Assembly: GCA_964291495.2 (NCBI GenBank)
Contig: OZ219872.1
Span: 352,001-416,000 of the forward strand
Source of the DNA: Dehalococcoidia bacterium
GTDB taxonomy: Bacteria; Chloroflexota; Dehalococcoidia; UBA2979
Reading direction: 5' to 3'
Length of the DNA: 64,000 nucleotides
Part shown: one piece after another, positions 1 to 64,000 of the stretch
Layout: each line of letters starts with the position of its first letter
How positions within the stretch are numbered: the first letter of the stretch is position 1
Position numbers and translations under genes: made by a program
Notes under the pieces: model-generated
Databases searched by the model: none
Told to the model about the DNA's origin: nothing
Seen by the model: only the letters and a program-made list of their open reading frames with translations

Positions 1-570
1 GACGAGCACGGGAACGGGATCGATCTGCTCGACCAGCTCGTCGAGGCGCAGGCCGCGCAGCGATCGGGAGACGTGGCGCGCCGTGGTGACGGTGGATTGG
101 ACGGCGAAGAAGCTGGCTCCGGCCTCCTTCGCGACGGGGGCGAGGCGCTTCGTGTTCTGCGGCGTGGCGCTCACGGCCGCAACGCCGCCGAGCTTGATGA
201 TCTCCTCGATGCGCCTCCCCACGAGCTCGTCGCGGATCGGCTGCGAGTAGACGTGCTGGATGATCTCGGTCGAGTGATCGAGGTTGGCGGCGGCGATCTC
301 CTCGTAGATGCCGTCGGTGTCCTCGTAGCGGGTGTGCAGGCCCTCGAGGTTGAGGACGGCAAGCCCGCCGGCCTTCGTGAGCGCTGCCGCGAAGGAGGGG
401 TCGACGACGGCGTCCATGGCCGAGGCGAGGATCGGGACGGGGAAGGAGTGTGCGCCGAGGGTGAAGGTGGGCTCGACGAGGTCTGGGTTGGTGGTGACGG
501 CGCCGGGGACGATCGCCACGTCGTCGAAGCCCCAGGCGCGCTCGAGGCTCTTGCGCTCTACTGCCGTCAT
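1..570 (-). CDS. guaB3: GuaB3-family IMP dehydrogenase-related protein (5' part; runs off the window start)
   Basis: Manual translation from ATG at 570: MTAVERKSLERAWGFDDVAIVPG...PILASAMDAVVDP...GGLAVLNLEG...VQSTVTTARH, typical GuaB3 motifs. SD GGGGGAGGG upstream. Absent from the ORF track because it has no stop in the window. Confidence 0.9.
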   Translation of the reverse strand, partial: MTAVERKSLERAWGFDDVAIVPGAVTTNPDLVEPTFTLGAHSFPVPILASAMDAVVDPSFAAALTKAGGLAVLNLEGLHTRYEDTDGIYEEIAAANLDHSTEIIQHVYSQPIRDELVGRRIEEIIKLGGVAAVSATPQNTKRLAPVAKEAGASFFAVQSTVTTARHVSRSLRGLRLDELVEQIDPVPVLV

Positions 571-752
571 CGCCGTGGTCCCTCCCCCGTCACGCTCAGG
601 TGACGCCGTGCGGCGGGGACGGCAACCGGGGAGAGTGCCTGGAGGAGCAGATACACAAAGACCCCGCCACGGGGGAGGGGTCCTGCTCGGGATGCACCCG
701 AGGTCGTCTGTTGCCAGGCTGTCGCATGGGTCCCGCCACGGTCACCCTGCTT
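571..752 (-). ncRNA. Candidate structured cis-regulatory 5' leader (riboswitch/attenuator-like) of guaB3
   Basis: Hairpins GGGU..ACCC, CUG-GCAA-CAG and CUCGGG-UGCAU-CCCGAG; terminator-like GACCCC..GGGGUC-UUUGUGUAU; 11-nt perfect complementarity of 669-679 to the SD region 580-590. Confidence 0.5.
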
Positions 753-758
753 TTGAGA

Positions 759-787
759 ATGGTAGGGCCACCCGGATCGGGGGTCAA
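759..787 (-). promoter_or_regulatory. Sigma70-type promoter for the guaB3 leader
   Basis: TTGACC-N17-TACCAT on the minus strand. Confidence 0.7.
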
Positions 788-846
788 CGCCGCGCCCCTC
801 GAAACGCGCGATCCGGGCCTCCGGCGGCGACCACACAGCCCGAGGG

Positions 847-1572
847 CTAGCGCACCTCGCGCGCGTACCAGCCCGTCCAGACCGCCTTACGGCGGCGCAG
901 CAGCGCGATGAACAGCGGGTTTGTCCAGACCAGCACCCGCCACAGAGGCCACTTGTCGAAGCGGCGCGTCGAGGGCCGGACGCGCGGCTGGCGGATGAAC
1001 GCGACCTTGCGTCCCGTGTCCCGCGCGAGGCGCTTGAGGCTCCAGAAGAAGTCGACGTCCTCGCCGATCCACGCCGTCTCATCGTACCCGCCGGCCTCCT
1101 CGAAGGCGGACGCTCGGGAGAACTGCGCGGCGCCCTGCGCCATGCCCGTGAGCCGCGCGAGCAGGCGCCAGGCGCGCAGGTAGAACCTCGCGAAGCGGCG
1201 CTGCGGCCGGTAGTCCACGTCGACGGCGCCGCCGAGGCAGCTCGGGTCGCTCAGCGCCGCATGGATCGCCCGGAGGAACGTGGGCGGCACGATCACGTCC
1301 GCGTCGACGAAGACCAGCACCTCGCCCCTGGCATGCCGCGCGCCGGTGTTCCGCGAGCGCGCGATGCCCTGCTCCGGCTCGTGGACCACCGTCGCGCCTC
1401 CCACCAGCGCCACCGCCGCGGTCCGGTCGCTGCTGTTGTTGTCGACGACGATGGTTTCGACCGCCCCGTCGATGCGGTCGAGCAGGCGCGTTGCGGACTC
1501 CTCGATCGCATCGAGGGTCGCGGAGAGGTACTCCTCCTCATTGAAGGCCGGTACGACGATCGTGAACCTCAT
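847..1572 (-). CDS. Glycosyltransferase family 2
   Basis: IVVPAFNEE, VVDNNSSDRT, FVDAD (DxD) and GEDVD motifs. Confidence 0.9.
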   Translation of the reverse strand: MRFTIVVPAFNEEEYLSATLDAIEESATRLLDRIDGAVETIVVDNNSSDRTAAVALVGGATVVHEPEQGIARSRNTGARHARGEVLVFVDADVIVPPTFLRAIHAALSDPSCLGGAVDVDYRPQRRFARFYLRAWRLLARLTGMAQGAAQFSRASAFEEAGGYDETAWIGEDVDFFWSLKRLARDTGRKVAFIRQPRVRPSTRRFDKWPLWRVLVWTNPLFIALLRRRKAVWTGWYAREVR

Positions 1573-1646
1573 CGCAACGAGCGTACCCGAGCCGGCAGGC
1601 AGGCGGCAGGTGGCCCTGCGGAGTGCAGGTGCTACGATTCCTTGCG

Positions 1647-3314
1647 ATGGCTGAGACGGTCCTCGCCGCGGTCGCGTGGCCCTATGCGAACAGCGCGCTG
1701 CACGCGGGCCAGATCGCCGGTGCGTACCTGCCCGCCGACATTTTCTCCCGCTACCACCGCATGCGCGGCAACCGCACGCTGATGGTCTCCGGCTCCGACG
1801 TGCACGGCACGCCCGTCACGATCCGCGCCGAGGAGGAGGGCTCGACCCCCGAGGCGGTGATCGAGCGCGCCCACGCGTCCTTCCTCGACACCTTCGAGCG
1901 CTTCGGGATCTCGTTCGACCTGTTCACCTCGACGGGCACACCGAACCACGCCGAGGTCACGCAGGACCTCTTCCTGCGCCTCCACGAGCAGGGCCACATC
2001 TACGAGGCCGAGATGACGATGCTGTTCGACCCCGAGGCCGAACGCTTCCTGCCGGACCGTTATGTCGAGGGGGAGTGCCCCTACTGCGGCTACGACGGCG
2101 CGCGCGGCGACCAGTGCGACGAGTGCGGCCGGACGATGGACGCGCTCGAGCTGATCGGGCCGCGCTCGCGCCTTTCCGAGGCCACGCCGGAGGCGCGCCG
2201 GACGAACCACTGCTTCCTCAAGCTCAGCGACTTCAACGACCAGCTGCTCGAGTGGGTCGATCCGCAGACGCACTGGCGACCGGCCGTGCGCAACTTCACG
2301 CTCGGCCTGCTGCGCGAGGGGCTGCACGACCGCGCGATCACGCGCGACATCGAGTGGGGCGTGCCCGTACCCCTCGAGGGCTGGGACGAGAAGCGCATCT
2401 ACGTCTGGTTCGAGGCGGTGATCGGTTACCTCTCCGCGACGAAGGAGTGGGCGCAGCACTCCGGGCAGCCGGACGCCTGGGAGGCTTGGTGGAAGGACCC
2501 GGGGGCGCGGACCGTCTACTTCCAGGGCAAGGACAACGTCCCCTTCCACACCACCATCTGGCCGGCCATGCTGCTCGGCTACGGCGGCCTCAACCTGCCC
2601 TACGACGTGCCGGCCAACCAGTACGTCACGATCTCCGGCTCGAAGGCCTCGTCCTCGCGCAACTGGGCGATCTGGATGCCCGACTACCTCGACCGCCACG
2701 ACCCCGACCCGCTGCGCTACGGACTGACGGCGATGATGCCCGAGACGTCCGACACGGACTTCACGTGGGCCGAGTACGTGCGCCGCAACAACGACGAGCT
2801 GGTCGCGCGCTGGGGCAACCTCGTCCACCGCGTGCTGACCCTGACGCGCCGACACTTCGACGCGCGCGTGCCGGGCACGGAGGCGTCGCCCTCGCCGGAG
2901 TCGGCGGCGCTGCTGGCGCGAGTCGACGCAGCCTTCGAGGAGGTCGGCGCGCACATCGACGGGCTGCGCCTGCGCGCCGCGCTGCAGGGCGCGATGGGGC
3001 TCGCGCAGGAGGCGAATCGCTACCTCGACGAGCGCGCGCCCTGGGCGGCCGTGCGCGAGGACCGCGAGTCGGCGGCAGAGACGCTCTCGACGGCGATCCA
3101 GGCGATCGCCGGGCTCGCCTCGCTGCTGCAGCCGTTCCTGCCGTTCACCTCGCCGCGCGCGTGGGCCCTCGCCGGCTGCGAGGGCGAGATCGAGGCGGCG
3201 GGCTGGCAGCGCACGCCGGTAGCGCCGGGCACGCCGCTGCCCGAACCCGCGCCGCTGTTCCGCAAGCTCGACGACTCGCTGGTCGATGAAGAAGAGGCGC
3301 GGCTCGGCCAGTAG
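1647..3314 (+). CDS. metG: Methionine--tRNA ligase (short form, no C-terminal tRNA-binding domain)
   Basis: AWPYANSALHAGQ (HIGH-like), GSDVHG, Zn knuckle CPYC..CDEC, YVWFEA, GKDN, KASSS (KMSKS-like). Confidence 0.95.
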   Translation: MAETVLAAVAWPYANSALHAGQIAGAYLPADIFSRYHRMRGNRTLMVSGSDVHGTPVTIRAEEEGSTPEAVIERAHASFLDTFERFGISFDLFTSTGTPNHAEVTQDLFLRLHEQGHIYEAEMTMLFDPEAERFLPDRYVEGECPYCGYDGARGDQCDECGRTMDALELIGPRSRLSEATPEARRTNHCFLKLSDFNDQLLEWVDPQTHWRPAVRNFTLGLLREGLHDRAITRDIEWGVPVPLEGWDEKRIYVWFEAVIGYLSATKEWAQHSGQPDAWEAWWKDPGARTVYFQGKDNVPFHTTIWPAMLLGYGGLNLPYDVPANQYVTISGSKASSSRNWAIWMPDYLDRHDPDPLRYGLTAMMPETSDTDFTWAEYVRRNNDELVARWGNLVHRVLTLTRRHFDARVPGTEASPSPESAALLARVDAAFEEVGAHIDGLRLRAALQGAMGLAQEANRYLDERAPWAAVREDRESAAETLSTAIQAIAGLASLLQPFLPFTSPRAWALAGCEGEIEAAGWQRTPVAPGTPLPEPAPLFRKLDDSLVDEEEARLGQ

Positions 3315-3340
3315 GCCGGGCGACGGAGGACGAGCACACG

Positions 3341-4156
3341 ATGAGTCCCCTCGACGCCCCGATCGTCGACGCGCACGCCCATACCTGGTCCGGCGCCTTT
3401 TCCGAGGACCACGCCGAGGTGATGGAGCGCGCCTGGGGCTCCGGCCTGACGGCCGTGGTCGAGGTAGGCGGCACCGCGCCGAGCAGCGAGGAGGCGTACG
3501 CTCTCGCTGCCGCCGACGAGCGCGTCCATGCGGTCGCCGGGTTGCACCCGCACCGCGCGAAGGATCTTCCGGAGCAGCGCGAGCAGCTACGCGAGCAGGC
3601 GCACAGCGGGCGCTTCGTCGGCCTCGGCGAGATGGGGCTGGACTTCTACCGCAATCTCTCGCCGCACGATATCCAGTACGAGGCGTTCCGCTACCAGCTC
3701 GACCTGGCGCGCGAGGCCTCGCTGCCTGTCGTGATCCACAGCCGCGACTCCGACGAGGAGTCGTACGCCGTGATCGAGGAGTGGGCGCGCCACTCGGGGC
3801 GCTACCTCGGGCCGGACCGCGAGATCGGGATGATGCATTGCTACGCCGGCGACGCGGAGCTCGGCGAGCGCTACCGCGTGCTCGGCTTCCTGCTCTCCAT
3901 CCCCGGCCCGGTCACCTACCCCGGCGGCACGCAGCGTCAGAACGTCGCGAGGACGGCGCCACTCGAGCAGTTGCTGGTCGAGACGGACGCGCCCGCCTTG
4001 ACGCCGCAGTCGAACCGCGGGCGGCGCAACGAGCCGGCCTACATCCTCGAGACGATCGCCTTCATCGCGCAGTTGCGCGGCGACACGCCCGAGCACGTGG
4101 CGCGCGTGACGGCGGAGAACGCCGCGCGGCTGTTCGGCTTCGAGCTGCCGCGATGA
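3341..4156 (+). CDS. tatD: TatD family hydrolase
   Basis: DAHAH, GLHPH, GEMGLD, IHSR, MHCY and ETDAP motifs. Confidence 0.92.
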   Translation: MSPLDAPIVDAHAHTWSGAFSEDHAEVMERAWGSGLTAVVEVGGTAPSSEEAYALAAADERVHAVAGLHPHRAKDLPEQREQLREQAHSGRFVGLGEMGLDFYRNLSPHDIQYEAFRYQLDLAREASLPVVIHSRDSDEESYAVIEEWARHSGRYLGPDREIGMMHCYAGDAELGERYRVLGFLLSIPGPVTYPGGTQRQNVARTAPLEQLLVETDAPALTPQSNRGRRNEPAYILETIAFIAQLRGDTPEHVARVTAENAARLFGFELPR

Positions 4157-5130
4157 CCGCGCCGGCCAGCCAGTTCGAGGTGTACGGGCCCGTCGCGGAC
4201 GACCTGCCGCGTGTCGACGAGCTGCTCGACTCGCTGCGCGATGTCGAGTTTCCGTGGCTGCGCGAGATGCTGGGCGCGGTGCTCGGCGGCGGCGGCAAGC
4301 GGCTGCGGCCGGCGCTGACCCTGCTCGCCGGGCGCCTCGGGCGCTACGACCTCGACCTGCTCGTGCCGATGGCGGCGAGCGTCGAACTGCTGCACACGGC
4401 GACGCTGGTCCACGACGACGTGATCGACCAGGCGGAGGAGCGGCGCGGGCGGCCGACGGCGGCGGCGCAGTTCAACAACGGACCGAGCGTGATGCTGGGC
4501 GACTACATGTTTGCCCACGCCGCGCACTTCGTGGCGCAGACGGGCAACCTGCGCGTGGTGCGCAACTTCGCCGAAACGCTGCGCGTGATGGCGCGCGGCG
4601 AGCTCAGCCAGGACCTCGCGGCCTACGAGTACTCGCCGGACGTGCGGCGCTACCTCGACCGCATCCACGGCAAGACCGCCTCGCTCTTCGCCACCGCCGC
4701 CGAGGGCGGGGCGATCGTCTGCGGCGCGCCGGAGCCCCTCGTCGAGCCGGTCCGCCGCTTCGGCGAGCAGCTCGGCATGGCCTTCCAGGTGGTTGACGAC
4801 GTGCTCGACTTCAGCGCGACGGCCGAGGAGCTGGGCAAGCCGGTCGGCTCCGATCTGCTGGCGGGGACGCTGACGCTGCCCGCGCTGCTCTACCTGGACC
4901 GCTACCCCGACGACAACCCGATCCGGCGGGCCTTCGCGGGCGTCCGCCGACGGGCGAACCTGCAACGCGCGATCAACGAGATCCGCGAGTCGGGCCTCCT
5001 CGAGGAGTCGATGGAGACGGCGCAGCGCTTCGCCGCGGAGGCTGCGGCCGCGCTGGAGCCGCTCCCGGCCGGGGAGCCGCGCGAGACCTTCGAGTCGCTG
5101 GCGGAGTACGTGCTGACGCGCCGCAACTGA
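4153..5130 (+). CDS. Polyprenyl diphosphate synthase (HepT/IspB-like)
   Basis: GGKRLRP, HDDVID (FARM), RRG, GKTA, FQVVDDVLD (SARM); ATG overlaps the tatD stop. Confidence 0.92.
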   Translation: MTAPASQFEVYGPVADDLPRVDELLDSLRDVEFPWLREMLGAVLGGGGKRLRPALTLLAGRLGRYDLDLLVPMAASVELLHTATLVHDDVIDQAEERRGRPTAAAQFNNGPSVMLGDYMFAHAAHFVAQTGNLRVVRNFAETLRVMARGELSQDLAAYEYSPDVRRYLDRIHGKTASLFATAAEGGAIVCGAPEPLVEPVRRFGEQLGMAFQVVDDVLDFSATAEELGKPVGSDLLAGTLTLPALLYLDRYPDDNPIRRAFAGVRRRANLQRAINEIRESGLLEESMETAQRFAAEAAAALEPLPAGEPRETFESLAEYVLTRRN

Positions 5131-5169
5131 ACGCGGCTGCGAGCGGTAACCCGGACCTCGCGAGTCAGG

Positions 5170-5583
5170 CTACGAGGCGCCCTTGCCCTCGCCGCGGGCG
5201 CGGCGGCGGCCACGCGAGCCGCTGCCCCTCACACGCTCGCGGACCTGCACCGCGGCCTTCTTGGCCGCTACCTCATCGGGTGTCACCTTCGTGGCGGCGG
5301 GCACGATGCGCGGATCCTTGACGAGGAAGGGCTCCATCTTCGTCATGTCGTTCGTCTGCATCGGCTTCGTGGACTGACCCTTGGGCGTCCAGTAGAGGTT
5401 CTGGTCCGGGATGCGGCGAGGCATCCCGCCGCGCATCGTGAAGGCGTGCACCTCGGTCGGCATCAGGCGCCTGCCGTCGCCGTCGCAGACGACGCACGGC
5501 TGCGGGTCCGAGGACTCGCGCACCGGGCGAATCAGCTCGAAGATGCCGTCGCAACCCTCGCAGTAGTACTCGTAGAGCGGCAT
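5170..5583 (-). CDS. FmdB-family zinc-ribbon protein
   Basis: MPLYEYYCEGC...FE...PCVVC N-terminus. Confidence 0.85.
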   Translation of the reverse strand: MPLYEYYCEGCDGIFELIRPVRESSDPQPCVVCDGDGRRLMPTEVHAFTMRGGMPRRIPDQNLYWTPKGQSTKPMQTNDMTKMEPFLVKDPRIVPAATKVTPDEVAAKKAAVQVRERVRGSGSRGRRRARGEGKGAS

Positions 5584-5606
5584 GCCGCGTCTCCTCGATC
5601 CGTCAA

Positions 5607-6473
5607 TCAGGCGTTCAGGCTGTCCGGCTCAGTATACGCGGACAACGGCTCAGCCGATGCACTCGCCGCCGCCGCCGCCTCGGACGCCTCGTCGCCGCCC
5701 TCCGCCCGGGGCGTCTGGCGCACCTCCGACAGGAAGCGCGCACTGCCCAGGTCGCGCTCGGCCATCGCGCGCATCAGCTCGTGCATGACCCGCTCGAGGG
5801 CCGAGGCGAGCTCGGGGGTGAGGCGCACGCGCGCGGCCTCCTCGTACGGCTCCTGCTGGATGTAGCGCAGCACCTTCAGCACGGGCGCTTCGATCGGCCC
5901 CGCCTCCGGGTGCGAGCTGCGGCAGGCCGTACAGATCACGCCTCCCGCGAGCGGCGACCAGGCCAACGTGTCCGCCGACACCGGCTCCCCGCAGGCCGCG
6001 CAGTCGCGCCACTCCGGCCGGAAGCCGGTCGCATCAAGCAGCCCCAGCTCGAACGATCTCGCAACGAGCTGCTCGCCGTCGCCGCGCGCGAGCCGCAGCA
6101 GCGCGATCAGCAGCAGGCGGTAGACGGCGTCCGCCTCGGCGTGCTCGACCGTGAAGCGGTCGGCCAGCTCCAGCAGGTAGAGCGCGAGGCTGAGCCGGTC
6201 GAGGTCGTCGCGGATCGCGGCGAAGCCCTCGAGCGTCTGGGCCTGGGTAATGATGTCGAGGTTGCGGCCGTGGGCAAGCAGCACCTCGGCATGGGTGAGC
6301 GGCTCCAGGTGGCCGGCGAGCCGGCTGCGCGGGCGCAGCGCGCCCTTGGCGATCGCGTCGATCTTTCCCCGCGCGGGGGTAAGGAGGGTGACGATGCGAT
6401 CGCTGTCGCCAAAGCGGCGGTGGCGGATCACCACCGCCTCGCTGCGGGTAACGCGGGGGGCGCGCGCGGGCAT
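5607..6473 (-). CDS. recO: DNA repair protein RecO
   Basis: FGDSDRIVTLLTPARGKIDAIAKGA OB fold; CAAC..CTAC zinc finger. Confidence 0.95.
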   Translation of the reverse strand: MPARAPRVTRSEAVVIRHRRFGDSDRIVTLLTPARGKIDAIAKGALRPRSRLAGHLEPLTHAEVLLAHGRNLDIITQAQTLEGFAAIRDDLDRLSLALYLLELADRFTVEHAEADAVYRLLLIALLRLARGDGEQLVARSFELGLLDATGFRPEWRDCAACGEPVSADTLAWSPLAGGVICTACRSSHPEAGPIEAPVLKVLRYIQQEPYEEAARVRLTPELASALERVMHELMRAMAERDLGSARFLSEVRQTPRAEGGDEASEAAAAASASAEPLSAYTEPDSLNA

Positions 6474-6490
6474 GGGTACAGGTTAAACGA

Positions 6491-6518
6491 CGGGAGCCGG
6501 CCCAGAGGCCGGCTCCCG
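6491..6518 (-). terminator. Intrinsic terminator-like hairpin after the SBP gene
   Basis: 12-bp perfect stem CGGGAGCCGGCC/GGCCGGCTCCCG with a 4-nt loop, followed by TCGTTT on the minus strand. Confidence 0.7.
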
Positions 6519-6539
6519 GTTCTCTCGCCTCGTGCGAGT

Positions 6540-8549
6540 CTAGCCGCGCAGGTCCACCGTGAGGCTCTGCTCCGGCGGGTCGGGGTCGAGCCACGTCTTG
6601 TGCATGGAGTAGCCCCAGTCCCAGAAGCTGTGGATGCCGATGTACGGCCCGTGGAAGCGCACGAAGCGCACCTCGGGGCGCAGGATGAAGATGCCCGCCG
6701 AGGCCGGCAGCTTGTCCATCCAGTACGCCTCGTCGTTCATCTGCTTCATGATCTGCACGAACAGCTCACGCCGCGCGTCCGGGTCGATCTCGCTGAACTG
6801 CCGGTCGGCGAGGTCGTCGATGACCGGGTCCACGATGTTGAAGTGCTGCACCGAGGACTGGGAGTGGATGTTCTCCCAGAAGTAGCCGTTTGCCGTCGGG
6901 GCGGCGGTCGACCAGCCCTGGATCATGTCCGATCCGCGGCGCTCCGGGTCCGAGAACCCCTGCGCGTAGTACTGGTCGGCGAAGGCGGCGCCGTCGGCCG
7001 GCAGCTGCTCAGGGGCGAAGCCGAGAGCGGTGAGATCCTCGAAGATCAACTGCGTGTCCGCGCCGGGCCCCGAGAATCCGCCCGGGGCGCGGTGGCGAAT
7101 CTTCGTCCCCGGCTCGACGCCGGCCGCAGCGATCAGCTTCGCCGCCTCGTCCGGGTTGTAATCCTTCGTGCTGCCGAAGGCGTCACGGCCCGGGTACGTG
7201 TCGGAGTAGAACGGCCAGCCGAACGCCGGCAGCGAGTCCGGCCACTTTTGGCCTGGGTAGCGGATCGCGAGGTAGCGGTCCACGTCCATGCCGAGCTTGA
7301 TGGCGCGGCGCACGCGGGTGTCGTTGAACGGCGCGACGTTGGAGTTGACCGCGTAGATGGAGATGCCCATCAGCGACGGGTTGCTCATCACGTTCATGCC
7401 CGGGACGCTGTCCCACATCGCGTCCAGTTCCTCGATCCGCAGGGTCGGCAGGCCGTGGTAGGTCTGCCCTGTGCGGAACGCGGCCTTGAGCGTCTCGCCG
7501 TCCGTGATCGTGTCGAACCGGAAGGCGTCGAGCAGCGGCGCGCCGCCCCAGTAGTCGGGGTTGGCCGCGAACGTCATCCGCTGGTCCTGGCTGGTGTTTG
7601 CCGGGTCCAGGATCCCCGGCCCGGTCCCGATCGGCGTCGTGTCGGCAATGCCGGCGTCGTAGACCTCGGTCGCGTAAATCGGCAACTCGCGATTGCCCGC
7701 CACGACGAGGATGTCGGCGTTCGGCTTGTCCATGTTGAAGCGCACGGTGCGATCGTCCACCGCCTCGGCGGCTCCGAGGCCGAGCAGCAGGCCGGACTGG
7801 CGGCCGCTCTGCATGCGCGCGTAGTGCTGCGCCACGTCGGCGGCGACCAGCGCGCGGCCGTTCACCGGCGCGACGTTGTGGAAGTTCGCCTCTCGCAGCG
7901 AGAAGGTCAGCGTCAGACCGTCCGGCGCCACCTCCCAGCCGGTCGCCAACCCGAAGTCCGGGTTGAGCTCCATCTGGTAGACGTTGAAGTCCGGCCCGTG
8001 GTGGTAGCCCACCAGCATGTCGCCGGCCATCGTGTTGACCGACTGCGTGATGTAGCCGCCGGTGGTGACGTTGTCGAAGCTCCCGTGGCCGTACCGCGCC
8101 CCGTAGGTGAGGATGCCGCCGGAGACCGGGGTCTTGTCCGGCTCCTTCCAGCCGTAGGCGAACGGCGCGCCGTCGTTGCGCGCGTTGCCGACGTAGTCGT
8201 AGGCCGGCTCCAGGGCATAGCCCGGGCCCGACGGCTCGGGAGCCGCGGTGGCCGTCGCCGCTGCCCCGGCCGCCGGCGTCGCCGTCGGGGTCGGGGTTGG
8301 AGTCGCGGTCCGCTCGATTGCGGCGGTCGGGATCGCGGTCGCGGCTGCCGTCGGCGTTGCCGCAGCCGGCGCCTGCGTAGCCGCGGGGGCCGGAGCCTCG
8401 TCGTCGTCGTCGCCGCAGCCAATGAGCGCAGCAGCGGTCAGCCCGGCCGCGCCGATCACGCCGCCGCGGAGAACGCTGCGCCGGCTGACGCGTGACCCGA
8501 CGAGTCTGGACAGCCCGTTCTGCTCGGTGCTCGGTGCTTGCTTCGTCAT
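6540..8549 (-). CDS. ABC transporter substrate-binding lipoprotein, family 5 (peptide/nickel type), Tat signal
   Basis: SRRSVL twin-arginine signal plus lipobox LIGC; Ala/Pro/Thr linker; GLATGWEV..DGLTLTFSLR, IGTGPG, PFNDTRVRRA. Confidence 0.9.
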   Translation of the reverse strand: MTKQAPSTEQNGLSRLVGSRVSRRSVLRGGVIGAAGLTAAALIGCGDDDDEAPAPAATQAPAAATPTAAATAIPTAAIERTATPTPTPTATPAAGAAATATAAPEPSGPGYALEPAYDYVGNARNDGAPFAYGWKEPDKTPVSGGILTYGARYGHGSFDNVTTGGYITQSVNTMAGDMLVGYHHGPDFNVYQMELNPDFGLATGWEVAPDGLTLTFSLREANFHNVAPVNGRALVAADVAQHYARMQSGRQSGLLLGLGAAEAVDDRTVRFNMDKPNADILVVAGNRELPIYATEVYDAGIADTTPIGTGPGILDPANTSQDQRMTFAANPDYWGGAPLLDAFRFDTITDGETLKAAFRTGQTYHGLPTLRIEELDAMWDSVPGMNVMSNPSLMGISIYAVNSNVAPFNDTRVRRAIKLGMDVDRYLAIRYPGQKWPDSLPAFGWPFYSDTYPGRDAFGSTKDYNPDEAAKLIAAAGVEPGTKIRHRAPGGFSGPGADTQLIFEDLTALGFAPEQLPADGAAFADQYYAQGFSDPERRGSDMIQGWSTAAPTANGYFWENIHSQSSVQHFNIVDPVIDDLADRQFSEIDPDARRELFVQIMKQMNDEAYWMDKLPASAGIFILRPEVRFVRFHGPYIGIHSFWDWGYSMHKTWLDPDPPEQSLTVDLRG

Positions 8550-8616
8550 TCGCCCCTCCTGGATCGCGGACGGACCCGCGCGCCGCAGGCCGCCCTGATC
8601 GCTGTACGCTTCGCGC

Positions 8617-8647
8617 TACGGTACGGTTCTGTTCAACCCTGCGCAAG
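8617..8647 (-). promoter_or_regulatory. Putative internal promoter for the SBP gene
   Basis: TTGCGC-N17-TACCGT on the minus strand, downstream of a CACGAGG/CCTCGTG hairpin after the permease. Confidence 0.4.
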
Positions 8648-8706
8648 TACCGAACCACGTCGCGGATAATGATTGTTCACGAGGTTGTCCCAGCGCCCTC
8701 GTGCAG

Positions 8707-9600
8707 CTAGCGCGAACCTCGCAGCCTCGGGTCCAGAACGTCTCGCACTACATCTCCGAGCAGGTTGAACGCGAGCACGGTGACGCTGATCGCAACGGCG
8801 GGGAAGAACGCCAGCCAGGGCGCAAGCTCCATGTACTGGCGGCCCTTGTCGCTCAGCATCAGGCCCCACGACGGCTCCGGCTCCTGCGCGCCCATCCCGA
8901 GGAAGGCGAGCCCGGCCTCGATCAGGATCGCCGCGCCGAGGACCGTGGACATCATGATCAGGATCGGCGCGACCACGTTCGGCAGGATGTGGCGCAGCAT
9001 GATGCGCAGCGGGCCGGCGCCGATCACCCGCGCCGCGTCCACGTAGACATTCTCCTTGACGGCGAGTACGGCGCTGCGGATCACGCGCGCGTTGAAGGGG
9101 ATGATCACGAGGATGATCGCAACGATCCCAGTCGTCACGCCCGGCGTGAAGATCGAGACGAAGAACAGCGCCAGGACGATCCCCGGAATCGCCAGCATCG
9201 CGTCCACGACGCGCTGCGAGATGAGGTCCAGCCAGCTTCCGGCGAACCCCGAGATCAACCCCCACGCCGCGCCGACAAGGCAGCCGCCGGCCGTCGCGAG
9301 GAAGCCCACCCAGAGCGAGATCCGCGCGCCCTGCATCACGCGCGACAGCTGATCGCGGCCGAGGTCGTCCGTGCCGAACGGGTGATCGAGGCTCGGCCCC
9401 ACCAGCACCGCCCGCGACGTCTGGTACGGATCCTTCCCCACGTCGGCGAAGACCGCGCCCAGGACCACCAGGGCCAGCACCCCGAACGACGCCGCGCCGA
9501 CGGGCGAGGTGAGGATCCGGATCGCCGCGTCGAGGGCGGGATGGCGCCCCGCGCCGAGGAACTCGCGCACTGCCGGGGCCGCCACCGTCTGCTCAGCCAC
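8707..9600 (-). CDS. ABC transporter permease (DppC/OppC-like)
   Basis: HPFGTDDLGRD, EAA-like YVDAARVIGAG, HILPNV, PSWG. Confidence 0.92.
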   Translation of the reverse strand: MAEQTVAAPAVREFLGAGRHPALDAAIRILTSPVGAASFGVLALVVLGAVFADVGKDPYQTSRAVLVGPSLDHPFGTDDLGRDQLSRVMQGARISLWVGFLATAGGCLVGAAWGLISGFAGSWLDLISQRVVDAMLAIPGIVLALFFVSIFTPGVTTGIVAIILVIIPFNARVIRSAVLAVKENVYVDAARVIGAGPLRIMLRHILPNVVAPILIMMSTVLGAAILIEAGLAFLGMGAQEPEPSWGLMLSDKGRQYMELAPWLAFFPAVAISVTVLAFNLLGDVVRDVLDPRLRGSR

Positions 9601-9614
9601 GCCCTACTCCCCCG

Positions 9615-10643
9615 TTACGAGTACCGGATGCGCGGATCGATCAGCCCGTAGGTGAGATCGACCACGAGGTTCACAAGGACGAAGACGACCGCCATGAGCA
9701 GCACCGTCGCCTGGACGACCGGATAGTCGCTGATCCGGACCGAATCGAGCGTGAGCCGGCCGAGGCCCGGAAGGCGGAAGATCTGCTCCACGATCACGGT
9801 GCCGCCGAAGACGAAGGCGATCTGGCCGGCCATGATCGTGAGCACGGGAATCACGGCGTTGCGCAGCGCGTGCTTGAGGATCACGGGGCGCTCGGCGAGG
9901 CCCTTGGCGCGCGCGGTGCGCACGTAATCCTCGCGCAGCACCTCCAGCATCGTCGAGCGCATCATGCGGGCGCTGATCGCCGAGAGCCGGTAGCCGATGA
10001 TCAGCGCGGGGAGGATCAGCGCCTGTAGGTTCGTCCACGGATCATCGAAGATCGGCACGTAGAGCGGCGGCAGCCAGGGCTGCAGCGCCCCGAACGTCAC
10101 TTCGTCGATGTAGACGGTGAGAAACAGCACCAGCAGCGTGCCCCAGACGAAGTCCGGGACCGAGAGCCCGAAGATCGTGAACAGCCTCGCGCCGTAGTCG
10201 ATCGGGCGGTCCTGGTTCACCGCCGAGATGATCCCCAGCGGCACGGCCAGCGCGGGCGCCAGCAAGACCGCCAGCAGCACGAGCTCCATGCTCAGCGGCA
10301 ACCGCTCCTTGACCAGATCGTTGATCGAGTTGTGCGTACGCAGCGAATCGCCGAGGTCGCCCCTCAGCAGCCCGCCGCCCTCGCAGCCGCCGAGCCCGGG
10401 CAGCCCGTTGAAGGCGTCGCCCAGCGCCCAACACTTGTACTGGTGGGGCCACGAGCGATCGAGGCCCAACTGGGCCCGCCGCTCGTCCAGCCGTTCCTGG
10501 TCGAGCACGCCGCCGCCGTCGGCGATCGCCATCTTCGTGACCGCGTCGCCCGGGATCAGCCGCATCAGGCTGAACACGATCACGGTGACGAAGAAGACTG
10601 TCGGGATCGCCGCGAGCAGGCGCTTGATGATGTATTGCGTCAT
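9615..10643 (-). CDS. ABC transporter permease (DppB/OppB-like)
   Basis: MTQYIIKRLL, PGD, DYVRTARAKGL, HALRNA, PGLG. Confidence 0.92.
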   Translation of the reverse strand: MTQYIIKRLLAAIPTVFFVTVIVFSLMRLIPGDAVTKMAIADGGGVLDQERLDERRAQLGLDRSWPHQYKCWALGDAFNGLPGLGGCEGGGLLRGDLGDSLRTHNSINDLVKERLPLSMELVLLAVLLAPALAVPLGIISAVNQDRPIDYGARLFTIFGLSVPDFVWGTLLVLFLTVYIDEVTFGALQPWLPPLYVPIFDDPWTNLQALILPALIIGYRLSAISARMMRSTMLEVLREDYVRTARAKGLAERPVILKHALRNAVIPVLTIMAGQIAFVFGGTVIVEQIFRLPGLGRLTLDSVRISDYPVVQATVLLMAVVFVLVNLVVDLTYGLIDPRIRYS

Positions 10644-10761
10644 GCCATTCCGCGCCCAGCTCTCACCGGCGTACGTGCACGCCGGCGGGCGTGTCTTGCA
10701 GCGTCGGGGAGTCTCGCAATGGGCGGGGTGGATGTCAATCGCCGCGCCAGAGAACGCACGG

Positions 10762-11427
10762 CTACTCGACGCGCTGACGGTGCGCCAGGGCGCGCTCGAG
10801 CGTGACGTTGTCGGCATACTCGAGGTCCGCCCCGGCCGGCAGGCCGCGCGCGAGGCGCGTGACGCGCACCCCCAGCGGCTCGATCAACCTCGCGAGGTAC
10901 ATCGCCGTCGCCTCACCCTCGAGGTTCGGGTTCGTGGCGACGATCACCTCGAACACGGGCACGGTCGTCGAGGCGTCCGGCTCCTCCCCGCCCTCGTCCG
11001 CCGCCGGGTCCGCGCCGTCGAGCCGGCGCAGCAACTCGCGGATCCGCAAGTCCTCGGGGCCAACGCCGTCGGCCGGCGAGATCACGCCGTGCAGCACGTG
11101 GTAGAGCCCGTGGTATCCCTGCGTGCGCTCGATCGCCACGAGGTCCAGCGGCTCCTCGACCACGCAGATCACGCTGCGGTCGCGCTGCCCGTCGAGGCAG
11201 ATCGGGCACGGGTCGTCGTCGCTGATCTGCTGGCAGCGCGAGCAGAAGACCGTACGCTCCTTCACCTCGATCAGCGCCTCGGCGAGGTCCCGTGCCTCGC
11301 CCGTGGGTGAGCGCAGCACGTGGTAGGCGAGGCGCTGCGCCGACTTCGGGCCGATGCCCGGCAGCCGCCGGAACGCCTCGACCAGGCGCGAGATCGAGGA
11401 GCCCGTGTCGCCATCGCGCAGCGTCAC
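10762..11427 (-). CDS. recR: Recombination mediator RecR
   Basis: LPGIGPKSAQRLAY, CSRC..CPIC, TOPRIM ICVVE, NPNLEGEAT, RLARGLP; GTG start with GGAG SD (start approximate). Confidence 0.95.
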   Translation of the reverse strand: MTLRDGDTGSSISRLVEAFRRLPGIGPKSAQRLAYHVLRSPTGEARDLAEALIEVKERTVFCSRCQQISDDDPCPICLDGQRDRSVICVVEEPLDLVAIERTQGYHGLYHVLHGVISPADGVGPEDLRIRELLRRLDGADPAADEGGEEPDASTTVPVFEVIVATNPNLEGEATAMYLARLIEPLGVRVTRLARGLPAGADLEYADNVTLERALAHRQRVE

Positions 11428-11497
11428 GATCGGCGCTCCCGGAGGGAGTGCGCCTTCGTGCGCAACGGGTGGTCCAGGGGGCGCCGCACGTTCGCCG

Positions 11498-13276
11498 TCA
11501 GTCCTCGATCGGGACCGCGCCGAGCTTGCGCGCCTCCTCGAAGAGGTGGCCGCCGCGCTCGGCGGGCGGGGCTGCGGGCGGTGGCCCGGCAGGAGGCGGC
11601 GCGCCGCCCGGCGGTCCCGCGGGCGGCGCCGAAGCAGCAGGGGCGGCGGCGCGCGGCGGGGCGGCGCTCTGCAGCGCGTCCCAGACCACCGGCACGACTT
11701 TGACCTCGCGGCCCGCGACGCCCCCGACGGCAGAGCGCATCGCCTCGAGCACAGCCGGATCGCCGAGCGCCTTCTCGACCAGGAACTGCGACTGGAAGCC
11801 GATCTCCACCGTGTCGCCCTCGAAGCTCTTGATGTAGCAGCGCGAGTTGAGCAGCGCGCCTGCCGTCTGGTGCGCGGCGCGCGCGCCATCCCGGATCTCG
11901 GCGTGGCGCTCGCGCAGCGCGACGAGCTCCGGCGAGGCGTCCTCGCCCTCGGGCAGCACCGGCGGCGGCGGCCCGCGGCGGGCAGGCGTCGTGGTGCGCT
12001 GGGCGGCCGCAGGCGCCGGCTCGGTGCGCGGCTGCGGCGGGCGTGGCCCGCGAGGCGCGGCCTGCTGCTGTCCGCCTCGCGGCTGGCGCTGTGCCCGCTC
12101 GCGGCGCGGGGCCGCCTCGCGGCGTCCTTGCGCGGAAGGCTGCTGCGCCGGCTGCGGTGCGGGAGGGGCCTCGGACGCCGCGAGGGCGTCCCCCTCCGCC
12201 GGCAGCCCGACGGCGAGCGAGGCGAAGGCGATCTCCGCCGGCAGCGCGTCGTAGGCGTCGCCCGCGAAATCGATCTCACCAAGGGCGCGGAGCGCGGCGA
12301 CGATGTCCGCCGCCTGCGTCTCCTCGACGATCGGCCGCAGCTCGGCGAGCTGGGCGTCGGACAGGCCCAGCTCCTCGTTCCCGCCCGCGCGCAGCAGCAG
12401 CACCGTGCGCAGCGTCTGCACCACCTCGCGGACGAACGCCCGCACCTCGATGCCGTCGTCGCGCACCGAGGCGAGCAGTGCGAGGCCGGCGGGCAGGTTG
12501 CGGCCGACCGCCGCGCGGGCGAGCGCCGTCGCGCGATCGTCGACGACGAGCCCGAGGCCGCGCTGCACCGCCTCGAGGTCCAGCTCGCTACCGTGGTAGG
12601 CGGCGAGCTGGTCGAGCAGGTTGACGGCGTCGCGGAAGGAGCCTCCGGCCTGCCGGGCGATCAGCTCCGGGCCGCCCTCGGCGACGCTGATGCCCTCGCC
12701 TCCGGCGATCACGGCGATGCGCTCGACGAGTGCGGGCATCGAGGCGCGGCGGAAGTCGAAGCGCTGGCAGCGCGAGCTGATCGTCGGCGGGATGCGGTGC
12801 GGCGCGGTGGTGGCGAGCACGAAGATGACGTGGGCCGGCGGCTCCTCGAGGGTCTTGAGCAGCGCGTTGAAGGCCGCGTCGGTCAGCATGTGGACCTCGT
12901 CCACGAGGTAGACCTTGTACGCGCCCGCGTTGGGCGCGTAGCCGACGCTCTCGCGCAGCGCGCGCACCTCGTCGATGCCGCGGTTGGAGGCCGCGTCCAG
13001 CTCGATCAGGTCCAGGGCACGGCCCTCGTTGAAGGCGAGGCAGGAGGTGCAGGCGTTGTCCGGCTCGCCGTCGCGAGGGGCCTCGCAGTTCACGGCCTTG
13101 GCGAGGATGCGCCCGGTGCTGGTCTTGCCGGTGCCGCGAGGGCCGGTGAAGAGGTAGGCGTGGGCGGGCGAGCCGGCGGCGACCGCGTTGCGCAGCGTGG
13201 TGGTGATCGGGTCTTGTCCGGCGACCTCGGCGAAGCCGCCGGGGCGCCACTTGCGGTAGAGGACTTCCTGGCTCAC
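11498..13276 (-). CDS. dnaX: DNA polymerase III subunit gamma/tau
   Basis: LYRKWRP, GPRGTGKT, DAASNRG, DEVHML, LLKTLEEPP, SRC; long Pro/Ala linker. Confidence 0.95.
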   Translation of the reverse strand: MSQEVLYRKWRPGGFAEVAGQDPITTTLRNAVAAGSPAHAYLFTGPRGTGKTSTGRILAKAVNCEAPRDGEPDNACTSCLAFNEGRALDLIELDAASNRGIDEVRALRESVGYAPNAGAYKVYLVDEVHMLTDAAFNALLKTLEEPPAHVIFVLATTAPHRIPPTISSRCQRFDFRRASMPALVERIAVIAGGEGISVAEGGPELIARQAGGSFRDAVNLLDQLAAYHGSELDLEAVQRGLGLVVDDRATALARAAVGRNLPAGLALLASVRDDGIEVRAFVREVVQTLRTVLLLRAGGNEELGLSDAQLAELRPIVEETQAADIVAALRALGEIDFAGDAYDALPAEIAFASLAVGLPAEGDALAASEAPPAPQPAQQPSAQGRREAAPRRERAQRQPRGGQQQAAPRGPRPPQPRTEPAPAAAQRTTTPARRGPPPPVLPEGEDASPELVALRERHAEIRDGARAAHQTAGALLNSRCYIKSFEGDTVEIGFQSQFLVEKALGDPAVLEAMRSAVGGVAGREVKVVPVVWDALQSAAPPRAAAPAASAPPAGPPGGAPPPAGPPPAAPPAERGGHLFEEARKLGAVPIED

Positions 13277-13414
13277 CGACACCCCATGGCCCGGCCGGGG
13301 GGACTCGGCCGTCGCCGCCCGGCCAGTGTACCAGCGCGGCGGACCGGCAGCCGCTTGCCCTCGAGGGCGTCCCACTCCACGGCGCGCAAGTGCGGCCGCC
13401 TGTACCCTCGACCC

Positions 13415-13927
13415 GTGGGCTACGAGATCTCGATCGAGCTGGACGGCGCGGCGCGCGACCTGGACGCGCGGCCCGTGCGCGTGATGATCCGGCGCGCCCT
13501 CGCCGGCGAGGGTGTCGCAGACGCCGCCGTCGCGCTGCTCTTCGCCGGGGACGAGTTGCTGCTGCGGCTCAACCGCGAGCACCGCGGCATCGAGGACTTC
13601 ACGGACGTGCTCGCCTTCCCCGCCGAGGAGGGCGAGACGGCCCCTCGCGACGACTTCCGGGGCGACGGTCCCGAGGGCGACGACGAGCCGCCGCCGTTCC
13701 TCGGCGACATCGCCGTCTCCACACCCGCGGTGCGCCGCCAGGCCGAGGACGCCGGCCTCGCCTTCGAGACGGAGCTGCACCACGTCGTGCTGCACGGCCT
13801 GCTGCACCTGCTCGGCTACGACCACGACGCCGCGGAAGGCGCGGTGGCGATGCGCGAGCGCGAGGAGGCCGTGCTCGGCGGCGAGATCCACGCCGCAGGC
13901 GGCGGCCACGGGACGCACGGAGACTGA
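13415..13927 (+). CDS. ybeY: Endoribonuclease YbeY
   Basis: LNREHRG..TDVLAFP, LGDI, HGLLHLLGYDH metal motif. Confidence 0.93.
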   Translation: MGYEISIELDGAARDLDARPVRVMIRRALAGEGVADAAVALLFAGDELLLRLNREHRGIEDFTDVLAFPAEEGETAPRDDFRGDGPEGDDEPPPFLGDIAVSTPAVRRQAEDAGLAFETELHHVVLHGLLHLLGYDHDAAEGAVAMREREEAVLGGEIHAAGGGHGTHGD

Positions 13928-14015
13928 CGGGGTCTGCGCTCGCCGGTCTCGAGGGCGCCTCGTAGCTCCGTGCCGCGAGTGGCTCGGACGGGCTCGCGCT
14001 GGCGCGCGGCCCGGA

Positions 14016-14337
14016 CCCACCCACCCGCCCCGGATTCCTTCTGATGTGGGGGGGCTGCGCCCCCCACGCCCCCGCCGGATCTGCAGGCAACCGCAGGAGC
14101 GGCGCCAAGCGCGCCTCTTCGTGCGAAACGCGCCCCACGGACCTGGGTTGATCGGCACCTCCGGCCCCCTCTCCCCTCGCGGGAGAGGGCGGGGGTGAGG
14201 GGGCGCCGCGCGCCAGCGCGGCTACTCGAGGCGCCTGATCTCCGGGCAGTATGAGGGTGCGCCGCGCATCGTGGTGCTGGAGACCATGGAAAGCTGCGCC
14301 CTCCAGACCCCAGGAAGACCGAGGGCGGGTGGGTGGG
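14016..14337. repeat. Composite palindromic intergenic element (MITE/REP-like) with 15-bp inverted ends
   Basis: CCCACCCACCCGCCC (14016-14030) is the reverse complement of 14323-14337; internal GGGGGCTGCGCCCCC palindrome and a copy of the repeat below. Confidence 0.7.
14165..14203 (-). repeat. REP-like hairpin repeat CCCCCTCACCCCCGCCCTCTCCC-N-GGGAGAGGG, copy 1
   Basis: Reverse complement nearly identical to 42441-42476 and 49313-49346. Confidence 0.85.
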
Positions 14338-14419
14338 CCAGGGCCGCCCTGCGGGGTATCCCCGCGTCAAGGGCAGCACGGCGCGCGTGCTCGTCCGGGA
14401 TGGGGCGTGGGAGGCCTCG

Positions 14420-15895
14420 CTACGGCGTGGCGATGACCAGCGTCTCGGCGGCGCGCTGGGCCGCGTCGAGGAGCGGGTTGGGGACCAGGCCGAAGAACAG
14501 CACCGCGAGGGCGGCGAGGCCGAGCACCGCCTGCACGGGCGTGCTCGCGTGGAAGGGCGCCTCGTCCTCGGGCTCGTCGAGCACCATCGTGCGCACCCAG
14601 CGCAGGTAGTAGAACGCCGAGACGGCCGAGTTGAGCACGGCGATCACGACAAGCCAGACCAGCCAATCGTGCCCGGACTGGACCGCGCTGTTGAAGACGT
14701 ACAGCTTTGCGAGGAAGCCCGCGGCCGGCGGGATGCCCGTCAGCGAGAGCAGGCACAGCACCAGCACCGCGGCGACCAGCGGCGATCGCTTCATCAGGCC
14801 GGCGTAGCCGCTCACGTCCTCGACGCCGACCCGCTCGGCGACGACGATCACGCAGAGGAACGCCCCCACGTTCGTCGCCGCGTAGGCCCCGAGGAAGAAG
14901 AGCACCGCCGAGGGACCGGCGACGCTCCCGGCGGCCACCGCGGCGAGCCCGACCGCGATGTTGCCCGCCTGTGCGATCGAGGAGTAGGCGAGCAGCCGCT
15001 TCACGTTCGTCTGCAGGATCGCGGCGGCGTTGCCGAAGCACATCGAGGCCGCCGCCAGCACGGCGATCAACGCCGCCCAGTGCTCGGCGATGAAGGTGTC
15101 GCCCCCTCCGAGGCCGCCGTAGAAGATGCGCAGCGCCACCGCGAACCCCGCCGCTTTCGAGGCGACCGAGAGGAAGGTGGTGACGGTCGTCGGGGAGCCC
15201 TCGTAGACATCGGGCACCCACGCCTGGAAGGGCGCGATCGACATCTTGAAGCCGAGACCCGCCGCGACCAGCACGAAGCCGAGCACGAGCGCGAGCTGCG
15301 TCCCGTCCGACCCCGTCTGCACGAAGGCGGCGATGCCCTCGAGGGAGGTCGTCCCGGAGAGCCCGAACAGGAAGGCGAAGCCGTAGAGCAGCACGGCGGC
15401 GGCGACGGCGCCGCTCAGCAGGTACTTGATGCCCGCCTCGGAGGAGCGGTCGTCGCGGGCGATGCCGGCCAGCACGAACTGCGCGATCGAGGTGGTCTCG
15501 AGGGCGATGAAGATCGCGATCAGGTCGTTGGACTGCGCGAGCAGGACCATCGCGCCCGTCGCCGTCAGCAGCAGGGCGAAGAACTCGGGGCGGTGCTGGA
15601 CGCGCGCGAGGCCCTCGGAGGTGGCGATCACGACCGCGAGCGCGACGCCGATCAGCAGGAAGGCAAAGAACAGCGCGAAGCGGTCGACGACGACCGCGCC
15701 CGCGAGCGCGGGGCCGTCGATGCCGGAGACGGCCTGCACGATCGCCCAGACGCCCGCCGCGACCAGCACGAGGATGGTGATCGCGACGACGGGCGCGCGG
15801 CGCGGCGCGATCAGGTCGGCGGTCATCACGATGCCCGCGCCGAGCAGCAGCGCGAAGGCCGGGCCAATGTGGTGGATCTGCTCGTACCAGTTCAT
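14420..15895 (-). CDS. nuoN: NADH-quinone oxidoreductase subunit N
   Basis: FIALE, EAGIKY, GFKMSIAPFQAWVPDVYEG, KRLLAYSSI, GIPPAAGFLAK. Confidence 0.93.
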   Translation of the reverse strand: MNWYEQIHHIGPAFALLLGAGIVMTADLIAPRRAPVVAITILVLVAAGVWAIVQAVSGIDGPALAGAVVVDRFALFFAFLLIGVALAVVIATSEGLARVQHRPEFFALLLTATGAMVLLAQSNDLIAIFIALETTSIAQFVLAGIARDDRSSEAGIKYLLSGAVAAAVLLYGFAFLFGLSGTTSLEGIAAFVQTGSDGTQLALVLGFVLVAAGLGFKMSIAPFQAWVPDVYEGSPTTVTTFLSVASKAAGFAVALRIFYGGLGGGDTFIAEHWAALIAVLAAASMCFGNAAAILQTNVKRLLAYSSIAQAGNIAVGLAAVAAGSVAGPSAVLFFLGAYAATNVGAFLCVIVVAERVGVEDVSGYAGLMKRSPLVAAVLVLCLLSLTGIPPAAGFLAKLYVFNSAVQSGHDWLVWLVVIAVLNSAVSAFYYLRWVRTMVLDEPEDEAPFHASTPVQAVLGLAALAVLFFGLVPNPLLDAAQRAAETLVIATP

Positions 15896-17363
15896 GCGGC
15901 CGCCTGCACGATCAGCGCGATCGGCTCGATGCCGATCTCGACCACGTCGGTAAGCAGTCGCGGGTAGACGCCGACGCCGATGATGAAGACCAGCATCGCG
16001 GCCATCGCGGCGAGCTCGTACCACTCGGTCGCGTCGCCGAGGCCGGACCAGCGCTCGTCGGCGGGGCCGGTGAAGACGCGCTGCACGGCCCAGAGGATGT
16101 AGCCCGCGGCCAGCACCACGCCGAAGACGGAGATGATCGTCGCCGCCGGGTGCACCTGGAGCGATCCGGCGAAGACGGCGAACTCGGCGACGAACCCGCT
16201 CAGTGCGGGCAGGCCGAGCGCGGCGAAGCCCGCGATGATCGCGACGAGGCCGAGGAGCGGCATCTGGTGCAGCAGCCCGCTCATGTCGGAGATCTGGCGC
16301 GTGTGCGTGCGGTCGTACATCACGCCGACGACGATGAAGAGCAGGCCGGTGATGACGCCGTGCGAGAACATCTGCAACGCCGCGCCAGAAAGCCCGGCCG
16401 CCCCCATCGCGGAGACGCCAAGCAGCACGTAGCCCATATGCGAGACCGAGGAGTAGGCGACGAGTCGCTTCAGATCGCGCTGCTGGAGCGTCAGGATCGC
16501 GCCGTAGATCACGGAGAAGGCGGCGATCGCCGCGAGGATCACCCGGAAGTCCTGCGCCTCGCCCGGAAGGATCGGCAGCACGATCCGCAGGATGCCGTAG
16601 CCGCCCATCTTCAGCAGCACGCCGGCCAGCATCACCGAGACCGCCGTCGGCGCGTCGGTGTGGGCGTCGGGCAGCCAGGTGTGCACCGGGAAGACCGGCA
16701 GCTTGACGAGGAAGGCGGCGATGATCAGCCAGAACACGATGCTCAGCGGGACCAGCGCCTCCGTCGGCGGATTGGCGGTGAGCGTGGCGATGTCGAACGT
16801 CCCCGCCTGGAGGCCAAGCACGAGGAACCCGGCGAGCATCAGCGCGGAGCCGGCCATCGTGAACAGCAGGAACTTCATCGCGCTGTAGCGCGGCCGCCCG
16901 CTGCCCCAGATGCTGATCAGCATGTACATCGGGAGCAGCTCCAGCTCCCAGAAGAAGAAGAACTGGATCAGGTCGAGCGAGGTGAAGACCCCGGCGACGG
17001 CGGTCTCCAGCAGCAGCAGCCAGGCGAAGTACTCCTTGACCCGCAGGTCGATGCGCCAGGAGACCAGCACCGAGGCCAGCCCGAGCAGCCCCGTGAGCAG
17101 CACCAGCGGCGCCGAGAGGCCGTCCACGCCGAGCACGTACTGCACCGCGAACCCGGTGTCGCCCGCACGGATCCACTCGAAGTGGTCGACCATCTGGTAG
17201 CCCTCGGCGGCGTGGTCGAGGCGGGCGAAGATCACGATGCCGACGATGAAGGTGATCGTGCTGAAGAAGAGCGCGATCCAGCGCGCGTCGGCCGTGCGGT
17301 GGCGCGGCAGCGTCGCGATCAGCAGGGCCCCGACGGCCGGCAGGAAGACGAAGACCGACAGCA

Positions 17364-17364
<1 letters not shown>
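15892..17364 (-). CDS. nuoM: NADH-quinone oxidoreductase subunit M
   Basis: GVDGLS, FFFFWE, KLPVFPVHTWLPDAHTDAPT, LLKMGGYG, SHG. Confidence 0.95.
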
Positions 17365-19319
<1,955 letters not shown>

Positions 19320-19365
19320 CAGACCTCGCCAGCGTCCCTTCGGCTGCGCTGTGTACGCATCGCCG

Positions 19366-19554
19366 CTAGATCTTGTTCAGCACTTCGCGGGCGACGTGGG
19401 TCTTTCCGTCGGGCGCCCAGATTTCGCGCGGCGCGGACATCGGGCCGACCTCGAGGGGCGGCACGATGCGCACGGAGACGGCTTCCGTATTGAACAGCTC
19501 CCACCACATGGCGGCGGCGTAGCCGTCGGGCGCATCCATGAACTTGACCCACAT
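19366..19554 (-). CDS. Small hypothetical protein inside the nuo operon (DUF2007-like pattern)
   Basis: 62 aa with an AAGGGG SD; A..W.ELF..E.V.V and EIW.P....A.EVL pattern; fills the nuoK-nuoL gap on the same strand. Confidence 0.7.
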   Translation of the reverse strand: MWVKFMDAPDGYAAAMWWELFNTEAVSVRIVPPLEVGPMSAPREIWAPDGKTHVAREVLNKI

Positions 19555-19563
19555 ACGCGCCCC

Positions 19564-19890
19564 TTACCAGCGCATCAGGTTGATGCGATCGAGGTCGACC
19601 GTCTCGCGCCGCCGGTAGATCAGCACCGCCATTGCCAGCGCGACTGCGGCCTCGGCCGCCGCGACGGTGAGCACGAAGACGACGAAGACGTGACCGGCCA
19701 GCGGCGCCTCGGCGCCGTCGAACGCGCCGCCGAAGCGCGAGAAGGCGAGGAAAGTGAGGTTGACGCCGTTGAGCATCAGCTCGACACCCATGAGGACGGC
19801 GATCGCGTTGCGCTTGGAGAGCGCGATCGCGATGCCGGCGCCGAAGATCATCGCGCCGACGGTCAGGTAGTGGGCCAGCTCGACGCTCAT
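19564..19890 (-). CDS. nuoK: NADH-quinone oxidoreductase subunit K
   Basis: RNAIAVLMGVELMLNGVNL, AAAEAAVALA. Confidence 0.95.
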   Translation of the reverse strand: MSVELAHYLTVGAMIFGAGIAIALSKRNAIAVLMGVELMLNGVNLTFLAFSRFGGAFDGAEAPLAGHVFVVFVLTVAAAEAAVALAMAVLIYRRRETVDLDRINLMRW

Positions 19891-20402
19891 GCCGGCTCGT
19901 CCTCTCGCACCAGCACGATCGCGCCGATCAGCGCGGCGAGCAGCAGCACAGAGGCGACCTCGAAGGCCAGCACGTAGCGCCCCATCAGCGCGTCGCCGAT
20001 CGCGTCAGCCGTGGTCGCGAACGACTGGCCGGCGAGCGCGGCGCTGCCGAGCGCGCCCCAGTCGGCATCGATCGCCACGATCGCCACGATCACGGCGAAG
20101 GCGCCGCCGAGCAGCACGCCGGGCACGACGTAGAGCGAGTTGCCGTTGTCGCGCCCCGCGAGCGGGGTGAGCATCACGGCGAAGACCATCAGCACGGGAA
20201 TCGCGCCGGCGTAGATGAGCACCTGCGCGACGGCGATGAAGTCCGCGGAGAGCGTGACGAAGAGGCCCGCGGTCGCGACAAAGGAGAGCACGAGCAGCGC
20301 GACGGCGTGGATCAGGTTCCTCGCGAGGAAGACGCCGACGGCGGAGCCGACCGCGATCGCGGAGAGCAGCCAGAAGGCGACGATGATGCCGGCGGAGTCC
20401 AT
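19887..20402 (-). CDS. nuoJ: NADH-quinone oxidoreductase subunit J
   Basis: ADFIAVAQVLIYAGAI, FEVASVLLLAALIGA. Confidence 0.93.
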   Translation of the reverse strand: MDSAGIIVAFWLLSAIAVGSAVGVFLARNLIHAVALLVLSFVATAGLFVTLSADFIAVAQVLIYAGAIPVLMVFAVMLTPLAGRDNGNSLYVVPGVLLGGAFAVIVAIVAIDADWGALGSAALAGQSFATTADAIGDALMGRYVLAFEVASVLLLAALIGAIVLVREDEPA

Positions 20403-21829
20403 CAGGCCTGCGTCCCCATCTCCGATGCAAGCCGCCGCGCGGCCTGTAGCCCGCCGACGCCCTGGGTGAGGATCGGTTGCCGCACCGCCTCGCGCTCGGG
20501 GCGGTAGCCCATGCGGCGCGCCCACTCGCGCACGAGGATGATCGCGGCCGCCCAGTTGACGATGGCAAAGAGCCCGAGGCTGACGATGCCCTCGACCTCC
20601 CAGCGCGCGAAGATCGAGGCCTGCACCGCAACGACGAGCAGGTTGATGAGCGAGAGCGGGATCAGGAACTGCCAGGCGAACTTCATCAGTTGGTCCAGGC
20701 GGAAGCGCGGCAGCGTGCCGCGCAGCCAGATGAGCAGGAAGTAGGCCGCCGAGATCTTCGCGCCGAGGATCAGGTAGCCCGGTACCCACTCCTCGAGGCC
20801 GAACAGCGACCAGCCGCCGAGGAACAGCGTCGCCGTCAGCGCCGCGACGAAGAGCGCGTTGCCCAGCTCGACGGCGTAGAACAGCCCGAACTTCATCCCG
20901 GAGTACTCGGTGTGGAAGCCCGCGACGATCTCGGACTCGGCCTCGGCGATGTCGTTGGGCGTGCGGTTCAGCTCGGCCGTCGAGGAGAAGAAGTAGGTGA
21001 ACATCGCCAGCGGCAGCAGCGCGGCGAGCCAGACGTTGTGGGTCGACTGCCACTCGACGATCGTCGAGAGCTGCATCGAGCCGCTGAGCAGCACGACGGA
21101 GAGCAGCGCGATCGAGAGCGGGATCTCGTAGGAGATCATCATCGCGATCGTGCGCATCGCGCCGAGCAGCGCGTAGTGGTTATTCGACGACCAGCCGGCC
21201 ATGAAGATCGCCAGCGTGGTAAGCGAGCTGATGGCGATCAGGAAGAGGATGCCGACGTGCACGTCGAGGTACGACATCTGCGCGCCCCAGGGGATCGGGC
21301 CCCAGGCGACGATCATCGGGATGAAGATCAGCGCGGGCGGCAGGAAGAAGAGCACCTTGTCCGCGCCGCGCGGCATCAGCACTTCCTTCTGGATCAGCTT
21401 GACCGCGTCGGCGATCGGCTGGAGCAGGCCGTAGGGCCCGACGCGGTTCGGTCCGCGGCGGATCTGCATCCGGCCGATCAGCCGTCGCTCGACCCAGATC
21501 AGGATCAGCAGCGTGCCTCCGACGATGCTGAGGATGCCGGTCGCGCCGAGCAGCGCGGTGACGGCGTACGAGATCCAGTGCTGGCCGAGGAAGTCGAGGA
21601 TGCCCGGTTGGTCGGCGTTGCGGTCGTCGAGCCACTCGCGCAGCCCCTGCACGCCGATCCCGAGGTCGCGCACGTCGTACCACTGCCCGTCGAGCCGCCC
21701 GTCGATCACGACGTAGCCGATGACGACGTTGACGGCGACGAACCCGAGCGCAACGACAGCGCCGAGCGCCATCAGCGCGCGCGGGACCGTGCGCTCCGGC
21801 AGCCGGCGGCCGATCCGCAGCGAGCTCAT
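20402..21829 (-). CDS. nuoH: NADH-quinone oxidoreductase subunit H with N- and C-terminal extensions
   Basis: ERRLIGRMQIRRGPNRVGPYGLLQPIADAVKL, GWSSN, SYE, EAESE..GFHTEYSG, PRFRLDQ. Confidence 0.93.
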   Translation of the reverse strand: MSSLRIGRRLPERTVPRALMALGAVVALGFVAVNVVIGYVVIDGRLDGQWYDVRDLGIGVQGLREWLDDRNADQPGILDFLGQHWISYAVTALLGATGILSIVGGTLLILIWVERRLIGRMQIRRGPNRVGPYGLLQPIADAVKLIQKEVLMPRGADKVLFFLPPALIFIPMIVAWGPIPWGAQMSYLDVHVGILFLIAISSLTTLAIFMAGWSSNNHYALLGAMRTIAMMISYEIPLSIALLSVVLLSGSMQLSTIVEWQSTHNVWLAALLPLAMFTYFFSSTAELNRTPNDIAEAESEIVAGFHTEYSGMKFGLFYAVELGNALFVAALTATLFLGGWSLFGLEEWVPGYLILGAKISAAYFLLIWLRGTLPRFRLDQLMKFAWQFLIPLSLINLLVVAVQASIFARWEVEGIVSLGLFAIVNWAAAIILVREWARRMGYRPEREAVRQPILTQGVGGLQAARRLASEMGTQA

Positions 21830-22929
21830 CGGTCGATCTCCCCAACCACGATGTCGACGGAGCCGAGCGCGACGATCGCGTCCGGCAGCGACGCGCCGAT
21901 CGCCATCTCGCGCAGCAGCGAGAGGTTGATCAGCGAGGGCGCGCGGATGTGGAAGCGGAACGGGGCCGAGCCGCCGTCGGAAACCACGTAGAAGCCAAGC
22001 TCGCCGCGAGGGCCCTCGACGCGGGCGTAGGCCTCGCCGGGGTCGGGGCGCAACGCGAGCGGGATCTGCGTCTTGTGCGGGCCCGAGGGCAGCGCGTCGA
22101 GCGCCTGGCGGATGATCTTCGTCGACTGGCGGACCTCCTCGAGGCGCACGAGGAAGCGGTCATACGCGTCGCCCTGGCGGCCGACGGGGATGTCGAAGTC
22201 GAAGCGGTCGTAGACGCAGTAGGGCTCGGCCTTGCGCAGGTCCCAGGGCACGCCCGAGCCGCGCAGCATCGGCCCGACGAGCGAGCCGTTGATCGCGTCC
22301 TCGGCGGAGATGATGCCGACCCCGCGCCCGCGCGCGAGCAGGATCTCGTTGTCGACCAGCAGCTCCGCGTACTCCTCGATGCGCTCGGGCAACTCGTCGA
22401 CCAGCGATTCGATCGCCGGGTAGAACTCGTCGGGCGGATCGAAGGCGACGCCGCCGATGCGCATGTAGTTGGTCGTGAGGCGTGCGCCGCAGGTCATCTC
22501 GAACAGATCGAGGATGCGCTCGCGCTCGCGGAACATGTACATGAGCGGCGTCTGCCAGGCGCCGGCGTCGTTGACGAACGTGCCGTTCGCCATCGAGTGG
22601 CTGGCGATGCGCTGCAGCTCCGCGAAGATCACGCGCAGGTAGGAGGCGCGCTCCGGCACCTCGACGCCCGCGAGGCGCTCCACCGCCAGGCAGTAGCCGA
22701 GGTTGCCGCTCATCGCCGCCAGGTAGTCGGCGCGGTCGGTGAAGGGGATGTTCTGCGTGTAGGTGCGCTCCTCGGCCAGCTTCTCCATCGAGCGGTGGAG
22801 GTAGCCGACCACCATCTCGACGTCCTGGATGCGCTCGCCGTCCATCACGACGCGCAGGCGGAAGACCCCGTGCGTCGAGGGGTGCTGGGGCCCGATGTTC
22901 AGGACGTACGGCTCGGTCGCGGTGGTCAT
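21826..22929 (-). CDS. nuoD: NADH-quinone oxidoreductase subunit D
   Basis: NIGPQHPSTHGV, GYLHR, DRADY, EGPRGELG, DIVVGEIDR; no NiFe CxxC motifs. Confidence 0.95.
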   Translation of the reverse strand: MTTATEPYVLNIGPQHPSTHGVFRLRVVMDGERIQDVEMVVGYLHRSMEKLAEERTYTQNIPFTDRADYLAAMSGNLGYCLAVERLAGVEVPERASYLRVIFAELQRIASHSMANGTFVNDAGAWQTPLMYMFRERERILDLFEMTCGARLTTNYMRIGGVAFDPPDEFYPAIESLVDELPERIEEYAELLVDNEILLARGRGVGIISAEDAINGSLVGPMLRGSGVPWDLRKAEPYCVYDRFDFDIPVGRQGDAYDRFLVRLEEVRQSTKIIRQALDALPSGPHKTQIPLALRPDPGEAYARVEGPRGELGFYVVSDGGSAPFRFHIRAPSLINLSLLREMAIGASLPDAIVALGSVDIVVGEIDR

Positions 22930-22939
22930 CGCTGCACCG

Positions 22940-23455
22940 TCATCGCGCCTGCACTCCGGACTCCTCGAAGGGGAACTTTGGCAGGCCGGGGTGGTGTTCG
23001 GGGATCTGCAGGAAGTCCTTGCGCAGCGGGAAGCCCGGGTAGCCCTCCCAGAGGAACATGCGGCGCAGGTCCGGGTGGCCCTCGAAGCGCACGCCCATCA
23101 GGTCGTAGACCTCCCGTTCCTGCAGCAGCGCGCCCTTGTAGACGCCGGTGGCGCTGGGCAGCGAGGGCTCCTCGTGCTCGCCAACGATCGCCTTCACGAC
23201 GATCTGGTGGTTCCGGTCGAGCGACTGCAGGTGGTAGACGACCTCGAAGCGGTCGTAGCGGTCGACGGCACAGAGGTTGCTGAGCTGGCGCGCGTCGAGG
23301 TCGGCGTCATCGTGGAGGAAGCGCAGCACCTCGGCGATGCGCTCGGGGCGGACCTCCACCCACTCCTCGGTGGCGCGCAGGATGGCGTCGGGTACGGCGG
23401 CGGCGAGGGGCGCCGCGACGGCCTCGCCGCTCAGCTGCCGGGGGCCCGCCGGCAC
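22940..23455 (-). CDS. nuoC: NADH-quinone oxidoreductase subunit C
   Basis: CAVD, FEVVYHL, EREVYDLMGVRFEGHPDLRR, FPLRKDF. Confidence 0.95.
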   Translation of the reverse strand: MPAGPRQLSGEAVAAPLAAAVPDAILRATEEWVEVRPERIAEVLRFLHDDADLDARQLSNLCAVDRYDRFEVVYHLQSLDRNHQIVVKAIVGEHEEPSLPSATGVYKGALLQEREVYDLMGVRFEGHPDLRRMFLWEGYPGFPLRKDFLQIPEHHPGLPKFPFEESGVQAR

Positions 23456-23456
23456 G

Positions 23457-23831
23457 CTAGCGCCACTCCAGCGCGCCGCGCCGCCAGGCGTAGGCGAGGC
23501 CGAAGGCGAGCACGCCGACGAAGATCGCGGCCTTGAACAGCGCGTCCGTGTTGAGCACTCCGTGCTGCAACGCCCACGGGTAGAGGAAGACGACCTCCAC
23601 GTCGAAGATCACGAAGCCGAGCGCGAACAGGTAGTAGCGGGCGTTGAACTGGCCCCAGGCGTTGCCCTCGGACTCGACCCCGCACTCGTAGGTCGCGTGC
23701 TTGATCGGGTCGGGGTTCTGGGGGCGACGCCGCAGCAGGTAGAAGGCGAACGAGGCGACGAGCGGGAGCGCGGGGAAGACGACGCCCAGGACAATCAGTA
23801 CCCCGACGCGTCCGAACAGCTCTGGAATCAC
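23457..23831 (-). CDS. nuoA: NADH-quinone oxidoreductase subunit A
   Basis: KHATYECG, YYLFALGFVIFDVEVVFLYPWA, WRRGALEW; GTG start after GAGGAG. Confidence 0.95.
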   Translation of the reverse strand: MIPELFGRVGVLIVLGVVFPALPLVASFAFYLLRRRPQNPDPIKHATYECGVESEGNAWGQFNARYYLFALGFVIFDVEVVFLYPWALQHGVLNTDALFKAAIFVGVLAFGLAYAWRRGALEWR

Positions 23832-23956
23832 CCGCGCGCGCTCCTCAGCGGCCCCCAACGACGTGGTTGCGCGTCCCCGGAACAGGGGATCCCGTAACCC
23901 GCGATCGGGCCCCGAACCGCTCGGCCCGGCATCGAGCGAGAAGGTAGCATCGGCCC

Positions 23957-24562
23957 CTACAGCGCGCCAGCGCCCGGAGCTTCGCCCTGGCCCTGCTCGC
24001 TCCCCTCCGAGGCGGCGCGCTCCTGCAGCGCGTACTCCTCGCGGCTGATCTCCATCCGCTCGAAGTCGTAGCCGTCGCGCCGGACGGAGCGGAGGCGGCG
24101 GAAGCCGGCCCGCCGGAAGGCATGCTGGGCGCGGGTGTTCGTGGTCAGCGTGTGAAGGTAGACCCGCCGCAGCTCCAGCTCCGCGAAGAGGTGCCCGAGC
24201 AGGCAGCGCACGGCCTCGCTGCCGTAGCCCCTCGACCAGTACGCCCGCTCCCCGATCGTGATGCCCAGCTCCGCCTCTCCGAGGTACGAGTCATACCCGT
24301 AGTACATCACGTTGCCGATGTGCCGCCCGCTCTCGCGGTCCTCGATCGCGAACGTGCGCCGGAACTTGGAGGGGCGGCGCAGATCCTCGGTGATGGTCGC
24401 CGTGTAGGCGCGGAAGGTCATCGTGATCGGGCGGGTCGCGTCGTAATCGGCGAGCTCGCGGTCCTTGCGCCAGCTGTAGTCCCGCCAGGCGTCCTCGATC
24501 TGCTTCTCGCGCAGGCGCACGAGGCGGCCCTCGGCGATCACGCGCGGCGCGGTGGCGGTCAT
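23957..24562 (-). CDS. GNAT (RimJ/RimL-type) acetyltransferase
   Basis: HIGN, ELGITIG, YWSRGYG, N.RAQ.AF..AGF. Confidence 0.88.
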   Translation of the reverse strand: MTATAPRVIAEGRLVRLREKQIEDAWRDYSWRKDRELADYDATRPITMTFRAYTATITEDLRRPSKFRRTFAIEDRESGRHIGNVMYYGYDSYLGEAELGITIGERAYWSRGYGSEAVRCLLGHLFAELELRRVYLHTLTTNTRAQHAFRRAGFRRLRSVRRDGYDFERMEISREEYALQERAASEGSEQGQGEAPGAGAL

Positions 24563-25020
24563 CGCGCCGCCTCCGCGCCTGCCAGCGCCTCGATCGCGCG
24601 CTCGACGATCGCCCGCTCGTTGGGATATGTCATCCGCTTGCACGCCTCGTGCGCGTCGTACCACTCGACGAGATCGTACTCGCCGTCGTGGCCTGCGAGG
24701 TCGCCGCCGGTCGGCTGCATCAGGTAGTGGTGCACGGCCTTGTAGACGCGCCCGGGCCTGCCCGGCACCTCGTAGGTGTAGCGGATTGAGCCGATCGGTT
24801 TGCGCCCGTCGATGGCGACCTGCAGCCCGGTCTCCTCGGAGACCTCGCGCAGGGCGGTCTGCTCGACGCTCTCGCCGGGCTCCGGCTTGCCCTTGGGCAA
24901 CGCCCAGAGCCGCTCGCGCGGCCGCGCCACGAGCACGACCTCGAGGCCGGAGTCCCCGCCGCGCCGGTAGACGACGCCGCCCGCCGACCAGATCTCGCGC
25001 ACGCCGTCCTCGGAACTCAC
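24559..25020 (-). CDS. NUDIX hydrolase
   Basis: SAGGVV and Nudix box LPKGKPEPGESVEQTALREVSEETGL. Confidence 0.92.
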   Translation of the reverse strand: MSSEDGVREIWSAGGVVYRRGGDSGLEVVLVARPRERLWALPKGKPEPGESVEQTALREVSEETGLQVAIDGRKPIGSIRYTYEVPGRPGRVYKAVHHYLMQPTGGDLAGHDGEYDLVEWYDAHEACKRMTYPNERAIVERAIEALAGAEAAR

Positions 25021-26033
25021 GGCGCGCCGGTCCAGGGCAACGGCGCTTCGCCCTCGAAGTCGACCGACATCATCCGCGCCTCCTCGGCGGCGAGCTGGGC
25101 CGCTTCGACGATGTGCGGTTCGGGACTGCGGAGCAGATCCTGCAGGATCTGCTCCGCGCGGTCGCCGGCAATCTCGCCCAGCGCGCGGATCGCCGCCACC
25201 TGCACCTCTTCCTCCTCGTCCTCGAGTAGCAGCGTCAGCGGCTCGACGGCGGCCTCGAGCAGCAGATTGCCGGCGGAGAGCGCGGCGGCTGCGCGCACGT
25301 CCTCGTCCTCGTCCTCGAAGGTCTGGATCAGCACGGGCAGCCAGTCGTCGGAACCGTGGCGGCCTATCGCCTCGACGGCGGCGCGGCGCAGCCGCGTGCT
25401 GCCCATCTCGTAGTGCTCGGCGATCAGCTCGGCCACCCACTCCTCGGAGGACGCTCCGAGCGCGGCCAGCGCGCTGCCGCACACCTCGTCCTCCTCCGTC
25501 ACGTCCTCAACGCGGTCGCGCAGCCCCTCGAGCAGGCGCTCGCCGAGATCGACCGGCAGCACCCCGAACTCGTTGCCGACCACGAAGCTCGCGAGGCTCT
25601 CGGCGGCGGCGGCCCGCACGCTCGCCTCAGCGTCGTCGCGCACGATGTCGAGCAACACGGCCGCGTACTCGGGACGCTCGCTCTCCCAGAGCCCGCGGAT
25701 CGCGAGGATGCGCGTCGCGGTGTCCGGGTCGTACAGCGCGGAGAGCTGGATGCGCTCGAACTCCAGCGTCGCGTCCTCCTCGGAGAGCTGGTGGAGCGCC
25801 GCGAGGAAGTCGCGTCGCCGGTTCGGCGTGAGACGGCTCCAGAGCGCCAGGGCGCGGCCCGCAGTGGCGTCGTCCGGATTGCTCAGCGCCGGCAGGTCGG
25901 CGAAGGGGATCGGGCGCGTCTCGTCCGCGATCGCGGCGAGGACCTCGGCGGGAGGCGGGTACGCGCGCGGCGACTCGTCCGCGAACGGATCGAGGCCGTC
26001 AGCGGCGCCATCCGTCGGTTCGGGAGGACTCAT
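25017..26033 (-). CDS. HEAT-repeat (PBS lyase-like) protein
   Basis: Repeated D.D..VRAAAA.ALG units. Confidence 0.85.
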   Translation of the reverse strand: MSPPEPTDGAADGLDPFADESPRAYPPPAEVLAAIADETRPIPFADLPALSNPDDATAGRALALWSRLTPNRRRDFLAALHQLSEEDATLEFERIQLSALYDPDTATRILAIRGLWESERPEYAAVLLDIVRDDAEASVRAAAAESLASFVVGNEFGVLPVDLGERLLEGLRDRVEDVTEEDEVCGSALAALGASSEEWVAELIAEHYEMGSTRLRRAAVEAIGRHGSDDWLPVLIQTFEDEDEDVRAAAALSAGNLLLEAAVEPLTLLLEDEEEEVQVAAIRALGEIAGDRAEQILQDLLRSPEPHIVEAAQLAAEEARMMSVDFEGEAPLPWTGAP

Positions 26034-26082
26034 GGGCGACCTCCGACGGCAGTCTATCAGCGCCCACCGCCACGGTCCGCCG

Positions 26083-27099
26083 TCAGGCGAGCTCCGCCAT
26101 CGGATCGCGCCCGAGCAAGGCAGCCATCGCCTCCTGCGGCGACATCTTCCCGTCGAGAATCGCCTGCAGCGCGGCGGCGATCGGCAGTTCGACCCCGAGC
26201 CTGGCGGCGAGGCGCAGCGCGGCGGGTGTCGTTGACACGCCCTCGACCGTCTCGCCGATGGTCTTGAGGGCCTCATCGCGGCTCGCGCCGCCGCCGATCA
26301 GCTCGCCGAGGCGGCGGTTGCGCGAGAGCGGGCTGTAGGAGGTCGCCATCAGGTCGCCGATGCCGGCGAGGCCCTGGAACGTGAGCGGGTCGGCTCCGGC
26401 GGCCACGCCGAGCCTCGATATCTCGGCGAGTCCGCGCGCGATCAGCGCCGCCTTGGCGTTATCCCCGAAGGCGAAGGCGTCGGCCATCCCGGCGGCGATC
26501 GCGATGATGTTCTTGAGCGCCCCGCCGAACTCGGCGCCCACGACGTCGCCACTGGTGTAGACGCGGAACGAGGCGCTGTGGAAGGCGGTGCGGATCGCCT
26601 CGAGCGACGGGGCCGCCGAGGCGATGACAGTGGCGCCGGGCAGCCCGGGGGCGATCTCGCGCGAGAGGTTCGGCCCGGACAGGGCGGCGAGCGGCCGGCC
26701 CGGCAGCAGCGAGGCGAGCACCTCCGTCATGCGGCGTCCGCTCTCGGTCTCGATGCCCTTCGAGCCAGACAACAACGGCGTTGCAGGCGGCACATGCGGG
26801 GCGACCGCGGCGGCGTTCTCCGCCATCGTCTGCGCCGGCACCACGAAGCAGATCAGGTCCGCGTCCTCGAGCACGGCGAGGTCGGCGGAAACCGCCAGGC
26901 CGGGCGGGAACGCGACATCGGGGAGCCGGGCGTGCGCACCGGCGCTGCGCAGGCGCGCGGCCTCCTCGTCGGTGCGGGCGAGCAGGGTGACGGACACGCC
27001 GTTGCGCGCGAGCAGGACCGCGATCGTCACGCCCCAGCCGGTGGCCCCGATGACCGCGGCCCGGCGGATTGGCGCCGGGGCCGCTGCGCGCTCAGGCAC
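26083..27099 (-). CDS. gpsA: NAD(P)H-dependent glycerol-3-phosphate dehydrogenase
   Basis: IGATGWG, SKGIE, SGPN, GGALKN, GDN, GIGDL, SRNR, VEG. Confidence 0.95.
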   Translation of the reverse strand: MPERAAAPAPIRRAAVIGATGWGVTIAVLLARNGVSVTLLARTDEEAARLRSAGAHARLPDVAFPPGLAVSADLAVLEDADLICFVVPAQTMAENAAAVAPHVPPATPLLSGSKGIETESGRRMTEVLASLLPGRPLAALSGPNLSREIAPGLPGATVIASAAPSLEAIRTAFHSASFRVYTSGDVVGAEFGGALKNIIAIAAGMADAFAFGDNAKAALIARGLAEISRLGVAAGADPLTFQGLAGIGDLMATSYSPLSRNRRLGELIGGGASRDEALKTIGETVEGVSTTPAALRLAARLGVELPIAAALQAILDGKMSPQEAMAALLGRDPMAELA

Positions 27100-27715
27100 C
27101 GCCCGCGCGCGGCGCGCCGCCCTGCCCCAGCTTGGGCTCCACCCCGGCGATCAGGCGCCGGATGTTGCCGATGTGCCCGAGCTCGATCGAGGCCGTCACC
27201 GCGAAGGCGAAGAGCAGGTAGTGGACGGGCAGCCAGCCGGCAACGACGAGGGCGACCACCGAGAGGCACCCCGCGGCCGTTGCGGTGATCGTCGTGAGCG
27301 AGGCGTAGCGCGTCGCCGCCAGCGCGATCGCGGCGCACACGATGAGGACCGCGCCGGCGATCGGGGCGATCACGGCGAAGGCGCCGAACGCCGTCGCCGC
27401 CCCTCGGCCGCCCCGGAAGCCGGCGAAGATCGGGAACATGTGGCCGGCCACCGCGGCGACGCCGCCGAGCGCGACCGCCCACGGGTCGTCGAAGACGAAG
27501 CGCGCGATCAGCACCGGCACGGCGCCCTTCGCGATGTCCGCGGCGATCACGATCAGCGCGGCGCCCCAGCCCAGCGAGCGGAGCGTGTTGGTGAAGCCCG
27601 ACTTGCCCGAACCGTAGTCGCGCACGTCCACGCCTCGGTAGACGCGCCCGACGAGCACGCCGAACGGGATCGACCCGATCAGGTAGCCAATCACGGCGAT
27701 CAGTGTGGCAATCAC
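27092..27715 (-). CDS. plsY: Glycerol-3-phosphate acyltransferase PlsY
   Basis: YLIGSIPFG, GSG..G.TN..R, DIAKG, GHMFP, FRGGRG, HIGNI.RL..G.E. Confidence 0.93.
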   Translation of the reverse strand: MIATLIAVIGYLIGSIPFGVLVGRVYRGVDVRDYGSGKSGFTNTLRSLGWGAALIVIAADIAKGAVPVLIARFVFDDPWAVALGGVAAVAGHMFPIFAGFRGGRGAATAFGAFAVIAPIAGAVLIVCAAIALAATRYASLTTITATAAGCLSVVALVVAGWLPVHYLLFAFAVTASIELGHIGNIRRLIAGVEPKLGQGGAPRAGGA

Positions 27716-29064
27716 GCCAATGCCTCCACCTGCTCCGGCGTGCGGCTGCGGAAGCGCATCCGGATCGCGGTGCCTTCGAACCCGAAGGCGTCGCGGATGC
27801 GATTCTCCAGGAACCGACGATAAGCGAAATGGAGCAGGTCTGGATCATTCACGAAGAACACGAACGTGGGCGGCTCCACCTCCGCCTGCGTCACATAGAG
27901 GACCTTGAGCCGCCGCTGGCCCTGGTAGCGCGGCGGATGCTGCGCCACCGCCCGCAGCAGCACGCGGTTCAGCTCCGAGGTCTGCACGCGCCGCCGCCGC
28001 ACCTCCTGCACATGGATCGCGAGCTGCAGCAGTTCCGCGATGCCCTCGCCGGTCAGCGCCGAGATGAAGTGCACCGGCGCCCACGGCGCGAAGCGGTAGC
28101 GGCGGTCGATGCGCTTGGCGAACTGGTGGCGGTCCGTGCCGGGCTCGGCGAGATCCCACTTGTTGACGGCAAGCAGCAGGCCGGTCCCTCGCTCGATCGC
28201 GCGCCCGGCGATGTGCGCGTCCTGCGCGGCGATCGGCTCCGAGGGATCGATCAGCAGCACGACGACGTCAGCGCGCGCGATCGCTCCCTCGGCCTGCTGC
28301 ACGGAGTGGCGCTCCGCCCCGCGGCCGATCTTGCCGCGGCGGCGGATGCCCGCCGTGTCGATCAGCACCATCGCTCGCTCCTCCCACTGGAAGGGCGAGT
28401 CGATGGCGTCGCGCGTCGCGCCGGGAACCTCGGAGACGATCACGCGCTCCTCGCCGAGGATCGCGTTGACGAGCGAGGACTTGCCGACGTTGGGCCGTCC
28501 GACGATCGCGATCCGCAGCGGGCGGTCGCCGTCCTCGGCGGCCTCGGGCTCGTCCGGCGCCTCCGGCAGCGCGTCGAAGACGAGGTCGAGCAGGTCGCCG
28601 ATGCCCTCCGCGTGGTAGGCGGAGATCAGCAGCGGATCGCCGAGGCCGAGCGCGTGCGCCTCGTGCACGTTCGCCCGCGCCTCGCGACGGTCTCCCTTGT
28701 TGGCGACGACGATCGCGGGGCGCCCGGCGCGGCGCAGCTGCTCGGCGATCGCGTGGTCCGCCGCCGTCAGCGCGTTCGATGCGTCGACAACGAAGAGCAG
28801 CAGCGCGGCCTCGGAGAGCGCCAGCCCGACCTGCTCGCGGATCGGCGTGTCGAAGGGGTCGTCCTCGGGGCCCTCGAGGCCGCCGGTGTCGACGACGCGG
28901 AACTCGCGGCCGCGCCAGCGGCAGACGCCGTACTGGCGGTCGCGCGTGGTGCCGGGAAGGCGCTCGACCAGCGCGCGCCGAGAGCGCGTCAGCCGGTTGA
29001 ACAGCGCCGACTTGCCGACGTTGGGACGGCCGACAATCGCGACCAGGGGGGCTTCCGGGGTCAT
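27712..29064 (-). CDS. der: Ribosome biogenesis GTPase Der (EngA)
   Basis: Two GRPNVGKS/DTxG/NKxD GTPase domains plus KH-like C-terminus. Confidence 0.97.
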   Translation of the reverse strand: MTPEAPLVAIVGRPNVGKSALFNRLTRSRRALVERLPGTTRDRQYGVCRWRGREFRVVDTGGLEGPEDDPFDTPIREQVGLALSEAALLLFVVDASNALTAADHAIAEQLRRAGRPAIVVANKGDRREARANVHEAHALGLGDPLLISAYHAEGIGDLLDLVFDALPEAPDEPEAAEDGDRPLRIAIVGRPNVGKSSLVNAILGEERVIVSEVPGATRDAIDSPFQWEERAMVLIDTAGIRRRGKIGRGAERHSVQQAEGAIARADVVVLLIDPSEPIAAQDAHIAGRAIERGTGLLLAVNKWDLAEPGTDRHQFAKRIDRRYRFAPWAPVHFISALTGEGIAELLQLAIHVQEVRRRRVQTSELNRVLLRAVAQHPPRYQGQRRLKVLYVTQAEVEPPTFVFFVNDPDLLHFAYRRFLENRIRDAFGFEGTAIRMRFRSRTPEQVEALA

Positions 29065-30410
29065 TCGGAGCTCTCCGCGGTGGCTTCGGGAGAAGGCGTC
29101 GCCGTTGGTGTGGGCGTGGGTGTTGGCGTCGGCGTCGCGATCGTCCGAAGCGTAAGCTCGAGCTGGGCGGGCCGCACCTCGCTGACGCTCACGCCCGGCG
29201 GCGCCTCGACGTCCACGTCGACCTGCGACACACCCGGCCTCAACCCACTCGCGTCGACCACGGCGATGACATCGCCGCGGTCGAGGGCGTTGAGCACGGG
29301 CAGGTCGCCTTCCACCACGACCGTGATCACGAGTTGGCTGAGGGCGCCCTGCAGCCCGGCAGGCACTCCGACCAGCCGAGGCACGACAGGGAACGCGATC
29401 GAGCCCTCGATCGGTGCGATCGAGACGATGACGTTGACTTCCTCGCCGGACACGGCGCTGACGCCGGGCGGCAGGCTGGGCGATCGCACGACGCTCAGGT
29501 TTGCGCGCGCGCCGTCGAGCAGCACCTGACCCAGCGCGAGGCTGTCGATGGTCTGCAGCACGTCGAAGCTGCCCTCGATGGCGAAGACGCCGGGCAGGAT
29601 CTGGACCCCGTCGACGCGGTAGCCGGGAGCCGGCTGCCCAAGCAGATCGACGCCGAGCGGCACGGTGCGGGTCAGCACCGTCTGCTCGATCGCCACCTCG
29701 ATGAGGACGTTGGGCGGATCGATGGTGACGCCGCGAATCTCCCCGCCGCCTGCCCCGCGGGCGACGAGCCGGAGGGACTGCGAGATGCCGAGGGTCAGAC
29801 CTGTCACATTGATGTCGGCGCCCGCGTTGACCACGAGGTCGACGAGCGACTCGGGGCCGGAGACCTCGACGTTGGCGGGCTCGGGCACCGCCTCGCCGGC
29901 CGCGAAGCCCCGAGGCAGCGCCCCGACGATGCGCGCGTCGACGGGCACCTCGCGCGTCACGATCTGCTCGAGGTTCACGAGGATCGCGGGGGGTTCCACG
30001 CTGATCACGCGCACGCCGCGCGCGTCGTTCACCTCGATGCGCACGGGGACGGTCTGCTCGCGCGCATTGAGGCCGTTCAGGTCGACAATGGCGCGAAAGT
30101 TGGCGCTGGTCAGGCTGTCCCAGCGTTCGTCGGGCGCGGCGATACGGATGCTGGCCGACGGCAGCGCATTGGCCACAGCGACCTCGCGGCCGACATTGAC
30201 GGCGACGACCTCGATCGGGGCCGGGAAGAGCCCGCTGCGGGTCGGGTTTTCCTCCTCGGTGACGAGGATCCAGATCGCCACCCCGAGCACGAAGGAGAGC
30301 GCCAGCAGGCCGGGCGTGGCGCGCACCGCGCCCAGGCTGGGCCGCCAGAAGGCCGCGAGCATTTCGCGAAGATCGGTGAGGACCGAGCGGCGAAGGTTCG
30401 AGAACGCCAT
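29061..30410 (-). CDS. cdaR: CdaR (YbbR-domain) diadenylate cyclase regulator
   Basis: N-terminal TM helix, repeated beta-rich YbbR-like units (P..V.V.GP), directly downstream of cdaA. Confidence 0.85.
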   Translation of the reverse strand: MAFSNLRRSVLTDLREMLAAFWRPSLGAVRATPGLLALSFVLGVAIWILVTEEENPTRSGLFPAPIEVVAVNVGREVAVANALPSASIRIAAPDERWDSLTSANFRAIVDLNGLNAREQTVPVRIEVNDARGVRVISVEPPAILVNLEQIVTREVPVDARIVGALPRGFAAGEAVPEPANVEVSGPESLVDLVVNAGADINVTGLTLGISQSLRLVARGAGGGEIRGVTIDPPNVLIEVAIEQTVLTRTVPLGVDLLGQPAPGYRVDGVQILPGVFAIEGSFDVLQTIDSLALGQVLLDGARANLSVVRSPSLPPGVSAVSGEEVNVIVSIAPIEGSIAFPVVPRLVGVPAGLQGALSQLVITVVVEGDLPVLNALDRGDVIAVVDASGLRPGVSQVDVDVEAPPGVSVSEVRPAQLELTLRTIATPTPTPTPTPTATPSPEATAESSE

Positions 30411-30411
30411 C

Positions 30412-31251
30412 TCAGGACGCCTCGCTGCGCGGCGCGGCGCCTTCCTCGACCGGAAGCTCCCCCGACGAGCCTTCCCCAGTCAGATCGAACAACCGGCGCA
30501 GCTGAGGGCGCAGGCCCTCTTCGTCCAGATCGGCGAGCATCCGCCCCTGTGAAGCCAGCGAGATCCCGCCGCTCTCCTCGGAGACGGTGACCACCACCGC
30601 GTCACTGCCCTCGGTGATGCCGAGGGCGGCGCGGTGGCGCATGCCGAGGTCGGCGGGGAGCGGCGCGTCGGAGAGCGGCAGCGTGCAGCCGGCGGCGACG
30701 ATCCGGTTCGAGCGCACGATCACGGCACCGTCGTGCAGCGGGGTGCCGGGCGCAAAGATACTGCCGAGGATCTCAGGCGTCAGCTCCGAACCGAGCGGCA
30801 CGCCGGTGTCGATCACCTCCTGCAGACCGGTCTCGCGCTCCATCACGACCAGGGCGCCGTGCCGCTGCCGGGAGAGCCGCAGGGCGGCGCGCACGACGTG
30901 CTCGATGCTCTGCTCCTGCTGCGCGCGCACGAGCGAGGGCCTCCACCCGGTCCGCCCCAGCCGCTCGAGGGCGCGACGGATCTCCGGATGGAAGACGATG
31001 ATCACGCCGATCACGAGACCGGTGATCGTGCGCTCGAGGATCCAGTTGACGACGCTCAGGTCGAAGATCCGGGCCAGCAGGAAGGCGCCGAAGAGCAGCA
31101 CGGAGACGCCGCGCAGCACGGTCATCGCCGTGGTGCCGCGCAGCAGCAGCAGCAGCCAGTAGATCGCCACCGTGATGAGCAGGATGTCGAGCACGGCGCC
31201 CGCATCGAGGCGTCCGGCGACATCGCGCACGCCGTCCGGGATTTCCGGCAC
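30412..31251 (-). CDS. cdaA: Diadenylate cyclase CdaA
   Basis: Three TM helices, F.PEIRRALE, PLHDGA, GMRHRAA, VSEE. Confidence 0.95.
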   Translation of the reverse strand: MPEIPDGVRDVAGRLDAGAVLDILLITVAIYWLLLLLRGTTAMTVLRGVSVLLFGAFLLARIFDLSVVNWILERTITGLVIGVIIVFHPEIRRALERLGRTGWRPSLVRAQQEQSIEHVVRAALRLSRQRHGALVVMERETGLQEVIDTGVPLGSELTPEILGSIFAPGTPLHDGAVIVRSNRIVAAGCTLPLSDAPLPADLGMRHRAALGITEGSDAVVVTVSEESGGISLASQGRMLADLDEEGLRPQLRRLFDLTGEGSSGELPVEEGAAPRSEAS

Positions 31252-31317
31252 CTGGACGCCTTCCCTTCAGTGGATCGCGCGTGCCGGGGAAGGCGTGGCG
31301 CTCCCCGCAGCCCGGGA

Positions 31318-32235
31318 TCAGCCGGCGCTGCCGCCCAATAGCCAGGCGAGCATCGCCTGCTGCATGTGCAGGCGGTTTTCTGCCTGATCGAAGATCACCG
31401 AACGCGGCGATTCCATCACGCCCTCGCTGATTTCCTCGCCACGGTGCGCCGGCATGTCGTGCATCACCAGCACGTCCGGCGGCGCGGACTCGAGCAGCGC
31501 CTCGTCGAGGCGGAACGCAGCGAACGCCTCGATCCGGCTCTGCAGCTTGTCCTCGTCGCCCATCGAGGCCCACACATCCGTGTAGACAGCGGCGACATCG
31601 CGTACCGCCTCGACCGGATCCGTGAAACGCTCGACGCGGCCTCCGCCGGGGGCGGCGTGCGCGTGCTCGATGTCGGCGTTGCTCAGCGCGTAGCCCTCGG
31701 GCGAGGCGCAGCGCAGCTCCATGCCGGCCAGCACGCTCGCATAGGCGAGCGCGCGCGCGACGTTATTGCCCTCCCCGAGGTAGGCGACTCGCAGGCCGCG
31801 CAGCGTCGAGAAGCGCTCGCGCAGCGTCAGCAGGTCGGCGAGCGCCTGGCAGGGATGCTCGCGGTCGCTGAGCGCGTTGATCACCGGCACCCCGGCCCAC
31901 TCCGCGAACTCGATGACCGTGTCGTGCGCGTAGGTGCGCGCGGCGATGCCGTGCACCATGCGCCCCAGCACCCGCGCGATGTCGCGCACCGGCTCGCGCT
32001 CCCCGGGGCCGATCTCCTGCGGTCCCAGGTAGATCGCGCGCCCGCCGAGGCGCTGCATCGCGACCTCGAAGGAGACGCGCGTGCGCAGCGAGGGCTTCTC
32101 GAAGACGAGCGCCAGCGACTGGCCCGCGAGCACGGGCCCGCAGCCGTCGCGCTTGATCGCGAGCGCCGCGTCGAGCAGATCGCCGAGTTCCCCCGGCGAG
32201 AGATCGAGGATCGAGGAAAGATGGCGGGGAGTCAC
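31318..32235 (-). CDS. argF: Ornithine carbamoyltransferase
   Basis: FEKPSLRTR, HPCQALAD, YTDVWASMG, HDMPAHRGEE, QAENR; GTG start after AGGAG (ATG at 32277 is an alternative). Confidence 0.93.
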   Translation of the reverse strand: MTPRHLSSILDLSPGELGDLLDAALAIKRDGCGPVLAGQSLALVFEKPSLRTRVSFEVAMQRLGGRAIYLGPQEIGPGEREPVRDIARVLGRMVHGIAARTYAHDTVIEFAEWAGVPVINALSDREHPCQALADLLTLRERFSTLRGLRVAYLGEGNNVARALAYASVLAGMELRCASPEGYALSNADIEHAHAAPGGGRVERFTDPVEAVRDVAAVYTDVWASMGDEDKLQSRIEAFAAFRLDEALLESAPPDVLVMHDMPAHRGEEISEGVMESPRSVIFDQAENRLHMQQAMLAWLLGGSAG

Positions 32236-32362
32236 CGCTAGCTCCTGCGTTCCGTGGTTCGGTGTGTCGGCTGCCATCCAGTATATGCCGTCAGGCAGGC
32301 CAAACTGTATGCCGCGATATACCGCGAACGGGCAAGCCGCGCCGGGCAGGCCTCGCGGGGTC

Positions 32363-33691
32363 TCAGGCCCCGCCGTCGCCGGGGAACGCCGGGGGCGGGA
32401 GCAGGTCGGCGACGGCGCTCGCCAGCTCCAGCAGCGACTGGTCGCCGCCGTGCCGGCCGACGAACTGGACGCCGACCGGCAGGCCGCCCTCGCCCGCCCC
32501 GGCCGGGAGGGCGACGCAGGGCAGCCGCAGCAGCGTCCAGACGCGGTTGCAGAGCGGGTCGCCCGTCGTGGCGATGCCGGCCGGGGCTTCGCCGGGCGCG
32601 CTCGGCGTAAGGAAGGCGTCGAACCCGGCGAACGTCTCGCTGACCGCGGCGCGGCAGTGCAGGGCCAGCGACTCGGCCTCGCTGCGCTCGGCGGCCCCGA
32701 GGGCGCGCCCGTCCTCGACGAGCTCGCGCAGCGCGGGGCTGAGTCCGTCGGGCGAGTCGCGGTACTCGTTCGCGAACGCGCTCACCGCGCCGGCGGCGAC
32801 GATCACGTCCCAGGCATCGCCCAGGCCGTCGCACTCCGCGGGAAGATCGAGGTCGGAGACCTGCCCGCCGGCCGTGGCGATTGCCGCCGCCGTCTCCTCC
32901 ACGGCGCGCTGTCCGGCCGCCGAGACGCGCCCCCACTCCGGCGTGCGGACGACGCCGATGCGCAACGGTTGCGAGGGCGGATCGAGCGCCGCCGACTGCG
33001 TGGTGCTGAGCACCGCGCCGACGAGCGCGAGGTCCTCGATGCTGCGTGCGAACCAGCCGACGGTGTCGAGCGCCGTGGCGAGGGGGTGGACGCCGTCGCT
33101 GTTCACGAATCCGTAGGTGGGCTTGAAGGCGAAGATGCCGCAGAACGCCCCCGGCCGAATCGTCGAGCCGCCGGTCTGGGAGCCGAGGGCGATCGGGGCC
33201 ATGCCGTCGGCGACCGCCGCAGCGGACCCGCTCGACGATCCGCCCGGCGTGTGCTCGGGCTGGTGCGGGTTCCTCGTCGGGCCGGGCGTGCGGAAGGCGA
33301 ACTCGGTGGTGACGGTCTTGCCGAGGACCAGCGCCCCGGCTTCCCGCAGCGCGGCGACGGCGCCGCTGTCGCGCGCGGGCTGGTGGCCCTCGTAGAGCGG
33401 CGAGCCGTACCCGGTCGGCAACTCGGCGGTGTCGAAGATGTCCTTCACGCCAAACGGCACACCATGCAGCGGTCCGGCAGGCGTGGCTGCGTCGGCCGCC
33501 CGGGCGCGCTCGAGCGCGTCGTCCGGAGCGATGGCGGCCCAGGCGCGGATCAGCGGTTCACGCTCCTCGATGCGCGCGAGGCAGGCGCGGACGAGCGCCT
33601 CCGAGGTCAGGGAGCCCTCGGCGATGCGGCGCGCGGCCTCGCAGGCGGTGAGGCGGGCGGGGTCGCTGGCGTGTGCGTCCGGGGCGGTCAC
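32363..33691 (-). CDS. Amidase signature family protein
   Basis: GVPFGVKD, GGSSSGS, GSQTGGS (Ser-cisSer-Lys triad), GLPVGVQ. Confidence 0.92.
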   Translation of the reverse strand: MTAPDAHASDPARLTACEAARRIAEGSLTSEALVRACLARIEEREPLIRAWAAIAPDDALERARAADAATPAGPLHGVPFGVKDIFDTAELPTGYGSPLYEGHQPARDSGAVAALREAGALVLGKTVTTEFAFRTPGPTRNPHQPEHTPGGSSSGSAAAVADGMAPIALGSQTGGSTIRPGAFCGIFAFKPTYGFVNSDGVHPLATALDTVGWFARSIEDLALVGAVLSTTQSAALDPPSQPLRIGVVRTPEWGRVSAAGQRAVEETAAAIATAGGQVSDLDLPAECDGLGDAWDVIVAAGAVSAFANEYRDSPDGLSPALRELVEDGRALGAAERSEAESLALHCRAAVSETFAGFDAFLTPSAPGEAPAGIATTGDPLCNRVWTLLRLPCVALPAGAGEGGLPVGVQFVGRHGGDQSLLELASAVADLLPPPAFPGDGGA

Positions 33692-33793
33692 GGGGCTGGT
33701 CTCCTCCACTGCAACGCTCGCGCTATGCTACGCGCCGCCGCGTCCTGCAGGCAGGCGCGCGTGGCATCAGGGACGCAGCGGAGGGGATGAACC

Positions 33794-34090
33794 ATGGCCC
33801 AACGGCGGATCCCGCGCCCGTTCAATCTGCTCTGGGGCGGCGGCAGGATCGTCGAGGAGGCGTCGATCGAAGGCGGCCTCCATGCGCCCTCGCTGCAACT
33901 GATGCGCTACGAGACCGGCGAGAAGGCGGGCCAGATGGCGATCCGCTTCGCCGCCTACGACCCCGAGGGCGAGCTCGAACGGCGCTCCCTGATCATCAAT
34001 GAGCGTGAGCTGCGGCCGCTTCGCAAGGAGCTCGATCGGACGCCGCGGCTGAAGGCGCTGCTGCGACAGTTGCTCGAGGACGACGAGTAG
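33794..34090 (+). CDS. Hypothetical protein upstream of comEA
   Basis: 98 aa, GGAGG SD, coding-like codon usage, 17 bp before comEA. Confidence 0.7.
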   Translation: MAQRRIPRPFNLLWGGGRIVEEASIEGGLHAPSLQLMRYETGEKAGQMAIRFAAYDPEGELERRSLIINERELRPLRKELDRTPRLKALLRQLLEDDE

Positions 34091-34107
34091 CCGGCGCACT
34101 CCCGCGC

Positions 34108-34656
34108 GTGTCGCACCTCCACCGGCTTCGCGGGCTGCCCGGCGCGCGTACCGCCCTCCAGATCGCGCTCGGTCTTGCGATCGTCGGGGCGCTCGCCGTC
34201 CTCGCGCTGCGGGCGGACGAGCCGCGCGGCATCGAGATCGAGCGGCGCGACCCGGCGCCGGGCATCGACGAGATCCGCGTCGCCGTCTCGGGGGCGGTGT
34301 TGCAGCCGCAGGTGGTCGTGGCCTCGCCGGGTGACCGCGTGAGCGACGCGATCGCCCTCGCGGGCGGGCTCGCCCCGGACGCCGACACGGCCCCGCTGAA
34401 CCTCTCGCGCCGCATCGTCGACGAGGACGTGGTGCGCGTCCCGCGACTCGGCGAGGCCGCCGCGCTGCTCGACGTGAACAGCGCCACGCGCGCGGACCTC
34501 GAGGCGCTCCCCGGCATCGGCGCCGCCTACGCGGCGGCGATCGTCGCGGAGCGCGAGCGCGCCGGGCCGTACGAGACGACGGACGACCTCCCCGCGCGCG
34601 GCGCGATCCCGGAGCACATCTACGAGGGCATCCGCGACATGGTCACGGCGCGATGA
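34108..34656 (+). CDS. comEA: Competence protein ComEA
   Basis: TM helix, SLBB domain (VSGAV..P..RVSDAI..AGG), HhH (VNSAT..LEALPGIG). Confidence 0.9.
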   Translation: MSHLHRLRGLPGARTALQIALGLAIVGALAVLALRADEPRGIEIERRDPAPGIDEIRVAVSGAVLQPQVVVASPGDRVSDAIALAGGLAPDADTAPLNLSRRIVDEDVVRVPRLGEAAALLDVNSATRADLEALPGIGAAYAAAIVAERERAGPYETTDDLPARGAIPEHIYEGIRDMVTAR

Positions 34657-36971
34657 CGGAGCGCCTTCCCGCCCTGCCGCTGGCGGCGGCGGCGTTCATC
34701 GCCGGCTCCGCCGCGGGCGTGCTGGTCGGCGGACCGTGGACGCTGATGCTGCTGGCGGCCCTTGCCGCCGCCGCGGCCGCCGCGCTGCTGTACCGTGGAC
34801 GAGGCGGCTACACCCGCGCGCTGCTGGTGCTGCTCGCCGTCGCCGCGCTCGCCGCAGCCGGCCACGCGCGCGGCAGCGAGGCCGACGCGAGGCCTCCGCC
34901 GCCCCTCGCCAGCCTCGAGGGCGTGCACGAGATCGGCGGCGTGGTGCGATCGGACCCGCGGGTGTCGGGCGCGATCACCCGCCTCGATCTGCGTGTCGAC
35001 TCGATCGACGGCGCGGCGGCCGAGGGCGGCCTGCGGCTCACGCTGCCGGCGCCGCGGCAGCCGCTGCGGGCAGGCGACCGCATTGCGGCGACGGTGGAGG
35101 TGGAGCGCCCCGGCGCCTTCGAGGAGTTCGACTACGCGGCGTTCCTGCGCAGCCGCGGCATCCACGCCGTCGCCGCGTACCCGGAGCGCTGGGCGCTGGT
35201 CGAGCGCGACGCCGAGCACGCCGTCGTCGACGCGCTGCGCGCCTTGCGGCGCTGGGCGCTCGGCAACATCGAGCGCGCCTTGCCGGAACCGGAGGCGTCG
35301 TTGGCGGCGGGCATGCTGCTCGGTCGGCAGCGCACGATGCCGGCGGCGCTGGAGGAGGATCTGCGCCGAACCGGCACGACACACCTGCTGGTGGTCTCAG
35401 GGCAGAACATCGCGCTGCTCCTCGGGACGGCCGTGGGGCTGCTGAGCGCGATCGTCGCAAGGCGGCAGGCGGCGCTGATCGCGCTCGCGCTGCTGCCCGG
35501 CTACGTGGTGCTCACCGGAGCGGAGCCGCCGGTGGTGCGCGCGGCGATCATGGCCGTCGGCATCGCGATCGCCGCGCTCTCGGGGAGGCGCACGCCCGCC
35601 TGGATCTACCTCCTCTACGCGCTCGCGCTGATGCTCGCGCTGCGGCCGCTGCTGATCCGCGACGTCGCCTTCCAGCTGAGCGCGACGGCGACCGCCGGGG
35701 TGCTGCTGCTCGCGCCGCCGCTGCGCGACCGCGCCCTCGCGCGCATCGGCGCCGCGCCGTCCGGCCTCGCGGCCGGATTCGTCGAGGGCGCCGCGGTCGC
35801 CGTCGGGGCCTCACTCACGGTGCTGCCGGTGCAGGCCGCGGCCTTCGGAACGCTGCCGTTGCTGCAGGCGCCCGCCAACGTCGTGGTCGCGCCGCTGTAC
35901 GAGGCGACCGTGCTGGTCGCCGTGCTCGCGGCGCTGCTCGGCTGGCTCGATCCCGTCGCGCGGCTTGTCGAGGTCGCCGGGGTGTTCGCGCCCGCGGCGT
36001 TCGTCGCCGCCGTCGAGGCGATGGCTGCGCTGCCCCTCGCGACGGTGGAGCTGCGTCCGCCGCCGCTCGCGGCCGCGGGCTGGTTCGCGCTGCTGGCAGG
36101 CCTCATCTGGCTGCTCAACCGCCGGGCGACGCAGATCTCGCTGCCCGGGCAGCGAGCGCGCCTCGCGGCGCCGGTCGCGCTCGCGACGGCCGCCGCGGGG
36201 CTCTGGCTGGCGGTGCTCGCGCCCTCGGACGGCCTCGCGAGCGTGACCGTGCTCGACGTCGGACAGGGGTCGGCGATCCTCGTGAGCGACGGCGGCGCTG
36301 CCGTGCTGGTGGACACGGGGCCGTCGGACGGCGCGGTGCTGACCGCGCTGCCGCGCGCCCTCGAGGGCCGCAGCCTCGACGCCGTGCTGCTCACGCACGG
36401 CGACAGCGACCACGCGGGCGGGCTCGCCGAGCTGCGGAGGCGCCTCCGCATCGGCGTGCTGGTCGGCAGCGAGGAGGCGCTCGCCACCGTCGCCCCGGAG
36501 GGCGGCTCGCTGGAGACACAGCCGCTCGACATCGGCGACCGCATCCGGCTCAGCGAGCGGACCTCGATCGAGGTGCTCTCGCCGCCGCTCGTCACGGCCG
36601 GACGTGCGCACCGCAGCGCCAACAACCGCTCGCTGGTGCTGCTCGTGACGATTGGCGAGCGCCGCATCCTGCTGCCCGCGGACATCGAGGCGCCCGCCGA
36701 GCAGTGGCTGGCCTCGAGCGGTCTCGACCTGCGCGCGGACGCGCTCGTGTTGCCGCACCACGGCTCGCGCACCTCGTCGAGCGCGGCCTTCCTCGATGCG
36801 GTCGATCCGAGCCTCGCGATCGTTTCGGTCGGTGCGCGCAACGCGCACGGCCATCCGCACCCGGAGGTGGTCGCGCGCTACGCGGGGATCGCGCTCTACC
36901 GCACCGACGAGCACGGCGACGTGACGCTGCGCTCCGACGGCGATCGGCTCTGGGTACGGAGCTCGCGCTAA
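34653..36971 (+). CDS. comEC: DNA uptake channel ComEC/Rec2
   Basis: OB domain, HLLVVSGQN, RAAIM, FQLS, MBL domain DVGQG, THGDSDH, HHGS, GHP. Confidence 0.93.
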   Translation: MTERLPALPLAAAAFIAGSAAGVLVGGPWTLMLLAALAAAAAAALLYRGRGGYTRALLVLLAVAALAAAGHARGSEADARPPPPLASLEGVHEIGGVVRSDPRVSGAITRLDLRVDSIDGAAAEGGLRLTLPAPRQPLRAGDRIAATVEVERPGAFEEFDYAAFLRSRGIHAVAAYPERWALVERDAEHAVVDALRALRRWALGNIERALPEPEASLAAGMLLGRQRTMPAALEEDLRRTGTTHLLVVSGQNIALLLGTAVGLLSAIVARRQAALIALALLPGYVVLTGAEPPVVRAAIMAVGIAIAALSGRRTPAWIYLLYALALMLALRPLLIRDVAFQLSATATAGVLLLAPPLRDRALARIGAAPSGLAAGFVEGAAVAVGASLTVLPVQAAAFGTLPLLQAPANVVVAPLYEATVLVAVLAALLGWLDPVARLVEVAGVFAPAAFVAAVEAMAALPLATVELRPPPLAAAGWFALLAGLIWLLNRRATQISLPGQRARLAAPVALATAAAGLWLAVLAPSDGLASVTVLDVGQGSAILVSDGGAAVLVDTGPSDGAVLTALPRALEGRSLDAVLLTHGDSDHAGGLAELRRRLRIGVLVGSEEALATVAPEGGSLETQPLDIGDRIRLSERTSIEVLSPPLVTAGRAHRSANNRSLVLLVTIGERRILLPADIEAPAEQWLASSGLDLRADALVLPHHGSRTSSSAAFLDAVDPSLAIVSVGARNAHGHPHPEVVARYAGIALYRTDEHGDVTLRSDGDRLWVRSSR

Positions 36972-37015
36972 TCGCGTGCTAGGGTGATCGCGCGGGCAAC
37001 GAGCGGGGGCCAGGA

Positions 37016-37756
37016 ATGGTCAGTCGGCGGCACGGGCGCGGCCTCGAGGAGCTGCGGGCGCTCACGATCGAGACCGGCGTGCTGCGGCACGCCGAGGGCT
37101 CCGCGCTGATCTCGATGGGCGATACGCGCGTGCTCTGCGCCGCCAGCGTCGAGCCGGGCGTGCCGCGCTGGCTGCGCGGCGCCGGCTCCGGCTGGGTGAC
37201 CGCGGAGTACGGGATGCTGCCGCGCGCGACGCACACCCGCGGCCGCCGCGAGGCGCGCGAGGGCCGGCAGAGCGGGCGCTCGCAGGAGATCCAGCGCCTG
37301 ATCGGCCGCTCGCTGCGCGCGGCGCTCGACCTCGACCGGCTCGGCGAGCAGACGATCACCGTCGACTGCGACGTGATCCAGGCCGACGGCGGCACCCGCT
37401 GCGCGGCGGTCACCGGCGGCTGGGTCGCGCTCGCGCTGGCGGTCGACTGGCTCGACCGCGGCGGCGCGATCGCCGCCTCGCCGCTGACGACGCAGGTCGC
37501 GGCGATCTCGGTCGGCCTGAGCGGCGGCATGGCGCTGCTCGACCTCGACTACGACGAGGATTCGAGCGCGGAGACCGACTTCAACGTCGTGCAGCTCGGC
37601 ACCGGCAAGCTCGTCGAGGTGCAGGGTACGGCCGAGCGCGCGCCGTTCTCTCGAGGCGACCTCGATCGCGTCGTGGCCGTCGCCACGGCGGGCATCGCGG
37701 AGCTGTTCGAGGCGCAGCGCGAGGCGGTCGCCGCGGAGCGCGCGGCCCGGCGCTGA
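37016..37756 (+). CDS. rph: Ribonuclease PH
   Basis: [45 protein letters not shown]. Confidence 0.97.
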
Positions 37757-37760
37757 GTCG

Positions 37761-38120
37761 CTACCAGAAGCCGCCCGGGTTCACGTAGTCGCCGAGGAAC
37801 GTGCCGCCCAGCACGTGGATGTGCGCGTGCTCCTGCGACTGCTTGGCCTCCCAGCCGGCGTTCGAGACCAGCCGGTAGCCGTTCGGGCAGTGCTCGCGCC
37901 CCACTTCCGAGGCGATGCGCCCCACCTCGGCGAGCAGGTCGCTCTCCCAGAGCTGCGCCTGGGTCATGTGCTCCTTGGGAACGGCGAGCAGCATGACCGG
38001 CACCCAGCGCAGCTGGTTGCGGAAGACGATCACGCGCTCGGAGTCGTGGAGCACGTCGGCCGGGGCCTGGCCGGCGATGATCCGGCAGAAGATGCAGTAG
38101 CGCTCGAATGTGATCGGCAA
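37761..38120 (-). CDS. HIT family hydrolase
   Basis: CIFCRI, VPKEH, HAHIHVLGG histidine triad. Confidence 0.9.
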   Translation of the reverse strand: MPITFERYCIFCRIIAGQAPADVLHDSERVIVFRNQLRWVPVMLLAVPKEHMTQAQLWESDLLAEVGRIASEVGREHCPNGYRLVSNAGWEAKQSQEHAHIHVLGGTFLGDYVNPGGFW

Positions 38121-38209
38121 TACCTTCCACGCGACCGGCGAACGCTCCGCCGCAGCCTAACCGCGGCCCGCCGGGAGCGGCTACCCCGGCGCCAGCGAGG
38201 AGACCAGCC

Positions 38210-39508
38210 ATCGTCGAGATCGCCCCGTTCCGCGGGCTCCGCTACGACCCCTCGCGCGTGAACCCGAACGCCGTGATCGCCCCGCCCTACGACGTGGTCG
38301 ACGAGGACGAGGTGGCCGCGCTGCACGCCAGCTCGCCATACAACATCGGCCGCGTCGAGGCGCCTCGGGGCGGCAACGAGCGCTTCGAGGCGGCGGCGGC
38401 GGCGCTGCGCGCCTGGGAGGCCGAGGGCGTGCTGCTGCGCGACCCCGCGCCCGTCCTCTACGCCTACGAGCAGCGCACGCGCATCGAGGGCGACGACGGC
38501 CCGCGCCGCGTACGGCGCGGCTACTTCGCGCGGCTGCGCCTGACCCCCTACGAGGACGGCGAGGTGCTGCCGCACGAGCGCACGATGGCCGCACCGAAGG
38601 CCGAGCGGCTGGCGCTGATGGAGGCGACGCAGGCCAACGTGAGCCCGATCCTCGTGATCTCCGGCGCGGACGCGGACGCCGTGACGCTGCTCGACGAGGT
38701 CGCCGCGCGCGAGCCTGCCTTCGCCGCCACGGACGGACGCGGCGACGAGCATCGCCTCTGGGTGATCGACGATCCCTCGCAGATCGCCAGGCTCGTCGAG
38801 GCTGCCGCGGCTGCGCCCGTCACGATCGCCGACGGCCACCACCGCTACGAGACGGCGCTCGAACACCTCGAAGGCCTCGACGAGGAGGGGCGGCGCTGGA
38901 TGCTCGCCTGCCTCGTGCCCGCGAACGCCCCGGGCCTCGACATCTTCCCCACGCACCGGCTCGTACCCCAGGTGGAGGTGACGGACGCCCTCGTCGCGCG
39001 GCTCGCGGCCCTCTACGAGGTCGAGCCGCTCGCGACGCGCGCCCCGCATCCCGCCGACCCGCTGGACCGCGGTGCGGTGCGGCGGCTCTGGGAGACCGTG
39101 CAGGCGGAGGCGTCGCGGCCCGGCACATTCGGCGTGATCGGGCTACCGGGCGGCGGGCTGCACCTGCTGCGCCCACGTTCGCCCGAGGAGATCGACGCGC
39201 TGATGCCCGCCGACTGGTCCGAGGCGTCACGCGCCCTCGACGCGCAGATCCTCAACCAGACGATCCTCGAGCCGCTGCTCCGCATCGACGCCGCGGAGCT
39301 CCGCGCCGGGCGAGTGCAGTTCAGCGAGGACGCCGGACACGCCTGGGAGTGGGTGCGGGGCGAGCCGGGCCGCCTCGCCTTCCTCGTCAATCCGCCGAGC
39401 GTCGAGCGGGTCGTCGCGATGGCGAGCGCCGGCGGGGTGATGCCGCAGAAGGCGACCTACTTCTACCCGAAGCTGGCGACCGGGATCGTCCTCAACCGCC
39501 TCGATTGA
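38210..39508 (+). CDS. DUF1015 family protein (probable ATC start)
   Basis: EIAPFRGLRY N-terminus upstream of the first GTG (38258); PPYDV, PHERT, IADGHHRY, MPQKATYFYPK. Confidence 0.88.
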   Translation: MVEIAPFRGLRYDPSRVNPNAVIAPPYDVVDEDEVAALHASSPYNIGRVEAPRGGNERFEAAAAALRAWEAEGVLLRDPAPVLYAYEQRTRIEGDDGPRRVRRGYFARLRLTPYEDGEVLPHERTMAAPKAERLALMEATQANVSPILVISGADADAVTLLDEVAAREPAFAATDGRGDEHRLWVIDDPSQIARLVEAAAAAPVTIADGHHRYETALEHLEGLDEEGRRWMLACLVPANAPGLDIFPTHRLVPQVEVTDALVARLAALYEVEPLATRAPHPADPLDRGAVRRLWETVQAEASRPGTFGVIGLPGGGLHLLRPRSPEEIDALMPADWSEASRALDAQILNQTILEPLLRIDAAELRAGRVQFSEDAGHAWEWVRGEPGRLAFLVNPPSVERVVAMASAGGVMPQKATYFYPKLATGIVLNRLD

Positions 39509-39517
39509 GCCTCGAGG

Positions 39518-41098
39518 CTAGGTGAGGTTGATCAGTCGCACGCCATAGATCGCGTCGAGCGTCTCGAGGGCGGCGCGCTCGGAGGGTGTCAGCGGGCGGT
39601 CGATGCCGAGCACCATCAGCGCCCGGCCCTCCTCGCCGCTGGCGACTGACATGAAGTTGATGTTGATCGACCAGTCGCCGAGCAGGCTGCCGACGCGTCC
39701 GACCATGCCCGGCCGGTCCACGTTCTCCACCGCGAGCACGTAGGGCGCCGCGCCGGACAGGAACTCGACCTCGAAGCCGTCGATGCCGACGATGCGCACG
39801 CCGGCCTGCGTGTGCGTGGCGGCGACGGCGGTGGAACCACTGTCCGCGATCACGCGCACGACCACGAGGTTGGCGTAGGGCTCACGCGCCGCGCCGCGAT
39901 CCTCGACGATGGCGAGCCCGTGCTGCCGCGCCTCTTGGTCGGCGTTCACGATCGTGACCTTGCCGTCTGAGACGGGCTCCAGTACGCCGACGATCGCGGC
40001 GGCTCGCAGCGGACCCAGCTCGTGGTTCGCGATCTCGCCGAGGTAATCGATGCGCAGCTGCGCGAGCTGCCCGCCCTGCAATTGGGAGGCGACGCTGGCG
40101 GCCACCTCGGCGGCGTCGAGGTAGGGCCCGATGATCGCCATCGTCTCCGGGTCGACCAGCGGCGCGTTGACCGCGAAGCGGGCGGGCCGCCCCGCCAGCA
40201 CCGCCAGCACCTCGTCGACGACCTCGACGGCGGCGCGGTCTTGCGCCTCGGCCGTCGAGGCGGCGAGGTGCGGCGTCACGACCACGCCGTCCGTGGCCGT
40301 GAGCACGTTGCCGATCGCGGGCTCCTCGCTGAAGACGTCGATGGCGGCGCCCGCGATCACGCCGCCCTCGACGGCCTCGTGCAGCGCCTGCTCGTCCACG
40401 AGGGCGCCGCGCGCGGTGTTCACGAGGTAGGCGCCGGGCTTCATGCGCGCCAGCTGCTCGCTGCCGATCAGGCCGCGCGTGCCCTCGTGCAGCGCGGTGT
40501 GCAGCGTCACGAAGTCGGCCTGCTCCAGCAGCTCGTCGAGCGAGACGAGCTCGACGCCGATCGAGGCGGCGCGCTCGCTGGAGACGAACGGGTCGTGGGC
40601 GATGACGCGCATCTCGAAGGCGCGCGCGCGCGCGGCGACGCCCGAGCCGATGCGCCCGAGGCCCACCACGCCGAGCGCGTGCCCGGCCAGCTCGACGCCC
40701 TGCAGCCTGCTGCGCTCCCAGCGGCCCTCGCGCAGCGAGGCGTGGCCCTGCGGCACGTTGCGCGCGACGGCGAGCAGCATCGCGAAGGCGTGCTCGATGG
40801 CGGACATGGTGTTGGACAGGGGCGCGTTGACGACGACGACGCCGCGCGCCGTCGCCGCATCGAGGTCGATGTTGTCGACGCCGACCCCGGCGCGGCCGAT
40901 CACCGTGAGCTGCGGGGCGGCCTCGATGATGCGTTCCGTGACCTGAGTCTGGCTGCGCACGATGATGCCGGCGACGTCGGCGACGGCCTCGACGAGTTCG
41001 TCCTCGCTCAGGCCGGTGCGGACGATCGCGTCGTGGCGTTCCTGCAGGCGCTCGATGCCCTGTTCGGCGATCTGATCGGCGACGAGGACGGTCGCCAT
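39518..41098 (-). CDS. serA: D-3-phosphoglycerate dehydrogenase
   Basis: RAGVGVDNID, GLGRIG, NTARG, TPHLAAST, C-terminal ACT domain DRPGMVG. Confidence 0.95.
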   Translation of the reverse strand: MATVLVADQIAEQGIERLQERHDAIVRTGLSEDELVEAVADVAGIIVRSQTQVTERIIEAAPQLTVIGRAGVGVDNIDLDAATARGVVVVNAPLSNTMSAIEHAFAMLLAVARNVPQGHASLREGRWERSRLQGVELAGHALGVVGLGRIGSGVAARARAFEMRVIAHDPFVSSERAASIGVELVSLDELLEQADFVTLHTALHEGTRGLIGSEQLARMKPGAYLVNTARGALVDEQALHEAVEGGVIAGAAIDVFSEEPAIGNVLTATDGVVVTPHLAASTAEAQDRAAVEVVDEVLAVLAGRPARFAVNAPLVDPETMAIIGPYLDAAEVAASVASQLQGGQLAQLRIDYLGEIANHELGPLRAAAIVGVLEPVSDGKVTIVNADQEARQHGLAIVEDRGAAREPYANLVVVRVIADSGSTAVAATHTQAGVRIVGIDGFEVEFLSGAAPYVLAVENVDRPGMVGRVGSLLGDWSININFMSVASGEEGRALMVLGIDRPLTPSERAALETLDAIYGVRLINLT

Positions 41099-41125
41099 CG
41101 AGCGGCCTCCCGTTGCGTCCGCGCC

Positions 41126-42229
41126 CTACCCGCCGGCCGCGGCCGGCACGGCGTGGCCGAGTTTCGCGAGGCTGCCGCGCAGCGCCTCCAGGCCGCCGCG
41201 CACGTCCTCGTCGGTCGTGTAGCCGAGATGGCCGAAGCGGATGATCTGGCCTCCGAGGCTGGCCTGCCCGCCTGCGAAGACGGTGTCGTAGTCCGTACGG
41301 GCGATCGCGCGGATTTCGTCGGCGGCGAGGCCTTCGGGCGGCAGCATGGCGGTCACGGTGTCGGAGCGGACGCCCTCGGCGGCGAAGAGCTCGAGGCCAA
41401 GCGCCTCGAGGCCGTCGCGGACGCGCTCGGCGGTCGCCAGGTGGCGCGCCCAGACGGCCTCCATGCCCTCGGCGCGCAGCATGCGCAGCGCCTGGCGCAG
41501 CTGGAACATCAGCGAGATCGCCGGCGTCCACGGCGTCTGTCCGGCCTCCTGCGAGCGCTGCGCCCGCCGCAGGTCGAGGTACATGCGAGGCGTGGTGCAG
41601 CGACCCTGCGCCTCCCAGGCGCGCTCGCTGACGCTCACAAAGGAGAGTCCCGGCGCCGTCATCCAGCCCTTCTGCGAGCCGGACACCACCACGTCGAGCC
41701 CCCACGCGTCCGTCTCCAGCGGGATCGAGGAGAGCGAGGAGATGGCGTCGACGATCAGCAGCCGGTCGCGGGCGCGGACGACCTGCGCGATCTCCTCGAG
41801 CGGGTTGGTGACGCCAGTGGAGGTCTCGTTGTGCGTGACGAGGACGGCGCGGATCTCGGGGTCCGCGGCGAGGGCGTCGTCGATGCGCGCCGGGTCGGCG
41901 GCGCTGCCGTAGACAAAGCCGAGGTGCACCGGGTCGCCGCCGTAGATGCGGACCAGCTCGAGGAAGCGCTCGCCGAAGACGCCGATGGTCACCACCAGCA
42001 CGCGGTCGCCGGGGCCGACGTGGTTGACGACCGCGGCCTCCATGCCGGAGGTGCCGGAGCCGGTCAGGGTCAGCACGTCGTGCTCGGTGCGGAAGGCGTA
42101 GCGCAGGCCCTCGTGGAGCTCGCCGATCAGCTCGGCGAACTCGGGACCGCGATGGTTTATCATCGGGGCCGCGCCCGCCTGGGCGACCTCCGCGGGAACG
42201 GGAATCGGACCCGGCGTACGCAGGTTCAC
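41126..42229 (-). CDS. Class V PLP aminotransferase (alanine/serine-glyoxylate type; likely phosphoserine aminotransferase role)
   Basis: TPGP, HNETSTG, DAISS, GSQKG, TPWTP; adjacent to serA. Confidence 0.9.
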   Translation of the reverse strand: MNLRTPGPIPVPAEVAQAGAAPMINHRGPEFAELIGELHEGLRYAFRTEHDVLTLTGSGTSGMEAAVVNHVGPGDRVLVVTIGVFGERFLELVRIYGGDPVHLGFVYGSAADPARIDDALAADPEIRAVLVTHNETSTGVTNPLEEIAQVVRARDRLLIVDAISSLSSIPLETDAWGLDVVVSGSQKGWMTAPGLSFVSVSERAWEAQGRCTTPRMYLDLRRAQRSQEAGQTPWTPAISLMFQLRQALRMLRAEGMEAVWARHLATAERVRDGLEALGLELFAAEGVRSDTVTAMLPPEGLAADEIRAIARTDYDTVFAGGQASLGGQIIRFGHLGYTTDEDVRGGLEALRGSLAKLGHAVPAAAGG

Positions 42230-42320
42230 GGCGCCTCCGGAGACGGGGATTCAGGTCGGCCGGCTGGGCGCGATCATCGTCCACCCGCGCCCCGATAGCG
42301 TCAACGCGAGTGGCTACCCT

Positions 42321-42376
42321 TTCCCGTCATCCCTGCCTCCCCCTTCCCGTCATCCCTGCCTCCCCCTTCCCGTCAT
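42321..42376. repeat. 23-bp tandem repeat (2 copies plus a partial third)
   Basis: TTCCCGTCATCCCTGCCTCCCCC at 42321 and 42344; the third unit runs into the palindrome below. Confidence 0.85.
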
Positions 42377-42398
42377 TCCGGCGAAAGCCGGAATCCAG
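42364..42398. repeat. GTCATTCCGGCGAAAGCCGGAATC palindromic element (VIPAKAGI type), copy 1
   Basis: 35 bp identical to 49222-49256; stem ATTCCGGC-GAAA-GCCGGAAT. Confidence 0.9.
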
Positions 42399-42440
42399 GC
42401 ACGCCTACTCATCGGGGCGTTCGGGGCGGGCGGGAGTCCT

Positions 42441-42476
42441 CCCCCTCACCCCCGCCCTCTCCCCAGGGAGAGGGGG
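42441..42476 (+). repeat. REP-like hairpin repeat, copy 2
   Basis: CCCCCTCACCCCCGCCCTCTCCCCAGGGAGAGGGGG. Confidence 0.85.
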
Positions 42477-42542
42477 ACGGAGAGGAGCGGAGCGCGCGCC
42501 TCGTCCTCGCCGGCCTGGTCGAACGGCAGGAACTGCCGAGCC

Positions 42543-44927
42543 CTACCGCACGGCGGCGAGGAGGGCGACGGTGACGCCGTCGCCGCCTTCCGGGCGCGTG
42601 CCGGTTTCGTAGGCGGTGACGAGGGGGTGGCGGTCGAGGAGGTCGCGGACGGCGCGGCGCAGCGCGCCGGTGCCCTTGCCGTGGATGATGCGCACCCGCT
42701 CGCGGCCGGCGCGCGCGGCGTCGTCGAGGAACGCCTCCACCGACGGCAATGCCTCGGCGACGATCTGGCCTCGGATCTCGATCTGCTCGGGGGCGCTCGG
42801 CGCGGGCGGGGTGCGCACCGCGACGATTACCTCGCCGTCGGGCTGCTCGATGCGCTCGACCTGGGCGAGGCGCACGCGCGTGCGCAGCGCGCCGAGCTGC
42901 ACCTGGAACTCGCCCGCCTCGTCCGGCTCGCTCAGCGCCTCGCCGGGCGAGCCGATGCCGCGCAGCCAGACGTGCGAACCGATCTCCGGCGCGGGCAGCG
43001 TGCGGGGGGCCCTCGCCGCCGCCGGGCGGGCGTCAGCGACAGGCTCCGGCGTCGGCTCGGGTACCAGCGCCGCGGCGGCCTCGCGGGCGCGTTCGAGGTC
43101 GGCCGCGGCCTGCTCGAGGCGCGCCGACTCCACCTCGCGGCGCGCGCGTTGCAGCATCCGCTCCGCGTCGCGGACCTCCTCGCGGACGCGCTCGCGCGAC
43201 TCGGCGCGCAACCGCTCGCCCTCGTCCGCCAGCGCCGCGAGCTGTCGCTCGAGGTCCGCGCGCAGCTCCTCGGCGGCGTCGCGGTCGGCGGCGGCGCGGG
43301 CCGCGCGGTCCTCGGCGGCGCTGAGCTGCGCGCGCAGCTCGCCGAGCACCGCCTCGAGGTCGCGCTGCTCGTGCGAGAGCCCCTCGCGCGCGGCCTCGAC
43401 GATCGCGCCGGGCATGCCGAGCCGCTCGGCGATGGCGAGCGCGTTGGACTGGCCCGGCACGCCGATGCGCAGCCGGTAGGTCGGCGCGAGCGTCTCCACA
43501 TCGAACTCCACCGAGGCGTTGCGCACCGCCGGGTCGCGGTGCGCGAACAGCTTCAGCTCGCTGTGGTGCGTGGTCGCGATCAGCGTCGCGCCCGCCTCGA
43601 TCAACCGCCCGACGATCGCGATCGCCAGCACCGCGCCCTCGGTCGGGTCGGTGCCCGCCCCCAGCTCGTCGAGCAGCACGAGCGAGCGCTCCCCGGCGCG
43701 TTCGAGGATGTCGATGATCGCGGTCACATGGCCGGAGAAGGTCGAGAGCGACTGCTCGATCGACTGCTCGTCGCCGATGTCGGCGAAGACGGCGTCGTAG
43801 ACAGGGATGCGGGTGCCCTCGTCGGCGGGGACGGGCAGTCCGGCGAGCGCCATCAGCGAGAGCAGCCCGGCGGTCTTGAGCGCCACCGTCTTGCCGCCGG
43901 TGTTCGGCCCGGTGATCAGCAGCGCCCGCGTCTCGCCGCCCGCCTCGATGGTGACCGGCACGACTTCGCCCTCGAGCAGCGGGTGGCGCGCCTCGACGAG
44001 GCGCAGCGCGGCGGGCGCCTCGACGAGCCACGGGACATCGCTCCCCGCCTCGGTCAGCTCCGAGGCGGCCAGCTCCTCGGCGAGCTGCGCCTTGGCCAGC
44101 GCGAGGTCGATCCTCGCGAGGCGCTCGACCGCGTCGACCAGCTCGTGCTCCGCCTCGCCGGCGGCCTCGGAGAGCGTGCGCATGATGCGCTCGATCTCGT
44201 GGCGCTCCTGCGCCTGCAGCTCGCGCCAGCGGTTGCCGAGGTCCACGACCGCGAGCGGCTCGATGTAAATGGTGGCTCCCGAGGCGGAGGTGTCGTGCAC
44301 GATGCCGGGCACGGCGCTGCGCGACTCGGCGCGCACCGGCAGCACGTAGCGCCCGTCGCGCAGCGTGACAATCGGGTCCTGGAGGGCGGGGCGCAGCGCC
44401 GAGGAGCGCAGCAGCGCCTCCATGCGCTGCTGCAGGCGGCCGTGCACGGCGTCGCGCTCGCGGCGGATCGTCTCCAGCTCGCGGCTCGCCGAGTCGCGCA
44501 CCTCGCCGCGCTCGTCGACGGCGGCGGCGATCAGCCCGCGCAGCGCCTCGAGGTCGGCGAGCCCGGCGGCGCGCGTCGAGAGCAGCGGGGTCTCCTGGCG
44601 CACGCGCGCGAAGGTGCGACGGATCCGCGTCGCCGCCCTCGCGAGGTCGGCGATCTCCAGCAGCTCCGAGGGCGCGAGCACCTGCCCGCGCCCCGACGTG
44701 CGCGCCGAGGCCCGCACGTCGCGCACGCCGCCCAGGCCCACCTCGACGCGCAGCGTGCGCAGGCGCACGGCCTCGGCGGTCTCGCGCTGGCGGCGGACGG
44801 CGCGCTCGCGGTCGGCGACGGGCCGCAGCGCGAGCGCCAGCTCGCGCCCGGCCGAGAACGAGGTCGCGCGTGCGAGCCGTTCCCGGATCGCCGGGAACTC
44901 GAGGATGGCGAGCGCCTTATCGTCCAG
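42543..44927 (-). CDS. mutS2: Endonuclease MutS2 (probable CTG start)
   Basis: DDKALAILEFPAI N-terminus, ITGPNTGGKT, DIGDEQSIEQSLSTFS, DELGAGTDP, Smr domain IIHGKGTG. Confidence 0.95.
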   Translation of the reverse strand: MDDKALAILEFPAIRERLARATSFSAGRELALALRPVADRERAVRRQRETAEAVRLRTLRVEVGLGGVRDVRASARTSGRGQVLAPSELLEIADLARAATRIRRTFARVRQETPLLSTRAAGLADLEALRGLIAAAVDERGEVRDSASRELETIRRERDAVHGRLQQRMEALLRSSALRPALQDPIVTLRDGRYVLPVRAESRSAVPGIVHDTSASGATIYIEPLAVVDLGNRWRELQAQERHEIERIMRTLSEAAGEAEHELVDAVERLARIDLALAKAQLAEELAASELTEAGSDVPWLVEAPAALRLVEARHPLLEGEVVPVTIEAGGETRALLITGPNTGGKTVALKTAGLLSLMALAGLPVPADEGTRIPVYDAVFADIGDEQSIEQSLSTFSGHVTAIIDILERAGERSLVLLDELGAGTDPTEGAVLAIAIVGRLIEAGATLIATTHHSELKLFAHRDPAVRNASVEFDVETLAPTYRLRIGVPGQSNALAIAERLGMPGAIVEAAREGLSHEQRDLEAVLGELRAQLSAAEDRAARAAADRDAAEELRADLERQLAALADEGERLRAESRERVREEVRDAERMLQRARREVESARLEQAAADLERAREAAAALVPEPTPEPVADARPAAARAPRTLPAPEIGSHVWLRGIGSPGEALSEPDEAGEFQVQLGALRTRVRLAQVERIEQPDGEVIVAVRTPPAPSAPEQIEIRGQIVAEALPSVEAFLDDAARAGRERVRIIHGKGTGALRRAVRDLLDRHPLVTAYETGTRPEGGDGVTVALLAAVR

Positions 44928-46308
44928 CAGAAGCCTCCGAACCGCCCTCGCAGAGTGCGGCCAGCGAGTTGGCGACGTGGCGGTCGTCGCCGGGCTCGAC
45001 CGTGCGCGGGTCGAGCAGCACCGCGCCGCGCTCGATGCGCGCGACGATCGGCGGGTCGGCCTCGCGCAGGGCGGCGGCGAAGGCGTCCGCCCCGCCGGGC
45101 GGCGCGGCGATCGCGCAGACGGGCGACTCGAGGCCCTCGCCCGGCAGCGAGCCGCCGCCGATCATCGAGCGCGCCGTGTCGACCGAGGCGCCCGCGTCTT
45201 CGCCGCAGGCGCGCGCCCAGCGCCGCGCGCGCCGCCGCAGCCCGTCCGCCGGTGCGGCGATCATGCGCCAGATCGGGATCTCCTCGATAGCCTCGCCGCG
45301 CGCGTAGTGGCCGAGGGTGGCGGCCAGCCCGGCGATCGAGGCCTTGTCCATGCGCACGGCGCGGGCGAGCGGGTGGCGCTGCATCGCGCCGATCGCACCC
45401 TCGCGGCCGACGGCGACGCCCGCCTGGGGGCCGCCGATCAGCTTGTCGCCGGAGAACAGCGTCACGTCCGCGCCGGCGGCGACCGAGTCGCGCACGAGCG
45501 GCTCGGCGCCCAGCCCGTGCTCGCGAGGATCGAGCAGCGCGCCGCTGCCGAGGTCGTCGATCAGCAGCAGCCCGCGCTCGCGGGTGAGCGAGGCCAGCGC
45601 CGGGAGCGGCGTCTCCTCGGTGAAGCCGACGACGCGGAAGTTCGAGGCATGCACGCGCAGCAGCGCAACGGTGCGCTCGCTGATTGCCTCGGCGTAGTCG
45701 CGCAGGTAGGTGCGGTTCGTCGTGCCGACCTCGACGAGGGTCGCGCCGGACTGGCGCATCACATCGGGGATGCGGAAGCCGCCGCCGATCTCGACGAGCT
45801 GGCCGCGCGCGATCACCACCTCGCCGCCGGCGCAGAGCGCGGAGAGCGCGAGCAGCAACGCCGAGGCGTTGTTGTTGACCGCGATGCCGGCCTCCGCGCC
45901 CGTCACGCGCGCGAGCAGGTCGGCGAGGTGGCTGAAGCGCGAGCCGCGCTCTCCGGCCTCGAGGTCGAACTCGAGGTTCGAGTAGCCCTCTGAGGCGGCG
46001 GCCATCGCGGCGATCGTGGCATTCGAGAGCGGGGCGCGGCCCAGGTTGGTGTGGATGATCACGCCGCTCGCGTTGACCACGCGGCGCAGGCTCGGCTCCA
46101 GGCTCGCAGCGCGGTCGGCGACGGCCTCGGCGGCCGACTGCTCGGGCAGCGCGCCCGAGCGCTCGATCTCCGCGCGGTAGTCGTCGAGGACCTCGCGGGC
46201 GACGCGCACGATCGCCTCGTGGCCGTGGCGCTCGGCGAGCGGGGCGACGCGCGGGTGCGTCAGCAGCCGCTCGATCGCCGGCAGCTCGCGGTACGGGTTC
46301 GTCGTCAT
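44917..46308 (-). CDS. selA: L-seryl-tRNA(Sec) selenium transferase
   Basis: VVNASGVIIHTNLGRAP, SNLE, VNNNA, RGQLVEIGGGFRIP, EVGTTNRT, DLGSG, FSGDKL, LDPRT. Confidence 0.95.
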   Translation of the reverse strand: MTTNPYRELPAIERLLTHPRVAPLAERHGHEAIVRVAREVLDDYRAEIERSGALPEQSAAEAVADRAASLEPSLRRVVNASGVIIHTNLGRAPLSNATIAAMAAASEGYSNLEFDLEAGERGSRFSHLADLLARVTGAEAGIAVNNNASALLLALSALCAGGEVVIARGQLVEIGGGFRIPDVMRQSGATLVEVGTTNRTYLRDYAEAISERTVALLRVHASNFRVVGFTEETPLPALASLTRERGLLLIDDLGSGALLDPREHGLGAEPLVRDSVAAGADVTLFSGDKLIGGPQAGVAVGREGAIGAMQRHPLARAVRMDKASIAGLAATLGHYARGEAIEEIPIWRMIAAPADGLRRRARRWARACGEDAGASVDTARSMIGGGSLPGEGLESPVCAIAAPPGGADAFAAALREADPPIVARIERGAVLLDPRTVEPGDDRHVANSLAALCEGGSEASAGR

Positions 46309-46462
46309 CGTCGCGTCCTCACGCACCACGCGCCCTCCGGACGCGTCAATGAGCACTGTCGATTGTACGTTCGCGCGGCGACCCTGCCGAGGGTGGCGCT
46401 GCCGAGGGCGGGCCGCCTGCGCTATGTTCGCGGGCGACCCGCGTTCGCGAGGGAGGCAGGCC

Positions 46463-47659
46463 GTGGACTTCACGCTCTCGCCGGAGGTGGACGCGCTGCG
46501 CCGGCGCATTCGCGACTTCACCGAGACGCGCATCATCCCCCTCGAGGCCGACCCGGACTCCTGGGACGAGCACGAGAACATCCGACTCGACCTGCTCGAG
46601 GACGTGCGCGCCGAGGTCAAGGCGCAGGGGCTGTGGGCGCCTCAGATGCCGCGCGAGCGCGGCGGGCTCGGCCTCGAAGTGGCGGGCATGGCGGCCTGCT
46701 ACGAGGAGATGGGCCGCTCGCTCTTCGGCCCCGTCAGCTTCAACTGCGCCGCCCCGGACGACGGCAACATGATCCTGCTCGAACGCGTCGGCACCGAGGC
46801 GCAGAAGGAGCGCTGGCTCGACCCGATCATCGAGGGCCGCGTGCGCTCAGCCTTCGCCATGACCGAGCCTGCGCCGGGCTCCGGTTCGGACCCCTCGATG
46901 ATGCTCACCACGGCCGAGCGCGACGGTGACCACTGGCGCATCAACGGCCGCAAGTGGTTCATCACCGGCGGGGCGGAGGCGCAGCACTTCATCCTCGTCG
47001 CGCGCACCAGCGACGACGAGCGCCGAGGGCTGACCGCCTTCCTCTTCGACGCCGACCAGCCCGGCTGGGAGATCGAGCGGCGCATCCCGATCATGGGGCC
47101 CGAGGAGCACGGCGGGCACTGCGAGCTGCGCTTCGACGACCTCGTGATCCCCGACGACCAGCGACTGATGGAGGTCGGCGAGGGTCTGAAGGCGACGCAG
47201 ATTCGCCTCGGCACGGCGCGCCTGACGCACTGCATGCGCTGGCTCGGCATGGCGCAGCGCGCGATGTCGATCGCCGCCGACTACGTGCGCGAGCGCGAGA
47301 GCTTCGGCCAGAAGCTCCACGAGCACGAGGGCGTGCAGTGGATGCTCGGCGAGGTCGCGATGGCGATCGAGGTGGGCCGCCTGCTCACGATGCGCGCCGC
47401 CTGGCGGCTCGACCAGGGCGACTTCGCGCGTCAGGACGTCTCGATGGCGAAGATTCACGTCTCCGAGACGCTGCACAAGGCCGTCGACACGGCGATCCAG
47501 CTCTGCGGCGCGCGCGGCTACTCGAAGGACACGCCGCTGGAGTGGATGTACCGCTACGCCCGCCAGGCCCGGCTCGTCGACGGCGCCTCGGAGGTGCACA
47601 AGATGGTGCTTGCCCGGCTCTACATGCAGGAGGAGCACGACTTCTGGAGCTGGCAGTGA
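46463..47659 (+). CDS. Acyl-CoA dehydrogenase family protein (LvaC/ACAD10-11-like)
   Basis: NCAAPDDGNM, FAMTEPAPGSGSDP, NGRKWFITG, GGH, ARLTHCMRWLG, DGASEVH. Confidence 0.9.
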   Translation: MDFTLSPEVDALRRRIRDFTETRIIPLEADPDSWDEHENIRLDLLEDVRAEVKAQGLWAPQMPRERGGLGLEVAGMAACYEEMGRSLFGPVSFNCAAPDDGNMILLERVGTEAQKERWLDPIIEGRVRSAFAMTEPAPGSGSDPSMMLTTAERDGDHWRINGRKWFITGGAEAQHFILVARTSDDERRGLTAFLFDADQPGWEIERRIPIMGPEEHGGHCELRFDDLVIPDDQRLMEVGEGLKATQIRLGTARLTHCMRWLGMAQRAMSIAADYVRERESFGQKLHEHEGVQWMLGEVAMAIEVGRLLTMRAAWRLDQGDFARQDVSMAKIHVSETLHKAVDTAIQLCGARGYSKDTPLEWMYRYARQARLVDGASEVHKMVLARLYMQEEHDFWSWQ

Positions 47660-49152
47660 GCTCCACGCCGCCGCTCGACCTTGCCGACGAGGGGACGCGC
47701 GACGCCCTCGCCGCCTGGCTCGCCGCAGCGGCGGGCGCCGACGGCGCGCGCATCGAGGACTCGGCGCCCCTCACCGGCGGCGCGATCCACCAGCACTGGC
47801 GAATCGACGTGGCCTTCGAGGGCGGCCCGCTCGCCGGCGACCCGGTCGCCCTCGTGCTGCGCGCGGAGGGCGACGCGACGCTGGAGGAGAGCCTGAGCGT
47901 CGCCGAGGAGTTCGCGATCGCGCGCGCGGCCTTCGAGGGAGGCGTCGCCGTGCCGGAGCCGCTCTGGCAGTGCGACGACTCCGTCATCGGGCGAGCATTC
48001 TCGATCTGGCGCTTCGTCGAGGGCGTCGCCGCCGGGCACCTGCTGGTGCGCGACGAGACGCTGGGCGGCCCGCGCCCGGCGCTGCTCGCGCGGCTCGGCG
48101 AGGAGCTCGCGCGCATCCAGACGCTCACGCCCGGCCACCCGGGGATCGAGTGGCTGCCCGTGCCGGAGCCAAGCCCGGCGCTCGCCGCCGTCGCGACGTA
48201 CCGCGCCGCCCTCGACGCGCACCCGAGGCCGCGCCCCGCGCTGGAGTGGGGGCTGCGCTGGCTGGAGCGCGAGGCGCCGGACACGGAGCGCCTCGTGCTG
48301 GTCCACAGCGACTACCGGACCGGCAACTTCATCGTCGGCGAGGACGGGCTGCGCGGCGTGCTCGACTGGGAGTTCGCGCGCTGGGGCGACCCGCTCGAGG
48401 ACCCCGCCTGGCTGAGCGCCCGCGCCTGGCGCTTCAACCGCTACGACCGCCGCGCCGGCGGCCTCGGCGACCTCGCCGACTTCGAGCGCGGCTACGGGCG
48501 GGAGCTGCCGCCGAGGGCGTTGCACTACTGGGAGGTGATGGCGCACGTCCGCTGGGCCGTGATCGCGATCCACCAGGGCGAGCGCCACAGCAGCGGCCGC
48601 CAGCCCTCGCTCGAGCTCGCCCTCACCGGCCGCATCGTCGACGAGGTCGAGCTCGAGGTGCTGACGCTGATCGAGGAGGGCGAGCGCGGCGACTACGGCA
48701 GCGGCGCGGACACGACGGCAGCACCGTCCCCTGCCTCGGAGGACGCTCCCCCGGCAGCCGACCCGCTCGACGGGGCCGCCCTGCTGGAGGCGGCGCGCGG
48801 CGCGCTGATGGACGACCTCGCGCCGCACGTCCCGGGCGCGCAGCGCTACGCCCTGCTGATGGCCGACAACGCGATGGGCATCGCCGCCCGCGAGCTGGAG
48901 GCAGGAGAGGCGCCCGCCCGCCGCGCCCTCGCGGGCCTCGCCGCCATCGAGGGCGCCCCGGCGGCCGGGGCCGACGAGGACGTGCGCACCGCCCTGCGCG
49001 ACGCCGAGGCGCGGCTAACCACGCAGATCCGCGCGGGCCGCTACGACGCCGGACCGGAGCGAGCCGCCCTCGCCGCCTGGCTGCGCGAGCGCAGTCTCGA
49101 CGCCACGCGGGTCAGCAACCCGCGCTTCCTCGCACGCCGCGGATTCGCGTAG
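47656..49152 (+). CDS. APH-family phosphotransferase fused to a small helical C-terminal domain (LvaA-LvaB-like)
   Basis: GGA, VLR, VPEP, HSDYRTGN, LDWEFA kinase motifs; linker then LLEAARGAL..MADNAMGIAAREL..IRAG..SNPRF. Confidence 0.85.
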   Translation: MSSTPPLDLADEGTRDALAAWLAAAAGADGARIEDSAPLTGGAIHQHWRIDVAFEGGPLAGDPVALVLRAEGDATLEESLSVAEEFAIARAAFEGGVAVPEPLWQCDDSVIGRAFSIWRFVEGVAAGHLLVRDETLGGPRPALLARLGEELARIQTLTPGHPGIEWLPVPEPSPALAAVATYRAALDAHPRPRPALEWGLRWLEREAPDTERLVLVHSDYRTGNFIVGEDGLRGVLDWEFARWGDPLEDPAWLSARAWRFNRYDRRAGGLGDLADFERGYGRELPPRALHYWEVMAHVRWAVIAIHQGERHSSGRQPSLELALTGRIVDEVELEVLTLIEEGERGDYGSGADTTAAPSPASEDAPPAADPLDGAALLEAARGALMDDLAPHVPGAQRYALLMADNAMGIAARELEAGEAPARRALAGLAAIEGAPAAGADEDVRTALRDAEARLTTQIRAGRYDAGPERAALAAWLRERSLDATRVSNPRFLARRGFA

Positions 49153-49221
49153 GACGGCTGCCTCCCGGCTCCCTCTCGTGGGCCAGGCGAGAGGGGACCG
49201 GAGGGAGTCGCTCCTGCATCG

Positions 49222-49256
49222 CCCTTCCCGTCATTCCGGCGAAAGCCGGAATCCAG
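49222..49256. repeat. VIPAKAGI-type palindromic element, copy 2
   Basis: Identical to 42364-42398. Confidence 0.9.
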
Positions 49257-49312
49257 TTGCGCAGGGCCGGGCGGGGTTCGGAACCATCGAGGGGGAGCGA
49301 TTCGTCGGCGAG

Positions 49313-49346
49313 CCCCCTCACCCCCGCCCTCTCCCCAGGGAGAGGG
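49313..49346 (+). repeat. REP-like hairpin repeat, copy 3
   Basis: CCCCCTCACCCCCGCCCTCTCCCCAGGGAGAGGG. Confidence 0.85.
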
Positions 49347-49378
49347 AGCCGGAGGGGAGAGGGGCGGAGGGTCGTCCG

Positions 49379-51003
49379 CTAGTCCGCGCCCTCGATCAGT
49401 CGCCGCCCGTAGCGCTCGCGGAGCGCGACCTTGTCGAACTTGCCCGTCGAGGTCTTCGGCACCGCGTCGACGGGATGAACTGGGCGGGCAGCCACCAGCG
49501 CAGGAACTGGGGCGCGATGAACTCGCGCAGCTCCTCGGCGTCGACGCGCGCGCCCGGGGCGGGCACGACGGCGGCCAGCGGGCGCTCGCCCCAGCGCTCG
49601 TCCTCGGCGGCGAAGACGGCGGCCTCGACGACCTCGGGGTGCGCCATCAGCGCGTTCTCCAGCGCGACGCTGCTGATCCACTCGCCGCCGGACTTCACGA
49701 CGTCGCGCGCACGGTCGGCGATGAGGATCGAGCCGTGCTCGTCGATCGTCACGATGTCGCCGGTACGGAACCAGCCGTCGCCGACGAAGTCGTCGGCGCG
49801 ATCGACCCCGTAGTAGGCGCGCGCGATCGTCGGGCCGCGCACCTGCAGCTCGCCGAGCGCCTGCCCGTCCCAGGGCTGGACCGTGCCGTCCTCGGCGACG
49901 TGCCGGAACGCGATCAGCGGCTGGGCGTGACCCTGGCGGGCGCGGGCGGCGAGCGTGTCCGCCTCGTCGAGCGCGTCGTGGGCGCGCTTCAGGTTGGCGA
50001 TGCTGCCGAGGGGGTTCATCTCCGTCATGCCCCAGGCGTGCGTGACGTGCAGCCCGTGGCGGTCGAAGCCCTCGATCAGCGAGGGCGGCGCGGCCGATCC
50101 GCCGATCACCAGCGAGCGCATCGCGGACAGGTCCCACTCGCCCGGCCGCTCGTCGAGCGTGCGCAGCACGTCGAGGAAGACGGTCGGCACGCCGCCGGTG
50201 AGCGTCACGCCCTCGTCGGCGAAGAGGCGCAGCAGGGACTCGGCGCTGAGGTCGCGCCCGGGGAAGACCTGCTTCGCGCCGGCGTAGGTCGCGGCGTAGG
50301 GGAAGCCCCAGGCGTTCGCGTGGTACATCGGCACCACCGGCAGCATGCAGTCGCGCTCGTGCATGCCGATGCTGTCGGTCATGCAGCTCATCAACGCCAG
50401 CAGCGTCGTCGAGCGGTGGCTGTAGAGCACGCCCTTGGGGCGGCCCGTCGTGCCCGAGGTGTGACACATCCCGCAGGCCTGCCGCTCGTCGAGCGGGGGC
50501 GGCTCAAACTCCTCCGGCTCGTCCGCAATCAGCTCCTCGTAGCCGCGGTAGCCCTCGGGCGTCGGGCCGTCGTCGGGGATCACGATCACGTGCTCGACGG
50601 AGATGCGGTCGCGGATCTCCTCGAAGGCGTCGAGCAGCGAGCTGTGGACGAAGAGCGCGCGGTCGGCGGCATCGTTGACGATGTAGGTCAGCTCGTCGCG
50701 GTGCAGGCGCGCGTTCAGCGTGTGCACAACAGCGCCGCTCAGCGGCACGGCGAAGTAGAGCTCCAGGTGGCGATGCTCGTTCCAGCAGAGCGTCGCGACC
50801 CGGTCGCCAGGCTCGATGCCGAGCCTCGCGAGGGCGTTCGCGAGCTTGCGCGTGCGGCGCGCGAAGTCGGCGTAGCTGTAGCGGTGGATGCTGCCGTCGG
50901 GGAAGCGGCTCACCAGCTCGTTGCCGGGGAACTGCGTGGCGGCGCGCTCGAAGAGCAGGGCGAGCGTGAGGGGATGGTCGTCGCTCATCAGGCTCTGCAG
51001 CAT
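49379..51003 (-). CDS. Fatty-acid--CoA ligase (AlkK/DmdB-like); apparent 1-nt frameshift near 49473
   Basis: HTSGTTGRPKG, AWGMTE, FRTGD, KSGGEWISS, WGERP; the A10 motif PKTSTGKFDK lies in a different frame ending at 49379. Confidence 0.88.
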
Positions 51004-51068
51004 CGACGCGCCCTCCCGGCCCTCGCGCGCGTGAGCCTAGCACCTCGCCGGGCCCGCCTCGCGATCGC

Positions 51069-51672
51069 TTAGCGCTCGATCAGGCTCCCGCCGAGGTCGG
51101 GCGAGGGGCGATCGAACGGGCGGTAGTCGGCGCGGCGGCGGCCGAGCGCGATGAACGCCTGCGGCTCGCCAGTCCTCGGGCAGATCGAGGACACGGCGCA
51201 CCTCGTCCGGCGTGTAGAGCGGGGCGGCCATCCAGTACGCGCCGAGCCCGCGCTCGCTGGCCTCGAGCAGCAGGTTCTGCAGCGCCGCGCCGAAGGAGTG
51301 CGCGGCCATCGTCCACTCGGCGCGGGTGCGCTCCTCGTCCGGGTAGACGTTCAGGCCCTCGCCGACGAGGCAGCCGAGCAGCAGCGTAGGCGCGCCCTCG
51401 ATGCGGCGGCGCGAGCGCTCGAGGGCGCGCCGACGCACGGCCTCGTCGAGGCCGTCGCGGACCATGTCCGCCTCCCAGGCCGCGCCCATCGCGGCGGCCA
51501 GCGCGGGGCGGCGCTGCTGCGAGATCGAGGCGAAGCGCCAGGGCCGCGTGTGGTGCGGCGCGGGCGCGAGCAGCGCCAGCTCGACCAGCGCCGCGATCTC
51601 CTCGCGGCTGAGCGGTGGGCCCTCAAGCCCGCGAATCGAGCGGCGGCGGCGCAGCGCGTCGGCAAGGCTCAT
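51069..51672 (-). CDS. Nitroreductase family protein (FbiB C-terminal-like); apparent 1-nt frameshift at 51168
   Basis: RRRSIR, APAPHHTRPWRF, GAALQNLLL, GLGAYW; expected EPQAFIALG tail lies in another frame. Confidence 0.82.
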
Positions 51673-51743
51673 CGGGGCTCCGATCCCACTGCTGCTAGCA
51701 TGGCGCGCGGCTCAGAGCGCAGGCAGCGAGGGGGTACGACGCG

Positions 51744-52121
51744 ATGCGGATCACGCGCATCTACACCGGCGACGACGGGGAATCGCACTTCGAGGACATC
51801 GAGATCAACTTCACGGCGGCGATGGGGCTCGGGAAGCGCACGGAGCACCTCCCGGCCGAGAGCATCAGCATGCGCGAGGCCGATGTCGAGAACGTGATGG
51901 ACTGGCACGTCGCGCCCCGCCGTCAGTTCGTGATCAACGTCGCCGGCCGGGCCGAGATGGAGTGCGGCGACGGCAGCAAGCGCCAGCTTGGCCCCGGCGA
52001 CGTGCTGCTGGCCGACGACCTGACGGGCCGCGGCCACATCACCCGCACCGTCGAGCTGCCACGGCGCTCGGTCGTGGTGCCCGTGCCGGACGACTTCGAC
52101 GTCGACGCCCTGCGCGCGTAG
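51744..52121 (+). CDS. Cupin-like protein
   Basis: RIYTGDDGESHFED, WHVAPRRQFV, GDVLLADDLTGRGH. Confidence 0.82.
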   Translation: MRITRIYTGDDGESHFEDIEINFTAAMGLGKRTEHLPAESISMREADVENVMDWHVAPRRQFVINVAGRAEMECGDGSKRQLGPGDVLLADDLTGRGHITRTVELPRRSVVVPVPDDFDVDALRA

Positions 52122-52169
52122 CCCGCGCATCGAGGCAGCCCCGGCCCGCCGCGCTCGCATCGCTCGCCG

Positions 52170-53462
52170 CTAGACGGCGGCGGCTTCGACCGGCTGGTTC
52201 GTCCTCGGGTCGACCTCGAAGGGGCTGTGCAGCTCGAGCGAGGCGCCGATCTCGCGCACCGCGGGGAGCACCTCCTCGCCCATCAGCTTCATGCTGCGCA
52301 TCTGGTCCTCGTGGCTCATCGCGCCCTCGCCGTCCCAGAGGATGATCGAGCCGGGCCGCAGCAGCTCGAGGATGTAGCGCAGCTTCTCGATCACCGTCTT
52401 CGGCGATCCGGTGATGATCGTCATGCGCTCGATCTGCTGCTCGTAGGTGCCGGCGGAGCGCTCGATCGTCGAGAGTTGCTTGCCACTCTCGGGCGGCGCG
52501 GCGAGGCCGCGCGAGTAGGCGGTGGCGCGGTTGAGCGCGGCGGCCGGCATGGTGCGGTTGCGGGGCGCAAGCCCGGGCAGATTCTGCAGGTGGCGATGGA
52601 CGCCGCCCTGGTTGCCCTCGAGGAAAGGGTTGGGCGGCCCCTGGATGTACTTGCGGCCGACCTCGAAGGCGAGCTCGTCGGTCGCCTCGACGTGGACCTT
52701 GAAGAGGTAGCCGCGATGCTGGGGGCCGGCCTCGTAGCCGTGCTCGCGGGCGTGTTCGGCGTAGAACTCGAAGGACTGACGCGTCGCCTCGGGGGCGGTG
52801 GCGAGCATCACGTAGGGGTAGCGGTGCGCGGCCGCCCAGTCGGTGCTCTCCTTGCTGCCCCCGCCGGGGATCCAGATCGGCGGGTGCGGCTGCTGGTAGG
52901 GACGCGTGAAGGGGTTCACGTAGCGGTAGTTGTAGTGCTCCCCCTCCCAGCGGAACGGGCCGTGCTTCGTCCAGGCCGTCACGATGAAGTCGTGCGCCTC
53001 CTCGAAGCGCTCGCGGTTGAACGGCGGCTGCGCGTTGTGCGAGACGCTCTCGCGGCCCGAGCCGTGCACCCAGCCGGTCACGAGGCGGCCGCGCGAGATC
53101 ATGTCGATCTCGGCCAGCGACTCGGCGAGCCAGAGCGGGTCGTCCCAGAGCGGCAGGATGTTGCCGAGCAGCAGGATCCGCGGCCGCTTCGTGATCCTCG
53201 CGAGGATCGCCGCCTCCACGTTCATCACGCCACCCATGCAGGCGGGCGTGCTGTGGTGCTCGTTGAGCATCAGGGCGTCGAAGCCCGCCTCCTCGGCGGC
53301 GAGCTTCTCGTCGAGGTAGCGGTGATAGAGCATCGAGCCGAGGCGCGGGTCGTAGTCCTTGTTGCTGAGTCCGAGGTCGAAGTAGGCCTCGCGCGTGGTG
53401 GAGCCGAAGAAGCCGTGCTCCTCGTCCTGGTAGGGCCGCTCCGTAAAATGCCCGATCAGCAC
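52170..53462 (-). CDS. LLM-class flavin-dependent oxidoreductase
   Basis: GFD..MLNEHH, PLWLAESLAEIDMISRGRL, PYQQPHPPIWIPG, EVLP. Confidence 0.9.
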   Translation of the reverse strand: MLIGHFTERPYQDEEHGFFGSTTREAYFDLGLSNKDYDPRLGSMLYHRYLDEKLAAEEAGFDALMLNEHHSTPACMGGVMNVEAAILARITKRPRILLLGNILPLWDDPLWLAESLAEIDMISRGRLVTGWVHGSGRESVSHNAQPPFNRERFEEAHDFIVTAWTKHGPFRWEGEHYNYRYVNPFTRPYQQPHPPIWIPGGGSKESTDWAAAHRYPYVMLATAPEATRQSFEFYAEHAREHGYEAGPQHRGYLFKVHVEATDELAFEVGRKYIQGPPNPFLEGNQGGVHRHLQNLPGLAPRNRTMPAAALNRATAYSRGLAAPPESGKQLSTIERSAGTYEQQIERMTIITGSPKTVIEKLRYILELLRPGSIILWDGEGAMSHEDQMRSMKLMGEEVLPAVREIGASLELHSPFEVDPRTNQPVEAAAV

Positions 53463-53580
53463 CGTCCCGCCCCTCTCGCGCGGCCCGCGATCACGTCTCG
53501 CGAGGGCCTCCGGCCCTCGTGGGCCGCCGCTACGGTACCATCCCGGCGCGCCGCATCGCTGGCGCGGAACGGGGGCGAAG

Positions 53581-54489
53581 ATGGAACTGGGCGTCGTCTT
53601 TCCCACGAACGAGATGGGCACCGACCCGATTGCGATCCGGGACTATGCGCAGGCTGCCGAGGACCTCGGCTACACCCGCCTCGTCGCCTACGACCACGTC
53701 CTCGGCGCACACCCCGACCGCCCTGAGGGCGGCGCCTGGCTCGGTCCCTACGGGCGGCACGTCACACCGCCGTACACGCACGAAAACGCCTTCCACGAGC
53801 CGTTCGTGCTGTTCGGCTTCCTCGCCGGGCTCACCGGCAGGCTCGAGTTCATGACCGGGGTGCTGGTGCTGCCGCAGCGGCAGACAGCGCTCGTCGCCAA
53901 GCAATGCGCGCAGATCGACATCCTCGCGGGTGGCGGGCGGCTGATTCTCGGCGTCGGCGTCGGCTGGAACTCGGTCGAGTTCGAGGCGCTGGGCGAGAGC
54001 TACCGCACGCGCGGGCGGCGCATGGAGGAGCAGATCGGCCTGCTGCGGCAGCTCTGGACGGAGCCGGTCATCACCTTCGAGGGCGACTTCGACCGCGTCA
54101 CCAAGGCCGGCCTGAACCCGCTGCCCGAGCGCCCGATCCCGATCTGGATCGGCGCGATGGCGGATGTCGCCGTCGACCGCGCCGGCCGCCTCGCCGACGG
54201 CTGGCACGTCCCGCGCGCCTACCGCGGCGACGCCGAGCGGATCGCCCTCGAGGCGCAGAAGTTCTTCGGCGCCGCCCGCGCCGCGGGGCGCGACCCCTCG
54301 ACGCTGGGCCTGAGCAGCAACCTGCACGTCGTGGGGCTGAACCCGGACGAGCAGCTCGAGTTGGCCGAGGGCGTGGAGGCGGCGGGCGTCACGCACCTGC
54401 ACATCAGCACGATGGAGGTCGGCTACACACCCGAGCAGCACATCAGCGCAATCCGCAACTTCGCCGAGCAGTACGGCGTGGGCGCCTAG
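53581..54489 (+). CDS. LLM-class, probably F420-dependent, oxidoreductase
   Basis: AEDLGY..YDHV, HEPF, TGVLVLPQRQ, GRLILGVGVGW, PIWIG, ADGW. Confidence 0.88.
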   Translation: MELGVVFPTNEMGTDPIAIRDYAQAAEDLGYTRLVAYDHVLGAHPDRPEGGAWLGPYGRHVTPPYTHENAFHEPFVLFGFLAGLTGRLEFMTGVLVLPQRQTALVAKQCAQIDILAGGGRLILGVGVGWNSVEFEALGESYRTRGRRMEEQIGLLRQLWTEPVITFEGDFDRVTKAGLNPLPERPIPIWIGAMADVAVDRAGRLADGWHVPRAYRGDAERIALEAQKFFGAARAAGRDPSTLGLSSNLHVVGLNPDEQLELAEGVEAAGVTHLHISTMEVGYTPEQHISAIRNFAEQYGVGA

Positions 54490-54507
54490 CCCCGCGCGGC
54501 GAGCAGC

Positions 54508-54930
54508 GTGCCCGTCCCCGACCTCGACGAGTGGCGCCGCCGCTGGGAGCGCCCGATTCTCCAGCGCCTCGGCATCCGCGGCGACACCGTCGAGCACGGC
54601 TACGCGCGGATGCGCGTCGATCGCCCCGAGGGCGCCGACGAGCTGCTGTACCGCAGCTCCCTCACCATCGCCGCCGACCTCGCAGCCATCTCCGCCGTCA
54701 CGTCGCAGCTCGAGGAGGGCGTGCAGCTCGCGAACGGCACCGCCGAGCTGCACCTCTCGTTCATCGACACGCCGGGCGGGCTGCCCGGCGCCATCGAGGT
54801 CAGCGCGCGTGTCGCGAACTGGGCGGACTACGCCACGCACCTCGAGGTCGAGGCGCGCGCGCCCGGCGGCGAGCTGCTGGCGCAGGGGCTGACCACCTAC
54901 TCGCTGCGACCCGTGGCGGGGGCCTCGTGA
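54508..54930 (+). CDS. PaaI-like hot-dog fold protein (catalytic motif degenerate)
   Basis: LGI, GYARM, AAD, TAELHLSF pattern; no HGG motif. Confidence 0.65.
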   Translation: MPVPDLDEWRRRWERPILQRLGIRGDTVEHGYARMRVDRPEGADELLYRSSLTIAADLAAISAVTSQLEEGVQLANGTAELHLSFIDTPGGLPGAIEVSARVANWADYATHLEVEARAPGGELLAQGLTTYSLRPVAGAS

Positions 54931-55364
54931 GCTCCGTCGGCGCGGCTGCCGGGCCGCTCTTCGAGGTCTTCGCGATCGAGGTCGAGGAGCTGCGCGAGGG
55001 CTACGCACGCATCGCCGTGGAACGCTCGCGGATGCCGCTGCGCGGCGTGCGCAACTCGCTCAACGGGGGCGTCGTCGCCTCGCTCGCCGACGCGGCGATG
55101 CAACTCTGCACCGAGACGGTGCTGCGGCCCGGCGAGCAGCCGGGGCCGACGCTGGAGCTGAGCATCTCCTACCTTTCCTCGGCACGCGGGGAGCGGACCA
55201 CCGCCGAGGCGCGGTTGTTGCGCCGCGGCGGCCGCCTCGCCGTCGGCGACGTGGAGCTGCGCGACGCCTCGGACGGCGCGATCAACGCGAAGGCGCGCGT
55301 CACCTGCGGCATCCGCCGCGCCGCCGACACGAACGCAAGCGAGGAGACGGGAGGCGACCAATGA
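54927..55364 (+). CDS. PaaI family thioesterase
   Basis: LNGGVVASLAD, TLELSISYL, GGRLAVG; GTG overlaps the previous stop. Confidence 0.85.
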   Translation: MSSVGAAAGPLFEVFAIEVEELREGYARIAVERSRMPLRGVRNSLNGGVVASLADAAMQLCTETVLRPGEQPGPTLELSISYLSSARGERTTAEARLLRRGGRLAVGDVELRDASDGAINAKARVTCGIRRAADTNASEETGGDQ

Positions 55365-56533
55365 CGGAGCAGACGGAGCAGAAGCCGCGCTGGGCGGTCG
55401 AGGGCGTGCTCAGCGACGAGATGCTGGACCGGCACCGCACGCGGCTCGGACGGACCTGGGAGGCGGAGGGCCTGCTCGACCGCTCGGCGATCGACATCTT
55501 CGCGCGCGCGATCGGGGACTCGAACCCCCTCTGGCAGGATCCCGAGTACGCCGCAGCCGGGCCGTTCGGCGCCTTGGTGGCGCCACCCGGCGCGCTCTAC
55601 CGCATCCACCTCGGCAACGCGATGCACGGCCTGCGCGGCGTCATGGGCTACAACATCGGCACCGCCTGGGAGCTGCTCGCTCCCATCTACGAGGGCGACA
55701 CGATCCGCACCTCGATCGTCTTCGACGAGATCGAGGAGCGCGACGAGTCGCGCTTCGCCCAGCGCTCGATCATCGAGCACTACCGGGGCGACTGGACGAA
55801 CCAGCGCGGCGAGGTGGTCGCGCGCTCGCACGTGCGCAACCTGCGCGTCGAGCGCAGCAGCACGCGCCGCAAGGGTCGCGACACGCGCCTCGAGGTGCCG
55901 CACCCCTGGAGCGACGAGGAACGGCTGGCGATCGAGGAGGCCTCGGCGCGCGAGCCGGAGCAGATCCGCGGCAGCGAGCCGCTGTGGTGGGAGGACGTGG
56001 AGGAGGACACGGCGCTGGAGCCGCTGGTCAAGGGCCCGCTGCGCATGTGGGACATGATCTGCTGGTTCTCCGCGCGCGCCATCCTCAACGGTTACTCGCG
56101 CTCCATCCGCGGCATCCTCGACACGCCCGCGCTCGGCATGCTCCACCCGGCGAGCAACGCCCGCGAGCCGATCGAGATCGTGCACGTCGACAACGAGGCG
56201 GCGCGCACCGCCGGGCTGCCCGGCGCCTACGACCTCGGCGCGGCGCGGCAGTCCTACCAGCTGCAATCTCTGATCCACGCCGTAGGCGACGACGCCTGGA
56301 TCAAGCACAACTCCTGCGAGTACCGGCGCTTCGTCTACCTCGGCGACGCGATGACGTTCCAGAACACCGTCACGCGCAAGTTCGTCGACGAGGACGGCGA
56401 GCACTGCATCGAGGTGCACGGCTCGGTCTTCAACCAGCGCAAGGAGGACGTGATGCCCTCGCGCTCCGTGATCGCGCTGCCCAGCCGCGAGGAGGAGACG
56501 ACGCCGGCGCGGCGGCGCGCCCGCGCGAGCTGA
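55361..56533 (+). CDS. Double hot-dog MaoC/FAS1-like dehydratase
   Basis: FARAIGDSNPLW.D.EYA, APP, PIYEGD; second domain WWEDV, HVD, YDLG, YLGD. Confidence 0.82.
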   Translation: MTEQTEQKPRWAVEGVLSDEMLDRHRTRLGRTWEAEGLLDRSAIDIFARAIGDSNPLWQDPEYAAAGPFGALVAPPGALYRIHLGNAMHGLRGVMGYNIGTAWELLAPIYEGDTIRTSIVFDEIEERDESRFAQRSIIEHYRGDWTNQRGEVVARSHVRNLRVERSSTRRKGRDTRLEVPHPWSDEERLAIEEASAREPEQIRGSEPLWWEDVEEDTALEPLVKGPLRMWDMICWFSARAILNGYSRSIRGILDTPALGMLHPASNAREPIEIVHVDNEAARTAGLPGAYDLGAARQSYQLQSLIHAVGDDAWIKHNSCEYRRFVYLGDAMTFQNTVTRKFVDEDGEHCIEVHGSVFNQRKEDVMPSRSVIALPSREEETTPARRRARAS

Positions 56534-56606
56534 CTCGTGGTCCGATAGCATGCGCCCGGCCCGCCATCACGGGCGGAATCGCGTGCGCGAACGAACGGAG
56601 GACGAG

Positions 56607-57431
56607 ATGGTTTCAATCACCGTGGGCAACGTCGAGATCGTGCAGTTGCTCGACCTCAATCTTGGATTCCCGTTCGCCAACGTCTTCCCCGACGTCAGCG
56701 AGGAGCAGTGGACCCCCTACCTCTCGCAGTATCCGGGTTCCGGCGAGAGCACCGATCTGTGGCGCTCGAACGCACAGTGCTACGCCCTGCGCTCCGGCGG
56801 GGAGACGATCCTGATCGACACCGGCTTCGGCCCCGGCCCGTTCGACTTCCTCGGCGGCGCGACGGGCAACCTGGTGCCGGACATGCAGGCGCAGGGCGTC
56901 GAGCCGGACTCCGTCGGGCGCGTGGCCTTCACGCACCTGCACGGCGACCACGTCGGCTGGAGCGTGGGCGAGGGCGGCGCGGCCACCTTCGCCAACGCGC
57001 GCTACGTCGTGCCGCAGGCGGACTGGGACGCGTTCCATGGCGACCCGAACAGCCCGCACGTCGAGGCGCAGATCGAGCCGCTCGAGGCGCTCGGCGTGAT
57101 GGATCTCGTCGCCGGCGAGGTGGCGCTGACCGATGAGATCACCGCGATCCCCACGCCCGGCCACACGCCGGGACACCAGAGCTTCGTGATCGACTCGGCC
57201 GGTGAACGGGCGCTGATCCTCGGCGACGTGGCGCACCACCCCGCGCAGAGCGAGGAGACCGGGTGGAGCCCGAGCTTCGACAGCGACGGCTCGCTCAGCG
57301 CGGAGACCCGCCGCGACGTCATGGAGCGCCTGGAGGCCGACGGCGACCTCGTGGCCGCCTGCCACTTCCCGGCGCCCGGCTTCGGCCACATCGTGCGCGT
57401 CGAGGGCAAGCGCACCTTCCGCGCGCTGTAG
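56607..57431 (+). CDS. MBL-fold metallo-hydrolase
   Basis: LIDTG, THLHGDHVG, TPGHTPGH, GDVAH, HFP. Confidence 0.92.
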   Translation: MVSITVGNVEIVQLLDLNLGFPFANVFPDVSEEQWTPYLSQYPGSGESTDLWRSNAQCYALRSGGETILIDTGFGPGPFDFLGGATGNLVPDMQAQGVEPDSVGRVAFTHLHGDHVGWSVGEGGAATFANARYVVPQADWDAFHGDPNSPHVEAQIEPLEALGVMDLVAGEVALTDEITAIPTPGHTPGHQSFVIDSAGERALILGDVAHHPAQSEETGWSPSFDSDGSLSAETRRDVMERLEADGDLVAACHFPAPGFGHIVRVEGKRTFRAL

Positions 57432-57440
57432 GAGACCGGG

Positions 57441-58442
57441 TCAGGCGAGCAGCGACTCCAGCACGCGGCCGACCTCGCGCGGGTCGCCCTCGGGCATGTA
57501 GAGCATCTGCACGTCCGCGCCGAGGCGGGCGCGCTCGGCGAGGCGCTCACGCACCTCCCCGATCGGCCCGATCACCTGGATCCCCGCGATCATCTCGTCG
57601 CTGAGCGCGGCCAGCGAGGCCTCGCGGTCGCGCTCGCCCCAGGCCGCCTTCGAGGCGGCGACCTCGTCGGCGTGCCCGGCGCGGGTGAGCATCTGCCAGT
57701 AGAAGTCGCCCATGCGGTTCACGTAGTGATGGACGTGCGCGCGGGCCGCCATCCACTTGCGCTCGTCCTCGTCGGCGTTGCCGTCGAGGATGAAGACGTT
57801 GGTGAACGGCGCGATCGTGATCTCCGCGGCGTCGCGCCCGGCGCTGCTCGCGCCCTCCTCGAGCTGCTCGCGCAGCTGCGGCAGCAGCCGCGTCGGCCAG
57901 TGGATCGGCAGGATGCCGTCGGCGATCTCGCCGGTCTGGCGGATCGAGCGAGGGGTGATCGCGGCGATCCAGACGGGAACCTCGTCGCGCACGCGCGGAT
58001 AGTCGAGCCGGAAGCCGCGCTGCAGCTGGAACAGCTCGCCCTCGTACTCCAGGCGCTGGCCGGCCATCAGCATCTGGAAGATCTCGACGTACTCGCGGAT
58101 GCGGCGCAGCGGCCGCTCGAACGGCACCCCGAAGAAGTCCTCGATCACGAGGTGGCCGGAGGAGCCGAGGCCGAGCACCATCCGGCCCTCGGAGATCTGC
58201 TCGAGCCGCGCGAACTCCTGCGCCAGCGTGGCGGGACTGCGCGAGAAGACGTTGAGGATCGAGGGCAGGATCGTGGCGCGCTCGGTGTGCTCGGCGAGCA
58301 GCGTGAGCCAGGGGATCGCGGATGGGCCCCAGGATTCGCCGCCGCTGGTGATGTACTCGATGCCGAGGTCCTCGGCGATCCGCACCTTCTCCAGCGTTTC
58401 CCGCCAGTCGTCCCCCATAGCGGCCTGCAGTCCGAGCTTCAT
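57441..58442 (-). CDS. LLM-class oxidoreductase (Mer/F420-type)
   Basis: AEDLG, ESWG, ILNVFSRSPA, GRMVLGLGSSG, VWIAA, GEIADG. Confidence 0.88.
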   Translation of the reverse strand: MKLGLQAAMGDDWRETLEKVRIAEDLGIEYITSGGESWGPSAIPWLTLLAEHTERATILPSILNVFSRSPATLAQEFARLEQISEGRMVLGLGSSGHLVIEDFFGVPFERPLRRIREYVEIFQMLMAGQRLEYEGELFQLQRGFRLDYPRVRDEVPVWIAAITPRSIRQTGEIADGILPIHWPTRLLPQLREQLEEGASSAGRDAAEITIAPFTNVFILDGNADEDERKWMAARAHVHHYVNRMGDFYWQMLTRAGHADEVAASKAAWGERDREASLAALSDEMIAGIQVIGPIGEVRERLAERARLGADVQMLYMPEGDPREVGRVLESLLA

Positions 58443-58553
58443 CGCGGCCCCCTCTCGCGCGCCGGATTCTAGCCTGCCCGCAGCACACAGGAGCCGCAGC
58501 CGGGCTCCCGCGCTACCATGCGCCGGACAAGCGAAGGAGCACCGGCGGGAGCC

Positions 58554-58919
58554 ATGCCCAACCAGTACGCCGCCACCGACACGCGCACCGGCCTCGAGGT
58601 CACCGTCACGGGCGAGTTCCCCGAGGAGCCCGAGGACCGCGTGCGCATCGCCCGCACCTCGACGCTGTTCACGCGGCTGATGGCGACGATCCTCGATATG
58701 GAGGACGCGACGCCGCGCCGCGAGGGCTTCCGCGCCGTCGAGACGCAGCTCGAGATCGCGGATGCGCTGCTGCGCCGCGACATGGAAGAGGTGCAGCGCC
58801 TGATCCGCGAGACGCTGTCCTCGATGGGCATCACCGAGGACCACCTCGGCGAGATCGAGGCGGAGCTGCGCCGCCAGCTCGGCCAGCTCGGCGACGAGCA
58901 GCCCCCGGAGCCGGTGTAG
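58554..58919 (+). CDS. Hypothetical acidic helical protein
   Basis: 121 aa, strong GC3 codon bias, GGGAG SD. Confidence 0.75.
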   Translation: MPNQYAATDTRTGLEVTVTGEFPEEPEDRVRIARTSTLFTRLMATILDMEDATPRREGFRAVETQLEIADALLRRDMEEVQRLIRETLSSMGITEDHLGEIEAELRRQLGQLGDEQPPEPV

Positions 58920-58935
58920 TCCTGCGCCGTCGACG

Positions 58936-58972
58936 TTGCAGCGGACGAGCGGCAGCCGTATGGTTTTCCATA
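58936..58972 (+). promoter_or_regulatory. vapBC promoter with overlapping palindromic operator
   Basis: TTGCAG-N17-TATGGT; TATGG-TTTT-CCATA inverted repeat over the -10 and the start codon. Confidence 0.7.
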
Positions 58973-59235
58973 TGAAGACCACGCTCAACATCGACGACAC
59001 GGTGATGAAGCGGCTGCGCGAAGAGGCGGCGCGGCGCGACACGACCATGTCCGCGCTCGTCGAGGCAGGCCTGCGGCGCATCCTTGATGACGAGCCTTCC
59101 ACGGGGTCCGTCGAGGCGGAACTGCCGCCACTCCCGACATGGAACGGGGGCGAGGCGCGGGTTGACGTGGCCGATCGCGACGCGCTGGAAGCGGTGATGG
59201 GTGGCGACGGCCCGTACACGACACCGGGAGCGTAG
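58972..59235 (+). CDS. vapB: VapB-type ribbon-helix-helix antitoxin
   Basis: MKTTLNIDD..L..EAARR..TMS.LVE.GLR; directly precedes a PIN-domain gene. Confidence 0.88.
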   Translation: MKTTLNIDDTVMKRLREEAARRDTTMSALVEAGLRRILDDEPSTGSVEAELPPLPTWNGGEARVDVADRDALEAVMGGDGPYTTPGA

Positions 59236-59240
59236 GCACC

Positions 59241-59675
59241 CTGCTGGTCTTAGACACCAACGTCCTGCTCGACGCCGCCAACGAGGCGTCGGGATTCCAC
59301 GGCGCGTGCGCGGGGCTGCTCGATGAGGCGCGCCGCGATCCGTCTCCGGCGTACCTGACCTGGAACATCTGCTACGAGTTCATGCGGGTAAGTACTCACC
59401 CGCACGTATTTACGTCACCATGGCGCATCGACGAGGCTCGCGAGTTCATCGAGGAGCTGCTTGCGTCGCCGGGCTTCGGGCTGCTTCGCGCTACCGAACG
59501 GCACGCTGCTGTCCTGAGCCAAACGCTGTCCGAGCTGCCGGCGCTCCGGGGGAACGTGGTGCATGACCTCCACACAGCGGTACTCATGCGCGAGCACGGC
59601 ATCAGCCGTATCTGCACTCGTGACGCGGACTTCCACCGCTTCCCGTTCCTCACGGTCGTCGATCCGCTCGGCTGA
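59241..59675 (+). CDS. vapC: VapC PIN-domain toxin (probable CTG start)
   Basis: LVLDTNVL upstream of the called ATG (59382); YEF.RV.TH, GN..HD, TRD.DF.RF. Confidence 0.88.
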   Translation: MLVLDTNVLLDAANEASGFHGACAGLLDEARRDPSPAYLTWNICYEFMRVSTHPHVFTSPWRIDEAREFIEELLASPGFGLLRATERHAAVLSQTLSELPALRGNVVHDLHTAVLMREHGISRICTRDADFHRFPFLTVVDPLG

Positions 59676-59802
59676 CTTGTAGCCCCCCGCGCTGGCGCCG
59701 CCGGGGGCGCATCGCTACGATGGACGGGACCGCCCATTCGAACCGCCGAGGGGCGCCGTCCCCCGTTTGCGACGCCCTCCCCCACCACGATCGAGGTGGA
59801 CT

Positions 59803-62781
<2,979 letters not shown>

Positions 62782-62804
62782 GCGGCCTGCTCAGGCCTCG
62801 CTCG

Positions 62805-63308
62805 CTACCAGAACTTCCACCAGGGCTTGCCGCCACTCGCAGCCGGCGCGCCCAGCTGTGAGAGCTCGGCGGCGTGCTCGACGGCCTCCTGGCTGGCTCG
62901 CGGCACGTTCTCGACGAGGCGCGGGATCAGCTCGTAGAGCACGTCCATATCCTCCGGCGTGAGCCGGTCGCGCGCGACCATGTGCACGAGCCCCGCGCGA
63001 TGCATCGCGATAGCGCCCGGCACGCGTTCGAACGCCTTGTCGTACGCGTGAGCCACATCCCGCGCTCCCTCGAGGTTGTCGGCGGCGAGGCTCAGCCACG
63101 AGCGCAGGCGGCTCTCCGTGAAGTCGGCGAGCGGCTCATCGTCAAGCGCGTACTCGGCGCGGATCATCGACTCGGCGCTCTGCTCACGCGCGTCCTGCTC
63201 GAGTGCGGCCAACGCTTCGAAGCGCTGCCGCATCTCGGAGACTCGCGCCGACGCTTCGGTTTCGCTGAGCGCCGACCACGTCGTGTCCGGCTGCCCTCCG
63301 TTCGTCAT
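62805..63308 (-). CDS. Hypothetical helical protein ending KPWWKFW
   Basis: 167 aa after a GGAAGG SD; C-terminal aromatic/basic motif. Confidence 0.7.
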   Translation of the reverse strand: MTNGGQPDTTWSALSETEASARVSEMRQRFEALAALEQDAREQSAESMIRAEYALDDEPLADFTESRLRSWLSLAADNLEGARDVAHAYDKAFERVPGAIAMHRAGLVHMVARDRLTPEDMDVLYELIPRLVENVPRASQEAVEHAAELSQLGAPAASGGKPWWKFW

Positions 63309-63391
63309 CGCTCGTTCCTTCCCCGCCAAGGCAGAGCGCGGTACGCTCCGGAGAGACGTGCTCCCTTGCGCGTTGCACACAACGTTATCGC

Positions 63392-63910
63392 ATGACCACC
63401 ATCCAACTCCAGCCCGAGGATGCCCGCCTCGCCGCGCTGGCCGTCGTCTACCACCTCGGGCGGCCGGGGTCGGAGTTGGACGCGGCGACGCTGCAGCCGC
63501 ACGAGGCCGGGCTCGGGCCGCTGCAGCCGGCGATCGAGGGGCAGCTCGCCCTCGCGGTGACGACGCTCGATGTCACGGCGTACCAGCTCTCGCGCCTCGG
63601 CGAGGCGCTGCACGGCACCGTCAACGAGCTCAAGCAGTACGAGCTGAGCGAGGGCCGCTCGGTGGTCCCCGGCTTCGCCGAGGCGTTCGCGCGCCTCTTC
63701 CCCGAGCACGCCTCCGAGGGCGGCGGAGCGCTCGACCTCGCCTCGCAGGGGGTTATGCTGCGCCGGCGGCTCGACGCCGCAGTCCGCGAGGCGGCCGAGC
63801 AGGTGGAGGCCGAGCGAGCAGCCGAGGCGGAGCGTGCGGCCGCCGAGGCGGCGGCGTCCGGCGAGCGGCGCGGCTTCTGGCGGCGGCTCTTTCGCCGCCG
63901 CTCACGGTGA
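63392..63910 (+). CDS. Hypothetical protein ending RRGFWRRLFRRRSR
   Basis: 172 aa, coding-like codon bias, Ala/Glu helix then amphipathic tail. Confidence 0.75.
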   Translation: MTTIQLQPEDARLAALAVVYHLGRPGSELDAATLQPHEAGLGPLQPAIEGQLALAVTTLDVTAYQLSRLGEALHGTVNELKQYELSEGRSVVPGFAEAFARLFPEHASEGGGALDLASQGVMLRRRLDAAVREAAEQVEAERAAEAERAAAEAAASGERRGFWRRLFRRRSR

Positions 63911-63947
63911 GCACGGGCAGGGTCTGGAGCCCTCCGGCAGCCCTCGC

Positions 63948-63976
63948 TTGTCCCGATGCCGCCCCGTACATAGAAT
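63948..63976 (+). promoter_or_regulatory. Sigma70-type promoter for a transcript leaving the window
   Basis: TTGTCC-N17-TAGAAT. Confidence 0.65.
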
Positions 63977-64000
63977 CGAGGCAACCGGACCACCGTGAAG

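Follow-up and report, generated by a model that had tools for sequence, protein, structure and literature searches.

The DNA ahead of guaB3 in this Dehalococcoidia genome is a conserved leader linked in cis to its gene, and there is about an even chance that it is an attenuator coupled to the ribosome, combined with masking of the guaB3 ribosome-binding site, rather than a riboswitch that binds a metabolite. The initial annotation had proposed a new or diverged class of purine- or nucleotide-responsive riboswitch. From this proposal the conserved cis leader, the terminator-like hairpin, the segments that may mask the SD sequence and the lack of an Rfam family stand, but a ligand-binding aptamer is not supported by the comparison of sequences. 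It seems that the locus looks like a riboswitch as long as one genus is considered, and turns into an SD sequence, an AUG and a terminator once other genera are compared.

The gene was identified as guaB3 with TIGR01304 (E 1e-47 for the 190 amino acids that fall within the window, i.e. the whole stretch of 64,000 nucleotides that was analysed). It is the only gene of the IMPDH family found in the assembly; a search of the assembly with TIGR01302 gave nothing above the cut-off, and the best match was guaB3 itself. The neighbours of the locus are a GT2 glycosyltransferase gene and metG. The leader begins with a promoter-like site (787-759), followed by three hairpins of which the last is terminator-like, a spacer of 80 nt and the start of guaB3 at 570 (Table 1). 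The initial annotation had placed the promoter, the hairpins and the terminator-like hairpin correctly, and all of its leader elements were found again at its minus-strand coordinates.

Table 1. Positions of guaB3 and of its leader features in the window.
Feature	Position	Strand	Description
Sigma-70-type promoter	759..787	-	-35 TTGACC 787-782, 17-nt spacer, -10 TACCAT 764-759; 9 of 12 matches
Hairpin 1	724..750	-	GCAGGGU..ACCCAUGC; holds SD-like GGCGGGA 737-731 and AUG 727-725; formed in MFE structures
Hairpin 2	686..702	-	CUCGGG-UGCAU-CCCGAG, within the short frame
Hairpin 3, terminator-like	651..683	-	GGACCCC-U-CC[CCCGU]GG-C-GGGGUCU 683-659, tail UUUGUGUAU 659-651
Short reading frame, 43 codons	596..727	-	AUG 727-725 to UGA 598-596; predicted to be translated
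C-rich spacer blocks	612..635	-	CUCUCCCC 635-628 and UCCCCGCC 619-612; possible partners of the guaB3 SD or of the 3' arm of hairpin 3
Small hairpin CGUCAC-CUGAGC-GUGACG	588..605	-	formed in MFE; loop holds UGA 598-596; directly 5' of the guaB3 SD
guaB3 ribosome-binding region	568..590	-	ACGGGGGAGGG 590-580 and start codon ATG 570-568
guaB3, first 190 codons	1..570	-	TIGR01304; 383 aa in the genome; contains GPGAACTSR

A scan of positions 1-2000 gave one promoter-like site against 0.1 expected from shuffles, and no second promoter-like site was found in that region. Both promoter hexamers are invariant in all 17 leaders of the genus, the mean pairwise identity of the spacer between them being 73%, and TTGACC-N17-18-TAnnnT precedes guaB3 in 35 of the 40 leaders from other genera. 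Transcription is predicted to start near A752. An assembled contig of 256 nt from RNA library X23, belonging to a relative, and one X15 contig cover positions 708-765 or 710-765 with a single difference; the X23 contig is the only signal from an RNA library, and as these are assembled contigs only, they show neither RNA ends nor transcription. Other sequencing runs contributed small shares only, and no conclusion on habitat was drawn from them.

Conservation of the leader is block-wise and well above that of neutral sites. The region of hairpin 1 is the most conserved part (97.7% mean pairwise identity in columns 1-40 of the genus alignment, compared to 93-94% at the first two codon positions of guaB3 and 78% at the third), and the nucleotides of this hairpin, loops and bulges included, are invariant in 16 of the 17 genus leaders. 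The spacer behind hairpin 3 has 67% identity and a variable length in the genus, and the small hairpin further downstream is not conserved in every subgroup. Compensatory changes were found in one of the ten pairs of hairpin 1 (U-A to C-G, in L017 only) and in two of the six pairs of hairpin 2 (C-G, U-G and U-A in one, C-G and G-C in the other), with 95.1% of the cells of hairpin 2 paired. The nine pairs of hairpin 3 are 99.3% paired, none of them changed on both sides in the genus alignment; its register is set by the variable position in the loop, and a scan lists it as 674-662. Taken together, 98.1% of the cells in the helices of the genus alignment pair and three pairs are compensatory, which was reached by none of 500 shuffles. 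When the last hairpin was compared over 11 genera, 96.6% of the cells paired and four basal pairs covaried (38 cells; 0 of 500 shuffles), with an invariant CCCUC/GAGGG core and covarying flanks. Because pairing and compensatory change exceed those of the shuffles, the helices of the leader are real. Folding of the whole leader gave a z of +0.67, 148 of 200 shuffles being at least as stable. The CUG-GCAA-CAG hairpin, previously described as a GNRA hairpin, did not hold up, its 3' arm varying to UCG, CGG and CCG in relatives.

The AUG in hairpin 1 opens a short frame, which crosses hairpins 2 and 3 in the window and ends 28 nt ahead of the guaB3 ATG. The leader contains in this way a frame with its own SD and start codon, as a leader-peptide attenuator would, and the frame is predicted to be translated. 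Its GGCGGGA is a weak SD (among 820 constrained starts GGAGG is the most common 5-mer with 14%, GGCGG has 8.8% and GCGGG 6.5%), and part of both the SD and the AUG is paired within hairpin 1. Within the genus the start codon is AUG in 16 of the 17 leaders and GUG in L017. Outside it the arrangement is kept with other sequences: 13 other genera of the Dehalococcoidia family share a purine-rich SD-like run, a start codon that is AUG except for a GUG in two leaders, and hairpins of the terminator type, one or two per leader. Among the 38 leaders picked from 14 genera, 37 have an AUG that follows an SD-like run at a distance of 4-10 nt, the 38th being L017 with its GUG; another GUG candidate (L089) was kept out of these picks, and where several AUGs were present (g8, g10, L104 and L109) one was chosen by hand. 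A promoter, a genus-specific SD-like run (GGCGGGGA, CAGGC, GAGG and GGGGAG across genera) and an AUG 4-10 nt behind it were found in 32 of the 40 leaders, representing 13 of the 19 other genera. Eight of the 40 were left out; g15, g4 and g11 fit loosely, and g7, g9 and g16 are AT-rich and have no such leader.

Relative to the CCCUC of the last hairpin, which was defined by a regular expression, the first in-frame stop of the short frame falls at -26 to +8 nt in 19 of 29 leaders, compared to 5 of 58 in the other two frames. The Fisher p of 6e-8 by leader is overstated, as the genomes are related; by genus majority the ratio is 7 of 11 to 1 of 22, with a p of 5e-4 that is likewise overstated by the relatedness of the genera. 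In most of the other genera the short frame stops 6-13 nt ahead of the last hairpin or in its loop, and this hairpin is 8-15 nt from the guaB3 SD. The genus of the window does not have the geometry with the stop before the terminator, and the terminator is inside the frame in all 17 leaders. A stop codon beside the last hairpin fits control by the position of the ribosome, in terms of geometry, and may be read in that way. According to PMC4824070, the translating ribosome represses a terminator of E. coli almost completely when this lies a few bp past a stop codon. The peptide itself is not conserved, and its frame is displaced by indels from one subgroup of the genus to another. The genus leaders are mostly open in all three frames, and because all frames are open in G+C-rich DNA the length of the short frame is uninformative. 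No third-position bias was seen by eye among the substitutions of g13, and in none of the leader peptides compared do the codons of any single amino acid form a run. By majority, 6 of the 14 genera have Arg (CGA, CGG, AGG, AGA or CGU) as the second codon, with 13% expected from composition (p 0.006, overstated due to kinship).

Hairpin 3 lies with its tail between the start of the short frame and guaB3; both are conserved, and the U-tract is poor. Alternating G/pyrimidine tracts trail the hairpins of the leader, and such tails are also found at ordinary gene ends; the leader tails UUUGUGUAU and UUGUGCGUA resemble those of hairpins that this genome has 20-70 nt past its genes. The region just past gene ends, as set by a GC3-frame test, is enriched in long hairpins that carry a UGYGY tail (20 of 46, compared to 249 of 1286). 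This suggests that terminators in this lineage have U/G-alternating tails instead of U-tracts. The five genomes searched have between 3 and 28 hairpins of the type CCCCUC..GAGGGG each, so the CCCUC core is a common type of terminator and not specific to guaB3. A scan of the window by itself for hairpins with tails was noisy.

The second level of the putative control is the guaB3 ribosome-binding site. The 5' arm and loop of hairpin 3, CCCUCCCCCGU at 679-669, are a perfect 11-nt complement of ACGGGGGAGGG at 590-580, as the initial annotation had noticed, and none of 2000 mononucleotide shuffles of the leader contained such a match. Among the 17 genus leaders this complementarity extends over 8 nt or more in 11 and over 6 nt in the other six, and in 7 of the 11 leaders having a ribosome site of the GGGGAGGG type the loop base that varies is paired with the one facing it (C:G, U.G, G:C and A:U). 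With the pairing enforced, the fold is 3.2 kcal/mol above the MFE and has an equilibrium probability of 0.0026; in the MFE structure of the full leader the SD region is paired with the C-runs of the spacer, and these C-rich blocks are partly conserved in the genus. An anti-SD segment with an exclusive alternative pairing is in this way seen in both sequence and fold. The reported repeat CCGUGGCGGG is indeed present twice (741-732 and 672-663). CCACGG, to which the repeat was suggested to pair, is found at 578-573, but this pairing is kept in only 3 of the 17 genus leaders.

From these parts the following course of events can be proposed. Transcription would begin at the conserved promoter, and about 26 nt further on the transcript would carry the weak SD GGCGGGA and the AUG of the short frame, partly locked in hairpin 1. 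Without a ribosome behind the polymerase hairpin 3 would form and most transcripts would end about 100 nt from the start, and in the RNA that is read through the guaB3 SD would be paired with the C-rich segments of the leader. A ribosome translating the short frame close behind the polymerase would block hairpin 3 and later open the pairings that mask the SD, and from this opened leader guaB3 would be both transcribed and translated. The same logic would be clearer in most other genera of the family, where the frame ends at the last terminator hairpin and this adjoins the guaB3 SD. The signal may be the capacity for translation, a pause that depends on GTP or a factor that acts on hairpin 1. 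Linkage in cis, with a single copy that is always before guaB3, may be counted in favour of such an attenuator. In contrast, the conservation of hairpin 1 at 97.7% far exceeds the needs of an SD and an AUG, and counts against it.

Of the 18 genomes of the genus, 17 retain the block that spans promoter to terminator, always ahead of guaB3; the element is single-copy in each genome and lies before guaB3 in 18 of 18 genus loci. The leader of G003 is cut by the end of its contig, and G016 has neither guaB3 nor the leader. A model made from the genus alignment (R1) gave nothing credible outside the genus when searched against 99 genomes of the family, and weak matches in L038 and L039 were rejected, as they are not near guaB3. 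A pattern scan of genome contigs gave 30 stretches, of which 16 are genus members; the other 14 were rejected, having the pattern of hairpin 1 only and none of them guaB3 nearby. In metagenome contigs the pattern scan gave at least 119 stretches, and R1 (E up to 0.001) confirmed none among 80 loci. The sequence of hairpin 1 is not kept outside the genus.

The strength of conservation in the 5' domain, the most conserved part of the locus, counts in favour of a riboswitch. In that case hairpin 1 with its flanking GCGACA..CCUGGCA (about 752-705) would be a small undescribed aptamer for a purine or a nucleotide, the ligand would choose between hairpin 3 and the alternative pairing, and the AUG would be incidental or part of the expression platform. 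It would fit that UGGCGGGGA is kept in nine genera beyond the requirement of an SD, that GUGGCGGG is found both in hairpin 1 and in the terminator's 3' arm, which would allow hairpin 1 to compete for the terminator's 5' arm, and that the only IMPDH homologue would be a natural target of feedback. No known family accounts for the leader, in line with the initial annotation: Rfam 15 gave only three unrelated weak matches for positions 400-1000 (E up to 10), no matches in 20 related leaders (E up to 1) and none in the whole window at the gathering score. Fragments resembling the ZTP riboswitch (GGGUGAC..GGCG and CAGCCUGGCA) were dropped, as the ZTP model had no match. However, the comparison of related leaders, although it brought out conservation and covarying helices, did not give a shared 5' fold. 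RNAalifold found no consensus structure in the 5' domains of 38 leaders from 14 genera, aligned with MAFFT by sequence and not by structure, and these domains have no excess stability (mean genus z +0.05, with 2 of 14 genera below -1), i.e. a conserved and covarying aptamer fold across distant members was not found. Furthermore, the 'core' is swapped for other purine runs at an equal distance from the AUG in g18, g45, g19 and g8, covariation in hairpin 1 is limited to one pair in one sequence, and the placement of the in-frame stop has no reason under a riboswitch model. We consider a riboswitch unlikely.

The invariance of hairpin 1 in 16 of the 17 genus leaders is also what specific contact with a protein would produce, and the invariant CCCUC/GAGGG core with covarying flanks could be understood similarly. 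An RNA-binding regulator could act on hairpin 1 or the tails in the manner of PyrR or TRAP, or a DNA repressor on an imperfect palindrome at +8 to +28, the hairpins being the switch of the protein or ordinary terminators. No candidate regulator gene adjoins the locus, though, the hairpins of the core type are common in the genomes searched, and the sequence of hairpin 1 is lost outside the genus, and we regard such a regulator as quite improbable. Still less probable is an ordinary long 5' UTR with no switch, in which hairpins and complementarities would be by-products of G+C-rich sequence with C-runs and G-runs. The leader is indeed not more stable than its shuffles, any CCUCC-like run complements any SD, and open frames are long in all frames of such DNA; this would, however, leave the block-wise conservation above neutral, the covarying helices and the placement of the in-frame stop to be explained, and in 26 of 40 leaders, drawn from 37 other families of this class, a promoter-like match no more than about 90 nt from the start suffices. 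The conserved promoter and terminator, bounding about 100 nt with a poorly conserved spacer of variable length behind it, could also delimit an independent sRNA, whose C-rich, anti-SD-like loop (CCCCUCCCCC) would bind G-rich ribosome sites in trans, guaB3 having a promoter of its own. This has very little probability, as the element is always in cis, on the same strand and before guaB3, no second promoter-like site was seen, the short distance from the last hairpin to the guaB3 SD in most other genera leaves no room for a promoter, and neither the 6C model nor any Rfam sRNA family matches.

The closest known counterparts of a ribosome-coupled attenuator at guaB3 are the pyrBI and pyrE leaders of E. 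coli, in which attenuation is sensitive to UTP and coupled to the ribosome. Like these, the guaB3 leader has a short frame without regulatory runs of amino acids and a terminator in or at the end of the frame before a gene of nucleotide biosynthesis, and a closely following ribosome would be expected to suppress the terminator. Unlike them, its target is a purine gene (IMPDH-like) and not a pyrimidine gene, it has G/pyrimidine tails instead of a U-rich pause tract, and the start of the short frame is folded in a conserved hairpin, with masking of the SD as a possible second level. The trp, his and phe attenuators have the same layout, in which an SD, an AUG and a short frame are followed by one or two hairpins and a terminator ahead of the structural gene. 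In some genera, such as g10, the first hairpin could, judged by eye, use its 3' arm to pair with the 5' arm of the last hairpin, as in their 2:3 alternative, but this is absent in g13 and not general, and the guaB3 leader has no codon run for a single amino acid and no conserved peptide. Purine and nucleotide riboswitches (guanine/adenine, ZTP, the PRPP and ppGpp subtypes of ykkC, c-di-AMP and xanthine/NMT1) similarly precede genes of purine nucleotides with a platform of terminator and SD masking, and differ from the guaB3 leader in that it has no covariance-model match or conserved aptamer fold. The 6C and other C-rich-loop sRNAs are about 100 nt long and have a C-rich hairpin loop complementary to G-rich ribosome sites. 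The guaB3 element, in contrast, is strictly in cis to one gene, has only one C-rich loop and has no Rfam match; an independent unit matching the model of that family was not found. In leaders of the mgtA and mgtCBR type a sensor RNA is combined with short frames, according to PMC3641672. They resemble the guaB3 leader in being long and in that translation of a short frame would be expected to set the stem-loops and transcription, and they differ in having no relation in sequence, in their class of genes and in their ligand-sensing RNA part, for which there is no evidence in guaB3. In the open-access literature, supplementary files aside, we found no paper on a guaB3 riboswitch beyond a general review and none on leader-peptide attenuation of guaB, and nothing pertinent on RNA motifs of Chloroflexi.

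To our knowledge, no leader peptide with an attenuator has been described before as a control of guanine-nucleotide synthesis, and almost no gene regulation has been studied in Chloroflexota. If the proposed attenuator is true, it would extend ribosome-coupled attenuation from operons of amino acids and pyrimidines to a purine gene, in Chloroflexota. The guaB3 leader is a compact construct of about 200 nt, in which this could be tested. A more specific version, to which we give a rather low probability, is a purine counterpart of pyrBI attenuation: hairpin 1 (about 30 nt) would be a gate on the initiation of the leader peptide, responsive to a ligand or to GTP/ppGpp, the G/pyrimidine tracts would be GTP-dependent pauses that set the distance between polymerase and ribosome, and read-through would report the guanine-nucleotide pool. 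In case this version is true, it would be a new class in which nucleotide sensing is joined to ribosome-coupled attenuation, in uncultured Dehalococcoidia.

The leader of guaB3 in this genome (G000) combines three hairpins, a short upstream reading frame and a segment complementary to the ribosome-binding region of the gene (see table). This supports the proposal of the initial annotation that a cis-acting attenuator with a terminator and an anti-Shine-Dalgarno (anti-SD) element precedes guaB3, and we put the chances at about even that it represents a novel form of ribosome-coupled attenuation combined with masking of the SD. A ribosome starting on the short frame close behind the polymerase would block formation of the terminator and, en route to the stop codon, would also open whatever masks the guaB3 SD, and without a ribosome on the short frame the transcript would end near 651-659 or stay translationally closed. 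The frame crosses hairpin 2 and the terminator, the end of which lies 68 nt past the AUG, and its stop, 28 nt 5' of the ATG of guaB3, falls within the loop of the small 605-588 hairpin. For E. coli, one study (PMC4824070) reports that the ribosome represses almost completely a terminator lying a few base pairs past a stop codon, and that terminators located in the initial 100 bp of a coding region remain functional.

Features of the guaB3 leader, its surroundings and a dispersed repeat (window coordinates)
Feature	Position	Strand	Remarks
guaB3	ATG 570-568, continues past window start	-	TIGR01304, E 1e-47 on 190 residues within window
11-nt complementarity	679-669 vs ribosome-binding region 590-580	-	0/2000 leader shuffles reach 11 nt
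Hairpin 3, terminator-like, tail UUUGUGUAU	683-659	-	seen in sequence
Hairpin 2, CUCGGG/CCCGAG	702-686	-	seen in sequence
Short frame	AUG 727-725 to UGA 598-596	-	43 codons; SD and AUG within hairpin 1
Hairpin 1	750-724	-	seen in sequence
Promoter-like TTGACC-N17-TACCAT	787-759	-	sole such site in 1-2000; shuffles give 0.1
GT2 glycosyltransferase, next gene upstream of guaB3	847-1572	-	top NCBIfam match TIGR04283 mftF-like, below cut-off
Methionyl-tRNA synthetase-like gene, divergent to GT2 gene	1623-3314	+	translation judged by eye
Dispersed repeat copies	14167-14189, 42455-42474, 49327-49346	+	0 expected from shuffles

What the initial annotation observed was largely right, as all the sequence elements it named, including the promoter and the perfect 11-nt complement, lie on the minus strand where it placed them. 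Two of its details did not hold among relatives: the 3' arm of CUG-GCAA-CAG, read as a GNRA hairpin, is lost in most of them, and CCACGG, the proposed pairing partner just 5' of the AUG, persists in just 3 of the 17 leaders. The leader overall is not unusually stable (z +0.67; 148 of 200 shuffles fold equally well or better). The minimum free energy structure of the entire leader (-84.6 kcal/mol) contains the terminator and pairs the SD of guaB3 to C-runs of the spacer; enforcing the 11-bp anti-SD pairing changes the energy by +3.2 kcal/mol (equilibrium probability 0.0026). Comparison of the leaders gives this pairing some backing: a single variable loop base complements the opposite base in 7 of the 11 leaders with a GGGGAGGG-type ribosome site (C:G, U.G, G:C and A:U were seen), and in the other 6 genus leaders the anti-SD is reduced to CCCCUC/GAGGGG.

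A DNA-level search across 61 related genomes placed the leader in 17 of the 18 other genomes of the genus, while in G016 neither the leader nor guaB3 is present. In all 18 leader loci, G000 included, guaB3 lies downstream on the same strand, the locus of the congener G003 being interrupted by a contig end. R1, a covariance model of the leader core made from the genus alignment, matches exactly once per genome within the genus, and it gave no credible match in 80 other genomes of the family (two weak matches, neither near guaB3). Mean pairwise identity among the genus leaders is 97.7% in the 5' domain (predicted transcription start to AUG+6), 91% in hairpin 3 with its tail, 80% in hairpin 2, 73% in the promoter spacer, 72% in the linker, 67% in the spacer from terminator to SD and 50% in the DNA 5' of the -35, with 93%, 94% and 78% at guaB3 codon positions 1, 2 and 3. 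In the alignment 98.1% of the cells of hairpins 1-3 are paired, with three compensatory pairs, which was reached by 0 of 500 shuffles; compensatory changes are mostly in hairpin 2, and two-sided change never occurs in hairpin 3. Two sequencing runs also contain partial matches: a 256-nt contig of X23 (labelled metatranscriptome) matches only 708-765, and a 563-nt contig of X15 only the most conserved leader part within that interval, each with one difference and diverging on both sides. These contigs come from relatives with the same hairpin 1.

Judged by its sequence, hairpin 3 with its tail is of the local terminator type, since hairpins tailed by UGYGY (TGYGY) are commoner at gene ends. Among perfect hairpins of G000 with a stem of at least 10 bp, 20 of 46 with such a tail within 4 nt had the stop of a coding frame (defined by GC3) at most 120 nt upstream, versus 249 of 1286 without such a tail, and the tailed examples resemble ordinary gene-end terminators, 20-70 nt past the stop. 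No overall enrichment of U-tracts (T) after hairpins was found in G000. Gene-end hairpin tails there alternate U and G (CUUGUGU, UUGCGUU, GUUGUGCGU) rather than forming U-tracts, for example at C5:1263090, C6:76909 and C6:40432. Across 11 genera the last hairpin of the leader has 96.6% of cells paired, an invariant core and four covarying basal pairs (38 cells; 0 of 500 shuffles). The core is not peculiar to guaB3, because each of five genomes has 3 to 28 CCCCUC..GAGGGG hairpins (control pattern 1-6). A separate dispersed repeat has about 276 copies in G000 and resembles a REP or MITE; it consists of TCCGGYCCCCTCTCCCC, a loop and GGGAGAGGG, with GGGTGAGGG no more than a few bases further on.

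The 400 nt 5' of guaB3 were also collected from 40 genomes representing 19 other genera of the family (numbered g; leaders numbered L), and 35 of them contain a TTGACC-N16-19-TAnnnT match. Most of these promoter-bearing leaders share one plan, though invisible to R1: a run rich in purines, an AUG 4-10 nt later, a single internal hairpin and a final one, CCCUC-loop-GAGGG. After the final hairpin come UUGUGCGUA-like tails and, 8-15 nt further on, the guaB3 SD. Eight of the 40 were excluded from the comparison of AUGs (three leaders of g15, and g4, g11, g7, g9 and g16); by inspection those of g15, g4 and g11 fit loosely, with GUG or AUG frames that reach or cross hairpins, and g7, g9 and g16, whose genomes are AT-rich, have no leader of this kind. 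The g15 leaders (L070, L071, L088) share the -10 TACCAT of the window, have TTGCGC or TTGCGT as their -35 and are about 90 nt longer; their GUG/AUG frame passes through a hairpin, GACCCC..GGGGUC, and reaches its stop about 12 nt 5' of a second one.

Three features speak for translation of the short frame. An AUG was chosen in 38 leaders (6 genus representatives and 32 others from 13 genera), hand-picked behind the purine run where several were present (g8, g10, L104, L109). It is retained amid diverging flanks, GUG in L017 being the sole variant, and the second codon is by majority Arg in 6 of 14 genera, spelled CGA, CGG, AGG, AGA or CGU (13% expected from composition; binomial p 0.006). The CCCUC..GAGGG hairpin is present in 29 leaders (11 genera); in 19 of these the AUG frame meets its first stop -26 to +8 nt from the CCCUC, versus 5 of 58 for the other two frames (Fisher p 6e-8), or by genus majority 7 of 11 versus 1 of 22 (p 5e-4), p-values that are too small because related genomes are not independent. 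In typical cases the stop lies 6-13 nt 5' of the hairpin (g6, g10, g13, g19) or, in g18, within its loop. Within the genus of the window (n=17), 11 frames end 25-32 nt before the ATG, three overlap it as AUGA and three end just past the terminator; frame length carries no meaning here, since all three frames are mostly open. Against translation, however, the peptides are not conserved, indels shift the frame among subgroups of the genus, and GGCGGGA is a weak SD in G000, where constrained starts (n=820) favour GGAGG (115) over GGCGG (72).

The extreme conservation of hairpin 1 is the main observation that a plain attenuator model leaves unexplained, and because of it two other readings were kept. 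That hairpin 1 is a metabolite-binding RNA seems unlikely; the comparative data lend no support to the metabolite-binding riboswitch that the initial annotation proposed. The run of purines reads UGGCGGGGA in nine genera, CAGGC in g18, GAGG in g45 and GGGGAG in g19 at a constant distance from the AUG, a pattern more in keeping with a ribosome-binding site than with a core that binds a ligand. The Rfam scan suggested as a check on novelty gave nothing relevant on the leader at E up to 10 and nothing on the whole window at gathering score; the leader matches the model of no Rfam riboswitch family and is outside every named family. A protein acting at hairpin 1 would also account for its conservation, and we regard such a protein-operated leader as quite improbable.

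For ribosome-coupled attenuation, the arrangement of the elements, the helices and the complementarities are observed in the sequences, and the transcription start, the translation of the short frame, termination and above all the signal are inferred. The signal may be the overall capacity for translation, pausing that depends on GTP at the tracts of alternating G and pyrimidine (the elemental pause site consensus is G-10/Y-1/G+1), or a ligand or protein opening or closing hairpin 1. By function the closest known systems are the pyrBI and pyrE attenuators, with a looser likeness to trp-type leaders; unlike in amino-acid attenuators, the defining run of regulatory codons is absent. No published description of the device was found in open-access text, supplementary files aside.

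Of 40 further guaB3 leaders (L114-L153) from 37 other families of the class, 26 have a promoter-like match at most about 90 nt from the start, and therefore short untranslated regions; nine are longer and five are without a match. Most contain a strong TTGACt-N17-TATAnT promoter-like match, the short leaders often start with CTAATA or CAATA-like words, and L115, L125, L127, L132, L134 and L140 are long leaders with other hairpins. By eye the arrangement of the window was seen in none of the 40, so the device appears to be specific to one family. A gap of 276 nt separates guaB3 from the GT2 glycosyltransferase gene, the start of which is only 50 nt from that of the methionyl-tRNA synthetase-like gene. 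In the genome GuaB3 is a protein of 383 aa without CBS domains and with a GPGAACTSR motif, and guaB3 is single-copy in 66 of the 67 family genomes searched. It is the only IMPDH-family gene found in G000 (assembly 93.7% complete), where nothing exceeded the TIGR01302 cut-off for canonical guaB and the top match was guaB3 itself. Therefore the gene regulated here is probably the working IMP dehydrogenase of the cell.
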